This document shows positions 1 to 64,000 of a DNA stretch of 64,000 nucleotides, piece after piece. The stretch comes from an uncultured Hyphomicrobiales bacterium. Lineage in GTDB: Bacteria; Bacteroidota; Ignavibacteria; Kapaibacteriales; UBA2268. A model generated the notes under the pieces. It was not told where the DNA came from and ran no database searches. It worked only from the letters and a program-made list of their open reading frames with translations. Both the position numbers and the translations under genes were made by a program. Numbering within the stretch: position 1 is the stretch's first letter; each line of letters opens with the position of its first letter. The stretch covers positions 17,816 through 81,815 of the forward strand of contig CAZSHX010000008.1 in the NCBI GenBank assembly GCA_964606895.1, read 5' to 3'.

Positions 1-1509
1 CAGCAAAAAATGGAGTTACTCAACGAACAAAATGAAGTAAATAAAACTGATGAGTTAATCGAACTTCTGGAATCAGGAAAAAATCTTTCTTTGATTTCAG
101 ATTGCGGTACTCCGGTTTTTGCCGACCCCGGACTTAAACTTGTTCAATCTGCAATCAAGAAAAATCTGAAAATAGTTGTCGTCCCCGGACCAACCAGCAT
201 CATGACGGGTTTAGTTCGCTGTGGCTTTACGTTGGACCAGTTTCTTTATGCAGGATTTCTGAGCAGGATGAAAAAAGACAGAGCCGCTCAGCTTACCCGA
301 CTCAAAGATGAAGCAAAAACGGTTGTAATCCTCGAAACTCCATATCGAATTATGCCATTGCTTGAAGCGGCAAAAGTTATCATGCCCGACAGGAATGCCT
401 ATATCGGATGCAATCTGACGATGACTTTCGAAACAAACCACTACGGAACATTCGCAGAACTTCACGAAAAATTTTCTACTTTCAAATTCAAAGGTGAGTT
501 TGTCGTTATCTTCGAAGGTGCTACAATGGAAGACCAAAGCCAACCTGAAGTTGACCTTACTAAATATCTTAATGATGAAGATGAGGATGAGTCAACTCAG
601 CCAATGGACAGCTACAATCCGAAATATGTCAAACGTGAAGGCTCGTCTTATGCTCCAAGAGGCAAATCTTACGGGTCTGGTTCAGGAACCGGTTCCGACA
701 GAAAAAGCACAGGATATGCCGGCGGAAGTGGAAGTGGCGGCGGTTACAAGCGTGAGGGCGGCGGCGGTTACGACAAACCAAGACCTTACAATAAAGACAG
801 AGGCGAAGGTTCCGGTGGCGGCTACAAACGCGAAGGCGGAAACAGCTATGATAAACCAAGAAGTTATGGTAGTAGCGACAGACCAAGCGGTGGCGGTGGA
901 TACAAACGTGAAGGTGGCGGTGGTTTTGACAAACCAAGACCCTACAATAAAGACAGAGGAGAAGGCTCCGGTGCTGGCGGTTACAAACGCGAAGGCGGCA
1001 GTAGCTATGACAGACCCAAAAGCTACGGAACCGGCGACAGACCAAGTGGCGGCGGCTTCAAACGTGAAGGCGGCGGCGGTTACGACAAACCAAGACCTTA
1101 CAACAAGGACAGAGGCGAAGGTTCCGGTGGTGGTTTCAAACGTGAGGGTGGTAGCGGCTACGATAAACCAAGAAATTATGGTAGTAGCGACAGACCAAGC
1201 GGCGGCGGTTTCAAACGTGAAGGCGGAAGCAGTTACGACAAACCACGGACATATTCAAAAGACAGAAGTGAGGGAAGTACCGGCGGCTACAAACGTGACG
1301 GCGGTTTCGATAAACCCAGAACTTACTCAAATGAAAGAACCGATTCGGGCGAAAGAAATTTCAACTCGGATAATGATTTTAATAAAGGTAGCGATTCAGA
1401 AAATAAACCAAGACAATACACCAGAAGAACTTCTGATTCTCCCAGACCTGTCGGCAGACCCAGAAAGACTTCTGATACAAATAAAGGTCCAACAAAACGG
1501 AGGTATTAA
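1..1509 (+). CDS. rsmI: RsmI-like 16S rRNA 2'-O-methyltransferase (tetrapyrrole-methylase fold), 5' end outside the window, fused to a long low-complexity C-terminal repeat tail
   Basis: The frame is open from nt 1 (cag caa aaa atg). The motifs SDCGTPVFADPG, VVVPGPTSI and ILETPYRI match the central and C-terminal part of RsmI-type methylases, so about 70-80 N-terminal residues should lie upstream. Residues after about aa 207 are a Gly/Tyr/Lys/Arg repeat. Confidence 0.7.
   Translation, partial: QQKMELLNEQNEVNKTDELIELLESGKNLSLISDCGTPVFADPGLKLVQSAIKKNLKIVVVPGPTSIMTGLVRCGFTLDQFLYAGFLSRMKKDRAAQLTRLKDEAKTVVILETPYRIMPLLEAAKVIMPDRNAYIGCNLTMTFETNHYGTFAELHEKFSTFKFKGEFVVIFEGATMEDQSQPEVDLTKYLNDEDEDESTQPMDSYNPKYVKREGSSYAPRGKSYGSGSGTGSDRKSTGYAGGSGSGGGYKREGGGGYDKPRPYNKDRGEGSGGGYKREGGNSYDKPRSYGSSDRPSGGGGYKREGGGGFDKPRPYNKDRGEGSGAGGYKREGGSSYDRPKSYGTGDRPSGGGFKREGGGGYDKPRPYNKDRGEGSGGGFKREGGSGYDKPRNYGSSDRPSGGGFKREGGSSYDKPRTYSKDRSEGSTGGYKRDGGFDKPRTYSNERTDSGERNFNSDNDFNKGSDSENKPRQYTRRTSDSPRPVGRPRKTSDTNKGPTKRRY
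628..1329 (+). repeat. In-frame tandem repeat with about 9 copies of a ~25-aa unit (Y/F)KREGGxx(Y/F)DKPRxY, in two alternating linker types
   Basis: Read directly from the translation: YKREGGGGYDKPRPYNKDRGEGSG alternates with YKREGGNSYDKPRSYGSSDRPSG. The nucleotide repeats are imperfect. Two long alternative-frame ORFs (494..1636 +, 629..1045 -) are by-products of the repeat. Confidence 0.85.
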
Positions 1510-3665
1510 TGAAAGTTTTTTATTCTTTTTCTTTGCTTGTTTTAGTTTTTATTTTAAGTACATTCTATTCGAATTCCCAATTGCCAAGAGCTATTGGAAC
1601 AAAAGACCTTGCAGTGCAGTGCTGGGCTACTGTTGAAACCAGCCCTCCGGCAATCACACTGCATTGGAAAACAACGGATTTGACAAAACAGTTCCAAATT
1701 TCAAGAAAACTCCCATCAGAAACTGCATGGGAATTAGTTGCTACCTTTACAGATAATCTAACAACATCTTACAAAGATGAAAATGTAGCTGTAGGTGAGC
1801 CTTGGGAATACGAAATTTCGACTTATTCAATTGGGGCTTATAGTGTTAAAGTAAATGGAAAAGATACAATTGTGGCAATGGGCTTCAATGGCTACGGTTA
1901 TCTTTATTCAGGCATTGAAATTCCTCCAGTGGAAAATAATGGTAAAGTCATTCTGCTTATTGATGAAACTCTGAAAGATGCCGTTCCCCAGGAAATTAAC
2001 ACACTTGAAGAAGATTTGAATGCCGAAGGATGGGGTGTTGTACGCAAATATGTACCAAGAAGTGAAAAATTCGATAGTGCTAATGTTATCAACAACAAGG
2101 CTTTAATAGTTGAAGAATACAACAAGGACCCATTGAACCTTAGTGCTGTTTTCATTTTGGGAAGAGTAGCCGTACCATATTCCGGCAACTTCAATAATGG
2201 TTCCGCATTTCTTGATGCACATCCAGACCATAAAGGTGCTTGGCCCGCTGATTTATATTATGGATTCATGAATGAAGCTTTTTGGACAGATCAATCTGTT
2301 AACGAAGTTTCGGCCTCCAGAAAAGAAAACTGGAATAAACCCTATGATGGGAAATTTGACCTTTCTACTTTCAACTCAGGTTCTGTAGATTTAATGGTCG
2401 GAAGGGTTGATTTTGCAGACATGCCTGCATTTTTCGATGCGGCGGCTCCATATAAAAAATCAGAAATTGAACTTATTAAAAACTATCTGGATAAAGACCA
2501 CAACTATCGTACAGGTCAAACTCCTGTTATTTACCGTGGTTTAATCGGTGATGGATTCGGAATGTATGGAGAAGGATTTGCAGGTAGCGGATGGCGTAGC
2601 TTGATGGCTATTCTCAGTCCCGACAGTGTTAGAAGCGGAAATTATTTCACCACATTGGGCACTGAAAACTATCTTTGGGCTTACGGATGCGGTGGTGGTT
2701 CTTATACAAGTTGCGGAACAATCGGCACTACAACAGATTTCGTTCAAAAGCCGGTAAATGCAACCTTCAGTTTGCTTTTTGGTTCTTACTTCGGCGACTG
2801 GGATTCGCAGAACAATTTCCTTAGAGCAAGTATCGCTTCATCCCCTTATACTTTGACTTGCGGCTGGAGCGGAAGACCTCACTGGTATATGCACCACATG
2901 GGAATGGGTCTTCCGGTAGGATATTCTGCAAGAGCAACCCAAAACAATTATACTACATATAAGCCAAATGCTTTTTATTATACTCAGAACCCGCAAATTC
3001 AAGCGGCTGGTATTAAATCTACAGCAATTGCATTAATGGGGGACCCAACTCTGAAAATGTACAGCGGAACAGTTAAACCTCCAAAGAACCTTTCCGTAAT
3101 TCAGCCACCGGGTTACCCGATTGAAGTTACTTGGGAAGATTCAGATGATGCAGATATTGCAGGATACAACATTTACCGCTCGAACGAAAAATTTGGAGTT
3201 TATACAAAAATAAATTCTGATTTGATTAAAGTTCAGAGAAAATTTATTGACACAAATCTTTACGAAGGTTCACTGTATTATATGGTTAAAGCTGTTAAAC
3301 TTCAGCAAACCAATTCAGGTTCTTTCTATAACACAAGTTCAGGATTGAGGAAACTCATTTTGGCTACTTCAGTGAAAGACAATAAAGACTTTACATTCGA
3401 ATTTTCCTGCTCGCCGAATCCGGCAAAGGAATTTGTAAATATTTCCCTGACTCTCGAATCGAATTCACCTGTCAACTTATCAATTTTCGATGTTACCGGT
3501 AATCTGGTTAAAAATATTATTACACGTGATTTGGGTGCCGGAAGTCAGGAATTAGTATGGAATCTTACAGATAGCCGCGATACTAAGGTTTCTTCCGGTA
3601 TTTATCTGATTAAATTAGTTCACGGAGAACAGGTACACGTTCAAAAAGTCGTTGTAATGCCCTGA
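1509..3665 (+). CDS. Secreted protein of unknown function with a T9SS C-terminal sorting domain
   Basis: The ATG overlaps the upstream stop (TAATG). It has an N-terminal hydrophobic signal sequence (FSLLVLVFILSTFYS). The last ~85 aa fit the T9SS CTD pattern (SPNPAKEFVNISL...SIFDVTGNLV...GIYLIKLVHGEQVHVQKVVVMP). Confidence 0.6.
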   Translation: MKVFYSFSLLVLVFILSTFYSNSQLPRAIGTKDLAVQCWATVETSPPAITLHWKTTDLTKQFQISRKLPSETAWELVATFTDNLTTSYKDENVAVGEPWEYEISTYSIGAYSVKVNGKDTIVAMGFNGYGYLYSGIEIPPVENNGKVILLIDETLKDAVPQEINTLEEDLNAEGWGVVRKYVPRSEKFDSANVINNKALIVEEYNKDPLNLSAVFILGRVAVPYSGNFNNGSAFLDAHPDHKGAWPADLYYGFMNEAFWTDQSVNEVSASRKENWNKPYDGKFDLSTFNSGSVDLMVGRVDFADMPAFFDAAAPYKKSEIELIKNYLDKDHNYRTGQTPVIYRGLIGDGFGMYGEGFAGSGWRSLMAILSPDSVRSGNYFTTLGTENYLWAYGCGGGSYTSCGTIGTTTDFVQKPVNATFSLLFGSYFGDWDSQNNFLRASIASSPYTLTCGWSGRPHWYMHHMGMGLPVGYSARATQNNYTTYKPNAFYYTQNPQIQAAGIKSTAIALMGDPTLKMYSGTVKPPKNLSVIQPPGYPIEVTWEDSDDADIAGYNIYRSNEKFGVYTKINSDLIKVQRKFIDTNLYEGSLYYMVKAVKLQQTNSGSFYNTSSGLRKLILATSVKDNKDFTFEFSCSPNPAKEFVNISLTLESNSPVNLSIFDVTGNLVKNIITRDLGAGSQELVWNLTDSRDTKVSSGIYLIKLVHGEQVHVQKVVVMP

Positions 3666-3677
3666 TGGATTGATTAA

Positions 3678-4394
3678 ATGATTTCAATCAACTTTCATAG
3701 CAAAAAAAAACAAAAAGGCACAGGACCTGGTTCTGTGCCTTTCCTTTTATACTTTAAACTGAGAATTCTATTTGTTTTTTTTGTTGTTTCTTTCTTCCCA
3801 ATTTTTTCCCTTCATTCAGCAGAAACCAAATCTGAAAAAAGCGAAACCAATACGGCTTTCCTCTTTTCTTTGAAAAGTTTATTCACCCCTGAATCCGATT
3901 TTAATGGCGGAGTTGGTTTGCAATTCTATATTAAAAAAGATTTTGCTTTACGATTAAATTTTGGATTTGACTATTCTTCCGAAACGAGAAATAAACCATT
4001 GAATACTGAAAACGACTGGGTCTTTTCATCAAGCACAATCGAATTTATTCCGGCAATCAGGAAAGACTTTCTGAGCGAAGATAAAATTAAGATATATTCC
4101 GGTATTTGTGCAATTGTTTCTTATTCCGTTGACAACGAAACAGGTAGGGATTACAAGAATATTGATGTTGCAACCTCGAAAACAGGCTATGGCGGAGGTT
4201 TTTTCCTCGGGGCTGATTGGTTCCCCGTTAAGAACTTCAGTCTTGGTGCCGAATACCGGATGATTGCCAAAGGTACTTCAGGTTCTGTTGAAACAACCGA
4301 CGGTACCAATATACAAACGGACAAATCACCTTCTAAATTCAGCATCAATCTTAATGCTTCAAATATAAACTTCATCCTTGCTTATCATTTTTAG
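3678..4394 (+). CDS. Putative outer-membrane beta-barrel protein (start codon uncertain)
   Basis: A hydrophobic leader (ILFVFFVVSFFPIFSLHSAE) begins about 25 aa after the annotated ATG. The body shows an alternating amphipathic pattern. The C-terminus ends in aromatic F (ILAYHF), as in many OM barrels. Confidence 0.5.
   Translation: MISINFHSKKKQKGTGPGSVPFLLYFKLRILFVFFVVSFFPIFSLHSAETKSEKSETNTAFLFSLKSLFTPESDFNGGVGLQFYIKKDFALRLNFGFDYSSETRNKPLNTENDWVFSSSTIEFIPAIRKDFLSEDKIKIYSGICAIVSYSVDNETGRDYKNIDVATSKTGYGGGFFLGADWFPVKNFSLGAEYRMIAKGTSGSVETTDGTNIQTDKSPSKFSINLNASNINFILAYHF
3714..3749 (+). terminator. Candidate Rho-independent terminator hairpin after the 1509..3665 gene
   Basis: A 10-bp stem pairs aaaggcacag (3714-3723) with ctgtgccttt (3733-3742). 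The loop is 9 nt, with an A-run upstream and ccttttat downstream. It lies inside the 5' end of the ORF-track model 3678..4394. Confidence 0.45.
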
Positions 4395-4665
4395 TTTCTC
4401 CTATTTTTACAATAAAAATACGTATACAATCTTTCGAATCAATATTTGCTTATAAAAAAATATATTCCGTGGTTGCAAAATGTTGTATCGAGTTTATATT
4501 GTAATCATAGTAATTTAGAATTCAATTGAAGCTTCCAAACATTTTCATTATAGCAATTATCCTTTATTAATAGGCGATTACCTTGAAAGGAATTATTCGG
4601 TAAATGAGTGTTTCAGACAAAATATTTCCTGAATTTAATGGGGCTCGGTAAGTAAGAAATGAAAT

Positions 4666-7029
4666 TTATTCAGCAATCAAAATCGGAAGAAAAAATCCGT
4701 TTTCTTCATAATTTACCCTGATTAGATAATAACCGCTTTTTATTCCTGAAATATCAAATTGAAACTCTCCCGAATTCGTAGTTATATTATCAGCTTCGGA
4801 AGAACTGTTATTGCTTTTGAAATTCAACGGTACTCTTTGCCCCAGAATATTTTGCAATTCAATAGTTGCATGATTTGGGTCTATCGGGTTCTCGCTTTCG
4901 AATTCATAAGGAATGCTTAACAAAGCAGAAGTTGGATTTGGGAATGGTTTACCGACTGAGAAAGTATATTTTTTTGCAATTGACCTTGTTTTATAAACAA
5001 GAATTACATTGCACGAAGAGCTTGCTATATATAGATTTCCTAAACCGAATCCCTTTAAAATTACTCTATGGGGCCAGCAGTTATCTTCAATAATGACTGT
5101 GTCGGTAAGCTTTCCAAGTTTGTTTGGCGAAAAGCAAACCTGAATATCTCTGGACTGTCCGGGAGCCAATCTAAATGAAAATTGGGACTGTGGAAATGAA
5201 AAGGAAGTATTGAACGACAGGCGAATATCATCAATAAACACATCTCTCCATCCAACATTTGCAATGTTAAAATTCCTGCATTTTAATTCAGTGTAAATCA
5301 ATGAATCGAAATCGAAAGAACCCGCAGACAAAGATGCTGTTATTGCTATTGAATTGGTATCGGCACGGAAAGTGACATCAACAGAATCGGAAATCCCGGT
5401 ACAGCCCTCAGCAGTAAATACCTGCAAAACATATCTGCCTGTTTGCCGAACGGTAATTTCTTTTTTCCCTGTCAGAACCGGATTTGGGTCAGGTACGATG
5501 AACCACTTATATTGAGCATAGTCTTTTGATGAGTATAGGACCAACGAATCCCCAACACAGCGAACCTGCCCTCTGGCAAGGATTTCAGGCTTTGGATTTG
5601 GATAAACATTTATGGTGATTTCAGCTTTAGCCGGGCAATTATTGCTGTCAATGATATCAACAGTATATTTACCTGATTTTTTGACAACTATTTGTTTAGA
5701 TTTGTCACCTGTTGACCAGATGTAACTAAGATAATCTTTTTCAAGAGAAAGTAAAGCTGAATCACCTTCACAAAATGCTATATTATTAATTGCCTGAATT
5801 TTCGGTTCGGACTTCGGATGCTGACGAATTGTATATGTTGCTTCAAATGAAGTATCACATAATGAATTATATGTTTTAAGGATATATTTGCCCGGTTTGC
5901 TAACTGTTATCGAACGGGTGGAGTCTCCGGTTGACCAAAAATAATAAGTGTATTCATACCTTGAATTAAGAACTGTCATTGCTCCGTCACAAAGAATTGA
6001 ATCACCGAGAACTTCAATGACGGGTTTTGTGGAATCGCTTAAGGACATTTTCCATATTCCTGTCCCTACGGCGAATCCGGTTGTATCGTCAATGAACCAG
6101 ATATCATCAAGAGTTGAAGGAGGCTCAATACCGCAGTTCTTCATCTCCCAAGAATCACCCCCATCGGAAGTGTAGAATAACGACCTGCTCCATCCGGCTG
6201 TCCATCCTCTGAGTGAATCAATCAAAAAGGCTCCGAACATCGCCGCACCGGTACTGAATTGTTTCCATGTTTTGCCGTTATCCCTTGAAAAGCGTACACC
6301 TCCGGCATCACCGCCTGTACATGGCGGAGAATAAGGAACCATAAATGAATTGCCAAAATGTGCAATTTGTTCCTGCCAGTCATTTTTGCCACTGACTGAA
6401 TAAATCTCCCAGGTTAAACCTCCGTTGATGGTACGCCAAAGCAAACCACTGCTTGTTGCATAGCCCAAACCATCGCCGGAGAGCAAAAGAACGTGAGTTA
6501 ATCCGGAACTAAGAACATTTTCTCCAAAAAGATACCATGATTTTCCGCCATTTGTCGTTCGGAAAAATTGCTGAGGAGAGTCACATCCACCACCAACAAC
6601 AATTCCCGTATCTGGACTGCAAAAATAATTTCCCCAAAGTTCACTTGCACGCGGGTCAGTAACGTCGAACCAAGAAGCACCTCCGTCTGTGGTTTTGAAA
6701 ATTTTGCCTGAACCGGATGTATAGCCAATGTTTTCAGTAGCAAACCGAATGCACTCAAGTTGAAGGTTATTGTTGGAATCGGCGACGATTTTTGTTCCAC
6801 GCCATGTTTTTCCCATATCGGTTGTTCGTATAACGTTGCCTTGCCATCCGCAAACCCAACCGAAATTTGTATTGGACTTTAGAAAAAATATATCAAGCCA
6901 TGAACCTCTGTCGAACGGAGGAGGAATATTTTTCAGCTTTTTCCATTGAACCGATGATTCTACAGGCGAAAATGCCAGAAAAATAAAGGCTATACTATAT
7001 ATGAATATTGTTATTTTAAACTTCATCAA
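4666..7029 (-). CDS. BNR/Asp-box beta-propeller protein (Ycf48/sialidase-like fold) with Ig-like repeats and a T9SS C-terminal sorting domain
   Basis: It has a signal peptide and five Asp-box-like motifs (TTDGGASW, TTNGGKSW, TINGGLTW, SRDNGKTW, TSDGGDSW). Repeated ~85-aa Cys-containing Ig-like segments follow. The C-terminal CTD pattern is FPNPTSALLSIPY...GYYLIRVNYEENGFFLPILIAE. Confidence 0.65.
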   Translation of the reverse strand: MMKFKITIFIYSIAFIFLAFSPVESSVQWKKLKNIPPPFDRGSWLDIFFLKSNTNFGWVCGWQGNVIRTTDMGKTWRGTKIVADSNNNLQLECIRFATENIGYTSGSGKIFKTTDGGASWFDVTDPRASELWGNYFCSPDTGIVVGGGCDSPQQFFRTTNGGKSWYLFGENVLSSGLTHVLLLSGDGLGYATSSGLLWRTINGGLTWEIYSVSGKNDWQEQIAHFGNSFMVPYSPPCTGGDAGGVRFSRDNGKTWKQFSTGAAMFGAFLIDSLRGWTAGWSRSLFYTSDGGDSWEMKNCGIEPPSTLDDIWFIDDTTGFAVGTGIWKMSLSDSTKPVIEVLGDSILCDGAMTVLNSRYEYTYYFWSTGDSTRSITVSKPGKYILKTYNSLCDTSFEATYTIRQHPKSEPKIQAINNIAFCEGDSALLSLEKDYLSYIWSTGDKSKQIVVKKSGKYTVDIIDSNNCPAKAEITINVYPNPKPEILARGQVRCVGDSLVLYSSKDYAQYKWFIVPDPNPVLTGKKEITVRQTGRYVLQVFTAEGCTGISDSVDVTFRADTNSIAITASLSAGSFDFDSLIYTELKCRNFNIANVGWRDVFIDDIRLSFNTSFSFPQSQFSFRLAPGQSRDIQVCFSPNKLGKLTDTVIIEDNCWPHRVILKGFGLGNLYIASSSCNVILVYKTRSIAKKYTFSVGKPFPNPTSALLSIPYEFESENPIDPNHATIELQNILGQRVPLNFKSNNSSSEADNITTNSGEFQFDISGIKSGYYLIRVNYEENGFFLPILIAE

Positions 7030-7457
7030 TTTCCTTTTGTCCCGAAAAACAAAAATTTTTGGCTTATCAAATTATTTGCCATTTTTATGAACAAATTTCT
7101 TTCATTCTGCTAATCTGTTGATATAGAAAAACTTATTTTTCAAAACTATTTCACTGATTGTTAATATAGTGTTAACAATCTGTTAACTATTCTATTTTTA
7201 TAATATTTAAATTTTCCAAGAAAAAAAAGTTTCATTTTGAAAATATTGTTCTTGTCTGTTTAAAAAAAATTCTTGAATTTGATGTCAATAAAATTTCAAG
7301 TTTTAAAAAATCTATTTTTCTAATTAATACTTTTATATGCAAAATTTATTTTAAGTAAGAAGGTATTTTTGTCTTTACTTTAGAATAAGAATGTAGAAAG
7401 GCTGAATGAAATTTTATCGTAAGTTATTAATAAACATTATAAATAAAGGAGTTACCG
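7030..7457. promoter_or_regulatory. Very AT-rich dnaA upstream region; candidate dnaA promoter and possible replication-origin unwinding region
   Basis: This is 428 nt of non-coding sequence with long A/T runs directly upstream of dnaA. A 9-bp inverted repeat pairs gattgttaa (7156-7164) with ttaacaatc (7172-7180). I did not find canonical TTATCCACA DnaA boxes by eye. Confidence 0.3.
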
Positions 7458-8948
7458 GTGTTTAAAACAAACAATCCTGAAACCGTAGATTTGTTTTCTC
7501 AGGCTGATAGCCGAAAGGTTTCGGAAAAAAAGGATGCCGATAAGTTTTCTGATAGCGGAAATGCTGAGCTTCATTGGAATAAATGCCTTAATATCATAAA
7601 GGACAATGTTTCGACCCAAGTATTCAGAACTTGGTTCGAACCACTGAAAGCTATTTCAATCGAAGATTCGAAACTTTCCGTCAGAGTACCCAGCTACTTT
7701 TTCTGTGAATGGATTGAGGAGCATTTCGCACCTTTACTTCAGAAGACACTACAACAAGTGATTGGTGAGAATGCAAGACTGCAATATGATGTCGTTGTGG
7801 ACGACAACGGTGATTCGCTCGAAAAGAGGACAATCACTTTGCCGGGCTTTAAAAACGGAAGTCAGAAGAAACAAACGTCGTTGCCTTTTGCTCATAATCC
7901 TATTGCAGTTCAGGAGTTTCCATCTTTCCTGAATCCTCGCTATACTTTCGACGGCTTTATCCGCGGCGAGAGCAATCAGCTTGCAAGTTCAGCGGCTATG
8001 GCTGTCAGCCAGAATCCCGGAGGGACACGGTTTAATCCTCTTTTGTTTTATGGAGATACAGGAATCGGGAAAACCCATCTTGCTCAGGCAATCGGGAATT
8101 TTATCTGTCAGAAGAACAGAAAATCAAGAGTTCTCTACACAACAAGCGAGAGCTTTACAATGGAATTTGTTAACGCTATTCAGAACAATAAGACAAATGA
8201 ATTCATCAGCTTTTACAGAAGCATTGACGTTCTGATTGTTGATGATATTCAGTTTTTTGCAGGAAAAGAAAAAACACAGGATAATTTCTTTCATACTTTC
8301 AATGCACTTCATCAGGCAGGCAAACAAATTATTCTTACGAGCGATCGTCCGCCAAGAAGTCTTTCCGATGTTGACGACAGACTTATTTCCAGGTTCCAAT
8401 GGGGTTTGACTGTTGACATTCAGCGACCCGACCTTGAAATGAGAATGGCAATTCTTCAGAAGAAAAGTTTGGACGAAGGCTGGGAGCTTCCGATGGATAT
8501 CATCGAATTCATTGCAAAAAATGTTACCCATAGTGTTCGTCAGCTTGAAGGAATATTAATCAGTTTAACAGCAAAAGTTACTCTCGACAGACGAGAAATG
8601 AATCTTGAATTAGCCAAGGAAGTTGTTTTCGGCGTTGCTAATAACCAGCCGAAAATTCTGACAATAGATGATATCAAGGAAGCAGTTTCAGTTTATTACA
8701 ACATTCCGCTTACCGATATTGAATCCAAGAACAGAAAGCATGAGATAACACTTGCCAGACAAATGTGTATTTATATTGCCAAACAGCTGACTCAGCTCTC
8801 TCTGAAAAGTATAGGTTCAAATTTTGGCGGAAGAGACCACTCTACCGTTCTTCATTCGTGCCAGACTATTGAGAACTATCTTGTCACCGACCGTTCGGTT
8901 AAGCATGCTTACGAAGCTTTAATGAAGAAACTAAAAACGAATTCTTAG
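7458..8948 (+). CDS. dnaA: Chromosomal replication initiator DnaA (GTG start)
   Basis: Walker A is GDTGIGKTHL and Walker B is LIVDDIQF. The C-terminal DNA-binding helix region is RKHEITLARQMCIYIAKQLT...GGRDHSTVLHS. An AAGGAG-like SD (aaaggag) lies upstream of the GTG. Confidence 0.95.
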   Translation: MFKTNNPETVDLFSQADSRKVSEKKDADKFSDSGNAELHWNKCLNIIKDNVSTQVFRTWFEPLKAISIEDSKLSVRVPSYFFCEWIEEHFAPLLQKTLQQVIGENARLQYDVVVDDNGDSLEKRTITLPGFKNGSQKKQTSLPFAHNPIAVQEFPSFLNPRYTFDGFIRGESNQLASSAAMAVSQNPGGTRFNPLLFYGDTGIGKTHLAQAIGNFICQKNRKSRVLYTTSESFTMEFVNAIQNNKTNEFISFYRSIDVLIVDDIQFFAGKEKTQDNFFHTFNALHQAGKQIILTSDRPPRSLSDVDDRLISRFQWGLTVDIQRPDLEMRMAILQKKSLDEGWELPMDIIEFIAKNVTHSVRQLEGILISLTAKVTLDRREMNLELAKEVVFGVANNQPKILTIDDIKEAVSVYYNIPLTDIESKNRKHEITLARQMCIYIAKQLTQLSLKSIGSNFGGRDHSTVLHSCQTIENYLVTDRSVKHAYEALMKKLKTNS

Positions 8949-8989
8949 ATTTCAATCTTCGATTGAACACTTAACTTGATGAATAACAG

Positions 8990-9039
8990 AATGCCCTCTT
9001 GATTCGGTAAATAAACCAAAACTCAAGAGGGCATTTTTG
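8990..9039. terminator. Bidirectional Rho-independent terminator between convergent dnaA and the protease gene
   Basis: A perfect 12-bp stem pairs atgccctcttga (8991-9002) with tcaagagggcat (9023-9034), followed by ttttt. The sequence is homologous to the hairpin at 13809-13858. Confidence 0.7.
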
Positions 9040-9156
9040 CATTCTTCAGGAATTTGCGAAAAGTTTATATTTTTTCCCTAAAAATTAGAATAGAATATGT
9101 TTTTTAAAAAATCGGAAATCCGATATAGTCAGATATCCTGCTCCAGCCTTTTACCT

Positions 9157-11343
9157 CTACTTAATTAGCATCATTTTCTTTACGTCAACAAAATTGTTGC
9201 AGGTGAGCGTGTAGAAATACACTCCCGATTCTAAACCCGAATGCTCGAATTTAATATTAAACTTTCCGGCTTTGTGCTCGGCGGTATTGACAAGCTCGGC
9301 TACCTGCTGACCTAATGAATTGTAAACGGCAATCCTTGCATAACCTGCCTCGCCGATAACATAAGAAATATCGGTTGTACTGCTGAATGGATTAGGTATG
9401 TTTTGAAATAAAGAGGTAAGTAAAGGTACAGAATTTGTGCTTACTCTTTTTTCGGATTCAGACTGCGAAGGATTAATCCTATTATTCGAATTCCAAACGC
9501 ATGAATCATGTGCACTGCATCCTCTTTGATATATATTATGGTCGTCACTGGCTGAAATTGGGGCATTATCGCATGTTATCTTAGCCGAAAAGTTCACCCC
9601 CCAATTTATTTTGGTAGTTGGTTTGATAATAATTTTGGTAGCTGAACGCAAATTAAGATTCAGAGGATATTGGGGAACGGTATAGGTGTTATTTCGTACG
9701 TCTATACTATCATCCTCAAATATAGATGCAAAAAAAGGCAGAATGTAATTATTGTGGCATCCACCGCCAATATACAAGTCGTCAATATTAAAGTATGTAA
9801 CGCAAAATTCATCTTGATTTGCAGGGTCGCATAAAGGTGTTATTGTCGTTATATCCAAGTCATGGTTTCTTCCATATATATAAACCGGAAAGCCTACACC
9901 ATCTACAGATAAATCCCCTGAAGTCCAATTCGGAGCGAGCCAATGATGCAATGAAGTTTCATCTGTCCCGCCTCCTACCCATGACTCGCTGAATTTACCA
10001 CCCCACTCGTATTCAACATTACACGGGCTATTTATGGAATGAGACCGATGCTGAGCAATTACTTTATGTTCTTCATTAAAATACGGAGAACCGGAAGAAC
10101 CGTCATCAAAATAATTAACTCCATTCTCTGCTGACATTTTCCAATAAACTTGCCCCAAGTCTGCATGCTCAGGGGCATAATCAGTATTTGCTTCATCATC
10201 GTCAAAAGAAATTTGCATACCTACAGCATTTTGCCCCGGGAAATGAAGGCATGTGACTTTAGGCTCAGGTTCATTTACGGGACTTGTATATGACCATCCA
10301 GCATAAAATACGTTGTCTGAAATAGTGAAGGAATTATTAAGTTCAATTAATGCAAAATCCGTATTAATAAATGCTGAACGAAAACTAGCACCATTAAATG
10401 TATGATAATTTGAAATAGAAGAAGAATGCGAGCATGTCTGGTTCATATAGCTAAAATAAAATATATAATTTTCAATTTCATTTTTCTCTGCCTGACTAAT
10501 TATAAAATCATCATTTAAATCAATTCCATGATAAGCGGTCAGAACTAAAGAACCAGATGTAACTGGACTACCAGAAGTATAATTTAGTAGAACACCCGAC
10601 CATAAAATTGTACTATACAATATTCGAACTGTAGCCCTTTTTTCCCTGCACCACTCTTCACCTTCGGTACAGTTAACATTCTTTGAACAATCTGTCCAGT
10701 TCAAAATATTATCAAATTCAGAATTTTTAAAAATTGGACTATTAATTACATCAAGGAAACCATGTACAATTTTGCTTATATTGAATCTTCCTTCCCCAAT
10801 TACGTTTTTCGGCTCAAAATATTCAAAAGTTACTTCATCACCTTGGATCAATTCGGTTGAAAACTTGTTATTAATAAAATTATTTTTTTCAGTATAAGCA
10901 CCTAGAACCACAGACCTGTCGGAATTATAAATAAACAATCTACTTCCTTGTGACAAATGAAAGTTTGTAAAAATAAAATTCAGCGAGTATGCTTTTTCGG
11001 ATTTAACCCTCAATCTCCAAAGAATTGAACCATCGGGTAAAGTATCAACTGTTCCAGAATTATTTATATTGATATTTACATTATATTCATAGCCAAAAAC
11101 AAGGATTCCTCTTTTTTTACTTTCGTCAGCGGATACTTTTTTAGTAGAGTCAATATTAAATTCTATCATCGTCATCAATTCCAATTTCTCATGGGGGGTG
11201 ATTCCCTTTAAAGAATCACTTAACATTTTTAGATTGGTAGCACTAACTTGACAAAATAAATTTAATGATGCAATTAAATTGCAAAATATTGCAATAAATA
11301 ATATTTTAATATATTTCATTTTTATTTCCTTTTTTATCTCCAA
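9157..11343 (-). CDS. Secreted chymotrypsin-fold (S1) serine endopeptidase with a T9SS C-terminal sorting domain (alternative start at 11319)
   Basis: The DDGSSGSPYF serine motif and LTAYHG histidine motif are typical of trypsin-like or lysyl/glutamyl endopeptidases. It has a signal peptide (KILFIAIFCNLIASLNLFCQ). The CTD is IPNPFSSTTDISY...GVYFYTLTCNNFVDVKKMMLIK. Confidence 0.65.
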   Translation of the reverse strand: MEIKKEIKMKYIKILFIAIFCNLIASLNLFCQVSATNLKMLSDSLKGITPHEKLELMTMIEFNIDSTKKVSADESKKRGILVFGYEYNVNININNSGTVDTLPDGSILWRLRVKSEKAYSLNFIFTNFHLSQGSRLFIYNSDRSVVLGAYTEKNNFINNKFSTELIQGDEVTFEYFEPKNVIGEGRFNISKIVHGFLDVINSPIFKNSEFDNILNWTDCSKNVNCTEGEEWCREKRATVRILYSTILWSGVLLNYTSGSPVTSGSLVLTAYHGIDLNDDFIISQAEKNEIENYIFYFSYMNQTCSHSSSISNYHTFNGASFRSAFINTDFALIELNNSFTISDNVFYAGWSYTSPVNEPEPKVTCLHFPGQNAVGMQISFDDDEANTDYAPEHADLGQVYWKMSAENGVNYFDDGSSGSPYFNEEHKVIAQHRSHSINSPCNVEYEWGGKFSESWVGGGTDETSLHHWLAPNWTSGDLSVDGVGFPVYIYGRNHDLDITTITPLCDPANQDEFCVTYFNIDDLYIGGGCHNNYILPFFASIFEDDSIDVRNNTYTVPQYPLNLNLRSATKIIIKPTTKINWGVNFSAKITCDNAPISASDDHNIYQRGCSAHDSCVWNSNNRINPSQSESEKRVSTNSVPLLTSLFQNIPNPFSSTTDISYVIGEAGYARIAVYNSLGQQVAELVNTAEHKAGKFNIKFEHSGLESGVYFYTLTCNNFVDVKKMMLIK

Positions 11344-11858
11344 ATAATAATAACCGATGTGTCAATTTGTACAGTATAATCGCTTTGAATTTTTGGAACT
11401 TTTAACCAATGCATATCTAACTGCCCAACAAATTCCGAAATGGTATCTTTAATAAAAGTACAGTCAATATGATATATAATTTTTTTTTGTTTGATATTCT
11501 TAAATAATGTTGCTTTAAATTTTGGATATTCAGCCCAAGAAGATGCATAAGTTTTTTTTCCAAGTAAAGTATATTTAGAAAAATCGATTTCAGGCAAAGA
11601 ATATGTATCACATTTTGACCAAGGAAATTTAAATTTAAGAATTTGAAAATATTCGTTATCATTGTTAATAATATAATTATTAGTGTCTAGTTTTAAAATC
11701 TCAATACAAAAGTAATCAAGAACAATTGAAGCAGTATCTATAATTATTTCTACGGAATCCTGAATTTTTGGGTTAATAATAGCTGTTGGCGTTTCTTCCC
11801 GGCATCCGGCAAAAAGCAGAATGAAAGAAAAGGCGAGAAAAGCAAATATAGTTTTCAT
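11334..11858 (-). CDS. Small lipoprotein of unknown function
   Basis: It has a lipobox signal (MKTIFAFLAFSFILLFAGC). Its end overlaps or abuts the downstream protease gene, suggesting co-transcription. Confidence 0.5.
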   Translation of the reverse strand: MKTIFAFLAFSFILLFAGCREETPTAIINPKIQDSVEIIIDTASIVLDYFCIEILKLDTNNYIINNDNEYFQILKFKFPWSKCDTYSLPEIDFSKYTLLGKKTYASSWAEYPKFKATLFKNIKQKKIIYHIDCTFIKDTISEFVGQLDMHWLKVPKIQSDYTVQIDTSVIIIWR

Positions 11859-11938
11859 TTTTGTGTTTCCTTATTTTTATGTAAATACTTGTACCTAAGA
11901 CTGTTTAATCCGCAGAAAAGTTACAAGCAAATAAATAT

Positions 11939-13510
11939 TTATTGTTTTTTTGATTTTTTCAATTGCTTAATGCTGTTGTTCATCACCTCGACTTTTTCCT
12001 TTAAAGCCTTATTTTCTTTGTTCATATCAATCATATAAAGCGTTAGCTCTTCAATTTTCTGAAGCAGTTTTGCCTGCACTTCTGCAACATTAACACCTTT
12101 ATTTTTTACATCCAATTCAGAAGGAATCCCGGGAAGTGTGCCGTTTAGTTTGATAGATTTTTCGATTTCCTCGAGTGACGGCAGTTTGTAATCTTTCTTA
12201 AAAACAAAGTCCGCCCAACAGTCTGGTAATGCTACAATAAGTTCTGTGCAAATAATTGTTCCGTCAACTGATAATTTATATGTATTGAAATATTGAGAAC
12301 CGGACGGCACTTCATGAGTTCCAATTCTAACTTTGCCATTAACGGCAAGCATTTGTCCGGTTGGGTCAATTGCAGAAGGAACAGGGAAACCGATACCAAC
12401 GGTACCGTCAACATTTAGTTTGTAGCCCGGGTTTGTATATCCGATACCAACATTGCCATTTCGGGTTAAAGTCATGATGTTAATTAGATTTGTTTCAGTC
12501 CCTGAAAGAGCATATCCTGTTTGCCCGTCAGTGCCATAAAGACTTTTAAAAGTTAAAACCCCGGATGGTCCATTTGGAATATTGCTTTCTTCAATATACC
12601 ATGGATATGCATTAAACTGTCCTGTATTCAATAACATAAATTGATCAGCACCTTGGTAAAATCTTATCTGTGGAAAAGTGCCAAACTGCCCGGTTTTGCT
12701 AAAACTAATTTTTGGTGCAAAATTGTGGGGTTCAAGATTATGGTTCAAATTAATATCTAAGGTACCTATTATATATGATGCACCTCCCATGAAATCTAAA
12801 GCAGTTCCAATTCCGACTTGTCCTTGCTCGTTTATTGTCATTCTTTCGATATAGTTTGTTCTAAAATTCAGCGGTGCATTGACGTTAGTCCCGATGTAAT
12901 TGCTTGATGTAACATTTGAGTTTCCCCAAATAGTCCAGTAGCATAATTCAGGACACGGAGAGTTGTTTGGTAATGTGATTATTGTATTCTCTGCAATGGC
13001 ATTAGAAGCACAACGAGTGAAACAACCCGGACTGCTGGGACCTCCGCATTCCGGTAGCTGGGGTGGAATTAGAGGACTGGAGCTTATAACTCTAACAGCC
13101 GTCCCATTCATCTCTTTTAATAGTGAATATTCAGTCATACAACAGGGTCCGGGACACGGCTGTAAAGATTGAGTAGGTACATCCCAGTTCCAACATGAAG
13201 AATTTAAAAAATGAATTGTATATGGTATTAAGAATGGATTTGGGGTTTGAATATTGAAAATCTGAGACGAATAAAATAAAATCCGCTTGATGAATTCCTG
13301 AAACAAAGCATCAGCCGGTGCAAGGCATCCGGTACCATTAGTGGTAATACTGCTGATTCTCAGTTCCATTATATCCTGGCAGACCTTATATTCAACATTA
13401 ATCCAATATTGACAGCCTGCAAAATTATACTCAATAGGGTCGTTATAAGGGGTCCAGACTCCGGTGGAACAAATATCGCAAGTCGGGTCAACATAAGGTT
13501 GAGCTTTCAC
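11939..13510 (-). CDS. Tail-fibre-like surface protein body with a C-terminal coiled coil; currently out of frame with its own signal-peptide leader
   Basis: This long ORF begins at a GTG immediately after a G11 tract. The C-terminal segment is CWADFVFKKDYKLPSLEEIEKSIKLNGTLPGIPS...AKLLQKIEELTLYMIDMNKENKALKEKV. That segment is the pattern I associate with Bacteroidota tail-fibre-domain proteins. No signal peptide is present at the annotated start. Confidence 0.6.
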   Translation of the reverse strand: MKAQPYVDPTCDICSTGVWTPYNDPIEYNFAGCQYWINVEYKVCQDIMELRISSITTNGTGCLAPADALFQEFIKRILFYSSQIFNIQTPNPFLIPYTIHFLNSSCWNWDVPTQSLQPCPGPCCMTEYSLLKEMNGTAVRVISSSPLIPPQLPECGGPSSPGCFTRCASNAIAENTIITLPNNSPCPELCYWTIWGNSNVTSSNYIGTNVNAPLNFRTNYIERMTINEQGQVGIGTALDFMGGASYIIGTLDINLNHNLEPHNFAPKISFSKTGQFGTFPQIRFYQGADQFMLLNTGQFNAYPWYIEESNIPNGPSGVLTFKSLYGTDGQTGYALSGTETNLINIMTLTRNGNVGIGYTNPGYKLNVDGTVGIGFPVPSAIDPTGQMLAVNGKVRIGTHEVPSGSQYFNTYKLSVDGTIICTELIVALPDCWADFVFKKDYKLPSLEEIEKSIKLNGTLPGIPSELDVKNKGVNVAEVQAKLLQKIEELTLYMIDMNKENKALKEKVEVMNNSIKQLKKSKKQ

Positions 13511-13584
13511 CCCCCCCCCCGTGACAAAAATAACACAACGACAACGAAACAGAAAGCGACTGTTTTAAAGCACTGGTTCTTCAT
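13507..13584 (-). CDS. Leader ORF encoding a signal-peptide-like sequence (MKNQCFKTVAFCFVVVVLFLSRGGGG*) that stops right after the poly-G tract
   Basis: The ATG at 13584 is preceded by AGGAG (minus strand ...cgAGGAGattctATG). The hydrophobic core is typical of a secretion signal. A TGA at 13509-13507 is created by the current tract length. Confidence 0.5.
   Translation of the reverse strand: MKNQCFKTVAFCFVVVVLFLSRGGG
13510..13520 (-). repeat. Homopolymeric G11 tract (C11 on the + strand) at the junction of the leader ORF and the main ORF
   Basis: Counted directly: c at 13510 plus cccccccccc at 13511-13520. Confidence 0.95.
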
Positions 13585-13808
13585 AGAATCTCCTCGAATA
13601 TTTTAGAATTTATTTAATTACAAAAATTTTCTTTTTTCAGAGTCTATTGCCTAAATCTTGTTCCTTGCGATGAAATATTTTACCATAGTTTCGTTTTGTT
13701 CTTTTTCCGTTTGTAAAGTTACAAAGAAATAATAACATATCCTATATAAAATAATAATAATTTTTGGAAAATTGGAAAATATTTTTTTGTATTTTCTTAA
13801 CTAAAAAA

Positions 13809-13858
13809 AAAATGCCCTCTTGATTTGGTAATCCGACCAAAAAGCAAGAGGGCATTTT
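13809..13858. terminator. Rho-independent terminator for the 13871..14791 gene
   Basis: A perfect 14-bp stem pairs aaaatgccctcttg (13809-13822) with caagagggcatttt (13845-13858). On the minus strand it is followed by a T-run of about 10. Confidence 0.75.
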
Positions 13859-13870
13859 AAATTTTGGGTA

Positions 13871-14791
13871 TTAAAAGGTTAGATTTGCACCAAGTTTAAA
13901 TTGGTCTATGACAAACGGTGCAACGGTCGAGATGGGCCAGTTCATGTTTTTCTTGCGGAGTTCGTACATTCCGTAAGAAAGTCCGTTTTTGAGCACGAAG
14001 TTAATAATCGGTGCGGCATGAGGATAAGCTCTGGTGATAGGAGTGATGAATGCATCAATCAAACCCTGACCAATTCCCTCGGTAAGCTCGCTACCGAGCC
14101 AGTACCAAAACATGTGACGCTGAAAAACAATACTTCTTTCGTAAGCGGCTTTAACACCGATGAAATCTGCCAACTGAACATTTACTCCCGCTTCGTAGAA
14201 AGTTCCGAATCTTACGGAATTTCCAAAATTGTCAAGTGTTTTCTGGTCGGAATTATTTGTAGTTTGGGTTACAGCCTTGTCCTTGAATTCAGTTTTTGTC
14301 CAGACTAAGCCTGATGTATGGTACAACAGCAGTGAAGCTTCCTCGCCCAAACGATAGCCATAGCCCGATGTTGAGCCCAGACCGAATCTCAAAGAGCTTG
14401 TTTCCAATTTACTGCCTTTTTCTGATTTAGATGGAGCATAATCGGATTTCAACAGTCCAAGAAAAATGAAATTATCATTTTGCTTGATTATGTTATTAAA
14501 TCCGGAGAGTTTCTTCTTGGTAGATTCGCCAAGGCGAAGTTCGATATTTCCCAAATCAAGAAATGAATTGTCAAACCCATTTATTGATTCCTTGGCACTT
14601 CCCGAGAATACTTCAATCATTGGTCTGTCGAAAAGGCCATAGTAAGCTGAGTCAGTTTTATATTTGTTGTAGTCCTCCCACATATTTTCATGAATGACTC
14701 GGACTGTGTCTTCTTTGGATATTGCAACAGAACTTCCAAAACCGGCTGTTAAGGCAAGTGCGGCAATAATAAGAGTTTTAAAAAATGTCAT
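13871..14791 (-). CDS. Secreted or outer-membrane protein of unknown function
   Basis: It has a signal peptide (MTFFKTLIIAALALTAGFGSSVA) and a C-terminal aromatic residue (GANLTF). No recognisable catalytic motifs. Confidence 0.45.
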   Translation of the reverse strand: MTFFKTLIIAALALTAGFGSSVAISKEDTVRVIHENMWEDYNKYKTDSAYYGLFDRPMIEVFSGSAKESINGFDNSFLDLGNIELRLGESTKKKLSGFNNIIKQNDNFIFLGLLKSDYAPSKSEKGSKLETSSLRFGLGSTSGYGYRLGEEASLLLYHTSGLVWTKTEFKDKAVTQTTNNSDQKTLDNFGNSVRFGTFYEAGVNVQLADFIGVKAAYERSIVFQRHMFWYWLGSELTEGIGQGLIDAFITPITRAYPHAAPIINFVLKNGLSYGMYELRKKNMNWPISTVAPFVIDQFKLGANLTF

Positions 14792-14855
14792 ATCCCCTCC
14801 GTTTTTTAAAAAAATAATTCAAATACTAATACGGTAGTACTTCCATTTTGTTACG

Positions 14856-16283
14856 CTATGAGATACTTTTCCCGGAAATGTTAATTCCGAGTTGTTCGAT
14901 TCTGTATCTGAGTTTTGCTCTTGAAACACCCAAAAGCTTAGATGCTTTGATTTGATTACCGTTTGTAATTTTCAGGGTTTGAATAATCAAATCCTTTACA
15001 ACATTCCCCATTGAAACACCTGTTTTGGCAATTAAAAGCAAATGTTCGTCCTCTTTGAGTTCGTAATTTGGTCGGTCTGCCGAAGTCGTTCCTGCAGGAG
15101 GATTGGTCAGCCTGAGGAAATGGAGAGATTCCTTAGTCACTATATCATTGCTTTCGAGCAGAACAACTCTTTCAATCGCATTTCTCAGTTCGCGGATATT
15201 TCCCTTCCAGTAATATGAAGTCAGTAAACTTGCCGCCTGAGGAGTGAAGCCGGTTACGTTTCTGCCGAATTTTTTATTGAAATCATTAACAAATGAAGTT
15301 GCAAGAAGCATAATATCCGATTCTCTATCGCGAAGGGGCGGTAGAGTTATCTTTGCAACATTAAGTCTGTAGAACAAATCTTCTCTGAATTTGCCTTCTT
15401 CTACCAGTTTTTCAAGCTCGCGGTTAGTAGAAGCAATAACCCTGACGTCAACAGAAATTTCTTTTGCACCTCCAAGGCGATAGAATTTCAATTCCTGGAG
15501 AACCCTCAGAAGTTTTACCTGAAGCTCCATAGAAAGTTCAGCAATTTCATCAAAAAGAATTGTCCCATGATGAGCCTGTTCGAATTTCCCCTGCTTGATT
15601 TTTTCGGTAGCACCCGTAAAAGCACCTCTTTCATAACCGAAAAGTTCATTTTCTGCAAGTTCTCTTGGGATGGCACCGCAATTTATAGTTACGAATGGTC
15701 CTCTTGCTCTCGAAGAATTTTCGTGAATATATCTGGCAAGAAGTTCTTTGCCTGTTCCCGACTCACCCAATATTAATGCTGTTGTATCCGCAGATGCAAT
15801 GATTTTACCTATTTCCAGGGCTTTGCGGATTCCATCGGCTTCACCGAGAATTTCGTTTGGCACTTCTTCCTTGAGTTTTTCAGATAGAAGGTCAACCCTT
15901 CGTCTGAGGTCGAAATTGCTCAAAGCTCTTTCAACGGCAACTTCAAGCTGTTCGAGGTCGAGAGGTTTCACTATGAAATCTTCAGCACCCAACTTCATAG
16001 CTCTTACAGCCATCTTGATATCTGAAAATGCGGTCATCATGATAACCGGCATAGTATAGCCTTGCTTCCGCAATTGCTCAAGGATATCGAGCCCATTGGA
16101 ATGACCGAGGAAGATATCGAGCAAAACAAGATCCGGACCGAGAATCGGCAATTCATTGATCGCCTGATTCGCATCAATATATGTCATAACTCTGTTATAC
16201 TTGCTTGCAAGTATATCTTTTATGGTTGAGTTAACCAGAGGGTCGTCCTCAATAACAAGAATTGTGTAGTTTTGAAGAGTCAT
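14856..16283 (-). CDS. Sigma-54-dependent response regulator (NtrC family: REC + AAA+ + Fis-type HTH)
   Basis: The REC domain shows ILVIEDD and DLVLLDI. The AAA+ Walker A is GESGTGKE. The GAFTGA sigma-54 contact loop is present (ERGAFTGA). The C-terminal HTH is NQIKASKLLGVSRAKLRYRI. Confidence 0.9.
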   Translation of the reverse strand: MTLQNYTILVIEDDPLVNSTIKDILASKYNRVMTYIDANQAINELPILGPDLVLLDIFLGHSNGLDILEQLRKQGYTMPVIMMTAFSDIKMAVRAMKLGAEDFIVKPLDLEQLEVAVERALSNFDLRRRVDLLSEKLKEEVPNEILGEADGIRKALEIGKIIASADTTALILGESGTGKELLARYIHENSSRARGPFVTINCGAIPRELAENELFGYERGAFTGATEKIKQGKFEQAHHGTILFDEIAELSMELQVKLLRVLQELKFYRLGGAKEISVDVRVIASTNRELEKLVEEGKFREDLFYRLNVAKITLPPLRDRESDIMLLATSFVNDFNKKFGRNVTGFTPQAASLLTSYYWKGNIRELRNAIERVVLLESNDIVTKESLHFLRLTNPPAGTTSADRPNYELKEDEHLLLIAKTGVSMGNVVKDLIIQTLKITNGNQIKASKLLGVSRAKLRYRIEQLGINISGKSIS

Positions 16284-16381
16284 AGTTTTATCTTTTTAAA
16301 AAATTAAAATTATATCTGAATTAATCTATTGATGCAATTAGCAAATTTAATAAATAGCAATGAAATAATAAATAAAAAAAT

Positions 16382-17491
16382 TTATTCCGGATGAACCGGA
16401 AGTTTGACATAAATTGTTGTACCTTCGCCTACTGTGCTTTCAACATCAATTATTCCTCGATGCTGGTGTATAATTCTTTGAGTAATCGGCAGTCCAAGAC
16501 CTGTTCCCTCTTCTTTTCTTGTAAAAAACGGATTGAAAATTTTCGGGAAGTCATCGGGGTGAATACCGATTCCGGTGTCCCTGACCGAAACAACAGCATA
16601 TTCAGAATTCGGATGCCTTGTTCCTGGTTCGGTATAAGTCTGAATTGTAATCACGCCATCAGAAATAATGGCATCAGCGGCATTTTTAATCAAATTAATC
16701 AAAACCTGCTGAATCTGCTTTTCGTCTCCGGCAACATTCGGCAAATTATCATCCAGTTCAAGTACAATTCTTACTGCTTTTTTTCTGGTAACAGAAGAAA
16801 AAAGCTCAAGAGTTGTTTTGATTAAATCATTGAAATTAACTCCTTTAATATCTGGTATTGAAGGTCTTGAGAAATTCAGTGCTACTTCAACAATCCTTGA
16901 AATCCTTTCAACACCCTGCAAAGCCATCTTTATATGGTTCAGTTCTGTTGGCTCAGATTGAAATTTTCTCTCGAGAACCTGCAGATTTAAATTAACTGCG
17001 GCAAGCGGATTTCGGATTTCATGAGCAACCGAAGCTATTAACTGCCCTAAAAGCACTAGTTTGTCGGTCTGAACTAGTTTGTCGGTTAGAGCGTATTGCT
17101 CGGAAACATCTCTGGTAATAGCAAGAATTAATCTCTTGCCGTCCCATTCAATGAACCTTGCATCAAGTTCGAGCATCATCTCACTTCCGTCAGCCGCATC
17201 AATCGTAACTTCGCTAAGTACAACAGGCGATGTGGTTTTTGTGAGCAATTTAAAAATCCGGCGGAACTGAGGAATTCCTTTCCCTATGAAGCTTTCTTTT
17301 GTGTAACCGAACAGAAGAGCGGCAAACTCATTAGCTTCAATAACCAACCATGTTTCAGGCTCAATTATCAAAAGAGCATCGGAAGAATTATCAAAAAAAG
17401 ATTTATACCATTCAAGCTTTTTTATGATAGCTGATATGTCCGGTATTTCCTTTTTCTTAGTTATTTTTTTAGTTTTTGTTTTTTCTTCCAC
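16382..17491 (-). CDS. Cytoplasmic PAS-domain sensor histidine kinase
   Basis: There are no TM segments. A PAS-like N-terminus is followed by the H-box SVAHEIRNPL, N-box LINLIKNAADA, G1 DTGIGI and G2 GTGLGL. It lies immediately upstream of the response regulator. Confidence 0.85.
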   Translation of the reverse strand: MEEKTKTKKITKKKEIPDISAIIKKLEWYKSFFDNSSDALLIIEPETWLVIEANEFAALLFGYTKESFIGKGIPQFRRIFKLLTKTTSPVVLSEVTIDAADGSEMMLELDARFIEWDGKRLILAITRDVSEQYALTDKLVQTDKLVLLGQLIASVAHEIRNPLAAVNLNLQVLERKFQSEPTELNHIKMALQGVERISRIVEVALNFSRPSIPDIKGVNFNDLIKTTLELFSSVTRKKAVRIVLELDDNLPNVAGDEKQIQQVLINLIKNAADAIISDGVITIQTYTEPGTRHPNSEYAVVSVRDTGIGIHPDDFPKIFNPFFTRKEEGTGLGLPITQRIIHQHRGIIDVESTVGEGTTIYVKLPVHPE

Positions 17492-17514
17492 TTTTTGTTC
17501 AGTTAATTTTGAAA

Positions 17515-19683
17515 TTACTTTTTCTTTTCGATTGGAATCGGCACATCTTTTTTGGTAGAATCTTTCTTGTCATCAGGCTCTTTGATAGGTGTATCTTTTT
17601 TGGTTGAATCTTTATTTGAATCAAACATTTTCAAAGGATTTTTGGGCAGATTTATTTCCGGTTTTATTAGATCGGGATTCAGAATTGCATCTTTTGCCTT
17701 TTGAAAAACACTTGTCGGATCTTTAAAGACTTCCATCGGGTCAAATCCAATCTTTCCGGGACCATCTTTTTTCTTGTCCATAGGCGATACTTTTGCAGTC
17801 TGCTCCAATTTTATTACCGGAGCTTGAGGCTTTTTGGTTTGTGCCCTGACTTTTAATGAATCCGGTATAGGTTTACCGCTTCTAACTATAAGAAGATAAT
17901 TCACTGAAAGCTGAACATCCTTCGCATATTCTGATGTAGGATATTTTTCAATTAGCTTTTGATAATAAAAAAGAGCACTGTCAATATTTTTGATATTTTT
18001 TTCAAATACCCAGCCCAATGCGTAAAGAGATCTTGGAGCGAAGTCTGAACCAGGGTACTGATACCAAATCTTTTGAAATTGGGTTACGGCAAAGGTATAT
18101 TCTTTACTTTCTCTGAGTTTGTTGCCGGAACGATAGAGGTCAGCAATTGTGTCAATAACAAAATATTCTGTATATCCTTGTTTCTGAAGAGCTTCCTTTC
18201 CGAAATCGGTATCGGGATATTTATCCACAAGAACTTCCATTAACGAATCCGCTAAAATCGGATCAGTATCTTTGGCTATTCTGGAATAAGCATAAAGATA
18301 TCTGGATGTTTGTTTATTTTTCTTAGGGGACATTTCTGCCGAAGATTTGTAATACACTAAAGCAGAATCTTTATTTCCCAACTCCTCATGAACCCTCCCA
18401 AGTTCAAACCGGTTTAATGCAAGTGCGGCTTGAATTGTATCATTAGGAGTTTCTCCCGGTTTGAATTTTTTTAATGTCTGTTCTTCAAAAGTATGTTTCT
18501 GTTCCCAAGTATTCAACAAGTAAAACAGTCGTTCGGATGCAGAATAAAATTGTGTTTTTTGGTTGCGGGTTCTTGCAAAATATTTTCTTGCTGTCGGATA
18601 GTCCTTAATCTTATAAGCATCAACACCTTTTTCGAAATAATAGGATAGTATTGATGGATTGTTGACAAAAGCAGAATCAGAATATTTTTCAAGTACGGTT
18701 AACTCTTTTTCTTTATTCTGAAATTTCAACGATGTTAGTCTTGCCGTAAATACATAAGCTTTCCATTCTGTGTACTTCCCGTCATCTTCAAGGTCAGCAA
18801 GTATTTTTTCAGCTTCTTCGTATCTGCCAATTCTAATCAAACTCATGCTTCTATAAAGTTTTGCTTCAAAATCAGACTGATAATCAGGGCTGTATTTCTG
18901 AACTTTGGCAAATGCTCTTTCAGCTTCAGGAAATTTACCAATTTTATAATAAATGGAAGCCATATCCACTTGCCATTTGGCTTTTTGTTCGTTATCGTCG
19001 CATTGGGCAATTGCCTGTCTGTATGGCTTTACCGCCGCTTCGATGTCATGCTCAAATATTGCAAGATCTGCCTGAAGTCTGAATGCCTGCGATAAAATGT
19101 CATATCTTTTCTTTTGCCATGCAATATCAACAGTTCGGGAGAGCATATTTTTGCCTGCAAAGAACCGACGCTGAATTAACATATTCTCGGCAAAAAGAAG
19201 ATGGGCATCGGGAGATAAATCTCCTGCAGGAAATTTATCTATCAGTTCACCGCACTTAATCTGTGATGGGAGCCATTCATTCCTGTAGAAATATGCTTTA
19301 GCCATGAGAAATAGCGCACCTTCGATATAATCGCTTTGACCATGATTTGCAAGAATCTTGGAGCCTTTTATTATAACAGAATCAAGTTTGATTTTAACAG
19401 GTTGTAATTTTTGCTGTTCAACAACAAATTCAGTCATGAACGGTGGCGGACCCGATTTTGGAACAGTTGGAGTATAATTCTGAGGTTCAGGAATGATTAC
19501 ACGTGGCGTAACACGTTTTTTTTCTTCCTGATAGAGGAACTCATCTTCGGATTCACGGATAAGCCTTGTGGCATTATAATAAGTATTAAAATAGGTTGTG
19601 AAATTGTCATAAGGACTACACCCGTAAAGCATAGCCATCAACAAAGCACAAAAAATACTCTTTTTCATATTTGAAAATTCCAT
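17515..19683 (-). CDS. TPR-repeat lipoprotein (alternative start at 19668)
   Basis: It has a lipobox (LLMAMLYGCSP) and many TPR-like 34-aa repeats (AxxYY..G.Y..A...F). The C-terminus is Lys-rich and repetitive (KKDTPIKEPDDKKDSTKKDVPIP). A PorW/SprE-like role is possible but not supportable from sequence alone. Confidence 0.65.
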   Translation of the reverse strand: MEFSNMKKSIFCALLMAMLYGCSPYDNFTTYFNTYYNATRLIRESEDEFLYQEEKKRVTPRVIIPEPQNYTPTVPKSGPPPFMTEFVVEQQKLQPVKIKLDSVIIKGSKILANHGQSDYIEGALFLMAKAYFYRNEWLPSQIKCGELIDKFPAGDLSPDAHLLFAENMLIQRRFFAGKNMLSRTVDIAWQKKRYDILSQAFRLQADLAIFEHDIEAAVKPYRQAIAQCDDNEQKAKWQVDMASIYYKIGKFPEAERAFAKVQKYSPDYQSDFEAKLYRSMSLIRIGRYEEAEKILADLEDDGKYTEWKAYVFTARLTSLKFQNKEKELTVLEKYSDSAFVNNPSILSYYFEKGVDAYKIKDYPTARKYFARTRNQKTQFYSASERLFYLLNTWEQKHTFEEQTLKKFKPGETPNDTIQAALALNRFELGRVHEELGNKDSALVYYKSSAEMSPKKNKQTSRYLYAYSRIAKDTDPILADSLMEVLVDKYPDTDFGKEALQKQGYTEYFVIDTIADLYRSGNKLRESKEYTFAVTQFQKIWYQYPGSDFAPRSLYALGWVFEKNIKNIDSALFYYQKLIEKYPTSEYAKDVQLSVNYLLIVRSGKPIPDSLKVRAQTKKPQAPVIKLEQTAKVSPMDKKKDGPGKIGFDPMEVFKDPTSVFQKAKDAILNPDLIKPEINLPKNPLKMFDSNKDSTKKDTPIKEPDDKKDSTKKDVPIPIEKKK

Positions 19684-19823
19684 AATTTATTCAGTAATAT
19701 TTCTAAAAAGAGTAAAAACTGACATTCGCCACCAATTAATAATCAAAATTACAATTTACCAAAGTTCAATATAGGAAATTTGGCTAATATTAGCAACGAT
19801 GATTTATATTTATTATTGCAGAA

Positions 19824-20222
19824 CTAGTTTACACTTCTTTTGAAGGCTGATTTGATGAAACTTCCAAAAGATAATGAATTTTCCAAATCCTGTGTCAGTT
19901 CTGCTTGTGGAGTTTGAATTCGGGATGGTCTTTTTGTTTCCGATGTGAAGGAAGGAATTGGTCTTTCATTTGGAGAAAGGTCTGCTAAGGTATTGATATT
20001 ATGGTCAGTAGCACCGACAAGAAGTGTTTGTTCTCCGGCTTTTATAAGATATATATGCGATTTCGGCTGAAGGGAAATCTTTGAAATGATTTGTAAATCT
20101 ATCTGATTTTCAATTTTCTTATTTTTTTTAATGACTTTTTTAAGGACAAATAAAATCAATCCCAAAAAGCCAACAACTCCTGCTAAAGTAGCAAATGCTT
20201 TCATTAATGATGCATCCGGCAT
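19824..20222 (-). CDS. fliO: Flagellar biosynthesis protein FliO-like
   Basis: It has a single TM helix (AFATLAGVVGFLGLILFVL) followed by the conserved-type segment ISLQPKSHIYLIKAGEQTLLVGATDHNINTLADL. Its position directly after fliN supports the call. Confidence 0.6.
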   Translation of the reverse strand: MPDASLMKAFATLAGVVGFLGLILFVLKKVIKKNKKIENQIDLQIISKISLQPKSHIYLIKAGEQTLLVGATDHNINTLADLSPNERPIPSFTSETKRPSRIQTPQAELTQDLENSLSFGSFIKSAFKRSVN

Positions 20223-20255
20223 AATAATTCTTCCTGAATATTATAAAAAACAAAA

Positions 20256-20675
20256 CTATTTCTTGGCGGCTCTGAGTCTGTCAGTCGGATTAATCAAAGT
20301 CGTAATCCTTATACCAAAATGCTTATCTATCACAACAACTTCGCCTTCGGCTACTTTCTTTCCGTTTATCAGAATGTCCACGGGTTCGCTTACTAATTTA
20401 TCAAACTCAATAACCGAACCTCTGCCGAGTCTGAGAATATCACGGATAAGCATATTTGTTCTGCCAAGTTCAATCGAAATCGGGAGCTGTAAATCATAAA
20501 GCAATTCCAACTTTGGGTCAAGCGGAGAATAAATTGTGGACTTGCTTCCCGTTTCTATCTCAGGAAAATCCGGAGTATCAATTTCAGCAGAATCACCATC
20601 GGCAAAGCCTGAATCTTCTTTATCCATTCCGCCTCCACTAATAAGGGCATCTATTTCTTCTTGTGTCATTGACAT
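20256..20675 (-). CDS. fliN: Flagellar motor switch protein FliN
   Basis: The C-terminal SpoA-type domain reads ELGRTNMLIRDILRLGRGSVIEFDKLVSEPVDILINGKKVAEGEVVVIDKHFGIRIT. Confidence 0.9.
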   Translation of the reverse strand: MSMTQEEIDALISGGGMDKEDSGFADGDSAEIDTPDFPEIETGSKSTIYSPLDPKLELLYDLQLPISIELGRTNMLIRDILRLGRGSVIEFDKLVSEPVDILINGKKVAEGEVVVIDKHFGIRITTLINPTDRLRAAKK

Positions 20676-20677
20676 GA

Positions 20678-21709
20678 CTATTCCTCCGATTTATAAAAAA
20701 TGTTTTCGTCTTCAAGGTCTTCATCATCTAAGATTCTGTTAATTCTGACAGCTTTTTTGCCATCAACACTACCCGGTCGTGCGGCAAGCTTTCTCCTGCC
20801 TGCAACCATTATCTCAATTTCCTGATTTATTCTTTTCTTTAGTTTTATTACGTCCCCAACCTGCAAATGAGTAAGCTCTCTAACCGTTATAGCGGCTTTA
20901 CCGAGTTCGGCTAATATTGGCAAATATGTACTCGATATCTGCTGGTGAAGTACTTCAATGTTTTCTTTCATCTTTTGTGGAGTCTGCCTTACTACCGAAG
21001 TTGTTACCAACTGTCTGTTTAGCCGAGCCAGCACATCTTCAAGGGCAAATGTCGGGAAACAAAGATTCATTAAGTAAGTGTGCATTCCGATGTTCACATC
21101 GAAAGAAACCACAACAACAATTTCCGAAGATGGTGCAATCTGAACAAAATCAGCTTCCATTTCGAGTCTTTGGTATTTGAAATTCAGATCGGCTATTGCT
21201 TTCCATGAATTCTGCAAATCGCTTAGTGCATGCTCAACCACTCCGCGAATAACTGCTTGTTCAATTGGCGTAATGGAACGGGGTTTGGACTGAATATCAG
21301 CCGAACCGCCCAAAAGTCTTTCGATAATAGTAAGTGCAAGCTGAGGACTAACTTCCATGATTCCATTACCATCAGTGCCTTCAATCTCAAAAACATAAAG
21401 ACAGCTTGGGTTAGAAACTGAAAGAATAAATTCGGAATAAAATAATTGGTCAACAGAAGTTACTGAGATTGTTACAATAGTTTGGAGCTTTGAAACGAGG
21501 TAATAACCGAAAATTTCCGAAAAACTTTCATGAACAGTTTGGAGAGTACGAACCTGATTTTTTGAAATTCGGTTTGGACGACGGAAATCATAATTAGCAA
21601 TATCTGATTTTTTAAGCTTACCGCTTATAAAATCATCAACGTCAACCGCTCCCGAAGTCATTTCGTTGAGTAGGCTGTCTATTTCAGTTTGTGACAGAAC
21701 ATCCGACAT
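20678..21709 (-). CDS. fliM: Flagellar motor switch protein FliM
   Basis: The N-terminal CheY-P binding motif LSQTEIDSLL is present. Length (343 aa) and the fliL-fliM-fliN gene order also fit. Confidence 0.9.
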   Translation of the reverse strand: MSDVLSQTEIDSLLNEMTSGAVDVDDFISGKLKKSDIANYDFRRPNRISKNQVRTLQTVHESFSEIFGYYLVSKLQTIVTISVTSVDQLFYSEFILSVSNPSCLYVFEIEGTDGNGIMEVSPQLALTIIERLLGGSADIQSKPRSITPIEQAVIRGVVEHALSDLQNSWKAIADLNFKYQRLEMEADFVQIAPSSEIVVVVSFDVNIGMHTYLMNLCFPTFALEDVLARLNRQLVTTSVVRQTPQKMKENIEVLHQQISSTYLPILAELGKAAITVRELTHLQVGDVIKLKKRINQEIEIMVAGRRKLAARPGSVDGKKAVRINRILDDEDLEDENIFYKSEE

Positions 21710-21773
21710 AGTTTTGTTTCAATTAGTGCATCCATGCTTAAAATCGTCAAAATCGAGAAATGCAGTTCAAATA

Positions 21774-22424
21774 CTATTCTTGAAGAATAAACTCAAGAAG
21801 AATAACATCTTTGATGAACATTTCATTTTCTCTGAAAACAGGCTTTACATTCATCTTTATCATTGAAGGCAAAGAATCTCTCCTTGCCTGAAGCTCTTCA
21901 ACAGATAAAGAACCGAGAACTCTTGTTACATTGGCTTTAAGTTGAGCATAAGATTTTGTGGATAGTAAAGTGGGATTTCCTCCCCCACCTTCAGGTCCGG
22001 CTTCTTTTGCTTCCTTGGCTTTCTCAACTTTCAATTCCTTTAAATGGTCTTCACTTTTAGGAAAATATACAACCCCAATATTAACAACAACGAACTGAGT
22101 TGAGTTGCGAGGATTAGTAGTGATTCTTCCCATTTCGAAATATTGAGCAATCTTTTCATTTTCTTTGAAAAAGTCGCGTTCCCAATTTTTATTTACCACA
22201 GCAGGTTTTGGTTTTTCCTCTTGTTTAGCCACGCCAAGATTTTGAACTATATAAGGCAGGAACAAAAATCTGACAGCAACAATGATAATAACCAGAGAAC
22301 CAAGAATTATACCTAAAAGCACAGGCATAGAAATACCGCCAGAACTTTGCTTTTTGGGCTTTTCCGGTTGTGGTTCAGGTTGTTCGCCCTCTACAGTAGC
22401 TTCTTTTTCCTTATTCTTTGCCAT
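21774..22424 (-). CDS. fliL: Flagellar basal-body-associated protein FliL
   Basis: It has a charged N-terminus, a single TM helix (ISMPVLLGIILGSLVIIIVAV) and a C-terminal FliL-type domain (ITTNPRNSTQFVVVNIGVVY...). It lies upstream of fliM. Confidence 0.75.
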   Translation of the reverse strand: MAKNKEKEATVEGEQPEPQPEKPKKQSSGGISMPVLLGIILGSLVIIIVAVRFLFLPYIVQNLGVAKQEEKPKPAVVNKNWERDFFKENEKIAQYFEMGRITTNPRNSTQFVVVNIGVVYFPKSEDHLKELKVEKAKEAKEAGPEGGGGNPTLLSTKSYAQLKANVTRVLGSLSVEELQARRDSLPSMIKMNVKPVFRENEMFIKDVILLEFILQE

Positions 22425-22468
22425 ATTACAATCAAAAAGTAAAAATCAATTTAATTATCCGAAATTAA

Positions 22469-22495
22469 TTATCGGCAATGTTTTGAAAAACATTA
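22469..22495 (-). promoter_or_regulatory. Candidate sigma-28 (FliA) promoter for fliLMNO
   Basis: The minus strand reads TAATGTTT-N11-GCCGATAA (22495..22469), against the enterobacterial consensus TAAAGTTT-N11-GCCGATAA. The -10 element ends 45 nt upstream of the fliL ATG. Confidence 0.55.
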
Positions 22496-22646
22496 ACCAA
22501 ATTATCTATATAAAAAATAGTGCCAAATACTTCAACAATCCGTAAGTCTTTTAAAATCATCAAACACGAATAATAACTAAAAATTTGAATAAAAATAATC
22601 CTTAGTTCGAAATAATATTTTGTTCAATATTAAACATCTATTTGAC

Positions 22647-23990
22647 CTACTGAATATTATTGACATCTTTTCTGCCGATACAAAAATACTCAAATCCTGC
22701 ATTTGCAATTTCCTTCGGATTGTAAAGATTTCTTCCGTCAAAAATTATCTTCTGTTTTAATGACTCATGAAGTTTGTTGAAATCAGGATTTCTGAAAACC
22801 GTCCATTCAGTTGCAATAACTAAAGCATCGGCATTTTCAAGGCAGTGATACATATCATTGGCATACTCAATTTGATTGCCGAATTTAAGTTTGGTGTTTT
22901 CTACTGCTTCTGGGTCATAAGCTGAAATCGTGCAACCAAGTTCAAGTAGTTTGTTAATTATCAAAAAAGGAGGAGCTTCGCGAGTGTCGTCTGTGTCAGG
23001 CTTGAATGCCAAACCCCATAATGCAACTTTCTTGCCTTTTAAATCGCCTCCAAAACGGTTAATGATTTTGGCGATAAATCTGTTTGTTTGTTTCTCGTTC
23101 ACCGACCATGCCGATTTAACCACATCGAGTGAAAAACCGACTTGTTCGGCTGAATGGATTAAAGCCCGCACATCTTTCGGGAAACAAGAACCACCATAGC
23201 CAATACCTGCGAATAAAAATCTTTTGCCGATTCTGCTGTCCGAACCAATGCCAAGCCTGATATTCTCAATATCTGCCCCTACGAGTTCACAATATCCGGA
23301 CAAATCATTCATAAAAGAAATCTTTGTTGCCAGAAATGAATTAGCCGCATATTTTGTTACTTCAGCAGATTTGACATCCATAATATAAATTGGATTGCCG
23401 CTACGCAAAAAAGGCTTGTACAAATCTCTCATCACTTCAGCAACGTATTCGCTATCAGTTCCGACAACGACTCTTTCGGGTTTCATTGCATCTTCGATTG
23501 CAAATCCTTCTCTCAAAAATTCGGGATTGCTTGCCACTTCAATGCTGTTTTCCAGAAGAATGCTGTCTATTAAGTTTCTGATTCTTTCAACGGTTCCGAC
23601 AGGTACAGTGCTTTTATTAACCAGAATTCTCTTTTCGGTAATGCTATTCTTTTTAATTATTTCGGAAATATCTCTGACAACTTTCAAAACATGCTGTAAA
23701 TCTGCCGAGCCGTCTTCGTTTGGCGGAGTTGGCAGGCACAAGAAAATAATGGTGCAATTTTTTACCGCATCTTCCAAATCCATCGAAAAATGCAATCTTC
23801 CTTCTTTAATATTCCTTTGAAGAAGCAAATCAAGTCCGGGCTCATAAATTGGCGAAATCCCTTTTTTCAGTTTTTCAATTTTTTCCTCTATAATATCTAT
23901 ACAAGTAATATTGTTTCCTGTTGCCGCAAAGCAAGTACCACTAACCAAACCTACGTATCCTGTTCCGATAACGCTAATATTATAAGACAT
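22647..23990 (-). CDS. ugd: UDP-glucose 6-dehydrogenase
   Basis: The N-terminal Rossmann motif is VIGTGYVGLVSG and the catalytic-Cys motif is GGSCFPKD. Length is 447 aa. Confidence 0.9.
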   Translation of the reverse strand: MSYNISVIGTGYVGLVSGTCFAATGNNITCIDIIEEKIEKLKKGISPIYEPGLDLLLQRNIKEGRLHFSMDLEDAVKNCTIIFLCLPTPPNEDGSADLQHVLKVVRDISEIIKKNSITEKRILVNKSTVPVGTVERIRNLIDSILLENSIEVASNPEFLREGFAIEDAMKPERVVVGTDSEYVAEVMRDLYKPFLRSGNPIYIMDVKSAEVTKYAANSFLATKISFMNDLSGYCELVGADIENIRLGIGSDSRIGKRFLFAGIGYGGSCFPKDVRALIHSAEQVGFSLDVVKSAWSVNEKQTNRFIAKIINRFGGDLKGKKVALWGLAFKPDTDDTREAPPFLIINKLLELGCTISAYDPEAVENTKLKFGNQIEYANDMYHCLENADALVIATEWTVFRNPDFNKLHESLKQKIIFDGRNLYNPKEIANAGFEYFCIGRKDVNNIQ

Positions 23991-24019
23991 AAACTCTCCG
24001 TAATAATCTGAAATTTAAT

Positions 24020-25417
24020 TTAAAATGCCAATTTCAAATTTGGCATGATTTTCTTGATTGCTTCCTGTTCGCTTTCGGGGAATTGGTTTTTTCTAAGCTG
24101 AATAGCCTTTAAATTTCCAAGTTTTTCGAAATTCGGAGGAAGTTTTGTTAATTTATTTGAATTTATTGAAAGGCTTCTCAGGCTCTTCAGATTTGAAAAA
24201 TCGTCAGGAAGCTGGTCAATTTCATTATTGTCAAGTTTAAGTGTTTGTAAATTTTCTAATGCTGTAACAGGATTGACTGATTTTAATTTATTTCTTGATA
24301 AATCTAAAGAATTCAGGCTTTTCATACCTGACAAACCTTGTGGGATTTCTGTGATTTCGCATCCGGTTGCTTCAAGAACCTTCAGCTTCGAAAGATTTCC
24401 CAAACCTGCAGGTAGTTTTCCTAATTTACTATTACTGATAACGAGTTTTGTCAAATTCGGAATTTTGAATACCTGAGATGGCAATTCAGTAGAAATATTA
24501 TTGGAGATATTCAATGTTTCGAGTTTTAAAAGGTTTGAAACACTTTCAGGAATAGAAGAAATTTTATTAGAGTTAATTTGAAGCGATTTTAATGAAGACA
24601 AATTTCCGATTTCCTGAGGGAGGGATGTTAAATTATTTTTATCAAGGTCGAGTTCGTTAAGATTTTTCAATTTGCCGATTTCTTTTGGAATTGAGGTTAG
24701 TTTATTCCCTTCTAAATTCAATTTCTTTAGGTTTGTCAGATTTCCAATCGAACCGGGTAGTTCCTTCAGATTGTTCGAAGCCATGCTCAAATTTTCAATA
24801 GCAGGAATATTATCAACAGATTCGGGGAATACCTCGAATTTATTATTATCCAAATATAACTCTTTCAATAATTTCAAATTTGAAAGTTCAGCGGGCAAAG
24901 TATTAAGTTCATTTTTGTTTAGTCTGAGTATTTTCAAATTGGTAATGTTTCCGATACTTGCCGGAACATTGGCGATTTTGTTATCTGATATTTCAATACT
25001 AACAAGACTTGGGCATTGAGATAAAACAGCTGGTAACTCTTTGAATGAATTCCTTGACAGCTTGATATCTTTCAAATTTTTTAATGCCGAAAGTTCGTTG
25101 GGCAAAGATGATAACTGATTGTTTGAAAGGTCGAGAGATTCAAGGACAACAAATTCAGAAATCTTTGAAGACAGTTCAGTTAGTTTTTTACCAGCCAATG
25201 ACAATCTTTTCAAACTAGCCGCATCTTTAAGTGCTTCGTCAATTGATTCGAAACCACCTGTACGCACTGGTCTTGGTTTGTTTGTAGTCGTCGTTTCTTT
25301 CTGTTCGGTCTTATTAGCCGGTTTGTCTTTTTTCTCGGCGATTTTTGATTTAGTTTGAGCGTTAACAGCAAATACTGTTATCAACATCAAAAGAATAATT
25401 TTAATAAATGCCTTCAT
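24020..25417 (-). CDS. Secreted leucine-rich-repeat (LRR) protein
   Basis: A signal peptide is followed by about 15 tandem 23-aa LRRs (LxxLxxLxLxxNxLxxLPxxIgx). Confidence 0.85.
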   Translation of the reverse strand: MKAFIKIILLMLITVFAVNAQTKSKIAEKKDKPANKTEQKETTTTNKPRPVRTGGFESIDEALKDAASLKRLSLAGKKLTELSSKISEFVVLESLDLSNNQLSSLPNELSALKNLKDIKLSRNSFKELPAVLSQCPSLVSIEISDNKIANVPASIGNITNLKILRLNKNELNTLPAELSNLKLLKELYLDNNKFEVFPESVDNIPAIENLSMASNNLKELPGSIGNLTNLKKLNLEGNKLTSIPKEIGKLKNLNELDLDKNNLTSLPQEIGNLSSLKSLQINSNKISSIPESVSNLLKLETLNISNNISTELPSQVFKIPNLTKLVISNSKLGKLPAGLGNLSKLKVLEATGCEITEIPQGLSGMKSLNSLDLSRNKLKSVNPVTALENLQTLKLDNNEIDQLPDDFSNLKSLRSLSINSNKLTKLPPNFEKLGNLKAIQLRKNQFPESEQEAIKKIMPNLKLAF

Positions 25418-25727
25418 CTAAATACTCCGTAAAGTAAACAATATATATTACACATAAAGAAGAAATAAGACTCAGGAAAGTTGGAATTATTTTATTTTCA
25501 CCTGAAATCTATATGTCGAATAAAAGCCAAAAAATTAAATTAGCGTCTTCAATATCTGAAATTATTTATTTTACAAAAACTAAAAACTATTAATGCTTTA
25601 CTTGTATATTTTACAAGTATTTTTAACAAAATTTAAATTATTTTAGAAATTTTTGTAACAAAATGCGGTTTTATTTGTTATGTCCTTATACGAAATTGAC
25701 AAAGTCAAAATACATTTTGGGAAAGAT

Positions 25728-28700
25728 ATGAAAAAATTCATACTTGTTGCTCTTTTGGTTTTAATCTCGCTTCCTTTGTACTCTAAGAACGGGGACGCGT
25801 CTCTCTTGCCTGGAATGATTGGTGCAAATAATGCAGGAAAAGAATTCTGGTTCAGCGTTCCGCCATGCTTCGAATCCGATGTTAGTTATCCGAACCTAAT
25901 TAAAATATATGTTACATCTAATGTTAAAACTCTTGTAACGGTTGAGGTCCCGGGAAAAGGATATTTCAAAGCAAGTTATACCTTACCGAATGATGTTATT
26001 GATTTCAGTATAACTTCTGCACAGGGACAGCCTTTCTCCAAAAATCCCACCGATGAGAATGTGGCTGAAACTGTTTTTCAAAATGCCGGTATCTATGTTT
26101 ACGCTGACGACCCGATTATTGTGTATTGTGTTGTTAGATACCGTGTGACAACTGAAGGTTTCATGGTAATTCCTGTTTCTTCGCTCGGCAGAGAGTATAT
26201 CGTTGCAGGACATCCTGTGGATGCGATGTTCAGAGCAATTAACGAATATAAAATGCCATGCGTTACTACTGTTACCGCACCTTTTGATGATACAAAAATA
26301 AGGTTTACTCTTGGAGGAACCGCATTTACTAAAACCAAAGGCGGCATGAAACCTGGAGAAGTAAAAGAATGGTCACTGATGAAAGGCGATGTTTTTGCAA
26401 TTTCGGCAGATACCGACGAAGGGGATTTGTCCGGCAGTAAAGTTGTATCCACAAAACCTGTGGCAGTTACTACCGGGAATATGTTGGCTAACATCCCTAC
26501 AGGAAATGTATGGGGTGGTTACACTGCCGAAATGGATATGCCCACATTTACCTGGGGCAAGAATATTCATGTCGGGAAAATTCCATACAGAAAATACGCA
26601 TCTATTATCAGAGTTTTTGCAAAAGAACCAAATACCAAAATTTTCAGGAATGGTAAAAATATTGGAACCATCGCAACATCAGGAGGAATTTTGGGTAAGG
26701 GTTTCATGGAGATGCGAATGACTCAGGATGGTAACCCCGGTTCTGTTGTTATCTCAAGCGACCAACCAATTAGCGTGACGCTCTACAATACCGGCGTTCA
26801 GGAAGATGGCGAACCTCTGCCAAAATGTGCCCCCTTCGTAATGTCTTCCATACCTGTTGAACAGTACCAAAAAGAAATATTCTTTTGCACTCCGAGAGTT
26901 AGTTCTGATTCTAATTCCGGGGAGAATTATGTTAATCTGGTTTATGAGACAGATTCTTTGGGGATGATGCCGGATGATATGGAAATAGCCGGACCTGTTC
27001 ATGGCGAAGCATTTGTCTGGAAAAAAGTATGGGATGAATTTCCCGGCATGGATGAACTATTTAAATATGATGTTAACGGTAAAAAATATGCATTAAAGAC
27101 GATTCAGCTGACCGGAAACGGAGTTTACAGCATCCGTTCCAAAACTCCTTTTGCCGCTTATGGCTTCGGTTTTGATTCTCTGAATTCCTATGGCTATCCG
27201 CTGTCAGCGGCTCTTGCCACTATGGAAGAACTGACAGATACTCTTCCTCCTGTGCCGAAATATACAAGGTGCTGTTGTGATGGGAATATTACTGACGGCG
27301 TTGTCACTGATATGCCTGAGGACAAAGCAATTCGTTCAAATCTTTCAACAATAGTATTTCAATCTGATGTCAGTTTCAATTATGTTTTTAAATATGTTGA
27401 CTTTATTCCCGGGGATACAAGAACAACAAACTGGATACTTCAGGTCGTTGACCCATTAAAAGATGCACAAGCAGTTATAACATTTGCCGACAGAAGAGGC
27501 AATGACACAACGATTAAAATAAATTATTATGCACCAAAATACACAATCAGACCTAATCCTGTTGATTTCGGAATCATCAAAATCGGCGAAGAAAAAACAG
27601 TTGATTTCCATGCTATAAACATATCCTCAGAATCCGCAGTCATAATAGAGTTTTTCAATTTGGCATCTTCACCAAAGGGTTTTTCATTAACCGGTCCATC
27701 TGTTCCATTTATCATTCCCCCAAATGATTCAATAAACTTTCAAGTGAAATTTACGGCTACAACCGGAGGTACTTTTAAGAATTCCATATCAATCGCCGAT
27801 TCATGTCATATTCCTACATTTGTATTTTTAACCGCAACAGTTGAGTATCCAATTATTTATGTCACTAACGTTAATTATTATCCTGTAACCACTGGAAATA
27901 CTGCAACAAAAGAATTTCAGATTACTAATGAAGGTACTCTTGATTTGACAATTACAGGTTATACCGGACCAAGTAATAATGTATTTACAACAAGTCTTCC
28001 ATATATTGATGCATCAAATCCATGGATTTTATTGCCAAAAGAAAGCAAAACTATCATGATAACTTTCAACCCGACCTCAATCGGTAAATTTACGGATAGG
28101 ATTACTTTCATCAGCGATGCAGATACAAACCGGAAAAACTATTGCCTTATAAACGGAGAGGCTTCAATCCCCGGTTTAAAAGCCAATAGCTATGATTGGT
28201 TTAACCGAAAGATTAACGGCACATACCCGCCCGACAACGACGAAAAGGTAATCACTCTTCTTAATGACGGAGCTGATGATGTTACCATAAGCGGGATTAA
28301 AATTGTTTCGTATTTAATCGGTGAATCCTTTGAATTTGACAAAGATAAATTTACCGGAATGGTTATCAAAAAAAGTGAATCTGCTTATGTGCCGGTTGTT
28401 TTCCATCCAGTGCAGACAGGACAACATGAATTGATAATATTTTACAATAATACGTCCGGCAGTTCTCCTACAACCGTTTTACGCGGTTATGGAACACTCC
28501 TGAATTCAATTACTGATTTATTTAATTCGGGAATTAATATCATCACGCAAAACGAACAGTTGCTCATTGAATTACCGGAAAATACTTCGGGTGATTTTTC
28601 TGTTTCAATTTTTGATTTGAAAGGTACGCAAGTTTATGCGAAAAAAGATATTCCGGCAACTTTCTCAAACCGGATAATTATAGATTGCGGTGCTTTTGTC

Positions 28701-28772
28701 AATGGAACTTACTTGCTGAATTTAGCAAGCGGCGATAAATATTACATTAAGAAATTTGTTATATACAGATAA
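25728..28772 (+). CDS. Large T9SS surface protein, paralog 1: IgGFc-binding-N-terminal-like domain + choice-of-anchor-D/ASH-type Ig-like repeats + T9SS CTD
   Basis: The start is taken at MKKFILVALLVLISLPLYS (the ORF track begins 16 codons earlier). The N-domain shows GKEFWFSVPPCF, IKIYVTS..TLVTVEVPG and SGSKVVSTKPVAVTTGNM. Repeats are of the type VDFGIIKIGEEKTVDF and FQITNEGTLDLTITGYTGP. The CTD is FSVSIFDLKGTQVY...GTYLLNLASGDKYYIKKFVIYR. Confidence 0.65.
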   Translation: MKKFILVALLVLISLPLYSKNGDASLLPGMIGANNAGKEFWFSVPPCFESDVSYPNLIKIYVTSNVKTLVTVEVPGKGYFKASYTLPNDVIDFSITSAQGQPFSKNPTDENVAETVFQNAGIYVYADDPIIVYCVVRYRVTTEGFMVIPVSSLGREYIVAGHPVDAMFRAINEYKMPCVTTVTAPFDDTKIRFTLGGTAFTKTKGGMKPGEVKEWSLMKGDVFAISADTDEGDLSGSKVVSTKPVAVTTGNMLANIPTGNVWGGYTAEMDMPTFTWGKNIHVGKIPYRKYASIIRVFAKEPNTKIFRNGKNIGTIATSGGILGKGFMEMRMTQDGNPGSVVISSDQPISVTLYNTGVQEDGEPLPKCAPFVMSSIPVEQYQKEIFFCTPRVSSDSNSGENYVNLVYETDSLGMMPDDMEIAGPVHGEAFVWKKVWDEFPGMDELFKYDVNGKKYALKTIQLTGNGVYSIRSKTPFAAYGFGFDSLNSYGYPLSAALATMEELTDTLPPVPKYTRCCCDGNITDGVVTDMPEDKAIRSNLSTIVFQSDVSFNYVFKYVDFIPGDTRTTNWILQVVDPLKDAQAVITFADRRGNDTTIKINYYAPKYTIRPNPVDFGIIKIGEEKTVDFHAINISSESAVIIEFFNLASSPKGFSLTGPSVPFIIPPNDSINFQVKFTATTGGTFKNSISIADSCHIPTFVFLTATVEYPIIYVTNVNYYPVTTGNTATKEFQITNEGTLDLTITGYTGPSNNVFTTSLPYIDASNPWILLPKESKTIMITFNPTSIGKFTDRITFISDADTNRKNYCLINGEASIPGLKANSYDWFNRKINGTYPPDNDEKVITLLNDGADDVTISGIKIVSYLIGESFEFDKDKFTGMVIKKSESAYVPVVFHPVQTGQHELIIFYNNTSGSSPTTVLRGYGTLLNSITDLFNSGINIITQNEQLLIELPENTSGDFSVSIFDLKGTQVYAKKDIPATFSNRIIIDCGAFVNGTYLLNLASGDKYYIKKFVIYR

Positions 28773-28828
28773 ATAATTAATATATGTATATTTGTAAATA
28801 CATATTAAGTTTGCTTATAGGAATGTGA

Positions 28829-31800
28829 ATGAAAAAGCTCATCTTTGTCATTTTTTTGGCACTATTATCACTTCCTTTGTTCTCGCAGAACAAGGACAAA
28901 TCAACCTTGCCCGAAATGCTTTGGGTTAATAACGCAGGGAAGGAGTTTTGGTTCAGCGTTCCGCCATGCTTCGAATCCGATGTTAGTTATCCGAACCTAA
29001 TTAAAATATATGTTACATCAAACATTAAAACTCTTGTTACGGTAGATGTTCCCGGTAAAGGATTTTTCAAAGCACAATATACCCTACCGAATGATGTTAT
29101 TGATTTCAGTATTACTCCAGCCCAGGGACATCCTTTTATAAAATCAGGATATGACGAGAATGTGGCTGAAGCAGTCTTTGCCAAGGCGGGTATTCATATA
29201 ATTTGCGACGACCCGATTATTGTTTATTGTTTGGTACGCTATCAATCAACAAGTGATGGCTTCATGGTAATTCCGGTTTCTTCGCTCGGAAGTGAGTATA
29301 TCGTTGCAGGACATCCTGTGGATGCTATGTTCAGAGCCGGATGGAACTACAAAATGCCATGTGTCACAACGATTACAGCCCCTTATGACGATACAAAAGT
29401 TAGATTTACACTTGGCGGGACAATTTTTTCCAAAACAAAAGGCGGCATGACGACCGGGCAAACGCAGGAATGGTCACTCATGAAAGGTGATGTTCTTGCA
29501 ATTTCTAATGATACAGACGAAGGAGACTTATCCGGTAGTAAAGTTGTTTCAACAAAACCCGTGGCTGTAACAACAGGCAACATGTGTGCAAATATCCCTA
29601 CCGGAAATCAATGGTGCGATTATACAGCTGAAATGGATATTCCAACATTTGCATGGGGCAAAAACCTTCACATAGGAAAAATTTTCAATAGAACAAAAGC
29701 CTCTATTGTAAGAATTTTTGCTAAGGAACCTAACACAAAAATTTACCGAAACGGCTTGAATATTGGGACTATAGCAACAGCCGGCGGTGTTGAAGGCAAG
29801 GGTTTTCAGGTTATGCGAATGACGCAGGATTCAAAACCGGGTTCAGCAGTTTTCTCAGGTGACAAACCAATCACAGTGACGCTCTACAATACAGGCGTTC
29901 AGGAAGATGGATACCCACTTCCGAATAGCGACCCCTTCGTAATGTCTTCCATACCCGTTGAACAGTATCAAAAGGAAATATATTTTTGTACCCCGGGTCT
30001 TAAAGATAGGTCTTTTAAGGAGAATTACGTTAATCTTGTTTATGAAACAGATTCTTTGGGGATGATGCCGGATGATATGGAAATAGCCGGACCTGTTCAT
30101 GGCGAAGCATTTGTCTGGAAAAAAGTATTGAATGAATATGCCGGCATGGATGAACAATTCAAATATGATGTTAACGGTAAAAAATATGCTCTAAAATTAA
30201 TCAAACTTCCAGGTGACGGTGTTTACAGCATACGTTCCAAAACTCCTTTTGCCGCTTATGCGTTTGGTTATGATTATATGGATTCTTACGGATATCCTCT
30301 GGCGGCGGCATTTACCGATATTGAAAAAGCCGATACTATTCCTCCTGTGCCGACATATACACTTAATTGTGACGGGAGTATTTCAGACGGGGTTGTTACT
30401 GATATGCCCGATGACAATGCTATTCGTTCTAACCTTTTAACAATAGTATTTCAATCATCTCTTAGTTTCAATTATTCATTCTATTATGTTGGCTTCGAAC
30501 CCGGTAAATCAAGAACAACAAGCTGGACACTTCAGGTTATTGATCCTTCTCAGGACGCTAAAGCAGTAATTACATTCACTGATAAAAATGGGAATGACAC
30601 AACAATTGAGATTAATTTCTATGCTGTAAAATTGGCAATCAATCCTGCTCCGGTTTATTTTGGAGATTTCAAAATCGGAGAAGAAAAAACTCTGGATTTC
30701 TGGGCTGTAAACCAATCCTCAAGTTCTGCAATTACCGTCAAGTTTTTGAAGTTAGAATCATCAAATACCGGATTTTCAATAAATGCACCAAATGTTCCTT
30801 TTACTATTCAACCAAAAGATTCAATTAGTTTTCAGGTGAAATTCTCCGCCACAATCGGAGGCACTTTCGAGAATAACATTTTAATCGGGGATTCATGCTC
30901 CCCAACCAAAACAGCATATATCTTATCAAGAGTAACAGGTCCGATTATTTATGTTTCTGATGCCATTTTTTTACTTTCAAAAGTAGGGACCGTTTCAACA
31001 AAAAGTTTTCAGATAACTAATGAAGGCACACTGGATTTAGTGATTACAGGCTATACGGGACCGAGCAATAACGTCTTTACAACAAATCTACCACAGATTG
31101 ATGCCTCTCATCCTTTGGTTTTAAAACCAAAGGAAAACCTGATTTTCCAAATAACATTCAGCCCAACATCCTCAGGAAAATTCACTGACAGGATTACTTT
31201 CATCAGCGATGCCGAAACGAACAAAAAGAACTATTGTCAGGTTAATGCTGAATCAACAATACCGGGTTTGCAAGCAAATAGTTACGACTGGAATAATAGA
31301 AGAATAAATTATATTTACCCGCCGGACAACTACGAAAAGGTAATCGCTCTATATAATGATGGAGCTGAAGAAATCATCATTTACGGAATTAATATAATTT
31401 CGGACAACAAGGGTTCTGCATTTGAATTTGATAGAGCCGGCTTTAATGCAATGATAATTAAGCAATACCAAAATGCTTATGTTCCTGTTGCTTTCCATCC
31501 TGTGCAAACCGGACAACATGAATTGATAATATCTTATAATAATACGTCCGGCAGTTCACCGACAACTGTTTTACGCGGTGTTGGAATACTGCCGAATTCA
31601 GTAACTGATTTGCTTAATTCGGGAATAAATATTATTACTCAAAACGAACAGTTGCTTATTGAATTACCTGAAAATTCATCGGGTGATTTTTCTGTTTCAA
31701 TTTTTGATTTGAAAGGCACGCAGATTTACTCGAAAAAAGAAATTCCGGCAACTTTCTCAAACCGGATAATAATAGATTGCGGAACGTTTGCCACCGGAAC

Positions 31801-31864
31801 TTATTTGCTGAATTTAGTTAGTGGCAACAAATATTTCATTAAGAAATTTGTTATAAATAGATAA
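28829..31864 (+). CDS. Large T9SS surface protein, paralog 2 (full-length architecture)
   Basis: It is collinear with paralog 1 over its whole length. It includes a 71-nt block identical to paralog 1 (28949-29019 = 25848-25918). Confidence 0.65.
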   Translation: MKKLIFVIFLALLSLPLFSQNKDKSTLPEMLWVNNAGKEFWFSVPPCFESDVSYPNLIKIYVTSNIKTLVTVDVPGKGFFKAQYTLPNDVIDFSITPAQGHPFIKSGYDENVAEAVFAKAGIHIICDDPIIVYCLVRYQSTSDGFMVIPVSSLGSEYIVAGHPVDAMFRAGWNYKMPCVTTITAPYDDTKVRFTLGGTIFSKTKGGMTTGQTQEWSLMKGDVLAISNDTDEGDLSGSKVVSTKPVAVTTGNMCANIPTGNQWCDYTAEMDIPTFAWGKNLHIGKIFNRTKASIVRIFAKEPNTKIYRNGLNIGTIATAGGVEGKGFQVMRMTQDSKPGSAVFSGDKPITVTLYNTGVQEDGYPLPNSDPFVMSSIPVEQYQKEIYFCTPGLKDRSFKENYVNLVYETDSLGMMPDDMEIAGPVHGEAFVWKKVLNEYAGMDEQFKYDVNGKKYALKLIKLPGDGVYSIRSKTPFAAYAFGYDYMDSYGYPLAAAFTDIEKADTIPPVPTYTLNCDGSISDGVVTDMPDDNAIRSNLLTIVFQSSLSFNYSFYYVGFEPGKSRTTSWTLQVIDPSQDAKAVITFTDKNGNDTTIEINFYAVKLAINPAPVYFGDFKIGEEKTLDFWAVNQSSSSAITVKFLKLESSNTGFSINAPNVPFTIQPKDSISFQVKFSATIGGTFENNILIGDSCSPTKTAYILSRVTGPIIYVSDAIFLLSKVGTVSTKSFQITNEGTLDLVITGYTGPSNNVFTTNLPQIDASHPLVLKPKENLIFQITFSPTSSGKFTDRITFISDAETNKKNYCQVNAESTIPGLQANSYDWNNRRINYIYPPDNYEKVIALYNDGAEEIIIYGINIISDNKGSAFEFDRAGFNAMIIKQYQNAYVPVAFHPVQTGQHELIISYNNTSGSSPTTVLRGVGILPNSVTDLLNSGINIITQNEQLLIELPENSSGDFSVSIFDLKGTQIYSKKEIPATFSNRIIIDCGTFATGTYLLNLVSGNKYFIKKFVINR

Positions 31865-31896
31865 ATTTTGGATTTCGTGTGCTTGAAGGAAAATAA

Positions 31897-33651
31897 ATGA
31901 AAAAGCTCATAATAGTGTCTCTGGTGGTTTTATCATCACTTTCATTGTTCGCGCAGAACAAGGACAAATCAAATTTGCCCGAAATGTTAGGTACGAGTAA
32001 TGCCGGTAAAAAGTTTTGGTTAAATATTCCTTCTTACATCATATCTGATACAGCAGTTGAAAACTTACTAAAAAAATATGCAACATTACATGTTAAACCT
32101 CTTGCATCGGTGGAATTCTCAGATACACTTGCTCCAGCACCAATTTATACTTTGTGTTGTGACGGAAAAACTTGTCACGCAATGGTTACTGATTTGCCTG
32201 ATGATCCATCAATTCGTTCAAATCTTTCGATGATTGTTCTTCAATCTGATGTCAGTTTCAATTATCTTTTCAAATATGATGCATTTATACCCGGGGAGTC
32301 AAGAAAAACGAGCTGGTCGCTTGAGGTTATAGACCCGGATCAAGATGCGAGAGCCGTTATTACATTTTCCGATAGAGGCGGCAATGATACAACAATTGAT
32401 ATAAATTATCATGCAAGAAAATATACAATCAAGCCTAATCCTGTTGATTTTGGGACATTTAAATTGGGGGAAGAGAAAACAATAGATTTCTGGGCTGTGA
32501 ACTATTCAGAACAATCAGAAGTTACTATTGAAAATTTAAAATTTATGATGAATTACTACACGTTTACTTTTTTGCTTCCAAAACCACTTCCATGGACGAT
32601 AAGAAAGAAGGATTCAGTTAAATTCCAAGTAAAATTTACCGCAAATGAAGAGGGAGAGATGACAGATTCAATCGGACTCGGAGATTACTGTCTGTTTTTC
32701 TACAAAGCAAAGGTTCATGCAACAGTATTCAGTCCGGTTATTAATGTTATTGATGTTGACTTTGATAATGTATCAGTAAAGAAAACGGCTATAAAGGATT
32801 TTTTCATAAGCAACCAAGGAAATGTTGATTTAGTAATTTATGGTTATACCGGTCCAAGCAATAGTTGCTTTAGTACTAATCTTCCCATGATTAATCAAAA
32901 AAATCCTTTGATTTTGAAACCTAATGAAATCAAAACGTTCCAATTAACATTCAGCCCCAATTCCGTAAATAAATACGAAGATAAAATCATTTTTACCAGC
33001 GATGCAGGCACAAATTTTAAAAACTACTGCAGTATCTATGCTTCATCCTCAAAACCTAACTTAAAAGCAAATAATTTCGATTGGGGTAATAAAAAGATTG
33101 ACAGTACTTATCCTGAAGCAAGTGTTATAACCCTTGCAAATGATGGGAATGAAAATATCTATGTGTCTGATATGACTATTTTAACTGATATTAATGGTGA
33201 TGCGTTTGAATTTGATAGAAAGAAGATTACTTCTGGTTTAACAATAAGAATGAATAGTTCTGAAAATATTCCGGTTGTTTTTCATCCAACCAAAATCGGT
33301 TTAAATGAATTGAAAATATCCTTTGACAATTCAGCCGATATTGTAGCAACAACTACTTTAAGCGGATATGGTACACTTACAAATTCGGTTACAGATTTGT
33401 TTAATTCGGGAATTAATATCATTACGCAAAATGAACAGTTGCTGATTGAATTACCCGAAAATTCATCAGGTGATTATTCTGTTTCAATTTTTGATTTGAA
33501 AGGAACGCAGGTTTACTCGAAAAAAGATATTCCGGCAACTTTCTCAAACCGGATAATTATTGATTGCGGCAATTTTGCCAATGGTACTTACTTGCTGAAT
33601 TTGGTAAGCAGTAATAAATATTACATCAAGAAATTTGTTATAAATAGATAA
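31897..33651 (+). CDS. T9SS surface protein, paralog 3: signal peptide retained, about 440-aa N-terminal domain deleted in frame, Ig-like repeats + CTD retained
   Basis: LLKKYATLHVKPLASVEF joins directly to SDTLAPAPIYTLCCDG. In paralogs 1 and 2 the equivalents (LIKIYVTSN.KTLVTV.V and DT.PPVP.YT..CDG) are about 440 aa apart. Confidence 0.6.
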   Translation: MKKLIIVSLVVLSSLSLFAQNKDKSNLPEMLGTSNAGKKFWLNIPSYIISDTAVENLLKKYATLHVKPLASVEFSDTLAPAPIYTLCCDGKTCHAMVTDLPDDPSIRSNLSMIVLQSDVSFNYLFKYDAFIPGESRKTSWSLEVIDPDQDARAVITFSDRGGNDTTIDINYHARKYTIKPNPVDFGTFKLGEEKTIDFWAVNYSEQSEVTIENLKFMMNYYTFTFLLPKPLPWTIRKKDSVKFQVKFTANEEGEMTDSIGLGDYCLFFYKAKVHATVFSPVINVIDVDFDNVSVKKTAIKDFFISNQGNVDLVIYGYTGPSNSCFSTNLPMINQKNPLILKPNEIKTFQLTFSPNSVNKYEDKIIFTSDAGTNFKNYCSIYASSSKPNLKANNFDWGNKKIDSTYPEASVITLANDGNENIYVSDMTILTDINGDAFEFDRKKITSGLTIRMNSSENIPVVFHPTKIGLNELKISFDNSADIVATTTLSGYGTLTNSVTDLFNSGINIITQNEQLLIELPENSSGDYSVSIFDLKGTQVYSKKDIPATFSNRIIIDCGNFANGTYLLNLVSSNKYYIKKFVINR

Positions 33652-33691
33652 ATGGTTTCAATTATTATAAAATAACTTAAAGGATATCGTT

Positions 33692-35776
33692 ATGAAGAAG
33701 CTCATTTTTGCTTTGCTGATGATTTTAGTATCATTGCCTTTGTATTCTCAAAAACAGAACCCATCGTCTTTGCCCGAAAATATCGGAACTAACAACTGGG
33801 GCAAAGAATATTGGTTCTCAATTCCTCCCTGCTATACGGATGAAAGCGGCGGACAACCAAATTTTGTCAAAATTTTTGTTACTTCGCCATTCCAAACTCT
33901 GGTAACTGTTGAAAATTCATCAACGGGTTACATGCAGGCACGGACTACTATTCCTAATGATGTGATTGAATTTAATATCACTCCTGTACACGGTTTTCCG
34001 TATCTGAAAACAGGAAGGGATTCAACTGTTCCTGAAACAGTATTTTCATCTAAAGGAATTCATATTTATGCGGACTACCCGATGGTGGTGTATGTTGTTA
34101 TCCGTTACCAAGCCACAAGTGATGGATTTTTAGCTATTCCTGTTTCTTCGTTGGGCAAGGAATATATTGTTGCCGGTACTCAGGTTGACCCTATGTTCAC
34201 GGCTGTCTGGAATTACAAGCTCCCATGCATAACAACAATCACTGCCGCTTATGACGACACACAGGTTAGTTATACTCTCGGCGGTAATCCCATCACAAGA
34301 ACCGCAGGCGGTATGGTTCCCGGAACAACCAGAGAATGGACTCTGATGCGTGGTGATGTTTTGGCTGTTTCTTCAGATGGTGACGGAGCTGACCTTTCGG
34401 GCAGTAAAATTGTTGCTTCGAAACCGATTGCCGTAGTTACCGGAAATATGTGTTCAAATATTCCTACAGGTAATCAATGGTGCGACTACACAGTAGAAAT
34501 GGACATCCCTACTTTTACCTGGGGACTTAACTGCCACGTAGGCAAAATTCCAAAAAGAAAATTTTCCTCAATTATTAAAATATTTGCTAAAGATTCAACA
34601 ACAGCTATCTCCCGTAATGGTATTCCAATCGGTACAATCCAAAAAGGAGGCGGGATTGAAGGCGAAGCTTTTCTTACAATGCGTATGACTTCGGATACTA
34701 TGCCGCATTCGGTAGTTATTTCGGGAGATAAACCAATCTCAGTAACGTTGTATAATACCGGAGTTCAAGAGGACGGTTACCCATTGCCGAGCAGTGATCC
34801 GTTTGTTATGGCAACAACTCCACTTCAGCAATACCAGAAAGATATAACATTCTGTACACCGGGTATCCTTGGAGGGCAAGGATTCAAAGAAAATTATGTT
34901 AATCTTGTTTATGAAACTGACGAGAACAATATGATGCCGGACTTTTTTGAATTTGCAGGACCAGTTATGGGTGGTGAATTCCAATGGACTCAACTAAACA
35001 CACGTTTCCCTGGTGTTGATGAAATTTTCACTTACGATGTTTACGGTAAAAAATATGCAGTAAAAATGATTACCCTACCCGGTGACGGTGTTTACAAAAT
35101 TCGTTCGATAACACCATTTGCGGCTTATTCTTTTGGTTACGATTGGTGCGATTCTTACGGCTATCCCACATCAGCTGCTTTTGCAGATCAGGAAACCAAC
35201 GATATTGAGCCTCCAGTCCCAACATGGACAACTAATCCTGACGGAGATGGTGCCGAGGGCGTAGTTACTGAAATGCCTGAAGATGCAGAAAATCGTTCTA
35301 ATTTTTCGATGATAACTTTGAATCCTGATAGAAGCTCGAATGTTAATTTCTCTTATGATGCATTCATTGCAGGCGAAACAAGAAAAGTAATGTGGAAGGT
35401 CAAAGTTATTGACCCTGAAAAAGATGCTATGGCAACCATTATTTTTGCTGACAGAAGAGGCAACGATACTTCCGTTACAATTACACTTTCTGCTCAGGAA
35501 CCCGAAAGCGTTAAAGAGATGAAAAACTCTGATCTGGTAAGAATCAACATTCAGAACAATCAATTATTTATCGTACTTGATGAGAATATTACCGATGAAT
35601 TTGCACTAACCATTTTTGATTTGAATGGGACACAGGTTTATAGTAAATCAAGTATATCAGCTAATACATCGAACAAAATAACAGTTGACATTGGTAATTT
35701 TGCAAATGGAACTTACTTGCTGAATTTAGTAAGTCAGGATAAATACATTACGAAGAAGTTTTTAATACAGAGATAA
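33692..35776 (+). CDS. T9SS surface protein, paralog 4: N-terminal domain + one linker domain + CTD, lacking the Ig-like repeat block
   Basis: The N-terminal ~500 aa are collinear with paralogs 1 and 2 (GKEYWFSIPPCY, SGSKIVASKPIAVVTGNMCSNIPTGNQWCDYT). It then jumps to a more divergent CTD (FALTIFDLNGTQVY...GTYLLNLVSQDKYITKKFLIQR). Confidence 0.6.
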   Translation: MKKLIFALLMILVSLPLYSQKQNPSSLPENIGTNNWGKEYWFSIPPCYTDESGGQPNFVKIFVTSPFQTLVTVENSSTGYMQARTTIPNDVIEFNITPVHGFPYLKTGRDSTVPETVFSSKGIHIYADYPMVVYVVIRYQATSDGFLAIPVSSLGKEYIVAGTQVDPMFTAVWNYKLPCITTITAAYDDTQVSYTLGGNPITRTAGGMVPGTTREWTLMRGDVLAVSSDGDGADLSGSKIVASKPIAVVTGNMCSNIPTGNQWCDYTVEMDIPTFTWGLNCHVGKIPKRKFSSIIKIFAKDSTTAISRNGIPIGTIQKGGGIEGEAFLTMRMTSDTMPHSVVISGDKPISVTLYNTGVQEDGYPLPSSDPFVMATTPLQQYQKDITFCTPGILGGQGFKENYVNLVYETDENNMMPDFFEFAGPVMGGEFQWTQLNTRFPGVDEIFTYDVYGKKYAVKMITLPGDGVYKIRSITPFAAYSFGYDWCDSYGYPTSAAFADQETNDIEPPVPTWTTNPDGDGAEGVVTEMPEDAENRSNFSMITLNPDRSSNVNFSYDAFIAGETRKVMWKVKVIDPEKDAMATIIFADRRGNDTSVTITLSAQEPESVKEMKNSDLVRINIQNNQLFIVLDENITDEFALTIFDLNGTQVYSKSSISANTSNKITVDIGNFANGTYLLNLVSQDKYITKKFLIQR

Positions 35777-35780
35777 TATG

Positions 35781-35822
35781 TACCATCACAAGACAGGAGG
35801 GAACTCCTGTCTTGTGATGGTA
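35781..35822 (+). terminator. Perfect 19-bp hairpin at the end of the paralog array (no T-run)
   Basis: taccatcacaagacaggag (35781-35799) pairs with ctcctgtcttgtgatggta (35804-35822) around a 4-nt loop. It starts 5 nt after the paralog-4 stop. Confidence 0.45.
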
Positions 35823-36086
35823 AGGTATCATGACATCAAAGATACAGAAAAAATTTTCTCTAATTAAAACAAATTAGTACTGCAAATTACTAATGTAAGG
35901 CACCAACATGATTAAATACGGCACAATTGGGCACTTAAATTAAAATAATTATCAGGTGCAAGAAAAAGATGCCGCTCTTATATTAAAGAATCAAGACAAA
36001 GGGTTTTAATTATCCGCTAATTTTCTGATTTAAAATATTTGCTCCCTGCTTTCGATTTAATATGTTGAATTTATTAGCAGGGACCA

Positions 36087-38105
36087 ATGAATATTTATTA
36101 TAAAATATTTTTATTATTTCTTTTAACTTTGACTGTGGGACAATCACAGCAAATACTTAAGAAAAAGCTCACTCCGGAAACTTATCCGGAATGGGATGCG
36201 TATATCAAAACTTATGCTCCGGCGGATAGTGCCCTCAGAGTTGTTGTCAATCTCGCAAACCGCCATTTCAATTCAGGTCGGTCAGCAGTGGCACGGGAAA
36301 TATTCATCCAGTACCGCCCCTATTTCCAAACGCAGGATTATTATTTCGATCTTCAGATTAAACTTTGCGAAGAACGGCTCATCTCCGAAACACCGACTGA
36401 AGATATTTACTATATTTACGAAAGCTTCATCAAACAAAATGCCCCTTCGGAAAATGCTTATGTGGCTTTGCAACGACTTGCGGACAATTACATTAACAGA
36501 CGCGACTGGGATTCCTCAGTTGCTGTCTATACTAAGTTTATGCCACTTTTCCCGAATATGAAAAAGCGAATTGAAACCATCATTGAGATTCTCAGTGCCG
36601 AGACTGAAGGGTTAACTATCCGCAATTTTGGTCCGGAAATAAATACAAGACTTGCCGAATGGGACCCAAATCCAACTCCCGACGGGAAATATCTATATTT
36701 CACTGCAAACAGCCGCCCGGGAGGTTATGGCAAAGATGATGTCTGGCTCTCGAAATTCGAGAACGGGAAATGGCAGAAACCGATTAATGTCGGACCTAAA
36801 GTGAACGGTCCGAACGACGAAACAATTGACAATATCAAAGCCGATGGGAACGACATTCTCCTTTCGGGTACATTCGAAGGCACTTTCGGGCTTTTTGATA
36901 TTTATCACGTTCAAAGAACCGTTAATGGCTGGGGTTCGCTCGAGCATTACCCCTATCCGATAAATACGCGGTGGGTGGACGAAGGTGCAAACCTGACGAG
37001 TGACGGCAAAGCCCTGCTTTTCACATCGGACAGACCGGGCGGAACCGGTGAATTTCATCCCTACGGTTCTCAATTTCATGGCGGATTGAATGGCAATATG
37101 GATATTTATGTTTGCCTGAAAACTGATTCGGGCTGGAGTGCACCCATAAACTTAGGAACAACAATCAATACGCCTTATGCCGAACGGTCGCCATATCTGC
37201 ATCCCGATGGTAAAACACTTTATTTCAGCTCCGATGGTCACCCGGGGTTGGGCAGGATTGACGTTTTCAAGTCCATCCGGCTCAGGGAAGATTCATGGAC
37301 TGAATGGAGTGAGCCTGTGAACCTCGGCAAGGAAATTAACACAATACTGGATGATTGGGGCTATAAAGTCAGCGTTACCGGCGATAGTGCCTTCTTTGCC
37401 GGAAAGAACAGAACCGAAGGCTACGGCGATTGGGATTTGTATTCCGTTACTCTTCCAAAAATCAGCAAACCGGCTCAGGTTGTAACTATAAAGGGAAAAG
37501 TGACTGATACTAAAGGCAATTTCCTTTCGGCAGAAATAAAATGGGAAGATTTATCCACCGGAAAAAATGCAGGCTCGCTAACGAGCAATCCGGAAGACGG
37601 CTCATACATCATCATGCTTCCTTTGGGAAAGAACTACGGTTATTATGCCGAGAAACAAGGGTTTTATCCTTCTTCACAAAATATAAATCTGAAAAAAGCA
37701 GAGGAAGGCTCTGTAATCAACGAAGATATTGTGCTTACTTCTTTGAAGGAAATGAAAGAGGAAAAAGCAAAAGTCAGGATAAACAACATTTTCTTTGATT
37801 TCGACGAGTATTCCCTTTTGCCCGAATCTTCGCCGGAGTTGGACAGGCTTGCGGCTCTCTTGCAGTCGAACAACGAACTCGAAGTTGAAATTGACGGACA
37901 TACCGATATTGTTGGCAAAGGAGAATATAATTTTGATTTGTCGCTCAAACGAGCCGAGATTGTTCGGGATTATCTTATTTCTAAAGGAGTTGCAAGCACT
38001 CGGTTCACCGTAAAAGGATTAGGCAAAACAAAACCTGTCGCCCCGAACGACACAGAAGAAGGCAGAGCAAAAAACCGAAGAGTAGAGATCTGGTTTGTGA
38101 GATAG
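36087..38105 (+). CDS. OmpA-family protein with TPR-like N-terminus, TolB/PD40-type beta-propeller repeats and a C-terminal OmpA peptidoglycan-binding domain
   Basis: The OmpA_C motifs are NIFFDFDEYSL, GHTDIVGKGEYNFDLSLKRAEIVRDYL and NRRVEIWF. Repeated segments of the PD40 type (P....DGK.LYF.S.R.GG.G..D.) are present. Confidence 0.85.
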   Translation: MNIYYKIFLLFLLTLTVGQSQQILKKKLTPETYPEWDAYIKTYAPADSALRVVVNLANRHFNSGRSAVAREIFIQYRPYFQTQDYYFDLQIKLCEERLISETPTEDIYYIYESFIKQNAPSENAYVALQRLADNYINRRDWDSSVAVYTKFMPLFPNMKKRIETIIEILSAETEGLTIRNFGPEINTRLAEWDPNPTPDGKYLYFTANSRPGGYGKDDVWLSKFENGKWQKPINVGPKVNGPNDETIDNIKADGNDILLSGTFEGTFGLFDIYHVQRTVNGWGSLEHYPYPINTRWVDEGANLTSDGKALLFTSDRPGGTGEFHPYGSQFHGGLNGNMDIYVCLKTDSGWSAPINLGTTINTPYAERSPYLHPDGKTLYFSSDGHPGLGRIDVFKSIRLREDSWTEWSEPVNLGKEINTILDDWGYKVSVTGDSAFFAGKNRTEGYGDWDLYSVTLPKISKPAQVVTIKGKVTDTKGNFLSAEIKWEDLSTGKNAGSLTSNPEDGSYIIMLPLGKNYGYYAEKQGFYPSSQNINLKKAEEGSVINEDIVLTSLKEMKEEKAKVRINNIFFDFDEYSLLPESSPELDRLAALLQSNNELEVEIDGHTDIVGKGEYNFDLSLKRAEIVRDYLISKGVASTRFTVKGLGKTKPVAPNDTEEGRAKNRRVEIWFVR

Positions 38106-38176
38106 AACTTGCTTGTTAGAAATTTTATAATTAAGTTTGTTCTGAATATTAATTGTTTTTTTTTGAGATAGAAATC

Positions 38177-39568
38177 ATGAAACAGTATTTTGCACTCGCA
38201 GTTCTTAATTCACTTTTTAAAGTGCCGGCTCGGTCAGGTGTTCAATCTTTAATCGGAAGGCGGCACATTCTTCTGAAATTTCTCTTAGTTTTGGTTGTTT
38301 TTGGAGGAATGTGGCAGGGGGTAAAAGCAACAAACCCGGAACCGATTGTTGATACTGTTTGGAATATTCAATTGGCAGCACCAATTTATAATGTAAAGTT
38401 CCTGCCTGGTGATTCATTAATTTTTGTAGCTGGCGGAAATGTTATTTTTATCGTTGAAACTAAATCAGGAAAAGTACTGAATAAATATGTTAATGACCTT
38501 GAGCTAACTTCTTCTTCATTAAATTTCAATGGAGATAAAATCTATGTTCCAACAAAATCAAAAAACAATAAACTTTCGATTAGGGTATTTGACATTAAAG
38601 CGAGAAAGTTTCATGAATCATTTGACGGCGATGTTGAGATGATAATATCAATATCTGTAGCCCCCGACGAAAGATATATTGCAACAAATTGCAGCACTTT
38701 CGGACTTGGGTTATGGAATACTCAAATTCACAATTTTGAAAAATTTATTAAAATTGATGGCTTCGAGCAAGTTTTCTTAGAATTTAGTTCCGATAACAAA
38801 TATTTATGTTCCGGATTATATTATAATGCCGGTCATCCCGGGTCTGAATACACGGAAACGATAATTTATTCTTATTCTGATTTTCAATTAAAGTTTATAA
38901 AAAAAGATTTCGGAGGTATTTTATTAAATAGCGGAAAAAGATTAATCGCCTTAAAAAAGAACACTTCAAACATTTATCAACTTGAGATTTACGAAGTTGA
39001 TTCCTTGAAGCTAATAAAAACTACTAATTTTGAAAGTCTTGAGCCATGGGGCGGGGGTCCACCTACACCTCTTGCAATATCAAAAAACGATAGATTTTTG
39101 GTTACAAGTAGCTATTCAAACATAACAAGAGTTTGGGATTTAGAACAGGAAATTAATGTTGTAAATTATCGGATAATACCTGATGACGAATTATTATATA
39201 TTGCAATCTCAAGTAACATGAAATACATCCTTGGAGGAACAGGCGGACACCTTGTACTATTAAATACACATTGGGAGCCGAATACGGTAAGAGATAATTC
39301 AACGGATTCATTAAAACAAATTAGTATTACAATTAAAGATAGTTTTAATTCGCTATCAATGGAATTATTTTGTCAAATCACGGAACCTTTGAACATGAGT
39401 ATAGTTAGCATAAATGGTGCTTCAGTATATCAAAAGGAAAACATACCTACAAATCCCGGACGAAACAATCTTGAAATACAAATCCCGAATTTACCATCTG
39501 GTGAGTATCTGATTACTTTAGTAGGTAAAAGAAATAAATATTTTGGCAAATTTATAATAGTCAAGTAG
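38177..39568 (+). CDS. Beta-propeller (WD40-like) repeat protein with a T9SS C-terminal sorting domain
   Basis: The start is taken at MKQYFAL. It has a repetitive propeller-like body. The CTD is MSIVSINGASVY...GEYLITLVGKRNKYFGKFIIVK. It is a paralog of 47297..48538. Confidence 0.5.
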   Translation: MKQYFALAVLNSLFKVPARSGVQSLIGRRHILLKFLLVLVVFGGMWQGVKATNPEPIVDTVWNIQLAAPIYNVKFLPGDSLIFVAGGNVIFIVETKSGKVLNKYVNDLELTSSSLNFNGDKIYVPTKSKNNKLSIRVFDIKARKFHESFDGDVEMIISISVAPDERYIATNCSTFGLGLWNTQIHNFEKFIKIDGFEQVFLEFSSDNKYLCSGLYYNAGHPGSEYTETIIYSYSDFQLKFIKKDFGGILLNSGKRLIALKKNTSNIYQLEIYEVDSLKLIKTTNFESLEPWGGGPPTPLAISKNDRFLVTSSYSNITRVWDLEQEINVVNYRIIPDDELLYIAISSNMKYILGGTGGHLVLLNTHWEPNTVRDNSTDSLKQISITIKDSFNSLSMELFCQITEPLNMSIVSINGASVYQKENIPTNPGRNNLEIQIPNLPSGEYLITLVGKRNKYFGKFIIVK

Positions 39569-40270
39569 GAGGTAATATGAAAAAGATAATTTTGATTCAG
39601 ATTATCCAGCTTTGCATTGAACCTATTGTCACAGGATGTTATTGACCCACGACCTTTGTTCAACAAAGATACACTAAGTGTTTTTGACCGAATAGACAAT
39701 AAATTTATCACTGGCTGGAACTGGGGAACTGCCGGAGCTAAATTGGATAATGCAATGAATATCAACACATATCATAGTATGGAATTAGATACGAATATAA
39801 CAACCAATTATCCTGACAGCATGAATGTAATTCAGTCATTTGGCAGTATAATTGCGGCGGGGGTCGCAATGGGGAAACGAACATTTTTAACTTACTACTT
39901 ATAAATTTGGTATTGTCAAAGAACGTATCTATTTCTTGTCATACCTGAGCATACAAGTATCTCGTTTTACTCCATTTTAGATTCCTGAATACTCAGGAAT
40001 GACACATTAAGTTTTTTCTTTCATTCCCAATTCATAATTTCCCTACCCCCTTTTTCATTTGGAAATGAAGATTCTTCAATCCTCTTAATCCCAAAAATCC
40101 CTGAAATCCCGGTTCAGACATATTTCCCTCATATTTTTTGGAATATGCAAATATTATGTTCGCACCGTATTTGTTTTAAATATGTATGGTACACAAGGTG
40201 TGGGCTGGTCCGCTCCTTATTTTTGCAATTAGATTTTTGGGGTCGTCCCGGAAGTCATTTTTTTAACCTC

Positions 40271-40346
40271 GTTCCCAAGCAGGAGCTTGGGAACGGAAAG
40301 ATATGAAAACGGAATTGAAGATGTTCCCAAGCAGGAGCTTGGGAAC
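40271..40346. repeat. Two identical 24-nt palindromic hairpin units (gttcccaagcaggagcttgggaac) separated by 28 nt
   Basis: The copies lie at 40271-40294 and 40323-40346. Each is a 10-bp stem with a 4-nt loop. They are flanked by an 11-nt long-range inverted repeat, ttttaacctcg (40261-40271) and cgaggttaaaa (40405-40415). Confidence 0.9.
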
Positions 40347-40469
40347 AAGAGAAACAAAAAACCCCGCCAAAATTACCCTTTTTTGATATAGGGTAAAATA
40401 TTGACGAGGTTAAAATAATTGAGTAATAATTTGTGAGAAAATATTTCTCAATAATTAATTACAGGTAAT

Positions 40470-41021
40470 TTAGTTCAAAGTTTTTTCGCCGGCTTCCCAG
40501 TTGCAGGGAGTTAATTTACCTGACTGCAAAGCCTGAAGCACTCTTAGAACTTCTTTGGAATTTCTTCCGACTGCTTCGGGATGAATAACCGAATACTGAA
40601 GCACGCCGTTAGGGTCAATCAGATACAAACCACGCAAAGCATAGCCTGTTTCTTCTTTCAAAACTTCAAAACTGCGGGCAGTTTCGCGAGTGAAATCTGC
40701 AAGCATCGGGAAAGGTAGATTTTTAAGTCCGGGGAGCTGGCTTCTCCATGCAAGATGGGAAAAATGACTGTCCGTCGAACACGCAACTACTTCACAATTC
40801 AAAGCTTTAAAATGCTCGTAGTTTTTGCCGAATTCTTCGATTTCTGTCGGGCAGACAAAAGTGAAATCGAGTGGATAGAAAAACAAAACAACCCATTTTC
40901 CTTTGTAATCGTCCGATGAAATTGCTTTGAATGCGTTGTCGGGTCCAAGCAATTCAGCGTTGCCGCCGATAACTGCCGTACCTTTGAAAGCGGGAGCCTG
41001 ATGTCCTACTAATAATGCCAT
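40470..41021 (-). CDS. ahpC: Typical 2-Cys peroxiredoxin (AhpC/Prx1 type)
   Basis: The peroxidatic Cys motif is FTFVCPTEI and the resolving Cys is in LTPCNW. The ATG at 41021 is preceded by GGAGG with 5-nt spacing; the ORF-track start at 41033 is a TTG inside that SD region. Confidence 0.9.
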   Translation of the reverse strand: MALLVGHQAPAFKGTAVIGGNAELLGPDNAFKAISSDDYKGKWVVLFFYPLDFTFVCPTEIEEFGKNYEHFKALNCEVVACSTDSHFSHLAWRSQLPGLKNLPFPMLADFTRETARSFEVLKEETGYALRGLYLIDPNGVLQYSVIHPEAVGRNSKEVLRVLQALQSGKLTPCNWEAGEKTLN

Positions 41022-41194
41022 GAAAACCTCCAATAAAATATTTAAGAAAGACTAATTAAAATTTTCGTTTTGTGTAATTCTTTTAACGCATTAAGTTTTT
41101 TTTTAGTGTAAAATATAAAAAAAAAATTTGTTTTCGTATATTCGTAGTTCTTATAAAAAGCATTATTAATAATAAAAGAAATATTGGAACGGAA

Positions 41195-43513
41195 ATGAGT
41201 GAAAAGAATTTAGTTATTGTCGAATCACCGGCAAAAGCAAAGACTATAGAGAAATATCTTGGTAAGGACTTCAAAGTTACTTCGAGTATGGGACATGTGC
41301 GTGATTTGCCAAAAGACGATATGGCTATTGACGTGAACAAAGGCTTCAAACCAACTTATGAAATATCTGAGGACAAAAAAGAGTTCGTAAATAAATTAAG
41401 GAAAATGGCTAAGGATGCAGAAGTTATCTGGCTGGCGACTGACGCCGACCGTGAAGGAGAGGCAATTGCCTGGCATCTGCTCGAAGCTTTGAAACTTCAA
41501 ACTAAGGATACAAAAAGAATTGTTTTCCGTGAAATCACCAAAACAGCAATTCAAAAAGCTGTTCTTCATCCACGGGAAATAGACCTTGATTTGGTAAATG
41601 CCCAGCAGGCACGCCGAATTCTGGACAGGCTTGTCGGTTACGAACTTTCTCCCGTTCTTTGGAAAAAAATTAAAAAAGGTCTTTCTGCAGGCAGAGTTCA
41701 ATCGGTTGCAGTTCGTCTTGTGGTTGAACGGGAAAGAGAAATCGAACAGCATTCAACAAAGATTTCATATAAAGTTACTGCAAAATTCGATTTAGGAAAC
41801 GGCAAAACTCTTGATGCAGAACTTCAAAAAAATCTTGAAAAAGAAGAAGATGCAATGAAATTCCTTGAGAATTGCATTAACGCAGTTTTCTCATTGAAAA
41901 ATCTCGAGAAAAAACCTGTCAAGAAATCTCCTGCACCACCTTTTACAACTTCAACTCTTCAGCAGGAAGCAAACGCCAGACTTAGTTTTTCGGTGGCTCA
42001 AACCATGCTCGTTGCTCAAAAGCTTTATGAATCGGGTAAGATTTCCTACATGAGAACTGACTCTACGAACCTTTCTCAGGACGCAATCCAAAGTGCCTCG
42101 GAGGAAATAGTAAGGTCATTCGGAAGTGAATTCCTGAATGTCCGTCACTACGAAACAAAATCAGAAAATGCTCAGGAAGCTCACGAAGCAATCCGCCCCA
42201 CCGATTTTTCAGTCAGGGAAGTCCACGGGAATCTAAATGAAAAGAAACTATATGAATTAATCTGGAAAAGAGCAATTGCATCCCAAATGGCTGATGCCAA
42301 ACTCGAAAGAACAATTGCTACTATAGATATTTCCACCGTACCGCAAAATCTTACGGCAACAGGCGAAGTTGTGATTTTCGAAGGATACTTGAAGGTTTAT
42401 ATTGATTCTAAAAATGAAGACGATACCGAAGAGGAAAATTCGAAATTACTGCCGCCATTAACCATTGGGCAAATTCTGGATTTAAACGAAATGAAGGCAA
42501 CTCAGAAATTTTCCAATCCGCCGCCGCGTTACAGCGAAGCAAGTTTGGTTCGTAAACTTGAAGAATTGGGAATCGGCAGACCTTCCACTTATGCCCCGAC
42601 AATTTCGACTATTCAGAAAAGGGACTATGTGGTTAAAGAATCCCGCGAAGGCAGAATCAGAGCATTTGATGAATTTTTACTCAAAAATAATACTATCAAA
42701 AAGAATAAACTTGAGTCCAAAGTCGGTTCCGAGAAAAACAAACTTTATCCGACAAGTACAGCAATGCTTGTAAATGATTTTCTGGTTGAAAACTTCACTT
42801 CAGTTGTTGATTTTTCATTTACGGCAACCATCGAAAAAGAATTTGACGAAATAGCCGCAGGAAAACTTGAATGGCACAAAATGCTTGAAGAGTTTTATAC
42901 GGATTTTCACGCAAAAGTTGAAGAAACAAATTCAATAAAGAAAAAAACAACCGAAGGTACTCGCGAACTTGGGAATGACCCTGTTTCAGGAAAGAAAATA
43001 TTTGCTAAATTCGGAAAATTCGGACCTTACATTCAGCTTGGGGATAACGACCAGGAAGAAAAGCCGAAATATGCCAGCTTGAAAAAAAGCCAGCTGTTGG
43101 AGTCAATCACACTGAAAGATGCCCTTGAACTCTTCAAACTTCCACGCGAAGTAGGAACTTACGAAGGCAAGGAAATGGTTGTCGCAATCGGAAAATTCGG
43201 ACCTTTTGTCCGTCATGATTCAAAATTCTATTCACTTGCAAAAACTGACGACCCATATACAGTTGTTGCAGAAAGAGCAATTGAAATTATAGATTCGAAA
43301 CGCGTATCGGATACTCAGAAAGTAATCAAAGTATTTACCGAAAACCCTGAATTGAAAGTTTTAAAGGGAAGATTCGGTCCATATATCACTCTTGCAAAAG
43401 AGAACTATAAAATACCGAAGGGACTGAATCCCGAAACGATTACTTACGAGCAATGCCTTGAACTGACTTCCGTTCCGAAGGAAGCAAAACCAAAAGCAAG
43501 AAGAAGAAGCTAA
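41195..43513 (+). CDS. topA: DNA topoisomerase I
   Basis: The Toprim N-terminus is LVIVESPAKAKTIEKYLG and the active-site Tyr region is ISYMRTDST. Three C-terminal GKFGPY-type repeats are present (FGKFGPYIQL, IGKFGPFVRH, KGRFGPYITL) instead of Zn ribbons. Confidence 0.95.
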   Translation: MSEKNLVIVESPAKAKTIEKYLGKDFKVTSSMGHVRDLPKDDMAIDVNKGFKPTYEISEDKKEFVNKLRKMAKDAEVIWLATDADREGEAIAWHLLEALKLQTKDTKRIVFREITKTAIQKAVLHPREIDLDLVNAQQARRILDRLVGYELSPVLWKKIKKGLSAGRVQSVAVRLVVEREREIEQHSTKISYKVTAKFDLGNGKTLDAELQKNLEKEEDAMKFLENCINAVFSLKNLEKKPVKKSPAPPFTTSTLQQEANARLSFSVAQTMLVAQKLYESGKISYMRTDSTNLSQDAIQSASEEIVRSFGSEFLNVRHYETKSENAQEAHEAIRPTDFSVREVHGNLNEKKLYELIWKRAIASQMADAKLERTIATIDISTVPQNLTATGEVVIFEGYLKVYIDSKNEDDTEEENSKLLPPLTIGQILDLNEMKATQKFSNPPPRYSEASLVRKLEELGIGRPSTYAPTISTIQKRDYVVKESREGRIRAFDEFLLKNNTIKKNKLESKVGSEKNKLYPTSTAMLVNDFLVENFTSVVDFSFTATIEKEFDEIAAGKLEWHKMLEEFYTDFHAKVEETNSIKKKTTEGTRELGNDPVSGKKIFAKFGKFGPYIQLGDNDQEEKPKYASLKKSQLLESITLKDALELFKLPREVGTYEGKEMVVAIGKFGPFVRHDSKFYSLAKTDDPYTVVAERAIEIIDSKRVSDTQKVIKVFTENPELKVLKGRFGPYITLAKENYKIPKGLNPETITYEQCLELTSVPKEAKPKARRRS

Positions 43514-43542
43514 ATTTTTTATACAATACAGAGGATGACAAA

Positions 43543-46056
43543 ATGGCAAAAACAGTAGCAAAAAAAATCATTCCAAAAGTTGAAAAAGAAAAACCGCCAC
43601 TCATTCCTGAAAAATATCAGGACTGGGTTTATGTCGGTGTTCTTGTCGTAGCAGTATTTGTGTTCTTTGCCGGAGCAATTGCCGCCGGTGGATTCAAAGA
43701 AGCCGATACGATTGCTTCCATGAGTTTCAAAACTTACCTTGAAGATGCAGGAAAGACAGGGAAATTCCCACTTTGGATGCCTTATATTTTCAGCGGAATG
43801 CCGAGTTATGCCGCACTTTTAACGACAGGCGAAAGATTTTGGGATTTTGTCCCGCTTGTGCTTTTTAGCTTTACGAAGTTTTTCGGAACGTTATTTAATA
43901 ACGATGTTGCACGTATGTCCATGTTTTATGCGATATACGCAATTGGCATTTATCTCCTGATGAGAAGCAAAAAGCAGGAGCAGTTTGTAGCTTTCTTTTC
44001 TGCCTTAGCGGCTGTTTTTTCAACGTGGGTGATAACTTGGGTGCTTATTGGACATAATACAAAGCCTGTGGTCTTTTCGATGTTCCCGTTCATATTTTTA
44101 TTCCTTGAGAAGTTGAGGGAAAGATTCTCACTGATATATGCGGTTCTCCTCGTTTTCGCTTTGCACATCATGATGGAAGGCGGACACTTACAGCTGATAT
44201 TCTACGGAGGCTGTGCTCTTGGTTTGTATATGATTTACGAACTCGTTAGCAGTATAGTTAAAAAAGCTGAACCCATGAAAGTTGTCAAGGTTTGCGTAAT
44301 TCTGATTTTTGCGGGGGCGATGGCTTTCATGATGTCCTCGGACAGATATCTGAGTACTATGGAATACACAAAATACTCAACCCGCGGCTCTGCCCCGATT
44401 GCTAAAGCCAAAGACCAGCATCAGGATGCTACGGGCGGGAATGATTACGATTATGCTACAATGTGGTCATATTCTCCGGGTGAAATGTTTACTTTATTTG
44501 TGCCAAGCTATTTCGGTTTTGGTGTTAGAGATTTCGAATATCAGGGACAGAAAATGATGCTTTCCACATATTGGGGACAGAAAGAATCAGAAGATTCACC
44601 TCCATATATGGGAATTACTGTTCTTTTCCTTGCTATGCTTGGATTCGTGGTCTATCGAAAGGATATGTTTGTTCAATTCCTTTTTGCATTGTCAATTTTT
44701 GGAATTCTGCTATCATTCGGCAAAAACTGGACGGTACTTTATAATGTTTTCTACTACTACATACCGAGTTTCAGCAAATTCAGGGCTCCGAGTATGTCGC
44801 TTGTTCTCCTGCATTTTTCCGCTCCGATTCTTGCAGGCTATGGCATCGCCGCAATATTGAAATGGAGAAAAGAATTCGGCGAAAAGGACAAAAAAATACT
44901 TTTGGGATTCCTTGCCTCCACAGGTGTATTCTTAGTCTTAGGACTAATCTTTGCCGCGATGTTCAAGTCAAGCTATACCGAATCTGTTATCAATTCACCT
45001 ATCGGCAAAGCTTACGGACAGAATTTCCCAACCGAGCTGATGACATTTATATGGTCGAATATGCTTGAGGATTGGTTCATCAACGGATTTTTTGCAATTG
45101 CGATTGCTCTCAGTGCATATTTGTTTGTGCTGAAAAAAATCAATAAAAATCTTTTCTTTGTCGTTTTAGCCTTTGTGCTTGTTTTCGACATCTGGCGTGT
45201 GGATTATCGCAGAATGGAAATATCAAAAGAAAAAGCAGAAGTAACAACATTCACCGAAAAAGCTGATGTTTTCAATTTCCTTAAACAAGATAAATCACTT
45301 TACAGGATAGCCGATTTTGCATCAAATCCGCAGAATATTCCTGCATATTTCCAAATGGAAAACATCAATGGCTACCATTCCGCAAAGTTAAGAGTCTATC
45401 AGGATTTGATGGATGTTGCCAATCCTGACCAATATCAGGGTTCAACTCATCAGATTTTTAATCCTTTCCTTTGGAATCTGCTGAATGTTAAGTACCTGAT
45501 TGCCGACAGACCGCTTTATCAGGGAATTCAGCCTCTATTCACATCGGAACGAAGCAAAACGATGATTTATGCTAACCCGACTTATTTGCAGAGAGTCTTT
45601 TTCGTTAAAGAAACAAAAGTTGCCGGACAGATGGATATTCTTATGCACCTGAAATCAGGCGATTTCAACCCGACTGAAGTTGCTTTTGTCGAGAAGGCAC
45701 TGCCTGAAACAATTCAGCCCGCAGACTCAACTGCAAACGCAAGAGTCACAAATCATGAAAATGAATTTATCAAAATCGAAGCAAATGCAAGCGGAAACAA
45801 TCTGCTATTCATAAGTGAAATCTACTATCCAAGCTGGCATGCCTATCTTGACGGCAAGGAAATTCCTATTTATAAAACAAACTTTGCCATGCGTTCTGTT
45901 GTTGTTCCCAAAGGAAAACACACAATCGAGCTGAAATTTGAATCGAAGAATTTCGAAACAGGTAAAAAATTGAGTGTTGCTGTCAATATCTTGGCTCTGC
46001 TCGGTTTGGTCGGCGGCATCGGTTTCGAATGGTACAAGAGAAAAAAGAAAGAATGA
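43543..46056 (+). CDS. YfhO-family polytopic membrane protein (glycosyl-transfer related)
   Basis: It has more than 10 predicted TM helices. The C-terminal soluble segment YYPSWHAYLDGKEIPIYKTNFAMRSVVVPKGKHTIELKF is typical of YfhO proteins. Confidence 0.7.
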   Translation: MAKTVAKKIIPKVEKEKPPLIPEKYQDWVYVGVLVVAVFVFFAGAIAAGGFKEADTIASMSFKTYLEDAGKTGKFPLWMPYIFSGMPSYAALLTTGERFWDFVPLVLFSFTKFFGTLFNNDVARMSMFYAIYAIGIYLLMRSKKQEQFVAFFSALAAVFSTWVITWVLIGHNTKPVVFSMFPFIFLFLEKLRERFSLIYAVLLVFALHIMMEGGHLQLIFYGGCALGLYMIYELVSSIVKKAEPMKVVKVCVILIFAGAMAFMMSSDRYLSTMEYTKYSTRGSAPIAKAKDQHQDATGGNDYDYATMWSYSPGEMFTLFVPSYFGFGVRDFEYQGQKMMLSTYWGQKESEDSPPYMGITVLFLAMLGFVVYRKDMFVQFLFALSIFGILLSFGKNWTVLYNVFYYYIPSFSKFRAPSMSLVLLHFSAPILAGYGIAAILKWRKEFGEKDKKILLGFLASTGVFLVLGLIFAAMFKSSYTESVINSPIGKAYGQNFPTELMTFIWSNMLEDWFINGFFAIAIALSAYLFVLKKINKNLFFVVLAFVLVFDIWRVDYRRMEISKEKAEVTTFTEKADVFNFLKQDKSLYRIADFASNPQNIPAYFQMENINGYHSAKLRVYQDLMDVANPDQYQGSTHQIFNPFLWNLLNVKYLIADRPLYQGIQPLFTSERSKTMIYANPTYLQRVFFVKETKVAGQMDILMHLKSGDFNPTEVAFVEKALPETIQPADSTANARVTNHENEFIKIEANASGNNLLFISEIYYPSWHAYLDGKEIPIYKTNFAMRSVVVPKGKHTIELKFESKNFETGKKLSVAVNILALLGLVGGIGFEWYKRKKKE

Positions 46057-47213
46057 AAATAGGTTTCGAAGCGGTATCAATTTTTGGAGTGAGTGGCATT
46101 GAGATGTACACTCGCTCTCTTATTCGTGCCCTGTCCGAACTTGAAAACGGACCCGATATCCACCTTTTTACGTCGTCCAGCCGTCAGAAAAGGGTGGCAG
46201 AATATTTCAGAGATACAAACAATATTAAAGTCAAAAAGCTTTTTCTGCATCCCCTTGCACTCGGAAAAATCGGTGCTCCGCTCATTAAGTTTATTAAAAA
46301 TGATATTCTGATGAAAAAAGCCTCTGCGGAAGTTGATTTATTTCATAATGTTAATCCCTGCTTTTATCATAAAAATATTAAAAACATGGCTGTAACGGTT
46401 CATGATTTGTTTGTTTTTTACGATGACGATTGGGCAAAAACTGCGTTTGAACCTGACCAGCAGGAATTTCAAGAAAATTTTCTTTCAGCATTCGAAAATG
46501 CTAAAGTGGTTTTCACTCCTACAAGATTTGTTGCCGATGAAATACTTACCAAATTCCCGTGGGTTGACAAGAAGAAGATTTATGTTACCTATGAAGCGGC
46601 AAATGAAAAATTCCGCAAAGCAGAGCCTGACTTCGATTTGCTTGCTCAAAACGGTATTAAGCCCGATATGAAATACTTCCTTTTCGTCAGCAGGATTGAC
46701 CCGCGGAAAAACTACGAAAGAATTCTTGAAGCTTACTCCAAACTTCCCGAAAAAATTAAACAAACGCACAAATTCGTATTTGTCGGCGGAGCGAAAGACC
46801 ACATCCAAAAGAAACTTTACGAATTGACAGCCAAACTTGGGATTGCAGATAATTTCATTCATTTGGACAACATTTCGAATGAAGTACTCGTTCAGGTTTA
46901 CAATCGTGCAACTGCATTGATTTTTGCAACTTTTGCCGAAGGATTCGGTTTGCCGATTGTCGAGGCAATGAATTGCGGATGTCCTGTGATAACCTCCAAT
47001 GTTTCATGTATGCCCGAAATTGCGGGTAATGCCGCTCTTCTCGTCAATCCCTACAGTACGGAAGAAATTGTTACAGCAATGCAAAAAACAGCTAAGGACG
47101 AAGACTTCAGAAATGACTTAATCCAAAAAGGCTTTCGCCGCGGACAAGAATTTTCGTGGCATAAAACCGCACTCGAAACTTACATGGGCTACATAGAGAT
47201 AGCAGAGGATTAA
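46053..47213 (+). CDS. Family 4 (GT-B) glycosyltransferase
   Basis: The ATG at 46053 overlaps the upstream stop as ATGA. The GT4 C-terminal signature is [21 protein letters not shown]. Confidence 0.85.
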
Positions 47214-47296
47214 GAGGGAGGAATTTTCATAAGCCCCTGCTCAAGTAACTCCTGAATGAAGAAAATTAACATTATCTTTTGCATTTTTTCAACCTC

Positions 47297-48538
47297 TTAC
47301 CTGTTAATGATAAATGGTTGAGAGAATTTGTAGCTACCTGAATTTATTTCAAGATGATATGAACCATTAACAAGATTAGAAATATTAATTGAATAATTAT
47401 GATTACCTTGAAATAAGAATTTGTTTTCAATTGCCTGAGTTAATTGACCGTTAATGTTGAAGATATTTATTGTCGTTATTCCTGATTTAGTTAGCTCAAA
47501 TGTTAAATTTAAAATATTTTTATCAGATGGATTTGGAAAAATATTATTTGCTTTAATTGGACTGTTCTCTTGAACACCGTCATTCTTTAGAAAATTCAAT
47601 AAGCAAAGATAATTTCCAATATTTCCAGCAATATATTTATTGTCATTAGAAGAGGACAAATAATGAAAGCCACCAGGGTAATTCTTAAGCATTTTATTAT
47701 TAATTAAATCCCAGACTATAATTTGCCCATAAGAGAAAATTAAATATTTATCGTCAGACGAAAAAACCATTTTCCCAACACCAGATTCGTAACCCGGAAT
47801 TGATGCTAATTTTTGCTTTGTTTTTACATCAATAATTTTTATTGCTTCCCCGGGATCGGGTGATGTAAAAGCGATTTTTGTTCCATCATTGGAGTATTTA
47901 AGTTTAGTATGCCAACCTATGGGACACTCATAATCAATCGTAAAATCCGAAAGATTAAGAAATCTTAACTTTTCTTGTCTTAGTGTATCACCATGAGCAA
48001 CTGAGAAAGCAAGATGAATACCATCTGGAGAAAATTCAAGTTGCCAAATAAGTGGTTGAATCCTTTTATCATCTTTTATAACTGAGTCAATTTCTTTGAT
48101 AATTTTTCCTGTTTGTAAGTCCCAAATTGTTAGACCAAGTATATTCGCTACGGCAAAATATTTTTCATCTGAGGACATAGCCACTTTAATACTAGAAAAT
48201 TCAGGATAATTATCCTTAGAAAGAATTATTGAGTCTGTCAAAAAATTATAAACACGGAAACCAGTGTTACTTGATTGCACAAGATATTTCCCTGTCTTTG
48301 AAAAAAACACGTTACCGCCACTGTAGCCTTGGTATTTTTTTATTTGGGTTGCTGTATTTACATCCCAAATACCGACGTAAGCTCCATTACCTCCAACAGC
48401 AAAGAATTGAGAACTAGGATGAAAGGAAATTCCTAATACATCTTGAGTTTGCCTCATCCAGACAGTATCCGGCTCAGTTGCCTCCAACTTCAAAAAAGTA
48501 TTAACAAAAACAACCAAAACCAGCAATTTGAATTTCAT
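47297..48538 (-). CDS. Beta-propeller (WD40-like) repeat protein with a T9SS C-terminal sorting domain
   Basis: The start is taken at MKFKLLVLVVF (signal peptide). The CTD is IFPNPSDKNILNLTF...TTINIFNINGQL...GSYHLEINSGSYKFSQPFIINR. Its N-terminus resembles that of 38177..39568 (EPDTVW / DTVWN, ...AVGGNG / VAGGN). Confidence 0.5.
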   Translation of the reverse strand: MKFKLLVLVVFVNTFLKLEATEPDTVWMRQTQDVLGISFHPSSQFFAVGGNGAYVGIWDVNTATQIKKYQGYSGGNVFFSKTGKYLVQSSNTGFRVYNFLTDSIILSKDNYPEFSSIKVAMSSDEKYFAVANILGLTIWDLQTGKIIKEIDSVIKDDKRIQPLIWQLEFSPDGIHLAFSVAHGDTLRQEKLRFLNLSDFTIDYECPIGWHTKLKYSNDGTKIAFTSPDPGEAIKIIDVKTKQKLASIPGYESGVGKMVFSSDDKYLIFSYGQIIVWDLINNKMLKNYPGGFHYLSSSNDNKYIAGNIGNYLCLLNFLKNDGVQENSPIKANNIFPNPSDKNILNLTFELTKSGITTINIFNINGQLTQAIENKFLFQGNHNYSINISNLVNGSYHLEINSGSYKFSQPFIINR

Positions 48539-48755
48539 AATCCGATTCCAATAAATATATTTAATGTTTTCATCGAAACTTTTGTAACTTACGAAAAATA
48601 ATTCAAACACAAACAAGAAAAAATAATTTCGAGGCATCAGTTTTCTTTCATACTACATCGTCTGAATCACGGATTAATAGGATTTTGGGATTAAACGAAT
48701 ATTTTAATTCTGATTTATTATTTGAAGAAACTCACAAAATGAAATGATGCAATTC

Positions 48756-50207
48756 TTAGTTTTTTCTCTTGCTGATTTGTTTTACAGCCATAACAAATAA
48801 GATTAGTATCATCGGCTCAATATCATATCTGAAACGGTTATTTTCTCCAAGTTCGAACAAATTGCCGATGATTGCAATGTATAGTATATTAAAGACCATG
48901 AAGGATATTAAATAGTAATATTGGGTTTTCATTTTTCTGTATTTCAGCAAATATCTGAAATAATAAAACGCAAGAAAAATCATCGCAAGGGTGAAAGTGA
49001 TTCCTATATATCTGAATACATCCAAGTTCATCCCATTTTCCTTGAATTCAGCTTTTTGTGTATCGCTTAAAGTGCTGTATTGCTTTTGCTGACCATAGAA
49101 CACGATATTATAGAAATCGGCATAATTTGAGATTTTGGAAAGATGGTCATTATAAATGTACCGATAATCTGTCGGCGATTTTAAAAAGAAATAGAATGAC
49201 ATTGCTACTGATTTCAAATAATTGGCAGGTTCGTAATAAATTGCCTTTAGCGATTCATTCATATAGAGCTTTGAAACTGGAACAAAATACTTGTGATTGT
49301 AATTAACATGCCTATTGAAATCTTTTAATGAATCTTCCAGACAGCTAATATTAGGGAAATTGGTCTTTTCTGCAAACTGCCTGTATGTTCCTGCGTGACT
49401 GAAAGGCTTTATTGACGACAATTCCGAGAGTTTCTTCTCCGAAATCAGTTTCTCCACTTGTTCTTTTGGTAAGGTAGAAATTGCAATTTTTGCCAGATTC
49501 ATTCCCGTCCAGCTTGTTGTAATGGTTCCAAAAAGGATAAGATTTTTGATAACTAAAATGAAAATAACAAAAGCAGGTATTGCGGCAGAAAATATAATTG
49601 TCTTTCTGTCATTCTTAAAAAAGAAAAGCATTAATAGAAAAATCATCAGAAACCATATAGGATGGTATAATGACCGAGTGAGAACAATTAATGCCAAAAC
49701 AGAAAATAGCAGAACTCCTGTTTTTAGATTTCTATGTTTTTCAAACCTGTCAAACAAGTAAACAGACAAAAGCATAAGAAACAAAACAGGATAGCTGTAG
49801 AAAAGCCAGTTCTCATAAAGTATCTGAGCAGGGCTGATTACAAACAAAGTGGAAATAATCAATGATAACACCCATCTTCCCGTAATTTTTTTTAGAATAA
49901 CATACAGCAGAAGAAAAATGAAAAAGCCTAAAATCAAATATAACAAGTTGAAGATTAGAGTTTCGTAACCAAAACCAATTTTCAGGATTAATCCTATGAA
50001 CAAATTGAATAAAGGAGGCTGGCTATGGAGATAAAAGATGCTTTCTGCAAGATGTTTTTTTAATAGAGATAAATCCTGAAGTTGAAAAAACCAAGTGATT
50101 GGTGTTGTATCAAAACGAATTTCTGAAAAATAGAATATCAGGCGTGAAGAAACGAAAATAATAAACAGATAAAAGTATTCTCTTCTATTTGCTTTTTCAA
50201 AGTTCAT
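48756..50207 (-). CDS. Polytopic membrane protein, GT-C (PMT_2/ArnT-like) glycosyltransferase candidate
   Basis: It has about 10 hydrophobic helices. An early loop motif, LHSQPPLFNLFIGLILK, resembles the HPPL-type motif of PMT_2-family enzymes. Confidence 0.45.
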   Translation of the reverse strand: MNFEKANRREYFYLFIIFVSSRLIFYFSEIRFDTTPITWFFQLQDLSLLKKHLAESIFYLHSQPPLFNLFIGLILKIGFGYETLIFNLLYLILGFFIFLLLYVILKKITGRWVLSLIISTLFVISPAQILYENWLFYSYPVLFLMLLSVYLFDRFEKHRNLKTGVLLFSVLALIVLTRSLYHPIWFLMIFLLMLFFFKNDRKTIIFSAAIPAFVIFILVIKNLILFGTITTSWTGMNLAKIAISTLPKEQVEKLISEKKLSELSSIKPFSHAGTYRQFAEKTNFPNISCLEDSLKDFNRHVNYNHKYFVPVSKLYMNESLKAIYYEPANYLKSVAMSFYFFLKSPTDYRYIYNDHLSKISNYADFYNIVFYGQQKQYSTLSDTQKAEFKENGMNLDVFRYIGITFTLAMIFLAFYYFRYLLKYRKMKTQYYYLISFMVFNILYIAIIGNLFELGENNRFRYDIEPMILILFVMAVKQISKRKN

Positions 50208-50646
50208 TAAAATCCTTCAAAACAGACTTAATTATTCCTTGGTAAGGCATCCAAGCAATTGCACAGTTAACTTTGGTTAAACTGTCGTCATCGAACGTAC
50301 ATTTAAAATTTTCTTTAGGGATTAAAGCCCGGCAGACCATTGGTCTTTCATCGTGTGGAAGTTTGCATCCTGTTTCGGTTAAAAGTATGCAATAGTAATG
50401 TTTGCTGTCGTCAAGGATTTTATCTGCACAGACTTGCCTCATTCTCAAATAAAAAAGGCGTGTGGCTTCTTCTCGTTTGTCCATTGGGGAATCGCCCCAC
50501 CAGGCAATTGCATAAAGATTTGTTTGAAGTAAAGTAGTTAAGCTTTCGAGGGTAACCGGAAACTTTAACTCACTTGGGAATATATGTCCGGGAGTTGCCT
50601 TACAACAAGCTCCCTTACAAACTGAACATATTTCTTGATTTTCCAC
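50197..50646 (-). CDS. YkgJ-type Cys-cluster protein (CxxCxxCC zinc/iron-chelating domain)
   Basis: The N-terminal CSVCKGACCK motif is present, plus downstream Cys residues. It overlaps the next gene by 11 nt. Confidence 0.6.
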   Translation of the reverse strand: MENQEICSVCKGACCKATPGHIFPSELKFPVTLESLTTLLQTNLYAIAWWGDSPMDKREEATRLFYLRMRQVCADKILDDSKHYYCILLTETGCKLPHDERPMVCRALIPKENFKCTFDDDSLTKVNCAIAWMPYQGIIKSVLKDFNEL

Positions 50647-50653
50647 AAATGAA

Positions 50654-51070
50654 TTACCTTACTAAAATTGATTCCCATGTGACTTTGCATCCCGAACGCT
50701 GGAACATAGCAGAAGCTCCGCAATAGGTAGTCTGAGAAAGTTCGACAGCTTTTTCGAGTTCTTTAAGTTCTGCATCAGGACTTGTCAGGATGAATCTCAG
50801 GTGAACTGAAGTCAGAACTTTGGGATGAGTTTCTGCTCTTTCGGCTGTCAATTCAACTTCAAGAGAATCTATCTGACGTTTCTTTTTTCTTACAATACTG
50901 ACAACATCCATAAAACTGCAACCGCCCATTGCCTGGAGCATAACTTCCATTGGTGTTGCGGCAGAATCCTCTCCGCCGAATTCAGGATGTGTATCAAAAT
51001 ATGTTTCCATTCCGGCTTCGTTTGAGCCGATTATTCTCATTTTATTATCGAGCTTTAAATGTGCTATCAT
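50654..51070 (-). CDS. OsmC/Ohr-family protein
   Basis: Length is 138 aa. The motifs PMEVMLQAMGGCSFMDVVSI and the C-terminal SQTTYCGASAMF give two conserved Cys as in OsmC-like proteins. Confidence 0.8.
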   Translation of the reverse strand: MIAHLKLDNKMRIIGSNEAGMETYFDTHPEFGGEDSAATPMEVMLQAMGGCSFMDVVSIVRKKKRQIDSLEVELTAERAETHPKVLTSVHLRFILTSPDAELKELEKAVELSQTTYCGASAMFQRSGCKVTWESILVR

Positions 51071-51083
51071 TGTTGTCCTCTAA

Positions 51084-52235
51084 TTAAAACATGTGACATT
51101 TTTCAAGATTCATTTCGCATTTCGAGTAAAACTGAGGAATCTGCAAACTACGTGCGGCAACCTCAATAACAAATGCTTTTAGTTCACGGTTGTCTTCTTC
51201 AAGTTTAAGGATTACGGGTTTTTGGCCGCAAGAAAAATTCTTGAATAAGGTTCTTGCCGGAACCTGCATATAAACACTCATTCTGCTGAAGCCGAAATCC
51301 AATGTTTCCAGCATCCATTTTGTAATCCAACCATTTACAAGCGGAGTTGGGTCGTCCTTTAGCATGTGGAATTTTTCGAATCTGACCTGGAATGCAGAAA
51401 CTAAACCTTCAATTCTTATTTTCGGACGATTTTCGATTCTTTCTTTTATTCTTCGGATAAATTGGTCTGCATTTGAGTTGAGAACATCTTTCAATCTCAT
51501 ATCATAATTTTGTTTCAGGTAACTATTCAAAGTTTGGTCTTTCAAACCTTCATAAGCCTTCAAAGAATCGTTTATAAGCTTATGATTAATGGGGAATCTA
51601 TCCAAACAGCAAGTGATTTCTTTGTCCCTGAAAGCTCTATGGTAATAAATACGAATAGTAGATTCAGGATATATTTTGCCAACGGCTTCGTCAATGTGCT
51701 TCGAACCGTTTGTCATGAAAGTCTGGCAAGCGATATTTCTAGTGTTCATTCGAGTGAGCAATTCATCCCAAACTCTGATTTCATCTTTGGGTCCAATCTG
51801 ATAACCCAGGACAACCGTCGAGAGTGCGTCAATTGCCATGGCAAGAAACATCGTATTCGAAGTTGAGCCGGAACCTTTGCATGAACATGAAAAATTTCGA
51901 CCAACCAGATATACCAGCTTAGGTTCGTGCTTTGCAATATTAATATCCAGATATTCTTCCCAATTTGGGCACCCATCAAGAAATTCTCTGATTTTCTGAT
52001 TAATTCTTAGTGGCGAACTATGGTAGAAACCAACTAAGTCTCTGCAAGTTTTACCATTCAGATATTCCTCGACAATATATGACAAGTCAGGTTTGGAGGA
52101 TTCCATTTTTTCATGAACCCATGTTTTCCCACAGGTTCTACAGCGATAACGCTTATTGCCTGTCGTAGTCTTACCATGGCGGATAACTTTAGTACTCTTA
52201 CAAAATATACAAGCCTGTCGAATTTCATCATTCAT
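51084..52235 (-). CDS. IS1-like transposase-related protein (InsA-type zinc ribbon + degenerate InsB-like core), probably immobile
   Basis: The N-terminal ribbon is CIFCKSTKVIRHGKTTTGNKRYRCRTCGKTW. The central segment FMTNGSKHIDEAV aligns by eye with IS1 InsB WMTDGWPLYE but has D->N. No terminal inverted repeats are seen, and the gene sits 13 nt from the OsmC gene. Confidence 0.4.
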   Translation of the reverse strand: MNDEIRQACIFCKSTKVIRHGKTTTGNKRYRCRTCGKTWVHEKMESSKPDLSYIVEEYLNGKTCRDLVGFYHSSPLRINQKIREFLDGCPNWEEYLDINIAKHEPKLVYLVGRNFSCSCKGSGSTSNTMFLAMAIDALSTVVLGYQIGPKDEIRVWDELLTRMNTRNIACQTFMTNGSKHIDEAVGKIYPESTIRIYYHRAFRDKEITCCLDRFPINHKLINDSLKAYEGLKDQTLNSYLKQNYDMRLKDVLNSNADQFIRRIKERIENRPKIRIEGLVSAFQVRFEKFHMLKDDPTPLVNGWITKWMLETLDFGFSRMSVYMQVPARTLFKNFSCGQKPVILKLEEDNRELKAFVIEVAARSLQIPQFYSKCEMNLEKCHMF

Positions 52236-52487
52236 TAGATAATCCTAAAAATAAATATAGAATAAGCAAAAAACAAAATATGTACAAAATAAATATATTA
52301 AAAATTAATTAAAAAAAAACATATTTTTTTCAAAATCGTAAAATATTTTTTTGAATGTTGTTCTCGAAGGATTTTTACATTTTGGCAAACTATATATTTA
52401 ATGGCGACTTATAAATAATAATTGTAATAAGTCAATTAAAATGATTAATTTGCAGGAGTAATGATTGAATTTTTTTAGAAATGATTG

Positions 52488-52559
52488 TGACCCCAACGGG
52501 ATTCGAACCCGTACTGCCACCGTGAAAGGGTGGTGACCTATCCATTAGTCGATGGGGCC
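52488..52559 (-). tRNA. tRNA-Glu (anticodon UUC), no encoded CCA
   Basis: The minus strand reads GGCCCCATCGACTAATGGATAGGTCACCACCCTTTCACGGTGGCAGTACGGGTTCGAATCCCGTTGGGGTCA. It folds by hand into a 7-bp acceptor stem, 4-bp D stem, 5-bp anticodon stem with loop CTTTCAC, 4-nt variable loop, and T arm ACGGG/TTCGAAT/CCCGT. Confidence 0.9.
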
Positions 52560-52621
52560 AATGCCTTATAAAAGGATTACAAAATTAAGAATATTTTTCA
52601 ACTTATCCAAATATTATTTTT

Positions 52622-53257
52622 ATGAATGAAAATGAAAAATCTGTGGTTGTTGCCATTACAGGCGGTATAGGTAGTGGCAAATCAACGGTTGCAGGATTTA
52701 TTAAGACAGCCGGATACAAGGTGTTGTTCCTTGATGATTTGGCAAAGCAAATTATGCTTAACGACAACGATGTCAAAAAGAAACTCATCAATGCATTTGG
52801 CTCATCAGTTTATTCCGATGATGGAGTGCCAAACCACTCCAATATCTCTGAAATCGTTTTCGGGAGCGGTTCTGCAAGCTCGGACAACTTGAACAAGCTC
52901 AATAAAATTGTTCATCCTCCAACGATTGACGAAATGATTAAGCAAGTAGAAATTCTGGAGACTGCCGGCGAGGAACTTATTTTTATTGAAAGTGCGATTA
53001 TCTTTGAAGCAGGAATTGACGAAGGTTTTGATTATATTATTACCGTCAGCACCGAAAAAGAAACTGCAATTCAGAGAACCATTCAAAGGACCGGATTGAC
53101 GGCAGAGCAGGTAGAACAGAGAATGAAACAACAAATGAGCAATGAAGAAAAAGCCGGCATTTCGGATTTTGTTATAGACAATAATTTCGACCTGGATGCT
53201 TTGAAGCAGGCAACTGATTTTGTTCTGAATATTATCAAGATGTCCTCTGAAGAATAA
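52622..53257 (+). CDS. coaE: Dephospho-CoA kinase
   Basis: The P-loop is VAITGGIGSGKSTV. Length (211 aa) and the VHP motif region fit CoaE. Confidence 0.9.
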   Translation: MNENEKSVVVAITGGIGSGKSTVAGFIKTAGYKVLFLDDLAKQIMLNDNDVKKKLINAFGSSVYSDDGVPNHSNISEIVFGSGSASSDNLNKLNKIVHPPTIDEMIKQVEILETAGEELIFIESAIIFEAGIDEGFDYIITVSTEKETAIQRTIQRTGLTAEQVEQRMKQQMSNEEKAGISDFVIDNNFDLDALKQATDFVLNIIKMSSEE

Positions 53258-53508
53258 AAAAGTCAGGTTTTCAAAATTTAGCTTTCATAAAAAGACATGG
53301 TTTTCTGACTATCCGTATTGTTTCTGCATTTAAACATCGATACTCAATATAAATCATTAACGCAGGAACAACAATCATAGTGGGAAAAATATTCTTTTTT
53401 ATCAATTTCTGTAACAAAACGCAATAAAATTTGTTATTGATAAAATGAATGTACAAATTTTTTGTTCATCTTTTTAGAAAAGTGTTTATTTTTGTTAAAA
53501 GGAAATGC

Positions 53509-54603
53509 ATGAGAAACATATTTTTATATATCACCCTCTTTTTTGGCTTCAGTTTGATGTCTTCTGAAGCTACTATGCTTGTTGGTGTACCCGAATTGGT
53601 TGACTTTGGCAGAGTGCTTATCAATTCTGCACCCGTTACCAAAAAAGCCACATTTACAAATACTTTGGGCAGAATAATGTCTTTCAAAAGTGATACACTT
53701 TTGCAAACTATGGACAGCCTTTTTGTTATAAACACAAAATTACCCTTCAGAATTGCTATCAGTCAATATTCAAATGCCGAATTTACCTTCAATCCCGGTA
53801 AAGGTAAATTCGGGATATTTTACGGCACAGTTTACTTTTTCAATAGTGAAAAACCCGAAGATTCAGCCAAAGTCATTCTAAGAGCAGAAATATACCAACA
53901 GGAAATTTTGAAAGAATTTGAAATCTCACTTCCGAACATAGCTTCTGCAACAGGCTCAAATATCCTTATTTCGATGATTCTTGGGAAATATACTTATGAC
54001 CAGAGGATTACAGGATTTGAAGCTACCGTGGAATTCAACAGTACATTGCTGACTATGACAAATCCCGAGGAAAGAGGGAATATCGAATTTGGGAGACAAA
54101 TCGTTAAGATTTCAAAAAAATTGACAGATACTCATCCATCAATAGGCGATACTCTTTATGTTTTGAATGCCACAACTCTATTGGGTAATGCACGTCAAAC
54201 TCCACTTACATTGAAAGATTTCAAATGGACGGGTGAAGTTGCAAATGCAGAATTCAGAGTAAACAAACTTTCGGGTTCGGTTTTGCTTCAGGATATTTAT
54301 TTTGATAATGGAATACCGCGGTTACTTACCCGAATGGATAACACTCTGAAAATTGAATCTTCTAATAATGTTTTCAATTCGGATTTTGAACTTCAGTGCT
54401 CTTATGTTAATTCGGCTCAGTTCAAAATAATTGATGTTTTGGGAAATCAGATTGTTGACCTATCAGCAAAATGTCCATTACATAATCTTTTTTCAACTGA
54501 AAAAATTACTATCCCAAGAAGTACTTTTACGAATCGGGGTATTTACATCGCAGTTCTTTCCGGTCCGAAACAAGTAGTCTCAAAATTGCTGATTATAGAG
54601 TAA
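53509..54603 (+). CDS. Secreted protein of unknown function with a T9SS-like C-terminal domain
   Basis: The start is taken at MRNIFLYITLFFGFSLMSSEA. The C-terminal segment is FELQCSYVNSAQFKIIDVLGNQIV...GIYIAVLSGPKQVVSKLLIIE. Confidence 0.45.
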   Translation: MRNIFLYITLFFGFSLMSSEATMLVGVPELVDFGRVLINSAPVTKKATFTNTLGRIMSFKSDTLLQTMDSLFVINTKLPFRIAISQYSNAEFTFNPGKGKFGIFYGTVYFFNSEKPEDSAKVILRAEIYQQEILKEFEISLPNIASATGSNILISMILGKYTYDQRITGFEATVEFNSTLLTMTNPEERGNIEFGRQIVKISKKLTDTHPSIGDTLYVLNATTLLGNARQTPLTLKDFKWTGEVANAEFRVNKLSGSVLLQDIYFDNGIPRLLTRMDNTLKIESSNNVFNSDFELQCSYVNSAQFKIIDVLGNQIVDLSAKCPLHNLFSTEKITIPRSTFTNRGIYIAVLSGPKQVVSKLLIIE

Positions 54604-54607
54604 TTTA

Positions 54608-56245
54608 ATGAACAGAACCATTAAGATAACAATATTATTGTTTTTCGTTACCTTGATTTGTTCTGCAAATTCCGGTCAAAATTTATTCTTTGGAATTGGT
54701 TTCGAGTATGGCAAACTCTTCAACCAAATCAATTTCAATGCACTTCCCGGCATTCCGCGTCCTAATATTCCGCTAACCGGAGAATCCCAATTCTGGAATT
54801 ACCGGATTAATGCCAATATGGTTTACAGAGTTGGAAGTTTTATTCAGACAGGACTTAGATTTGATTATGCAAACACACCTACTTACTCGTACAGGGATTT
54901 GGAATCTACTCTTATTGGTCGCGACGGCATTCCGGAAAAAGCAATAATCGAGAACACAATGAATTTAAAATTCGATGAAATTGGCGGCGAGCCGTTTGTC
55001 GGATTTTTCATTAATGATATTTTGTCTTTGAATTTTGGTCTTAGATTCGGTTATATATATAATTCTGAGTTTACTCAGAATCAGAAAGTTATTCAACCCG
55101 CAGATTATGGTTTTAATTCGCCTATCGGCAAATATTCCGGTAAAATACCACAAGCAGTAAAAATGCTTTATCAGACTTCTGTCAGACTTGAATCGGAAAG
55201 CAGTATCCTTCAGTTGCGAAACTTCAAATTCAAGCCGGAAATTCAGTTCCTGTATTCTCTGAATAATATGATTACCGGGCTTAACTTTAAATATTACAAC
55301 ATCACCGGTGGAATTTCCATAAGCTATATTAATTCACCCCAGCCACCTATTATTCGCGATACGGTAATTGTTCGTGATACGATTGAAGTGCTGTCCGGTG
55401 CAAGTTCTGAAAAACACACCTCACTGAAATCCACTATATCAAAGAGCGAGTTAATCGGCAGAAGGGAAATTACTACGTTAACACAAAGCCACGAAACAAT
55501 TATTCCCAAGACTAAACCAATGCTGATTGGAGAAGTTTCGGCTGTATTTATGTTTGCAGACAAACCGGAAACAAAAAGATTTAATCTTGAATTTGAGAAG
55601 ACTGTAATAAAATTTGTTTATCCAGCATTCTCAAGCCAAAAAGGAAAAATCGTTTTCGGCAAAAAGCTTGAAATCAAGACCGATTCTACAGCAACTTTAT
55701 TAATTCCAACTGTCAACTTCTACCCTAAAGTAACAGCCGAGTCAGGCTTGAAGGAATGGACACTTTCAATCAGCGAAAATTACAAGGAACTCAAAAGGAT
55801 TTCAGGCACTCTGGATATTCCCTCGAAAATTGAATGGGAACCAACCAATCATTTTAAAAACGAGGAAATTATCGGTAAAAATTTCCATTACAAACTTGAA
55901 CTCGAAGATTTTGACAGCAACAAAGTAACTGCCGCAACAGGTTCGATTGATTTTAATGAAACCGGCAAAAATGACATTTTAAACACAAAAATTATTCAGT
56001 TTGTTGTTATACCTGCAGATTCGAAAAACTTTAAGCAATTCATTGATCATATTGAAAAAGCTTCATCCGGGAAAAAAGTAAAACCTTATCGTGTTTTTAC
56101 TGATTCGGAATTTCATCCTAATGCAAAACTCGAATCTGAACTTTCAAAGTATGGACTAATTGGAACAAAATCCTTTAAAGGAATATTTAATGGAATATTT
56201 TCAGAATTCCCTGTCTATAATTATTATGTAATTGCAGTTGAGTAA
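54608..56245 (+). CDS. Secreted or outer-membrane protein of unknown function
   Basis: It has a signal peptide (ITILLFFVTLICSANS) and a beta-strand-rich N-terminal half. It starts 4 nt after the upstream stop, so the two are probably co-transcribed. Confidence 0.4.
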   Translation: MNRTIKITILLFFVTLICSANSGQNLFFGIGFEYGKLFNQINFNALPGIPRPNIPLTGESQFWNYRINANMVYRVGSFIQTGLRFDYANTPTYSYRDLESTLIGRDGIPEKAIIENTMNLKFDEIGGEPFVGFFINDILSLNFGLRFGYIYNSEFTQNQKVIQPADYGFNSPIGKYSGKIPQAVKMLYQTSVRLESESSILQLRNFKFKPEIQFLYSLNNMITGLNFKYYNITGGISISYINSPQPPIIRDTVIVRDTIEVLSGASSEKHTSLKSTISKSELIGRREITTLTQSHETIIPKTKPMLIGEVSAVFMFADKPETKRFNLEFEKTVIKFVYPAFSSQKGKIVFGKKLEIKTDSTATLLIPTVNFYPKVTAESGLKEWTLSISENYKELKRISGTLDIPSKIEWEPTNHFKNEEIIGKNFHYKLELEDFDSNKVTAATGSIDFNETGKNDILNTKIIQFVVIPADSKNFKQFIDHIEKASSGKKVKPYRVFTDSEFHPNAKLESELSKYGLIGTKSFKGIFNGIFSEFPVYNYYVIAVE

Positions 56246-56870
56246 CCGTTGAAACGAAATAATCTAAATACTGATTCTCACCTGTTTTTAATCAATATCT
56301 TTCCTTCTCTAATTACATTTTATCACGCTTTAGAAGAGTATCGCTAACGGTTAATTATCAAATCACATTTCGAATATATTGATAGTACTCAAATTCACAA
56401 TTTTCAACAGCTTTACTGGAAACTCAGAAATATCATCATGACAAGACAAAACTTGTGTTCTTCAACTCAAAAAATCAATGGCACTTCAAAGCGGCATTCG
56501 TTTCTATTCTACACAAGGGTAGCCCTCTGTTCTATTAACTAACTAATTCAAAGGAATACGCCATAAGTTTCACTAAACGCTACCTGGAGCAAATACAGGA
56601 CGATGAGGCTGAACCTGAATACAACGACCTATTCGACTATGAGCAGATGCTCTACGAACAGGCAAAGCTACAACAATCAGACAATAACAACAGCACAAAA
56701 GAAAAAGGCTCTACCCTCAGCTAAACACTGGGGGGGAGCCTAACCCTATCAAGTTTTTAAAAAGTAGTGGGGGGGTACTTTCTTCCATTACGTGTATAGA
56801 TAATCAGCTTCTCTAAAATTTATATAAAAAATGAGATAGTCATTAGCCACTTACTTCAATTGTCAATTGG

Positions 56871-58046
56871 TTAGTCTTTAACACAACGAACTGAAAACCC
56901 GTAGCCCTTACTACTTCCATACCTGCCGACGACGGCGTGATCGCAGTCCAAGCTCTGAGCCCACGCATACGTCGCATCGAGCTCAGTGGACGACCACCAA
57001 ACACCGTAGCCCCCTATGTCGCTAAATGTTATCCCACCATAGTCACGACATCCCCCGGGAAGGGCGGAAAAGTTGCTTGAGTTTGTCGCACCTGTGTTTG
57101 GACTTCTCCAGTGGCTCGTTCCTGTCTCTTTCATCTTTCCTCCAGCAACACTTCTACCACCTAGAAATGTTGTTAGAGCTGTACATTCTGCATCAGATGG
57201 CACCAGCCAGCCAATTGGTGCCAAGCCTCTCGGATCATTTACTGCATACCAATTATAAAGTTTACCGTAGATTTTCCCATTTGCAGGGTCGTTGTTGTAA
57301 TAGCACCATGCTCCAGTTGTTAGATTTGCCCATGCTGTGGCATCTTTTACTTCAGGTATTGAGTCGCCATTACGGTAGTGGTCAACATTAAGGTTTTTAA
57401 GCATCCATACCTGAGTGCCGATTGTTACCATTTCAGCAGTTTCTGGTGGAGTTATTATGAATTCTACTTCATTACTTTTTACTCCATTTACAGTTACGTA
57501 AACTTTTCCGCTTGTTGCTCCAGTTGGCACTTTTACTTTGATGTCTGTGTCGCTCCAACTTGAATATTCTGTAGCTTTTGTACCGTTAAATGAAACAGAG
57601 CTTATTGTTTGACTTGCTCCAAATCCACTGCCATAGATAGTCACAACATCACCTATTCTTGCTGACGTTGGTGTTATACTGGTTACTTGAAATGTTTTCA
57701 CAGGATCTACAGTAAAATCCACTTCATTGCTTTTAACTCCATTTACAGTAATGTAAACTTTTCCGCTACTTGCTCCTGTCGGTACTTTGGCTTTTATTTG
57801 TGTATCATTCCAACTTGTGTAAATGGTCGCTTGTGTATTATTGAATGATACGTAACTTGTATTTTGAATGTCACCAAAATTAATACCTGATATGGAAACA
57901 ATATCCCCGATACTTGCTGAGGTTGGGGTAATAGATGTAATTTTAAATGTACTACTTGTATCAGGCGTATCTGTAGTATTATTCTTACTACAGCTAAACA
58001 AAATAGATAATGCAATGATTAATAATAACAAAATTCTGATTCTCAT
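56871..58046 (-). CDS. Lipoprotein with two IPT/TIG-like domains and a Fibrobacter-succinogenes-major-paralogous (FISUMP) domain
   Basis: It has a lipobox (ALSILFSCS). A duplicated ~95-aa unit is present (ITSITPTSA.IGD.V.I.G.GFG......VSFNGT.A...SW.DT.IK.KVPTGA.SGKVY.TVNGVKSNEV.F). The C-terminal signature is VTIGTQVWMLKNLNV...GKLYNWYAV...GW.VPS..E...L...GGKMKE...W......TN.SGFSALPGG.R.......G..G.WWSS. The 3' part is visibly G+C-richer than its surroundings. Confidence 0.8.
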   Translation of the reverse strand: MRIRILLLLIIALSILFSCSKNNTTDTPDTSSTFKITSITPTSASIGDIVSISGINFGDIQNTSYVSFNNTQATIYTSWNDTQIKAKVPTGASSGKVYITVNGVKSNEVDFTVDPVKTFQVTSITPTSARIGDVVTIYGSGFGASQTISSVSFNGTKATEYSSWSDTDIKVKVPTGATSGKVYVTVNGVKSNEVEFIITPPETAEMVTIGTQVWMLKNLNVDHYRNGDSIPEVKDATAWANLTTGAWCYYNNDPANGKIYGKLYNWYAVNDPRGLAPIGWLVPSDAECTALTTFLGGRSVAGGKMKETGTSHWRSPNTGATNSSNFSALPGGCRDYGGITFSDIGGYGVWWSSTELDATYAWAQSLDCDHAVVGRYGSSKGYGFSVRCVKD

Positions 58047-58739
58047 GATAATAACCTTTTAGTTTTACATTTGATTCAACATACAAATCTAATAACTTAT
58101 ATTCAATATATTACAAAAAAAATCATACTTGCATAGTTGTCGGACAGCGGACAAAAATCAGTCTTTGCAACTTACTAATTAACAACCACTTACAAGCGAG
58201 CTAAATTCTGTCCTGTCCGACTGTTTAACACAATGATATTTAACCAACCTAATTAACTAATTATTCATCAGAAAGGAGAACCTTTATGGACGAGCAAATT
58301 GTCCTGAAAGACAAAGCAATTCAGATACTGCCTGAATCTATTATTGAGCAGTTCAGAGCAGAAGAGCAAGACCGACGAAACGAGCAAACTTCAAAGGATA
58401 TATAGTTCGGCAACGACCTGGCAAGCAAGGGCAAACTTGGGATTATATCACAGGCTTGACGCTATGCGATGGCTTGACAGTATTATCCAAGAAGGATTAG
58501 TCAAACATGTCAATCAGACTATATTGACTATCCGCAAATCTTTCGCATCTCCATCCAAATTTATAGGGTGGAGGTGTTGGAGAGGGGGAAAATCGTATAA
58601 AACAAAAAATGCCAGCAAATCTGCCAGCATTTAGTTTGTGACTGTCCTAAGTGCCTTTATTGTAAGGTTAATAGGCTTTAGTAAAGTGGGCCCTGAGGGA
58701 CTATTGGATTCCTATATATTTCAATGCCTTATGTTACTA

Positions 58740-58985
58740 CTATTTTATTTTTGCCAAATTATTAGCCAAATTAGTGTTTTTTCTATGCTTTTTATCCAAA
58801 ACAATCAAGCTGAGAAAAGCAAAATGTTTTCCTAAACTATAAACAATAAAAAATACACCACTATCATAATGGTCGTTATTCAAAGATAATTGCTCGTTAT
58901 TTAGAGCTTGACCTTCAAATACGTCAATAACCGCTTTGATTGCGTCTAATTGGTACTCTTGATTAGGGCCGAAATTAAGTTTCAT
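58740..58985 (-). pseudogene. 5' stub of a type III restriction Res (helicase-nuclease) gene; only about the first 30-45 codons look native
   Basis: The N-terminus MKLNFGPNQEYQLDAIKAVIDVFEGQ matches the conserved start I know from type III Res subunits (MKLxFxxxxxYQxxAIxxVVDxFxGQ). The remainder is low-complexity, and the ORF ends after 81 aa versus about 900-1000 aa expected. No further minus-strand ORF lies downstream. The start overlaps the upstream stop as ATGA. Confidence 0.5.
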
Positions 58986-60214
58986 TGGATAACACTTCTT
59001 AAATTTTGTGGTATAGAAGGTACACCTACTCTACCCATATAAGATAAATATCTTTGCCTAAGTTGTTGAATATAAGGGCTATTTATTTTTAATACTCTCT
59101 TTTTCTTATTAGTGTCTAAAAAGTGACCACCTTTTAGTTTTAATGAAAACCTGAAATCAATTAATGCTGTTTGCCTATCAGATTCACTAAATGCAAATAT
59201 AGGTAGTAAATGTAGAGCAGATATTTCTTGATTATACGCCCGAATTATTTCTTCATTTGTTTTACAAAAATCATTGATAGTTTTAAAACTCTTTTTAGTA
59301 AAGCAGAGTAATTCAACCTTTTCATTCCTTTTAATAAGTTTAGACAAATCACATTCAGGAGAAATTACAATTCCAAAATTCTCTTTACTGAGTTGATAAA
59401 TATCTCCAGTCATAATTGAATCAGTTTCTTGGGGCTTAGAATAATAGAGTTTAGAATATAAATTGAGAATTTCATTTGTTTCAGTTATGCTTTTAAAATT
59501 TGCTACCGAGTAATCACTAATTGACTTTTTTAGTGATGTCTCTTGTATCAGTCTTTCGGAAATTAGATTCTGAAATAATGTAATAACTTCAATTGTAGGA
59601 TCAAGTTCAATAACAGTCGGTTCACCTGTTGTTTTATTGAATTTTCTTACAGAGCTATAAAAAAGTTCTTTAATCCAATATTTATCAGCCTGTTCTAATT
59701 CTGAGAATATTGATTGTGAAGCTTGGTTAATTGTCTGACTCCAAATGAAAGGTACATTCAAATGCTTATTTTTATCTTCAAAGGAATTAATACCATCAAT
59801 AATTTTCTTATATTCTTTATCTGATTCGTTCATGTTCCCTTTAATTTCAAAAAATATTTTATCATTATACAAAGACTGTAATTCCTCCTTTATTTCTTGA
59901 GCAATCTCATTCATTGAATACAAATAGACAAGGGAAAATATTTTCTGAGATTTTAAAAACTGAAACGGATTTTCATCAGGTATGTCTATGAAATTTTCAT
60001 CATCGTCATGTTCTTCAACTTTCCGTTCAAAATTCCAATCAAGAATCAAAGCTTTTATAGTTGACATTGAAGCGACTGCTTTTTCAAGGGTACTTAGATT
60101 GTTTATTGGTAAAATAGAAAAATTAACATCAGAATTAAATTTCTGAAAAAGTTTATTTTCTTCTCTATCAGTATCAAAAATATGATCATCGGCAAATAGT
60201 ATTATTCCTTCCAT
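58982..60214 (-). CDS. Receiver (REC)-like domain protein with an uncharacterised ~270-aa C-terminal domain
   Basis: The start is taken at ATG 60214, with AGGAG 7 nt upstream and 1 nt after the upstream TAA; the ORF-track start at 60277 would overlap by 62 nt. The REC-like pattern is GIILFADD (D9,D10), ALILDW (D59), LVYLYS (S100) and FFEIKG (K125). The C-terminal domain (e.g. GDIYQLSKENFGIVISPECDLSK, INSPYIQQLRQRYLSYMGRVGVP) is not recognised. Confidence 0.55.
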   Translation of the reverse strand: MEGIILFADDHIFDTDREENKLFQKFNSDVNFSILPINNLSTLEKAVASMSTIKALILDWNFERKVEEHDDDENFIDIPDENPFQFLKSQKIFSLVYLYSMNEIAQEIKEELQSLYNDKIFFEIKGNMNESDKEYKKIIDGINSFEDKNKHLNVPFIWSQTINQASQSIFSELEQADKYWIKELFYSSVRKFNKTTGEPTVIELDPTIEVITLFQNLISERLIQETSLKKSISDYSVANFKSITETNEILNLYSKLYYSKPQETDSIMTGDIYQLSKENFGIVISPECDLSKLIKRNEKVELLCFTKKSFKTINDFCKTNEEIIRAYNQEISALHLLPIFAFSESDRQTALIDFRFSLKLKGGHFLDTNKKKRVLKINSPYIQQLRQRYLSYMGRVGVPSIPQNLRSVIQ

Positions 60215-60215
60215 T

Positions 60216-62447
60216 TTATTGCTCCTGATTAAATTTAACAATGAAATTAGCACCAGGGAGTAGTCCTTCTTGTCCATTCTGAACTACCGAAATTTCTCCA
60301 TTAATTCGGAGAAGTATTTCTTTAACGATGTAAAGTCCTAAGCCTCGACCATCTAATTTTAAAGAAAAGAACTCATTATAAATCATCGGAATTACATCTT
60401 CACGGATGCCGGGTCCGTTGTCTGCAATAATTATTGAGCTACTTTTACTATTAAGTTTAAATATAATTTCTTTATCTTTGGATTGATTTTTGTTTACCCA
60501 ATAAACAGCATTATCCAGTAGGTTTATCAAAATTTGCAGGATAAGACCGGTATTGGTTTTAATAATAACATCCTCATCTTTTAATATTTTTACAGTAATT
60601 TTTCCATCTATATCACGCCTGAAATATTTGATAACTTTTTCAATACTTTCATAAACACTTACATCCTTTATTGCTTTACGTTGGTTTTTAAATAGCGGTT
60701 GAATTACTTGCATTTCGTCATATACAAAATTTAGATTTTCATCTAATTCACTCAGCAGTGAAATTAAATCTGTATTAGTAAAATCATGATTCTTTGCTTT
60801 AACTCTAAAGTCTTTTACATTATTTCTCATTTTTGAAAGAAGGGTGAGAGCATCATGCGAAGCTTTTTCTACAGCCATTCCAAGACCAGCTAAATCTTCA
60901 ACTATTTCCATCCTGTCTTTCATCATTATGTTATGTTTTTTTACAGTGTTAAGGAACTTGTTTGCTTTTTCAAGTACTTCCCTGTTGTCTATCTTCTCAA
61001 GACTTGATTTTAAGGAGTTGAATGATTTCTCAACAATATCGACAGAATCACTAAATGATTTCTCTTTTAAAATATTAGCTTTATTTTCGTCAATCTTCTT
61101 TTCTGTATTTAATACTTGCGTAACCAAAGTAACAAGTTTCTTGAAATCCTCATATGCTCCATCAATATTCATCATCCCTTGACGATTGGTTGAGTCTTTC
61201 AATAATGGATTTTCATTTTGCCCCTGTCCAATATAAACAAAACCAGTTAAATCATTATAACTAATATAATCTCCAGCACGTACTCTTGCCCTTAATTTAT
61301 CTAATTCAAGCCAATCATAACCAGGTTCCCCGAAAGGATAAACTCTCACACCATCTCGAAATAAATATACAAAGTTTTGCTTAATAAATTGTTCAATCTC
61401 TTTTGTTAATATGGTTTTATCCCTATTTTTCAAATTAAAAGCATAAAATGAGAATTTAAAATATCCACAAATTGGCTTTCGGTTAAATTCAGTAAACCAA
61501 TCTTTGGTTGTCTGTGATGGATATTGATATTTACTTAGAGATTCTATGCTTAGCAAATCAATTTCTCTGTTTTTAATTTCTCTATAAGGTGCAGTAGATT
61601 TATAAGTGAATTTCAAAATTCCTTCTGCAGTGACTTCACCAATCATCGTAAATTGAGCTCTTTCGATTACATCACTGAAAGTGATAATGTCTTCAGGAGC
61701 ATATTCTTTTTTATTAACAAACATTTTTACAATGAAATCTTGCTTAAAATCTATTTCAAGTGTCTTTGCATTTTCATCTTTTGGAGGTATTAATCGTTGA
61801 ATAGATTTAAACAACTCCTTGAAATCATTAGAATTCCAATTCTCCCTCATGTTGTATATCCTGATCAACGTTCCTTTTTCTTTTTTGATTTCTTCGGGTG
61901 GATTATTTACAAACCAGCTATTGCTAACATCTTCAAGTAACTTGTATTCTTCTGGTGGTTGATTGAACAAATCAGCCTTCTCTGGATTGTATTCAGTATA
62001 ATCCATTTCGAGTCTAATTTCGTTGTTGTTGATTGCTTTTGTATAAAGTCCTATTTTCTCACCCAGCTTATGAATAGCAAATCTACCAATTCCTTTTTCA
62101 CCCTGAATAATTCTACCTTTTACTGTAATATTCTTCTTTTGTTTTCTTTTATCTAATTTTACTGGTGTTGCAGGTCTAAGCCAAACATTAGTGATAGTTT
62201 CTAATGTCATACCATCACCATCATCTTCAACTTCGATAAACGGCTGTTCTTTCTCAGTTAAATAATTCTTTCCATAATTATCCATATTACAAAATCGTAC
62301 TTGTACATTTTCTGCATCAGCATCATAACAATTTTTTAAAATTTCTATAATTGCTACTTTTTTATCAGTAATCAACTGATCACCAATAATATTTATCAAC
62401 CGTGCATAAGGCTTAAATGGTTGACTATTTTGATTAATTATTGCCAT
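60216..62447 (-). CDS. Dual GHKL protein: N-terminal MORC/Hsp90-type ATPase (HATPase_c_3-like) fused to a C-terminal histidine-kinase DHp + CA module
   Basis: The N-terminal Bergerat-fold motifs are EILKNCYDADA (N-box), EDDGDGMT (G1) and GEKGIGRFAIHKLG (G2). The C-terminal part has an H-box-like LGMAVEKASHDALTLL (His531, codon 60857-60855), N-box LINLLDNAVYW, G1 ADNGPGI and G2 DGRGLGLYIV. No TM segments. Confidence 0.7.
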   Translation of the reverse strand: MAIINQNSQPFKPYARLINIIGDQLITDKKVAIIEILKNCYDADAENVQVRFCNMDNYGKNYLTEKEQPFIEVEDDGDGMTLETITNVWLRPATPVKLDKRKQKKNITVKGRIIQGEKGIGRFAIHKLGEKIGLYTKAINNNEIRLEMDYTEYNPEKADLFNQPPEEYKLLEDVSNSWFVNNPPEEIKKEKGTLIRIYNMRENWNSNDFKELFKSIQRLIPPKDENAKTLEIDFKQDFIVKMFVNKKEYAPEDIITFSDVIERAQFTMIGEVTAEGILKFTYKSTAPYREIKNREIDLLSIESLSKYQYPSQTTKDWFTEFNRKPICGYFKFSFYAFNLKNRDKTILTKEIEQFIKQNFVYLFRDGVRVYPFGEPGYDWLELDKLRARVRAGDYISYNDLTGFVYIGQGQNENPLLKDSTNRQGMMNIDGAYEDFKKLVTLVTQVLNTEKKIDENKANILKEKSFSDSVDIVEKSFNSLKSSLEKIDNREVLEKANKFLNTVKKHNIMMKDRMEIVEDLAGLGMAVEKASHDALTLLSKMRNNVKDFRVKAKNHDFTNTDLISLLSELDENLNFVYDEMQVIQPLFKNQRKAIKDVSVYESIEKVIKYFRRDIDGKITVKILKDEDVIIKTNTGLILQILINLLDNAVYWVNKNQSKDKEIIFKLNSKSSSIIIADNGPGIREDVIPMIYNEFFSLKLDGRGLGLYIVKEILLRINGEISVVQNGQEGLLPGANFIVKFNQEQ

Positions 62448-63708
62448 GTTTCACCTTCTTTGCTATTAAAATGTATTCTTCAGGATAAACAAGTTTACTA
62501 TCTTTATTATCTAATTTGGAGAATTTTCCTGTTTTTTTGTCTCTAATAGTCGGTATTAACTTATTCGGGATACTTCTTTTTATAATTTCTATCATTTCAA
62601 ATCCAATAGATGTTAACATTTCGGTAAAAACTTCAGCAGATTTTATTTTAACGTTATTGAAAGTTGTATTACCAATTACTAAACAAATGTGACCATCGTT
62701 CTTTAAAATTCTTTTCATTTCCTTCGCAACAGATTGCATATCATTAAAGTAATTAGCTACTTCTTTAGCTTTTCGTTTATCTTTTTCAGCAAGATTATTT
62801 ACTATTTCTTGTGCTATTCCTGAAAAACAACTTAGTTCTTGATTTAAAGAATAAAAAGTTCCAATAAAGTTTTTTCTAAATTTAGTTAGGTCAGTAATAT
62901 ACTCGTACCAATATGCGGTTAGTTGATGAATATCCGCATATTCATAAGATGTAACATAAGGAGGAGATGTAATAATTGCACTTACGGAATTTGCTCTTAT
63001 TGATGTTTTTCGAGCATCCTCCAATCTGATTTCACATTTTGTTTTAAAGAATTTCTGTGTTACCAGTTGGTTATAAAATTCTGAGTTCTTTTTTATCATC
63101 TGTTTTGAATGTGCAGGAAAAGCTAAAAAAGGATCTGTTGGCACTTTCTTAGGATCAATCTGTGGTTTTGTACTTGATTGCAACCACTTTGAGCAATTTT
63201 TCAATATATGAGACAATGAAACAAGGAAAAATTCCTTAATAGTTTCATCATTTATATCCAAAATTTTATCATAAAGGAAAGCAATTTTAGATTTGTATTC
63301 TTGAGAAAACCAGTAGTCCAATCGGTCGTGAACTGATAAATTAGAATATTTATCTATGTCAAATAATGCGAAGTTATTGACAATCAAGTTAAATTGCTGT
63401 TCTAATTCTTTCGGCTCAATAGGGTTAGTTTTAGCTTTAGTAATAAGCTTTGCAACTGGATTGATATCTACACCAATAGATTTTCTACCATGCACTTTTG
63501 CTTCTACAAGCGTAGTTCCACAACCTGCGAACAAATCGGCAATCAAATCATTCTTTTGAGTATATTCTTCAATTAGCTTTTTTACTAAGTTTGGTAGAAA
63601 TTTAGCTGGGTATCTATGATAACCGTGTGTCCATTGCTCAACAGAACGGACGTTAGTGAAACACCATTCAGGACTTACTTCGATATTTTCAAAATCTCTG
63701 TAAAACAT
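62434..63708 (-). CDS. N6-adenine/N4-cytosine DNA methyltransferase (motif order X-I ... IV)
   Basis: HGYHRYPAKFLP plus DLFAGCGTTLVEAKVHGRKSIGVDINP (AdoMet motif I) lie at the N-terminus. The catalytic motif IV, IITSPPYVTSYEY, is about 180 aa later. An SPPY variant is commonest in N4-cytosine enzymes but not diagnostic. Confidence 0.85.
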   Translation of the reverse strand: MFYRDFENIEVSPEWCFTNVRSVEQWTHGYHRYPAKFLPNLVKKLIEEYTQKNDLIADLFAGCGTTLVEAKVHGRKSIGVDINPVAKLITKAKTNPIEPKELEQQFNLIVNNFALFDIDKYSNLSVHDRLDYWFSQEYKSKIAFLYDKILDINDETIKEFFLVSLSHILKNCSKWLQSSTKPQIDPKKVPTDPFLAFPAHSKQMIKKNSEFYNQLVTQKFFKTKCEIRLEDARKTSIRANSVSAIITSPPYVTSYEYADIHQLTAYWYEYITDLTKFRKNFIGTFYSLNQELSCFSGIAQEIVNNLAEKDKRKAKEVANYFNDMQSVAKEMKRILKNDGHICLVIGNTTFNNVKIKSAEVFTEMLTSIGFEMIEIIKRSIPNKLIPTIRDKKTGKFSKLDNKDSKLVYPEEYILIAKKVKHGNN

Positions 63709-63710
63709 TT

Positions 63711-63941
63711 TTATCCCGTTCTAAAATCCACACCAGCATCCTTGGATTGCTGGATTATGTTTGTTTTTAAATTTCGATAATCATCAAATAACCATAATAT
63801 TAACTTCATATAATTTCGATTAAATAAATTCTCACTGCGACTAGCTCTTAAACCAAGATATTCCAACGTTTCTTTTGATAATTCCCTTGGAAAAAGTTCC
63901 TTCAACTTCTCAATAGTTTTCTCTTTAATAAAAAAAGACAT
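63711..63941 (-). CDS. Small protein of unknown function, first gene of the methyltransferase operon
   Basis: This 76-aa ORF ends 2 nt before the methyltransferase ATG. No motif is recognised, so coding status rests only on position and length. Confidence 0.35.
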   Translation of the reverse strand: MSFFIKEKTIEKLKELFPRELSKETLEYLGLRASRSENLFNRNYMKLILWLFDDYRNLKTNIIQQSKDAGVDFRTG

Positions 63942-64000
63942 ATCATCCTTAATTCACAAACAAATCTATAAAAATAAAAAAAATCAAAATTCAAAAATAC

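What the first reader, a model, noticed from the sequence alone, without database searches (positions are those of the whole stretch)
13507..13584. G11 tract separates a Shine-Dalgarno-led signal peptide from the body of a tail-fibre-like surface protein: phase-variation switch, pseudogene or homopolymer assembly error
On the minus strand an ATG at 13584, with AGGAG 7 nt upstream, opens MKNQCFKTVAFCFVVVVLFLSRGGGG and then hits TGA immediately after an 11-G run (13520-13510). The 523-aa main ORF starts in another frame at a GTG formed by the last G of the run. It lacks any signal peptide, although the protein is clearly extracytoplasmic in type. Adding one G (G12) or removing two (G9) fuses leader and body in frame: ...FLSRGGGGVKAQPYVDP.... 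Homopolymer tracts at this position are the classical slipped-strand ON/OFF switch for surface proteins. The same picture would arise from a sequencing indel.
Basis: seen in the sequence. Interest (0 to 1): 0.7.

Follow-up and report, generated by a model that had tools for sequence, protein, structure and literature searches.

The report
Poly-G on/off switch in fibre gene
A run of eleven G's sits inside the export signal of a tail-fibre-like secreted protein gene of an uncultured Kapabacteria-like bacterium and puts it out of frame; related genes carry similar G or C runs at the same place, so it is most likely a slipped-strand on/off switch, a well-known mechanism seen here in an unusual, free-living lineage.

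Summary
On the minus strand, GAGGAG and ATG (13584) open a 25-aa hydrophobic leader. It stops at a TGA directly after a G11 run (13520-13510). The 523-aa ORF starts in the -1 frame at a GTG made by the last G. G12 or G9 fuses the two into a 548/547-aa protein with a canonical signal peptide (…VKA|QPY…).

The run is not chance: it is the only G/C run longer than 7 in 64 kb.

It is also not peculiar to this assembly:
- A 99.94 % identical contig from another sample differs by one indel in 4.9 kb, and that indel is G10 for G11.
- Four other lineages of the same fibre family carry a G or C run in the leader (G11, G8, C8, C13). All are out of frame.
- Most other relatives have an intact signal peptide and no run.

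The segment just downstream of the run is as constrained as the rest of the domain.

Best reading: a slipped-strand contingency switch on a secreted trimeric fibre. The fibre stalk is homologous to Bdellovibrio MAT fibres.

No in-frame allele was seen and no reads were available. Assembly error in the exact length, decay, and recoding therefore remain possible.

It is a new member of a known kind, of moderate interest.

The parts
13590..13595 (-). Shine-Dalgarno-like GAGGAG, 5 nt before the leader ATG
   Evidence: Read directly from the sequence. Similar AAGGAGG and TAAGGAG motifs precede the leader ATG in L009 and L013.
13507..13584 (-). Leader ORF as it stands with G11: MKNQCFKTVAFCFVVVVLFLSRGGG plus TGA. 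It corresponds to the n-region, h-region and start of the c-region of a signal peptide.
   Evidence: The maximal 10-residue Kyte-Doolittle hydrophobicity is 3.53, well above the 2.0 cut-off used to call a hydrophobic N-terminus in the homologues.
13510..13520 (-). Homopolymer tract, G11 on the coding strand (C11 on +). It is the proposed slipped-strand switch. ON lengths are G12 or G9. G11 (here) and G10 (contig L002) are OFF.
13499..13510 (-). Codons GTG AAA GCT | CAA, giving V-K-A | Q. This is the predicted signal peptidase I site at the very start of the annotated 523-aa ORF.
   Evidence: Homologue leaders end in …AQ or …SQ. The cleavage itself is inferred; SignalP was not run.
11939..13510 (-). 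Body ORF (523 aa). It has a Cys-rich N-terminal domain (about residues 1-235, 14 Cys), a repeat stalk of the NGNVGIG type, and a conserved C-terminal helical/coiled-coil domain.
13803..13857 (-). Hairpin (aaatgccctcttg … caagagggcattt) followed by T10. It looks like an intrinsic terminator for the upstream 306-aa gene, so the fibre gene would have its own promoter between about 13800 and 13596.
   Evidence: Read from the sequence. The A10 run on the + strand appears. The terminator function is inferred.
11334..11858 (-). 174-aa lipoprotein gene (leader ends LFAGC) 80 nt downstream. It is a conserved partner of the fibre gene in L001 (three paralogues) and L013.
9157..11343 (-). T9SS cargo gene (Por_Secre_tail C-terminal domain). 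It overlaps the end of the lipoprotein gene, is probably in the same operon, and shows the same order in L013/L014.

Best explanation
The G run is a hypermutable homopolymer inside the signal-peptide coding region of a gene for a secreted, trimeric, tail-fibre-like protein. The host is an uncultured Kapabacteria-like member of the FCB group.

Proposed mechanism: slipped-strand mispairing during replication changes the run length by one or more G.
- At G12 or G9, the ATG at 13584 drives a 548/547-aa precursor. Its leader is cleaved after VKA, and the disulfide-rich fibre is exported.
- At G11 or G10, translation stops at or just after the run, and no exportable protein is made.

The assembled genome is in an OFF phase.

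Related fibre genes have kept or independently gained G or C runs at two different places in their leaders. This argues that selection acts on the switch itself and not on the encoded Gly or Pro residues.

Shown here: the anatomy, non-randomness, conservation in relatives, one length difference between near-identical strains, and constraint on the sequence just after the run.

Inferred: the switching rate, reversibility, the cleavage site, surface location, and the selective agent (phage, predator or attachment).
For: 1. Anatomy and the frame arithmetic hold.
2. The run is the only G/C run longer than 7 in 64 kb, where 0.0008 are expected. All its codons are rare ones (CGG 6.7 % of Arg, GGG 9.9 % of Gly).
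3. Contig L002, from another sample, is 99.94 % identical over 4.9 kb. Its single indel is G10 versus G11.
4. L001 encodes a homologue 40 % identical overall and 56 % in the N-domain. It has G11 at the same codon position (…LTRGGG*, and G12 would give …RGGGVIEAQYSSPSCDIC) although pS is 0.7-0.8.
5. Three more lineages have a run in the leader, each one step from an in-frame length:
   - L009: G8, in frame at G7 or G10.
   - L013/L014: C8, in frame at C9 or C6. These share the window's gene order.
   - L016: C13, in frame at C14 or C11.
6. In every one of these loci the leader run is the only G/C run of 7 or more.
7. Relatives without a run have ordinary signal peptides:
   - 96 of 120 have a hydrophobic N-terminus, and 86 of those have [AS]Q after it.
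   - All about 20 full-length N-domain relatives have one.
   - All 5 loci found in viral contigs have one.
8. The 46 codons between the run and the first internal Met have pN 0.34 and pS 0.67. The rest of the N-domain has pN 0.29 and pS 0.80. In L001 no start codon exists at the run, so this stretch is read only from the leader.
9. The N-domain has 14 Cys, all invariant between the window protein and L001. That fits an exported protein.
Against: - No in-frame allele was seen in any lineage. All six run lengths observed (G11, G10, G11, G8, C8, C13) are out of frame. The C8 gene is called from a start downstream of the run on all five contigs that carry it, and the run itself was read (C8) on two of them.
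- I found these cases by looking for relatives that lack a signal peptide, which biases the sample toward OFF alleles.
- The G10/G11 difference comes from assemblies at 4-6x coverage, where homopolymer length is error-prone.
- Assemblies visibly struggle at this locus. One contig is chimeric exactly at the run, and one assembly has a gap across it.
- L001 needs a second change (A4 to A5) to reach an ATG, and L016 has a second frameshift at a T4 run. Both are signs of decay or poor sequence.
- No read-level heterogeneity and no switching rate could be measured.
- SignalP was not available.
Confidence: 0.62

Rival explanations
1. Plain homopolymer length error. On this view the organism really has G12 (or G9) and an intact gene, and the frameshift exists only in the consensus sequence.
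For: - Long G/C runs are hard to call at low coverage, and the related contigs have 4-6x coverage.
- One contig is chimeric at the run, and one assembly has a gap across it.
- Four of the six observed lengths are exactly one base short of an in-frame length.
Against: - Out-of-frame lengths appear in five lineages from different projects and assemblers.
- Two of them (G10 in L002, G8 in L009) are one base longer than the nearest in-frame length. A uniform under-call of one base therefore does not explain them.
- The short C8 run was assembled identically in two samples, and four or more sources call that gene from a start downstream of the run.
- Even if the length here is wrong, the run would still be a conserved hypermutable tract.
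Confidence: 0.1
2. Pseudogene. On this view the gene was inactivated by a frameshift in a run and is decaying, with no reversible switching of any use to the cell.
For: - No in-frame allele was seen.
- L001 lacks an ATG in the leader frame.
- L016 has a second frameshift downstream.
- A related gene (L017-L019) is split by an in-frame TGA.
Against: - The 523-codon body is intact in an AT-rich genome. The bodies in L001, L009 and L013 are intact too.
- The leader keeps its SD, ATG and hydrophobic core.
- The run is kept across lineages whose synonymous sites are saturated, and the sequence after it is under purifying selection.
- A random inactivating frameshift would not recur in the same 25 codons in five lineages.
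Confidence: 0.12
3. Recoding. On this view the out-of-frame length is the normal genomic state, and a fraction of product is made in frame. The route would be RNA polymerase slippage on the G/C run, or ribosome slippage on GGG GGG next to the TGA.
For: - Every observed allele is out of frame, yet the bodies stay intact.
- In the window and in L001 the leader frame stops directly after the run (TGA and TAA), a context that would favour P-site slippage.
Against: - The shift needed differs between alleles. Four of the six lengths need one base added and two need one base removed. That does not fit one programmed ribosomal frameshift.
- From my own knowledge, documented bacterial transcriptional slippage uses A or T runs.
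- No stimulatory structure was looked for or seen.
Confidence: 0.1
4. The annotated GTG-start ORF is the real gene. It would make a leaderless cytoplasmic protein, possibly by re-initiation at the overlapping GTGA, and the upstream 25-aa ORF would be an unrelated uORF.
For: - The leader stop and the GTG overlap as GTGA.
- The G run could act as an SD-like element.
- Gene callers pick this start.
Against: - The ORF begins with VKAQ, which is the end of the family's signal peptide.
- The N-domain has 14 conserved Cys.
- Relatives are secreted proteins.
- L001 has GTA, not a start codon, at the same place.
Confidence: 0.03

Closest known systems
Neisseria pilC: poly-G run in the coding region gives ON/OFF phase variation (Jonsson et al. 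1991, as cited in PMC5953494, which lists pilC as G(9-20), genic)
   Same: - A mononucleotide G run of about 9-20 in the 5' coding region of a gene for a surface-associated protein.
- Frame-dependent ON/OFF.
- OFF alleles are common in sequenced genomes.
   Different: - The host here is an uncultured, apparently free-living Kapabacteria-like bacterium, not a host-restricted pathogen.
- The protein is unrelated.
- Switching has not been measured here.
- That the pilC run lies in the signal-peptide region is my recollection. I could not open the 1991 paper.
Neisseria opa genes: CTCTT/CTTCT pentamer repeats in the signal-peptide coding region (PMC5953494 table: Opa, CTTCT 7-21, genic)
   Same: - The repeat sits inside the leader-peptide coding sequence, so the mature protein is unchanged whatever in-frame length is used.
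- It is a translational ON/OFF switch on an adhesin-type protein.
   Different: - A pentanucleotide repeat there, a mononucleotide run here.
- A multigene family within one genome there. Here there is one copy in the 64-kb window.
- That the opa repeat lies in the leader is from my own knowledge.
5' homopolymeric tracts as general reversible inactivation devices, for example poly(A) in Listeria inlA (PMC2831843)
   Same: - A homopolymer near the 5' end of a surface-protein gene.
- The frameshift yields a very short peptide.
- Reversion restores the frame.
   Different: That study found enrichment for poly(A)/poly(T) of up to 7 bases. Here the runs are G or C of 8-13 in genomes of 32-38 % GC, which is much less expected.
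Bdellovibrio bacteriovorus MAT (mosaic adhesive trimer) fibres Bd2133, Bd3182, Bd1334 and Bd2439 (PMC10769870; PDB 8OND, 8ONC, 8OML, 8OL4)
   Same: - The stalk region is homologous: the family profile scores E = 1.9e-25 against Bd2133, and Foldseek gives 8e-5 to 1e-3.
- Both have an N-terminal signal peptide.
- Both resemble phage tail fibres.
   Different: - MAT fibres have a conserved N-terminal domain of about 130 aa and a variable C-terminal tip or an S74 domain.
- The protein here has a rare Cys-rich N-terminal domain and a conserved helical C-terminal domain.
- The paper passages I read do not mention phase variation for MAT fibres.

Membership tests
Simple-sequence-repeat contingency (phase-variable) locus | Mononucleotide run long enough to be unstable (about 8 or more G/C), located in the 5' coding region or promoter | tested here: met
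   G11 at 13510-13520, 64 nt after the ATG.
Simple-sequence-repeat contingency (phase-variable) locus | A change of repeat number switches the reading frame between a full-length product and a truncated product | tested here: met
   In silico, G9 and G12 give 547 and 548 aa. G8, G10, G11, G13 and G14 give 24-32 aa.
Simple-sequence-repeat contingency (phase-variable) locus | Run length differs among otherwise near-identical strains or within a population | tested here: inconclusive
   G10 in L002 versus G11 in the window and in L006, at 99.9 % identity. This is the only indel in 4.9 kb. Coverage is 4-6x and no reads were seen.
Simple-sequence-repeat contingency (phase-variable) locus | Both ON and OFF alleles occur | tested here: not met
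   Only out-of-frame lengths were found in five lineages, and no protein with a Gly- or Pro-run leader was found in the hit lists. Sampling was small and biased toward OFF alleles.
Simple-sequence-repeat contingency (phase-variable) locus | The repeat is maintained in homologues beyond neutral expectation | tested here: met
   G11 at the same codon in L001 despite pS 0.7-0.8. G8, C8 and C13 in the leaders of L009, L013/L014 and L016.
Simple-sequence-repeat contingency (phase-variable) locus | High-frequency, reversible switching measured experimentally | not testable with these tools
   This needs reads, amplicons or a reporter assay.
Sec/SPase I secreted protein (for the in-frame product) | Positive n-region, hydrophobic h-region, small residues at -3 and -1 before the cleavage site | tested here: met
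   K2 and K7; h-region TVAFCFVVVVLFL; V-K-A|Q. This is a rule-based check plus comparison with 86 homologue leaders ending in [AS]Q. SignalP was not run.
Bdellovibrio MAT fibre superfamily | Trimeric beta-prism/beta-helix stalk homologous to Bd2133 and Bd3182 | tested here: met
   Family profile versus PDB: 8OND E = 1.9e-25, 8OJN 2e-14, 8OML 3e-14. Foldseek agrees. Trimer formation itself was not tested.
Bdellovibrio MAT fibre superfamily | Conserved beta-rich N-terminal domain of about 130 aa right after the signal peptide, with a variable C-terminal tip or S74 domain (PMC10769870) | tested here: not met
   Both the profile match and the fold match cover only the stalk. The N-terminal domain is a Cys-rich domain with its own small family. 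The C-terminus is the conserved part.
Peptidase S74 intramolecular chaperone domain | Match to Pfam Peptidase_S74 | tested here: not met
   No Pfam family matches even at E <= 10. Only fold-level resemblance to viral proteins that carry such domains was found.
T9SS cargo | C-terminal Por_Secre_tail / CHU_C sorting domain | tested here: not met
   No hit in the fibre protein. The gene two positions downstream (9157-11343) does have the domain.

The most novel reading that the evidence does not exclude
The out-of-frame run length is the normal, stable genomic state in these lineages. The fibre would then be made only from the minority of transcripts, or translation events, in which RNA polymerase or the ribosome slips on the G/C run. 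That would be programmed recoding on a G/C homopolymer setting a low, constant level of an exported fibre, and not a DNA-level switch.
Probability: 0.1. Interest if true: 0.7.

Novelty: new member of a known kind. Interest (0 to 1): 0.5.

Why it matters
Repeat-driven phase variation is documented almost entirely in host-adapted pathogens and commensals. Here the same device appears on a secreted fibre gene in uncultured Kapabacteria-like bacteria. It recurs in at least five lineages, as G or C runs at two positions in the leader. One of those lineages comes from a 65 °C hot spring.

If read data confirm it, stochastic on/off control of surface fibres would also be used by free-living environmental bacteria. 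Plausible drivers are phage or predator pressure, or control of attachment.

There is also a practical point for annotation. Gene callers start these genes after the run. The protein then looks as if it has no signal peptide, or is truncated, as with P0001, P0002, P0004, P0009 and P0207.

Tried and rejected
- **Genome collection scans.** I scanned genome contigs twice, with the N-domain alignment A1 and the lipoprotein alignment A2. Both found nothing. The second used only a signal-peptide pattern, so it was uninformative.
- **Metagenome scan.** The metagenome-contig scan with A1 returned only the L001 contig again.
- **Neighbour-gene look-ups.** Exact-match look-ups of neighbouring genes, meant to collect more assemblies across the run, gave one usable contig (L002), one chimeric contig (L006) and contigs that stop short (L004, L005, L007, L015).
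- **Candidates that turned out ordinary.**
  - P0112 has an intact leader, and the gene caller merely chose a late start.
  - P0077 has a scaffold gap upstream.
  - P0183 is cut by the contig end.
  - P0187 has an in-frame TGA and no run.
- **Sigma-54 promoter.** I looked for one because a sigma-54 two-component pair lies upstream. There is no match between 13585 and 13870, and hits across the window are at chance level.
- **Paralogues.** There is no second copy of the fibre gene in the window.
- **RNA families.** There is no Rfam family near the locus.
- **Cluster look-up for ON alleles.** It found only a second OFF-type call, P0390.
- **Literature.** The pilC 1991 paper could not be opened. 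No held paper combines Kapabacteria with phase variation.
Full report
**1. The observation**

Read on the minus strand, the region is GAGGAG (13595-13590), 5 nt, then ATG (13584). The ATG opens MKNQCFKTVAFCFVVVVLFLSRGGG. A TGA (13509-13507) follows directly after a run of eleven G (13520-13510).

The last G of the run plus TG forms the GTG that opens the 523-aa ORF 11939-13510, in the -1 frame relative to the leader. Rebuilding the sequence with other run lengths shows that G9 and G12 give one ORF of 547 and 548 aa from the ATG. G8, G10, G11, G13 and G14 give 24-32 aa.

The leader has three Gly, not four. The G12 junction therefore reads …SRGGGVKAQ…. The spacer between AGGAG and ATG is 5 nt, not 7.

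The run is the only G or C run longer than 7 in the window, where about 0.0008 runs of 11 or more are expected. In this 37 % GC sequence, GGG is 9.9 % of Gly codons and CGG is 6.7 % of Arg codons. The codon string CGG GGG GGG GGG therefore has a probability of about 6e-5 given the peptide RGGG.

**2. What the gene is**

The window is bacterial chromosome. It carries DnaA at 7458-8948, T9SS cargo proteins and a sigma-54 two-component pair. The named relatives of its DnaA, at 65-69 % identity, are Candidatus Kapabacteria, Kapaibacterium and Ignavibacteria MAGs.

The 523-aa protein has no Pfam or NCBIfam family and a weak PHROG tail-fibre hit.
- A profile of the family matches the solved stalks of Bdellovibrio MAT fibres: 8OND at E = 1.9e-25, with 8OJN and 8OML near 1e-14.
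- An AlphaFold model (pLDDT 79.9) finds the same fibres in the PDB.
- The model also finds phage tail fibres and proteins with intramolecular chaperone domains in BFVD.

The architecture differs from MAT fibres as described in PMC10769870. Here the N-terminal 235 residues form a rare Cys-rich domain with 14 Cys. The conserved part is the C-terminal helical domain.

The annotated ORF starts VKAQPYV. Among the best 120 homologues, 96 have a hydrophobic N-terminus, and 86 of those have [AS]Q after it. Full-length relatives of the N-domain likewise begin with a signal peptide followed by the C-x2-C motif. The GTG ORF therefore starts at the last three residues of a signal peptide, whose n- and h-regions are encoded upstream of the run. 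The in-frame product has K2, K7, a 13-residue hydrophobic core and V-K-A|Q.

**3. Is the run specific to this assembly?**

It is not. Exact-match look-ups of the protein and its neighbours gave contigs from other samples.
- L002 (ERZ4201038) is 99.94 % identical over 4,907 aligned positions. It has two substitutions and one indel, and that indel is G10 instead of G11. G10 is also out of frame.
- L006 (ERZ4224321) has G11, but its first 137 bases are foreign GC-rich DNA joined exactly at the run. This is a chimeric contig end.
- In ERZ4223250 the assembly leaves a gap between window positions 13652 and 12933, which contains the run.

The run length therefore differs between near-identical strains. 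All of these assemblies have 4-6x coverage and clearly struggle at this site.

**4. Relatives**

| Locus | Source | Run in leader | In-frame lengths | Other points |
|---|---|---|---|---|
| L001 | JGI 3300013125; closest homologue P0002, 40 % identity overall, 56 % in the N-domain | G11, same codon position | G12 or G9 | Reads …LLFLTRGGG + TAA; G12 would give …RGGGVIEAQYSSPSCDIC |
| L009 | NCBI MAG GCA_964645005.1 | G8, between the hydrophobic core and …LKAQ | G7 or G10 | AAGGAGG before the ATG |
| L013/L014 | Two JGI samples, one being the Dewar Creek DC9 hot spring at 64.7 °C (PMC8098120) | C8, right after codon 7 | C9 or C6 | Same gene order as the window: fibre, about 170-aa lipoprotein, T9SS cargo |
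| L016 | ENA ERZ19048913 | C13, after codon 5 | C14 or C11 | Second frameshift further down |

For L001, synonymous differences between it and the window are saturated (pS 0.67-0.81), yet the eleven G are kept.

In each locus the leader run is the only G/C run of 7 or more.

Other family members whose DNA I read have intact leaders and no run: L010 and five loci from an unbiased scan of viral contigs. L011 has a scaffold gap upstream of the part of its leader that can be read. In L017-L019 the gene is split by an in-frame TGA, with no run.

Chance would give about 3e-4 such runs per 120-nt leader. This is my own estimate, from the roughly 18 % G and 18 % C base frequencies. Five lineages with a run among roughly 270 family proteins is therefore far above expectation.

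The runs occur at two different leader positions and as either G or C. This points to selection for a homopolymer as such, not for Gly or Pro residues.

**5. Is the frame through the run used?**

In L001 the codon at the end of the run is GTA, which is not a start codon. The first possible internal start is 47 codons further on. The intervening 46 aligned codons are 48 % identical to the window protein, with pN 0.34 against pS 0.67. The rest of the N-domain has pN 0.29 and pS 0.80. All four Cys in this stretch are conserved. That stretch can only be translated from the leader, so the in-frame state has been under selection.

**6. Weighing the explanations**

The data fit a slipped-strand contingency switch best, and I put it at about 0.62.
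- Against a plain length error: out-of-frame lengths occur in five lineages from different projects. Two of them are one base longer, not shorter, than the nearest in-frame length. The short C8 run was assembled identically in two samples, and further contigs from other sources call that gene from a start downstream of the run.
- Against a simple pseudogene: the bodies are intact, the leaders are preserved, and the lesion recurs in the same 25 codons.
- In favour of some decay: L001 needs A4 to A5 to reach an ATG, and L016 has a second frameshift at a T4 run.
- The main weakness is that no in-frame allele was found anywhere. My sample was biased, because I searched among relatives lacking a signal peptide. 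Six out-of-frame observations out of six is not significant: (2/3)^6 is about 0.09, by my own calculation.
- That weakness keeps recoding alive as a minor rival, meaning transcriptional or ribosomal slippage on the run. The direction of the shift needed is not uniform, with four lengths needing +1 and two needing -1, which argues against one programmed ribosomal frameshift.

**7. Comparison with known systems, and novelty**

The mechanism is the classical one known from Neisseria pilC and opa and from many Campylobacter, Helicobacter and Haemophilus genes (PMC5953494, PMC6321876). It also matches the general 5' homopolymer inactivation described in PMC2831843.

New here are the host, the protein and the recurrence across lineages. 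The host is an uncultured, apparently free-living Kapabacteria-like lineage, and one related lineage comes from a hot spring. The protein is a MAT-like fibre with a novel Cys-rich head. No held paper links Kapabacteria with phase variation.

I rate it a new member of a known kind, with interest 0.5.

**8. Context**

A hairpin followed by T10 (13857-13803) ends the upstream 306-aa gene, so the fibre gene should have its own promoter. No sigma-54 promoter was found there. An 80-nt gap separates the fibre gene from a 174-aa lipoprotein gene, which in turn overlaps a T9SS cargo gene. If these form one operon, premature termination in the OFF phase could also lower expression of the downstream genes. 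That is inference only.

Noticed in passing
L006:1-149 (ENA ERZ4224321 NODE_16622), corresponding to window 13510-13521: The contig's first 137 bases are foreign DNA of about 65 % GC, joined exactly at the 5' edge of the G11 run. The gene caller then produced a spurious 572-aa ORF. This is probably an assembly chimera at the homopolymer.
   Followed up: partly
L017:1270-2895, and likewise L018 and L019: A homologous fibre gene is split by an in-frame TGA (…CCTGSV*EYMVDIES…). The two parts are a 74-aa piece carrying the signal peptide and a 464-aa body. The protein is carried by five contigs, and the three read all show the split. The gene lies next to an SpvB/TcdB-like toxin gene and a group II intron reverse transcriptase. 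It could be a nonsense mutation, read-through or a recoded stop; this is undetermined.
   Followed up: no
window 56730-56736 and 56769-56775: Two G7 runs lie 39 nt apart in a stretch of about 600 nt without long ORFs, between convergent genes. They are the only other G runs of 7 or more in the window. There is no Rfam match.
   Followed up: partly
L001:57-133 and L016:540-560: Second lesions occur in two run-bearing relatives. L001 needs A4 to A5 to bring an ATG into the leader frame. L016 has another frameshift at a T4 run within the N-domain. These could reflect decay during long OFF periods or sequence errors.
   Followed up: partly
window 13590-13595; L009 about 1446-1452; L013 about 1422-1428: Strong Shine-Dalgarno motifs (GAGGAG, AAGGAGG, TAAGGAG) precede the leader ATGs. 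From my own knowledge, this is unlike classical Bacteroidia, which mostly lack SD sequences. It fits the Kapabacteria/Ignavibacteria placement.
   Followed up: no
L001:1876-5085: Downstream of the L001 fibre gene, three paralogues of the 174-aa lipoprotein (174, 187 and 174 aa) alternate with three related small secreted proteins (123, 128 and 274 aa). This looks like a tandemly expanded cassette of unknown function.
   Followed up: partly
window 41096-41126: A T9 run (41096-41104) and an A10 run (41117-41126) lie close together in the intergenic region between the divergent ORFs 40470-41033 (-) and 41195-43513 (+). I did not examine them.
   Followed up: no
window 11334-11858 and 9157-11343: The lipoprotein gene and the T9SS cargo gene overlap by 10 nt with the TTG start listed here. 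Other assemblies call the cargo gene as 720 aa, against 728 aa from the TTG. The fibre, lipoprotein and T9SS cargo order is conserved in the hot-spring lineage (L013/L014).
   Followed up: partly

Follow-up and report, generated by a model that had tools for sequence, protein, structure and literature searches.

The stretch of DNA analysed here (the window, 64,000 nucleotides) encodes on its minus strand a response regulator-like protein. Its gene is the last of a trio in the order N6/N4 methylase, kinase with paraMORC-type GHKL, DHp and HATPase_c domains, and regulator. The features of the locus are, by window position:

58607..58632, minus strand: terminator-like hairpin with an 11-bp stem and a T tail (consensus scan only)
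58740..58985, minus strand: Type III restriction Res stub, 81 aa (PADLOC REase_III positions 1-37, E 5e-6; BLAST matches to the Res proteins of related loci L033 and L043)
58982..60214, minus strand: response-regulator-like gene, 410 aa plus stop (ORF and start codon, homologues, AF2 model with pLDDT 85)
58985..59428, minus strand: C-terminal basic, beta-rich putative output domain of the regulator, residues 263-410 (motif invariance, model, pI)
59429..59770, minus strand: helical linker or middle domain, residues 149-262, with invariant W158 and W180 (conservation, AF2 model)
59771..60214, minus strand: receiver (REC) domain, residues 1-148 ((beta-alpha)5 secondary structure, receiver folds in Foldseek, residue conservation)
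59966..60031, minus strand: acidic disordered insertion in the beta3-alpha3 loop, residues 62-83, adjoining the acceptor Asp (pLDDT, family composition)
60216..62447, minus strand: cognate sensor kinase, 743 aa, paraMORC-type GHKL ATPase plus DHp plus HATPase_c (Pfam, motif invariance, homology to AbrB)
62434..63708, minus strand: N6/N4 DNA methyltransferase (Pfam N6_N4_Mtase 9e-29; PADLOC MTase_II 7e-61)
63711..63941, minus strand: small ORF, 76 aa, ending 2 nt before the methylase gene

An earlier note, made from the sequence alone, had placed an ORF at 58982-60214. It is present there, and we refined its strand to minus, where it encodes 410 amino acids; the plus-strand frame is full of stops. 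The longest version of the ORF extends to 60277. We take M at 60214 as the true start, because the stop of the upstream gene at 60216-60218 leaves a 1-nt gap and because all homologues start with MEG(V/I)ILFADD. With 410 codons in DNA of 28% G+C and hundreds of homologues (232 at E<=1e-3 in a word-indexed search, 451 representatives in an exhaustive profile search), the ORF lies far beyond chance expectation. The trio has a G+C content of 28-31%, compared with 37% in the remainder of the window. We also checked the translation for the strings that the note had quoted and found all of them at the residue numbers given there: GIILFADD with D9/D10, ALILDW with D59 (codon 60038-60040), S100, K125, the acidic stretch EEHDDDENFIDIPDEN (residues 67-82), MTGDIY...ISPECDLSK (268-292), ALHLLPIFAF (333-342) and LKINSPYIQQLRQRYLSYMGRVGVPSIP (375-402).

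The kinase upstream has N-terminal GHKL motifs (E35, N39 and DxGxG at 75-79), H531-D532 in the DHp domain and C-terminal N, G1, F and G2 boxes; the GHKL motifs, H531-D and the four boxes are invariant in 35 sequences. Pfam assigned HATPase_c_3 (8e-17), HATPase_c (2e-17) and, weakly, HEF_HK. The methyltransferase gene and the start of the kinase gene share 14 nt, and the 76-aa ORF before it occupies the slot that in 11 related loci holds an XRE/HTH_3 controller, to which it is unrelated. At the other end, the start of the Res stub overlaps the regulator stop (ATGA), and the terminator-like hairpin about 100 nt past the stub is the probable end of the operon.

We compared this arrangement with related loci. 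The kinase was directly upstream of the regulator in 34/34 of them, typically with a 1-nt gap, and a methylase was upstream in 33/34. Nucleases, where present downstream, are tightly coupled (overlap or gap <=38 nt), and in 15 of the 33 loci having a downstream gene the operon ends at the regulator without a nuclease. Eleven loci carry an XRE controller gene upstream, and HNH was found in 2. The 15 nuclease-less operon ends, together with the XRE gene in 11 loci, suggest that even the trio by itself merits regulation. Small ORFs that follow the regulator in five loci, considered as antitoxins or nuclease stubs, were unrelated to one another and to nucleases, and look spurious or housekeeping. 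The earlier note had assumed a defence context, and this is borne out by the fixed linkage of the regulator gene to those of a methylase and a histidine kinase of paraMORC type. The validated Ambrosia system has a homologue of this kinase, AbrB; BLASTP with the N-terminal 399 aa of AbrB given in Table S1 yielded E 6e-36 and 27% identity over 435 aligned positions.

One might instead read the window locus as a decaying remnant in which the Type III Res was lost and the methylase left with a purposeless kinase/regulator pair. Indeed, Res is reduced to 81 codons, with homology limited to its first ~36-43 residues, while L033 and L043 encode an intact 880-aa Res (REase_III 8.7e-302), and at locus L042 the entire trio is broken into fragments. 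However, all three window ORFs are intact and keep every invariant residue, and the 15 related loci without a downstream nuclease retain intact trios. We consider a decaying remnant rather unlikely. Because Res is truncated in the window, at most the three-gene core would be functional.

The N-terminus of the regulator had been described as receiver-like. The AF2 model supports this, with a (beta-alpha)5 CheY-like fold (strands 4-8, 33-37, 53-59, 95-100 and 120-124; helices 18-28, 40-49, 84-89, 106-119 and 131-148), and the 50 best Foldseek matches of this domain in the PDB were all receivers or receiver-like wing domains (TM 0.6-0.75 normalised to the target). The key residues are the acidic pair D9/D10, the predicted phospho-acceptor D59, S100, F122 and K125. 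Among 151 close full-length homologues, D9, D59 and K125 were present in all, D10 in 148, S100 in 150 (the remaining one having T) and F122 in 144, so the receiver spacing proposed for the acidic pair, S100 and K125 is conserved. The candidate acceptor D59 also withstood a check in 70 remote relatives, 60 of which have D in this column, the other 10 being unaligned there. F122 and K125 are 3 residues apart, as are Y106 and K109 in CheY. Predicted fold and signature residues together confirm that the protein belongs to the CheY-like REC superfamily. The window protein has no match to PF00072 (Response_reg) in Pfam at E<=1, although 7 of the 70 remote full-length relatives pass this model. A comparison of CheY with the family profile aligned ILDWNF with ISDWNM at a probability of only 3.9%. 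The unusually acidic insertion noticed after the acceptor strand turned out to be family-wide, with a median length of 20 aa, 33% D/E and a mean net charge of -4.4; its sequence is not conserved, and residues 68-79 are the only part of the AF2 model with pLDDT <50.

The remainder of the protein had been taken as one C-terminal domain of ~270 aa that matched nothing recognisable. It is still unrecognised, but the AF2 model splits it into the helical linker, whose beta-hairpin (189-202) is missing from roughly half the close homologues, and the basic beta-domain. The latter has a pI of 9.4 (11.5 for its tail), a pLDDT of 90 and the predicted element order beta-beta-alpha-beta-(insert)-beta-beta-beta-alpha-beta-alpha. 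Its motifs are TGD (269-271), PECD (286-289), F354, K376, P380, QR (387-388) and R395-x-G-x-P; G-D, P-x-C-D and R-x-G-x-P are invariant across the superfamily, a pattern typical of an active or binding site. Conservation of the D/E/C residues in GDIY...ISPECDLSK, which the note had singled out, holds for D271, E287 and C288 in 151/151 close homologues, while E287 varies in remote relatives. G270 is present in 151/151 and R395 in 149/151 close homologues.

The note had seen no HTH, nuclease, TIR, SIR2, PNP or protease signature in this region, and none was matched in Pfam, NCBIfam, PADLOC, PHROGs or PDB sequences. The same searches gave no housekeeping output domain for the C-terminal ~260 aa, and PDB-sequence profile searches with full-length and C-terminal alignments returned nothing relevant. 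Identification as Detocs, TIR, SIR2, PNP, HTH or PD-(D/E)xK was rejected after zero matches in Pfam, NCBIfam, PADLOC and PHROGs. A PD-(D/E)xK reading of GD...ECD is also ruled out by the predicted topology, a beta-barrel with helices and not alpha-beta-beta-beta-alpha-beta, by the variable E287 and by the lack of a restriction-endonuclease fold match in Foldseek. A papain-like triad of C288, H335 and D353 was ruled out as well; neither H335 nor D353 is conserved in remote relatives, which have H at the first position in 10/70 and D at the second in 28/70. A search for other architectures containing the C-terminal domain gave none: every representative listed is either a receiver fusion of ~400 aa or a fragment, and the sole extra domain among them is one GIY-YIG fusion.

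On the fold of the C-terminal domain, the model gave a single weak lead, which points to MazF. The top Foldseek match of residues 263-410 in the PDB was MazF-mt1/MazF9 (6kys_B; prob 0.96, E 0.07, TM 0.58 on the target, rmsd 5.5), and the second match in BFVD was a phage/viral 'Endoribonuclease' model (prob 0.75). The domain could be an autonomous toxin of highly diverged MazF/CcdB fold, an RNase or GHKL/gyrase-type poison restrained by the unphosphorylated receiver, and the trio an abortive-infection or addiction module; trios without a nuclease are common. The predicted element order is similar to the topology of MazF/PemK/Kid, and the motif GD(I/V)(Y/F) with hhh(S/T)P after it is reminiscent of how PDB-checked MazF sequences begin. 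However, 6kys_B is the only MazF in the Foldseek top 50, although the PDB has >20 distinct MazF/Kid sequences. An hhalign comparison of the family with MazF/PemK (25 sequences, three PDB-verified ones plus viral-contig homologues) gave a probability of 1.1% and a score of 16.2 against 13.5-14.0 for reversed controls. Homology by sequence was rejected, hhalign being non-significant in local, MAC and global modes against reversed and block-shuffled controls, and Pfam scans of 30 diverse members were devoid of PemK_toxin or CcdB. In MazF the catalytic residues are an Arg in the S1-S2 loop and a Thr in S3; here the equivalent loop is reduced to about 4 residues (KENF) with no conserved Arg (mapped by eye), the invariant Cys-Asp and R-x-G-x-P of the window family are absent from MazF, and we found no antitoxin-like partner among the downstream small ORFs. 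An autonomous toxin seems improbable.

Alternatively, the regulator could be a transcription factor that, once phosphorylated, would bind operator DNA via its basic C-terminal half and turn on the methylase/nuclease operon during infection, with no enzymatic role. The precedent is Ambrosia, where reporters replacing AbrA or AbrD were induced upon infection and activation by AbrC~P was proposed (bioRxiv 10.1101/2025.09.30.679545). The authors of that study favour a purely transcriptional output of the short regulator AbrC (bioRxiv 10.1101/2025.09.30.679545). The window kinase is an AbrB homologue, and the C-terminal domain is basic with a Q/R-rich helix. AbrC, however, has only 209 aa, bears the label Response_reg, reportedly contains a wHTH, lacks the GD/PxCD module and showed no similarity to the window regulator family (hhalign probability 0.3%). 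Neither Pfam nor Foldseek gave an HTH or winged-helix match (the HSF1 DNA-binding domain had prob 0.06), invariant Gly-Asp and Pro-x-Cys-Asp would be unusual on a DNA-reading surface, and a separate XRE regulator is already present in 11 loci. On balance, we think a pure transcription factor unlikely.

We slightly favour the view that the regulator is the partner of a soluble paraMORC-type kinase in a methylase-linked defence module, in which a phosphorelay frees the C-terminal output domain. Direct support exists for the domain architecture, for the conserved residues, for the constant linkage of the genes and for the kinase-AbrB homology. The N-terminal GHKL/MORC-like ATPase of the kinase would detect an infection- or DNA-related cue, and its C-terminal catalytic domain would phosphorylate H531. 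The phosphoryl group would then move from H531 to D59 of the regulator, and the resulting change in the acidic receiver may release the basic GD...PxCD domain as the output. This output is most likely a phospho-gated nucleic-acid effector or licensing domain. Recurrent separate or fused nucleases suggest that the domain is not itself the nuclease. While we infer a toxic or effector role, in line with the earlier note, the variable nuclease partners and the one GIY-YIG fusion leave a regulatory or nuclease-licensing role equally open. A bolder version, which we hold only tentatively and think doubtful, is that the GD...PxCD...RxGxP domain represents a new class of phosphorylation-gated nucleic-acid effector, possibly an extremely diverged MazF/CcdB-type barrel. 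The trio would then be a self-contained immune or addiction system without a conventional restriction nuclease, with the MORC-like ATPase sensing the state of the DNA and the effector triggered through a His-Asp phosphorelay.

How does the trio compare with known systems? Detocs is a defensive two-component system whose phosphorelay ends, as proposed here, in a receiver fused to an effector domain. It has a different kinase, a buffer receiver, a PNP effector and no methylase; no PADLOC model, Detocs included, matched the regulator, and Pfam gave no PNP domain. Type III R-M needs an intact Res beside the methylase, whereas the window keeps only the 81-aa stub. The methylation-associated defence system MADS was ruled out, as it is without the GHKL kinase or receiver pair. 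Further known systems to compare are Mza (Gao et al. 2020) and the MORC/paraMORC restriction-modification systems. The MORC/paraMORC R-M systems of Iyer, Abhiman and Aravind 2008 (PMC2292703) differ from the window trio in that they contain neither the histidine-kinase half nor a receiver protein.

Among the closest described relatives are the Response_reg_2 (PF19192)/HEF_HK (PF19191) proteins, two-component-like pairs beside R-M systems and paraMORC ATPases (Bellieny-Rabelo et al. 2021; PMC8011034). These pairs have the same order of methylase, HATPase_c_3 + DHp + HATPase_c kinase and ~400-aa response regulator-like protein without another known domain, and ResIII, HNH and N6/N4 methylase genes are nearby. 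An hhalign comparison of the window family (profile A1) with PF19192-positive proteins (profile A4) gave 100% probability and E 4.4e-49 over 371 columns (residues 2-406), and 10 of the 70 remote relatives match PF19192, one of them (P0182) with 29.2 bits against the 27-bit gathering threshold. Unlike the PF19192-positive proteins, the Bacteroidota-centred clade of the window protein fails the Pfam thresholds: the protein itself has no PF19192 match at E<=1, and its kinase scores 15.4 bits with HEF_HK, below the cut-off of 24.1. By its sequence the window protein is a divergent branch of these pairs. The 2021 description is purely computational and covers the receiver part only, being silent on the C-terminal ~260 aa (PMC8011034).

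Ambrosia (AbrR-AbrA-AbrB-AbrC-AbrD) is an experimentally validated anti-phage system reported in 2025, in which the mutation D60A of the regulator AbrC, analogous to a change of D59 here, and the kinase mutation N40A each abolish phage defence (bioRxiv 10.1101/2025.09.30.679545). Its layout of (XRE), N6 methylase, 747-aa HATPase_c_3/HATPase_c kinase, receiver protein and nuclease follows the same logic as the window trio, and Ambrosia-like XRE...HNH flanks occur at the related loci L036 and L037. Phage methylated beforehand do not escape Ambrosia. There are also differences: AbrA is labelled N6_Mtase/MmeI-type whereas the window methylase is N6_N4_Mtase, and in place of the downstream HNH and the upstream XRE the window has the Type III Res stub and the unrelated 76-aa ORF. 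Defence modules that are linked to a methylase and contain a paraMORC histidine kinase are widespread. They were predicted in 2021, and the 2025 work on Ambrosia showed for one of them that it protects from phage and needs the phospho-acceptor Asp. The long PF19192-type regulator has ~260 extra residues with invariant, catalytic-looking positions and no sequence relatives in the domain libraries searched (Pfam, NCBIfam, PADLOC, PHROGs, PDB sequences), and it bears on how a phosphorelay signal becomes anti-phage action. The long-regulator trio would also be a tractable system in which to study how a MORC-like ATPase works together with a His-Asp phosphorelay.

The receiver-like protein of the earlier note, here called the regulator, is the third gene of a trio in which it follows an N6/N4 DNA methylase and a paraMORC-type GHKL histidine kinase. 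The operon and its surroundings are arranged as follows.

63711-63941, minus strand: 76-aa ORF, ending 2 nt before the methylase start
62434-63708, minus strand: N6/N4 DNA methylase
60216-62447, minus strand: 743-aa kinase with HATPase_c_3 (30-169), a weak HEF_HK match (522-585) and HATPase_c (636-739)
58982-60214, minus strand: regulator, 410 aa
58740-58985, minus strand: 81-aa ORF (Res stub), its start overlapping the regulator stop as ATGA
58607-58632, minus strand: terminator-like hairpin after the 81-aa ORF
58344-58634, plus strand: unannotatable 96-aa ORF

The longest minus-strand frame of the regulator spans 58982-60277, and the plus-strand frame across the gene is full of stops. Because the upstream gene has its stop at 60216-60218 and all homologues start with MEG(V/I)ILFADD, we placed the start at the methionine codon 60212-60214; the resulting 410 aa agree with the start and length assumed previously, and each motif quoted then was found at its given residue number. 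A word-indexed search returned 232 homologues of ∼400 aa, mostly from Bacteroidota, nearly all unnamed or 'hypothetical' and without a precomputed Pfam domain. An exhaustive profile search gave 451 cluster representatives at E≤1e-3, with a close family at E below about 1e-58 and, after a score gap, a remote full-length group from around E 1e-21. The two sets can be aligned along their whole length (hhalign 100%, E 4.4e-49, 371 columns). The gene of the regulator is thus real and conserved.

At the N-terminus lies a receiver domain whose active site is complete. D9, D59 and K125 are invariant in 151 close full-length homologues, S100 is present in 150 (the remaining one has threonine) and F122 in 144. 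An AlphaFold2 model built from a 35-sequence alignment (mean pLDDT 85) has a clean (beta-alpha)5 pattern there, in which beta1, beta3, beta4 and beta5 carry the conserved Asp, Ser and Lys residues at their C-terminal ends. The top 50 Foldseek matches in the PDB were exclusively receiver or receiver-like domains, including PorX, CheB, HupR, RcsB and the wing domain of Lys/Arg decarboxylases (TM 0.6-0.75, normalised to small targets; best E-value 1.5e-4). The CheY-like fold and the conserved acceptor aspartate proposed in the earlier note are thus both borne out. A Pfam scan of the regulator itself gave no match to PF00072 or PF19192 at E≤1. At E≤0.01, Response_reg_2 (PF19192) was found in 10 of 70 remote full-length relatives, Response_reg in 7 and the receiver-like OKR_DC_1_N in 13, and two of these relatives exceeded Pfam cut-offs (P0182 for PF19192, P0212 for PF00072). 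The domain is acidic (pI 4.4), and the acidic insertion seen before occupies residues 62-83 in the beta3-alpha3 loop, adjoining the acceptor Asp. It contains the sole low-confidence stretch of the model (pLDDT below 50 at 68-79), and its length and charge, not its sequence, are kept family-wide.

The C-terminal half was modelled as two modules, a helical region (149-262) and a beta-rich domain (263-410), with a pLDDT of 90 when residues 149-410 were modelled alone. W158 and W180 are invariant in the helical region, whose beta-hairpin roughly half of the close homologues lack. The beta-rich domain is basic (pI 9.4; 11.5 for the last 38 residues), and all 151 close members share G270, D271, E287, C288, F354, P380 and G397. 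Residues kept in the 70 remote members are G270, D271 (67), C288 (69), D289 (66), F354 (60), R/K376, P380 (66), Q387, R/K388, R395 (70) and G397 (68); conservation of E287, N328, H335 and N378 is lost there. Hence, of the acidic and cysteine residues singled out earlier in GDIY...ISPECDLSK, D271, C288 and D289 hold across the superfamily, whereas E287 is a feature of the close family only. For this half, the window protein and 30 diverse members revealed no recurrent Pfam family at E≤10, NCBIfam, PADLOC and PHROGs gave no match, neither of two profiles matched PDB sequences, and Foldseek found nothing at E≤1e-3. The output domain is therefore an orphan: basic, strongly conserved and without recognisable relatives.

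In the PDB, the C-terminal model had its top, weak match in the MazF-mt1/MazF9 toxin (6kys_B; prob 0.96, E 0.07, TM 0.58 on target); among viral models, the second-best match was a phage 'Endoribonuclease' (prob 0.75). The domain resembles MazF in its predicted element order and in the motif GD(I/V)(Y/F)...hhh(S/T)P with which it opens. We compared it with a MazF/PemK alignment made from viral-contig homologues and three sequences that match PDB chains exactly. The profile-profile score was not significant (probability 1.1%; 16.2 versus 13.5-14.0 for reversed controls), and the loop bearing the catalytic Arg of MazF is nearly missing. We therefore treat a MazF/CcdB-like barrel as a lead rather than a result. 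An autonomous MazF-like toxin is in our view quite improbable.

We next turned to gene neighbourhoods, calling and clustering genes in 38 fetched genome loci and in loci from contig look-ups. In all 34 non-redundant loci with enough flank the kinase lies directly upstream of the regulator, with a modal gap of 1 nt as in the window, and 33 of the 34 contain the methylase; linkage of regulator and methylase is obligatory. The flanks vary. Eleven loci have an XRE/HTH_3 controller upstream of the trio, and six (L001, L007-L009, L015, L020) carry a second GHKL protein of ∼820 aa between methylase and kinase (for example L001:5274-7739), with HATPase_c_3 only and just weak Type II REase matches in PADLOC. 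In two loci a genuine Type III Res subunit comes after the trio (ResIII and RE_endonuc; PADLOC REase_III 8.7e-302), in two an HNH nuclease; in 15 of 33 the following gene has the opposite orientation. The sole domain fusion seen in the superfamily is a C-terminal GIY-YIG nuclease (PF20815, E 3.8e-16) in the 584-aa remote full-length relative P0260. In a Bacteroidetes MAG (L042, ∼10000-11200 and upstream), methylase, kinase and regulator are each in short ORF fragments, and the whole trio is visibly pseudogenised. On the conjugative Allorhizobium pseudoryzae plasmid NZ_CP049245.1 (L125, 3478-9027; Alphaproteobacteria), the annotations of the trio read 'class I SAM-dependent methyltransferase', 'sensor histidine kinase' and 'hypothetical protein'. 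A hypothetical protein of 265 aa comes next, and the PemK/Phd toxin-antitoxin pair in the vicinity is unrelated.

In the window, the 81-aa ORF matches the first ∼36-43 residues of a ∼880-aa Type III restriction Res subunit. As this is only the start of a Res gene, the locus has lost its helicase-nuclease; the ∼700 bp beyond (58046-58740) hold no recognisable Res remnant, only the hairpin and the 96-aa ORF. The 76-aa ORF occupies the position of the XRE/HTH_3 controller of the eleven loci, is dissimilar to it and has no Pfam, PADLOC or PHROG match. That the Res-less locus is a remnant, a matter independent of mechanism, seems doubtful to us. The trio (58982-63708) has a G+C content of 28-31%, lower than the 37% of the remaining window (1-58000), which would fit horizontal acquisition. 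An InsA-type zinc ribbon, as at the N-terminus of IS1-like transposases, occurs in a 383-aa ORF (51084-52235, minus strand) that adjoins tRNA-Glu(TTC) (52487-52559, minus strand) and may be a mobile-element insertion. Directly past the Res stub is a lipoprotein-like ORF (56871-58046, minus strand) with two IPT/TIG repeats and a Fibrobacter succinogenes major paralogous domain; its neighbours 53449-54603 and 54608-56245 have no Pfam match.

The cognate kinase is intact; its N-terminal Bergerat motifs (E35, N39, D75xGxG, GxxGxG), the DHp histidine (H531-D) and the N, G1, F and G2 boxes are invariant in 35 distinct homologues. We moderately favour a pathway in which the MORC-like ATPase of the kinase would read a DNA- or infection-related cue, H531 would pass a phosphoryl group to D59, and the C-terminal domain, released or activated, would act on nucleic acid or license the adjoining nuclease. 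Frequent nuclease-less trios and the XRE controller argue for a trio that is potent by itself, the nuclease fusion and the tight coupling for licensing, and neither argument outweighs the other. An output by transcription alone, the proposal made for the anti-phage system Ambrosia, appears unlikely.

Among known systems, MADS and GHKL-Shedu VcSduA were set aside as unrelated in architecture. The MORC/paraMORC R-M systems described by Iyer et al. 2008 (PMC2292703) include no kinase or receiver version, unlike the window trio. Bellieny-Rabelo et al. (PMC8011034), in a purely computational study, reported 91.6% linkage and R-M gene enrichment, proposed descent from paraMORC ATPases and described the receiver part alone. 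Ambrosia, validated in Pseudomonas (2025 preprint, 10.1101/2025.09.30.679545), comprises an XRE regulator, an N6 methylase, a HATPase kinase (AbrB, 747 aa), a receiver protein (AbrC) and an HNH nuclease, each required; defence is lost with AbrC D60A or AbrB N40A, infection induces the operon, and phage gain no protection from pre-methylation. The window kinase and AbrB are homologues (27% identity, E 6e-36, for the 399 AbrB residues available in Table S1). Residues 30-218 (GHKL) of the window kinase match NCBIfam 'BbrUII/HgiDII family restriction enzyme' (E 1.5e-15, first 185 of 659 positions), and AbrB is labelled 'RM_Type_II__Type_II_REases' in that table, so annotation pipelines may miscall such kinases restriction enzymes. 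With a methylase in the trio and a kinase related to that of a validated system, the original reading of a receiver with an unrecognised output domain in a defence context is supported. AbrC, in contrast, has only 209 aa and no detectable similarity to the regulator; the kinase family is therefore served by two kinds of regulator, a short one of the AbrC type and a long one of the PF19192 type with the GD/PxCD module, as in the window. Within a predicted family, the regulator is a divergent member; the kind of system to which it belongs has one validated relative.

What the first reader, a model, noticed from the sequence alone, without database searches (positions are those of the whole stretch)
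60216..62447. Single polypeptide with two different GHKL ATPase modules (MORC/Hsp90-type and histidine-kinase-type)
Residues about 30-125 carry the Bergerat-fold motifs of the HATPase_c_3 group (EILKNCYDADA, EDDGDGM, GEKGIGRF). Residues about 515-743 read as a classical kinase core: the H-box-like ASHDALTLL with His531, then LLDNAVYW, DNGPGI and GRGLGLY. About 390 residues with no motif I recognise lie between them. They include RDGVRVYPFGEPGYDWLELD and a predicted coiled region at about aa 440-515. There is no transmembrane or periplasmic sensor. If the protein is a kinase, its input would have to be cytoplasmic, possibly DNA clamped by the MORC-like module. I have not seen this fusion described.
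Basis: partly seen in the sequence, partly recalled or inferred. Interest (0 to 1): 0.75.

Follow-up and report, generated by a model that had tools for sequence, protein, structure and literature searches.

The report
MORC-like ATPase fused to histidine kinase
The gene really does encode one soluble protein with a MORC/Hsp90-type ATPase fused to a histidine-kinase core, but this fusion was described in 2021 as part of a widespread restriction-modification-linked two-component module, and a relative has since been shown to defend against phage.

Summary
ORF 60216-62447 (-) encodes 743 aa with HATPase_c_3 (aa 30-169) and HATPase_c (aa 636-739). All quoted motifs sit at the stated positions. His531 is kept in 96 of 100 diverse homologues and is followed by Asp or Glu in 97. 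Fold search matches the N-terminal ~500 aa to MORC2/3 and Hsp90, and the C-terminal ~235 aa to HK853/ZraS.

The novelty claim fails. This architecture is "group 1" of the HEF_HK family (Bellieny-Rabelo et al. 2021). It occurs in at least 571 species genomes and on 66 plasmids. The protein is homologous to AbrB of the validated "Ambrosia" defence system (27% identity, E 6e-36).

The gene lies in an operon: N6/N4 DNA methyltransferase, then the kinase, then a 410-aa partner. The partner has a receiver fold with the phospho-acceptor Asp conserved. It also has an unassigned C-terminal domain with a nearly invariant Cys-Asp motif. No nuclease gene is present, and a downstream Res-like gene is truncated.

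Most likely this is an ATP-driven cytoplasmic sensor kinase that phosphorylates its partner within a methylation-linked defence module. I rate it a new member of a known kind. What remains open is how the system works and what the partner's output domain does.

The parts
62434..63708 (-). DNA methyltransferase of 424 aa (N6_N4_Mtase, type II-like). Motif I is DLFAGCGTT and motif IV is SPPY. Its stop overlaps the kinase start by 14 nt.
   Evidence: Pfam PF01555 E 8.9e-29. PADLOC MTase_II E 7e-61. Junction read. The homologous gene sits in the same position in relatives.
61788..62447 (-). Kinase protein aa 1-220: N-terminal MORC/Hsp90-type GHKL ATP-binding domain. Key residues are E35, N39, D42, D75xGxG and G116xxGxG.
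   Evidence: HATPase_c_3 E 8e-17. These residues are invariant in 100 diverse homologues. The residue equivalent to N39 (AbrB N40) is required for Ambrosia defence.
61167..61787 (-). Kinase protein aa 221-427: transducer or middle domain of the GHKL module. R364, R368, D378, W379, R422 and G424 are invariant and D365 is in 98 of 100. The TNR(E/Q)G motif resembles the Hsp90 middle-domain Arg motif.
   Evidence: Foldseek aligns about 460-530 columns of the N-terminal half with MORC2/3, TRAP1, GRP94 and Hsp90. Conservation. The Hsp90 motif resemblance rests on my own knowledge.
60903..61166 (-). Kinase protein aa 428-515: long helical stalk (helix 428-486 and the start of helix 489-553) linking the ATPase module to the DHp.
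   Evidence: AlphaFold2 secondary structure.
60693..60902 (-). Kinase protein aa 516-585: DHp helices with the phospho-acceptor His531 (codon 60855-60857), followed by Asp532.
   Evidence: H531 aligns with the H-box His of ZraS. H is present in 96 of 100 homologues and D or E follows in 97 of 100. HEF_HK PF19191 matches aa 522-585 at 15.4 bits, below threshold. Foldseek matches HK853, ZraS and YF1.
60216..60692 (-). Kinase protein aa 586-743 plus stop: catalytic ATP-binding (CA) domain of the histidine kinase. Key residues are N646, D676xGxG and G700xGxG.
   Evidence: HATPase_c E 1.8e-17. Boxes are invariant or nearly so. Sequence matches to PDB kinases.
59771..60214 (-). Partner protein aa 1-148 (numbered from Met at 60214): receiver (REC) fold with acidic pair D9-D10, phospho-acceptor D59 (codon 60038-60040), S100 and K125.
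   Evidence: AlphaFold2 pLDDT 90 with (beta-alpha)5 order. Foldseek matches PorX, NarL, Spo0A and ArcA receivers. Across 74 diverse partners D59 is kept in 97% and K125 in 99%. S100 is invariant in close relatives. The start lies 1 nt after the kinase stop.
59444..59770 (-). Partner protein aa 149-257: helical linker region with one beta-hairpin. It may be a DNA-binding winged helix, but this is unassigned.
   Evidence: Secondary structure only. Weak, non-significant profile matches to TetR/LuxR-type regulators.
58985..59443 (-). Partner protein aa 258-410: conserved C-terminal output domain of unknown fold family. Motifs are G270-D271, P-x-C288-D289 (Cys codon 59351-59353) and R395-x-G397-x-P.
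   Evidence: Across 74 diverse partners C288 is kept in 96%, G270 in 93%, D289 in 89%, G397 in 89% and R395 in 86%. Cys is invariant in a 29-sequence alignment. The domain is present in the Campylobacter plasmid 'response regulator' and the Allorhizobium partner. There is no Pfam, PDB or other-architecture match.
58740..58985 (-). Truncated fifth gene: an 81-aa ORF whose first 38 aa match the N-terminus of type III Res enzymes. Its ATG overlaps the partner's stop (ATGA).
   Evidence: PADLOC REase_III E 5e-6 over positions 1-37 of a 989-position profile. Junction. phmmer hit to a 954-aa ORF near the kinase gene in L072. A terminator-like hairpin lies at 58632-58607.
63711..63941 (-). 76-aa ORF directly upstream of the methyltransferase, in the position where relatives carry an HTH_3 controller protein. 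It is not recognisably an HTH, and its membership of the system is doubtful.
   Evidence: No Pfam, PADLOC, NCBIfam or PHROG match. No similarity to the HTH protein of L090 or to any ORF in the related loci.

Best explanation
The ORF encodes a soluble sensor kinase of the HEF_HK/AbrB family. A complete MORC/Hsp90-type GHKL ATPase (ATP-binding domain plus transducer domain) is joined by a long helical stalk to a class-I-like histidine-kinase core (DHp with His531, then the CA domain). It is the middle gene of a translationally coupled operon: DNA methyltransferase, kinase, receiver-domain partner.

Proposed mechanism: the N-terminal ATPase acts as an ATP-driven cytoplasmic sensor or clamp that responds to an infection-related or DNA-related cue. 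Its conformational cycle passes through the stalk to the DHp. The CA domain phosphorylates His531, and the phosphoryl group moves to Asp59 of the partner's receiver domain. That switches on the partner's output region, the conserved Cys-Asp C-terminal domain and possibly a DNA-binding segment. The whole module works as a methylation-linked anti-phage or anti-plasmid system.

Shown here: domain identities, catalytic-residue conservation in both ATPase modules, the kinase His and the receiver Asp/Lys, operon structure, and conserved gene order across phyla. Shown by others for a homologue: the system defends against phage and needs the N-terminal GHKL Asn and the receiver Asp. Inferred: the nature of the input, actual phosphotransfer in this protein pair, and what the output domain does.
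For: 1. Two GHKL modules score well above Pfam thresholds.
2. Fold matches cover both halves: MORC2/3 and Hsp90 for about 500 N-terminal residues, and HK853/ZraS DHp+CA for about 235 C-terminal residues.
3. In 100 diverse homologues, E35, N39, D42, D75, G77, G79, G116, G119, G121, R364, R368, R422, N646, G678, G702 and G704 are invariant. H531 is kept in 96%, and the next residue is D or E in 97%.
4. The partner is a high-confidence receiver fold. D59 is kept in 97% and K125 in 99% of 74 diverse partners. 15 of 73 partners hit canonical Response_reg.
5. Gene order is conserved. In 77 of 80 loci the ORF immediately downstream belongs to the partner family. A DNA methyltransferase lies immediately upstream in 48 of 79 loci and downstream of the partner in a further 11.
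6. Start and stop codons overlap or abut throughout the operon.
7. The architecture and context were published as the HEF_HK/Response_reg_2 TCS-like system (PMC8011034).
8. AbrB of Ambrosia (747 aa; HATPase_c_3 + HATPase_c) aligns with aa 9-425 at 27% identity, E 6e-36. AbrB N40A (equivalent to N39 here) and AbrC D60A abolish defence.
9. The locus has 30-31% GC against about 37% for the window. The family sits on 66 plasmids, 54 of them conjugative, and next to integrases. This fits a mobile defence module.
Against: 1. No biochemical data exist for this protein or for any member with this type of partner.
2. The Pfam models that define the published family do not reach threshold here. HEF_HK scores 15.4 bits against a cut-off of 24.1, and Response_reg_2 gives no hit.
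3. The validated Ambrosia system differs in three of five components: a different methyltransferase family, a 209-aa receiver protein without the Cys domain, and a separate HNH nuclease. Its activity therefore cannot simply be transferred.
4. No recognisable nuclease is encoded in the window's operon, and the only nuclease-like neighbour is truncated to 81 aa.
5. The controller HTH gene found in relatives is missing, so this copy could be impaired.
6. The DHp region of the monomer model has low confidence, pLDDT 47-80 over aa 510-590.
Confidence: 0.7

Rival explanations
1. This is a purely regulatory two-component system. The kinase and receiver partner only control transcription of the adjacent methyltransferase, and of restriction genes elsewhere. 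The partner is a DNA-binding response regulator, not an effector enzyme. This is the working model proposed for Ambrosia.
For: In Ambrosia, reporter genes replacing abrA or abrD are induced on infection, and AbrC is reported to carry a winged helix. The 2021 paper also proposes a regulatory role. The window partner has a helical segment with a beta-hairpin at aa 150-205 that could be a winged helix.
Against: The partner's roughly 150-aa C-terminal domain has a nearly invariant Cys-Asp and an Arg-x-Gly motif across phyla, which looks more like an active or binding site than a DNA-binding fold. Ambrosia's AbrC lacks this domain and has a separate HNH instead, which suggests the domain substitutes for an effector. 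Many cassettes, including Aquirufa and the Campylobacter plasmids, contain nothing else to regulate apart from the methyltransferase.
Confidence: 0.2
2. This is not a signalling kinase at all. The protein would be the ATP-driven motor or clamp subunit of an unconventional restriction enzyme, like the GHKL-containing BbrUII/HgiDII enzymes or paraMORC3/Shedu. The second GHKL and the receiver-like partner would serve as structural or ATPase modules without His-to-Asp phosphotransfer.
For: The N-terminal 190 residues match the BbrUII/HgiDII restriction-enzyme family model, E 1.5e-15. paraMORC ATPases work with nucleases in R-M systems. The GHKL-nuclease fusion VcSduA is a validated defence protein.
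Against: The phospho-acceptor His and the acidic residue after it are conserved in 96-97% of homologues. The receiver Asp and Lys are conserved in 97-99%. AbrC D60A abolishes Ambrosia defence. The BbrUII/HgiDII match covers only the GHKL domain and scores 56.8 bits against a cut-off of 550.
Confidence: 0.07
3. The copy in this genome is a decaying remnant of a larger defence island, and the kinase gene, although intact, no longer functions in a working system.
For: The ORF coupled to the partner's stop is an 81-aa stump of a Res-type gene. The usual HTH controller gene is absent. An IS-like transposase ORF and a tRNA lie about 6-8 kb away.
Against: The methyltransferase, kinase and partner ORFs are full length with every catalytic residue intact. 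The same three-gene core with an HTH gene stands alone in Aquirufa, where the kinase is 76% identical. The window ends 59 nt beyond the 76-aa ORF, so an HTH gene further upstream cannot be excluded.
Confidence: 0.15

Closest known systems
HEF_HK / Response_reg_2 'two-component-system-like' elements linked to R-M systems and paraMORC ATPases (Bellieny-Rabelo, Pretorius & Moleleki 2021, PMC8011034; Pfam PF19191 and PF19192)
   Same: The architecture is identical: HATPase_c_3 + DHp + HATPase_c ('group 1', 174 of 222). Both are soluble, have an adjacent receiver-like protein of about 400 aa with no other known domain, and have an adjacent DNA methyltransferase. Bacteroidetes members were already included.
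   Different: The window proteins fall below the gathering scores of both Pfam models. The paper emphasises C5 methyltransferases and Vsr, whereas this lineage carries an N6/N4 methyltransferase upstream. The paper is purely computational and does not discuss the partner's C-terminal Cys-Asp domain.
Ambrosia anti-phage system of Pseudomonas aeruginosa (AbrR-AbrA-AbrB-AbrC-AbrD; bioRxiv 10.1101/2025.09.30.679545)
   Same: AbrB is a 747-aa homologue with both GHKL Pfam domains. It is 27% identical over aa 9-425, E 6e-36. The gene order is methyltransferase, kinase, receiver protein. The N-terminal GHKL Asn and the receiver Asp were shown to be needed for defence.
   Different: AbrA is an N6_Mtase/MmeI-type enzyme, not PF01555. 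AbrC is a 209-aa receiver protein that my partner profiles do not detect and that lacks the Cys domain. Ambrosia also has an essential HNH nuclease and an XRE regulator, and neither is present in the window.
paraMORC/MORC GHKL+S5 ATPases of R-M systems (Iyer, Abhiman & Aravind 2008, PMC2292703), including paraMORC3/Shedu VcSduA (PMC12137116)
   Same: All have an N-terminal Bergerat-fold ATPase followed by a transducer domain, sit in an R-M or defence context, and are sporadically distributed on mobile DNA.
   Different: Those proteins couple the ATPase directly to a nuclease (RE-fold, HNH, TIR) or a helicase. Here the ATPase is coupled to a histidine-kinase core, and the output goes through a receiver protein.
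Canonical class I sensor histidine kinases (HK853, ZraS, EnvZ-type HisKA + HATPase_c)
   Same: The DHp has an H-[DE] motif and the N, G1 and G2 boxes are present. Fold matches over about 235 residues have target-normalised TM-scores of 0.52-0.63 (HK853 and ZraS chains). The receiver partner is adjacent.
   Different: There is no transmembrane or PAS/GAF/HAMP input. The sensor position is occupied by a second, catalytically intact GHKL ATPase. The Pfam HisKA model does not match the window protein.
Detocs, a defensive two-component system (Rousset et al., bioRxiv 10.1101/2023.01.24.525353)
   Same: The abstract describes bacterial immune effectors that degrade cellular ATP and dATP on phage infection, and the preprint names Detocs and two-component signalling. 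From my own knowledge, Detocs uses His-Asp phosphotransfer to a receiver-fused effector. I did not read the paper beyond its abstract.
   Different: No PADLOC model matched the kinase beyond one weak hit (PDC-M40C, E 0.0012), and none matched the partner. From my own knowledge, Detocs has a different sensor, a separate buffer protein and a nucleosidase effector, and no methyltransferase.
BbrUII/HgiDII family type II restriction enzymes (NCBIfam NF050001)
   Same: They share the HATPase_c_3-type N-terminal domain (aa 30-218, E 1.5e-15).
   Different: The match covers the GHKL domain only and scores 56.8 bits against a cut-off of 550. The rest of the protein is unrelated.

Membership tests
HEF_HK HK-like family (OG_5, PMC8011034) | N-terminal HATPase_c_3 and C-terminal HATPase_c in one polypeptide ('group 1') | tested here: met
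   61.9 and 64.2 bits, both above the gathering scores. All 60 diverse homologues tested carry both domains.
HEF_HK HK-like family (OG_5, PMC8011034) | DHp helices with a core His followed by Glu or Asp | tested here: met
   The motif is H531-D532. H is present in 96 of 100 homologues and D or E follows in 97 of 100. It aligns with the ZraS H-box and gives a helical hairpin fold match.
HEF_HK HK-like family (OG_5, PMC8011034) | Pfam PF19191 gathering score (24.1 bits) | tested here: not met
   The window protein scores 15.4 bits at aa 522-585. The model appears narrow. Only 3 of 60 homologues reach E<0.01. Burkholderia, Campylobacter and Allorhizobium members give no hit, and A. baumannii scores 18.8 bits.
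HEF_HK HK-like family (OG_5, PMC8011034) | Soluble protein with no transmembrane segment | tested here: met
   The maximum 19-residue Kyte-Doolittle mean is 1.37. This is a crude test.
HEF_HK HK-like family (OG_5, PMC8011034) | An adjacent gene for a receiver-like protein, and an R-M (methyltransferase) neighbourhood | tested here: met
   The arrangement is conserved in 77 of 80 loci, and methyltransferases are adjacent in most loci.
Response_reg_2 RR-like family (OG_4, PF19192) | (beta-alpha)5 receiver fold with acidic pair, phospho-acceptor Asp, Thr/Ser and Lys | tested here: met
   Fold. D9 77%, D10 82%, D59 97% and K125 99%. S100 at the end of strand 4 is invariant in 100 close relatives.
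Response_reg_2 RR-like family (OG_4, PF19192) | Pfam PF19192 match | tested here: not met
   The window partner gives no hit at E<=0.1. Only 2 of 100 close partners and 5 of 73 diverse partners give weak hits, with a best E of 2e-5. 15 of 73 hit canonical Response_reg instead.
Ambrosia defence system | AbrB-type kinase with two GHKL domains | tested here: met
   BLASTP of the first 399 aa of AbrB against the window protein gives 27% identity, E 6e-36, collinear over aa 9-425.
Ambrosia defence system | AbrC-type short receiver protein and a separate AbrD HNH nuclease | tested here: not met
   AbrC (209 aa) is not detected by the partner profiles or by BLAST. There is no HNH ORF in the operon, and HNH is not among the common neighbours in 74 loci.
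Ambrosia defence system | XRE/HipB-like regulator and an AbrA-type N6 methyltransferase | tested here: not met
   The 76-aa upstream ORF is not an HTH. The methyltransferase is PF01555, not N6_Mtase/MmeI-type. Close relatives of the window system do carry an HTH_3 gene.
Ambrosia defence system | Protection against phage | not testable with these tools
   This needs a plaque or efficiency-of-plating assay.
Functional two-component histidine kinase | ATP-binding N, G1 and G2 boxes in the CA domain | tested here: met
   N646 100%, D676 98%, G678 100%, G680 97%, G700 99%, G702 100% and G704 100%.
Functional two-component histidine kinase | Autophosphorylation on His and transfer to the receiver Asp | not testable with these tools
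   A biochemical assay is required. The only indirect support is that AbrC D60A abolishes defence in the homologous system.
MORC/paraMORC GHKL+S5 ATPases | Bergerat-fold motifs plus a following transducer domain | tested here: met
   Motifs. Foldseek alignments of 460-530 columns to MORC2, MORC3, TRAP1 and GRP94 have E about 1e-10 and target-normalised TM-scores of 0.31-0.52.
MORC/paraMORC GHKL+S5 ATPases | Assignment to a specific paraMORC1-5 family or the MORC signature motif | not tested
   No reference sequences for those families were at hand.

The most novel reading that the evidence does not exclude
The partner's C-terminal domain, with its G-D, P-x-C-D and R-x-G-x-P motifs, may be a previously unrecognised effector gated by phosphorylation. 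It could be a nuclease or another DNA-directed enzyme with a catalytic Cys-Asp. If so, the three genes (methyltransferase, MORC-like kinase, receiver-effector) would form a self-contained 'signal-transducing restriction system'. In that system a MORC-type ATP clamp senses foreign or unmodified DNA and licenses the effector by His-to-Asp phosphotransfer instead of by direct protein contact.
Probability: 0.25. Interest if true: 0.7.

Novelty: new member of a known kind. Interest (0 to 1): 0.3.

Why it matters
The fusion itself is not a discovery. It is published, widespread and partly validated as an anti-phage component. Three things remain worth knowing. First, how can an Hsp90/MORC-type ATPase serve as the input domain of a histidine kinase? 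That would be an unusual way of coupling ATP-driven clamping to phosphorelay signalling. Second, what does the nearly universal Cys-Asp output domain of the receiver partner do? No recognisable nuclease accompanies the conserved three-gene core. Third, the current Pfam models (PF19191, PF19192) miss this clade and every other member of the family tested here, so the family is under-annotated in genomes. This Bacteroidota-type cassette is compact, with three or four genes, and would be a convenient model for these questions.

Tried and rejected
1. PADLOC gave no known defence-system model for the kinase (only PDC-M40C, E 0.0012) and none for the partner.
2. PHROGs returned only families of unknown function plus one 'kinase' family.
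3. MADS was considered and rejected. Its 'histidine kinase' is merely a boundary gene of a defence island.
4. VcSduA/paraMORC3-Shedu is a GHKL-nuclease fusion, not a kinase fusion.
5. Attempts to identify the partner's C-terminal domain all failed:
 - Pfam on 100 close and 73 diverse partners.
 - Profile searches against PDB with the whole protein and with the domain alone.
 - Foldseek against PDB and against viral structures, both dominated by receiver-domain hits.
 - A profile search of the 5.8-billion-protein set, which returned only 12 fragments and no new architecture.
6. A canonical PD-(D/E)xK reading of D271...E287-C-D289 was considered and set aside. Position 287 is not conserved, and the conserved pair is the adjacent Cys-Asp.
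8. Three Pseudomonadales loci were checked for an Ambrosia-like HNH gene. Methyltransferases were found instead, plus a PhyH-family dioxygenase upstream in L051.
Full report
**The observation**

The ORF at 60216-62447 on the minus strand is real and encodes 743 aa. Pfam finds HATPase_c_3 at aa 30-169 (E 8e-17) and HATPase_c at aa 636-739 (E 2e-17), both far above the curated cut-offs. It also finds a sub-threshold HEF_HK match at aa 522-585. A sequence search of the PDB aligns aa 508-728 with the cytoplasmic core of ZraS and places His531 on the H-box histidine.

**Structure**

An AlphaFold2 model built on 100 diverse homologues has pLDDT 87.8 and pTM 0.85. Foldseek splits it cleanly.
- The C-terminal ~235 residues match the DHp+CA of HK853, ZraS, YF1 and WalK.
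- The N-terminal ~460-530 residues match the ATPase modules of MORC2, MORC3, TRAP1, GRP94 and Hsp90. That match covers a GHKL domain plus its transducer or middle domain.
- Between the two lie very long helices (428-486 and 489-553). The second helix carries His531.

So the 390 'unassigned' residues are the transducer domain plus a helical stalk. The protein has no likely membrane segment.

**Conservation**

The family is large. There are 801 clusters (at 50% identity) with E<=1e-30, nearly all full length. At least 571 species-representative genomes carry it, across many bacterial phyla and a few archaea. It is also on 66 plasmids, 54 of them conjugative.

In 100 diverse members, conservation is as follows.
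- The ATP-binding and catalytic residues of the N-terminal GHKL are invariant: E35, N39, D42, D75xGxG and G116xxGxG.
- Five middle-domain residues are invariant: R364, R368, D378, W379 and R422.
- His531 is present in 96, and is followed by Asp or Glu in 97.
- In the kinase N, G1 and G2 boxes, N646, G678, G702 and G704 are invariant and D676, G680 and G700 are present in 97-99 of 100.

Both ATPase modules look catalytically competent.

**Operon and partner**

The gene is translationally coupled to its neighbours.
- *Upstream:* a 424-aa N6_N4-type DNA methyltransferase, with a 14-nt overlap.
- *Downstream:* a 410-aa protein whose start lies 1 nt after the kinase stop. It has no database annotation, but its model is confident (pLDDT 90).
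- *Partner N-terminus:* a receiver fold, matching PorX, NarL, Spo0A and ArcA.
- *Family membership:* iterated profile searches place the immediately downstream ORF of 77 of 80 related loci in this one family.
- *Receiver residues:* across 74 diverse members the acidic pair is kept, the phospho-acceptor Asp59 is kept in 97% and Lys125 in 99%. 15 of 73 members hit the canonical Response_reg model.
- *Partner C-terminus:* about 150 residues form a separate conserved domain. Cys288 is nearly invariant (96%), with Asp289, Gly270 and Arg395-x-Gly397. I could not assign this domain to any known family.

**Neighbourhood statistics**

In 79 loci, the gene upstream of the kinase is an N6/N4 methyltransferase in 25, a C5 methyltransferase in 20 and a D12-class enzyme in 3. 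The gene after the partner is a C5 methyltransferase in 9 loci and an N6/N4 enzyme in 2. Vsr, HhH-GPD, ResIII and EcoRII appear occasionally. No separate nuclease is consistently present.

A crude motif-based typing suggests that partner sub-clades track the methyltransferase type. One clade goes with N6/N4 in 20 of 21 loci. Another goes with C5 in 16 of 25 and never with N6/N4. This may simply reflect inheritance of the cassette as a unit.

**Literature**

The fusion is not new. Bellieny-Rabelo, Pretorius and Moleleki (2021, PMC8011034) described exactly this arrangement.
- A soluble HK-like protein with HATPase_c_3 + a new DHp (HEF_HK, PF19191) + HATPase_c. This is 'group 1', 174 of 222 sequences.
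- Linkage of 91.6% to a receiver-like protein (Response_reg_2, PF19192).
- Enrichment next to R-M genes.
- A proposed derivation from paraMORC ATPases.

That work was computational. A 2025 preprint (10.1101/2025.09.30.679545) validated 'Ambrosia' in P. aeruginosa. Ambrosia has an XRE regulator, an N6 methyltransferase, the HATPase/kinase AbrB, the receiver protein AbrC and the HNH nuclease AbrD. All five are required.

Its supplementary table lists AbrB as 747 aa with both GHKL Pfam domains and gives its first 399 residues. These align with aa 9-425 of the window protein at 27% identity, E 6e-36. The inactivating AbrB N40A mutation corresponds to Asn39 here. AbrC D60A also abolishes defence.

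**Differences from Ambrosia**

- AbrC is only 209 aa and lacks the Cys-Asp domain. My partner profiles do not detect it.
- Ambrosia has a separate HNH gene, and the window operon has none.
- The methyltransferases belong to different families.
- The window lacks the HTH controller gene that its own close relatives carry.

The window system is therefore the 'classical' 2021-type cassette. Ambrosia is a variant in which a short receiver protein plus HNH appears to stand where the long receiver-plus-Cys-domain partner stands here. This displacement is my main, indirect reason to suspect that the Cys-Asp domain is an effector.

**Mechanism**

I think the most likely mechanism is this. The N-terminal MORC/Hsp90-type ATPase acts as an ATP-driven sensor or clamp. 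Its cycle is transmitted through the stalk to the DHp. His531 is phosphorylated by the CA domain, the phosphoryl group passes to Asp59 of the partner, and the partner's output region is switched on.

The domain identities, conservation and gene coupling are shown here. The need for the N-terminal ATPase Asn and the receiver Asp is shown only for the homologous Ambrosia system. The input signal, phosphotransfer in this pair and the output activity are all inferred.

Three rivals remain open:
- A purely transcriptional role, as the Ambrosia authors propose.
- A non-signalling motor role, like GHKL restriction enzymes.
- Decay of this particular copy, since the ORF coupled to the partner's stop is an 81-aa stump of a Res-type gene.

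**Verdict**

The structural interpretation is supported. The novelty claim is refuted. This is a new, somewhat divergent member of a known and widespread kind, and it escapes both defining Pfam models. Residual interest lies in the unexplained coupling of a MORC-like ATPase to a kinase and in the unassigned, nearly universal Cys-Asp output domain.

Noticed in passing
window 58740-58985 (-): An 81-aa ORF whose ATG overlaps the partner's stop codon (ATGA). Its first 38 aa match the N-terminus of type III Res enzymes, after which similarity is lost. It looks like the stump of a deleted fifth gene. A terminator-like hairpin follows at 58632-58607.
   Followed up: partly
window 63711-63941 (-): The ORF upstream of the methyltransferase (76 aa) is not the HTH_3 controller protein that relatives carry in this position. 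It has no homologue in about 90 related loci or in any profile library tried. The window ends 59 nt further on.
   Followed up: partly
window 58000-64000: GC content is 0.30-0.31 here, against about 0.37 for the window as a whole. GC skew is strongly negative. This is consistent with horizontally acquired DNA.
   Followed up: no
window 51084-52235 (-) and 52487-52559 (-): A 383-aa ORF with an N-terminal Cys-rich zinc-finger-like segment (IS-type transposase-like by eye) lies next to a tRNA-Glu(TTC) gene, 6-8 kb from the operon. This may mark an integration site or island boundary.
   Followed up: no
window 56871-58046 (-): A 391-aa lipoprotein-like ORF with two near-identical tandem ~95-aa repeats (ITSITPTSA...VNGVKSNEV). 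By eye, its C-terminal domain is of the Fibrobacter/Bacteroidetes 'FISUMP' type. It is unrelated to the finding.
   Followed up: no
[not shown]
   Followed up: partly
L045 3537-7415 (Chthonomonas MAG): Here the gene directly downstream of the kinase homologue is not a receiver protein but a DrmA (DISARM helicase) homologue, E 4e-123 to PDB 7s9v. This links the family to DISARM-type loci.
   Followed up: no
L085 (Campylobacter coli plasmid pCCDM224L) and 40 other Campylobacter plasmids: Conjugative pTet-like plasmids carry a minimal set: the kinase, a 340-aa 'response regulator' with the same Cys-Asp C-terminal domain, and a convergent dcm gene. No nuclease gene is present.
   Followed up: partly
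80 related loci (L004-L083): Partner C-terminal sub-clades co-vary with methyltransferase type. The 'N(I/V)RxxCD' clade goes with N6/N4 enzymes in 20 of 21 loci. The 'LTPxCD' clade goes with C5 enzymes in 16 of 25 and never with N6/N4. Typing was by regular expression only, and phylogenetic non-independence was not controlled.
   Followed up: partly
Pfam PF19191 (HEF_HK) and PF19192 (Response_reg_2): Neither model was shown to reach its gathering score in any family member tested, including Acinetobacter, Burkholderia, Campylobacter and Allorhizobium proteins. The family is therefore largely invisible to routine Pfam annotation, and its members are labelled only 'sensor histidine kinase', 'ATP-binding protein' or 'hypothetical protein'.
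   Followed up: partly
L086 6292-7485 (Burkholderia glumae plasmid): The partner homologue here begins without an obvious acidic pair or receiver-like N-terminus by eye, yet keeps the C-terminal 'ACD' motif. It may be a degenerate receiver.
   Followed up: no
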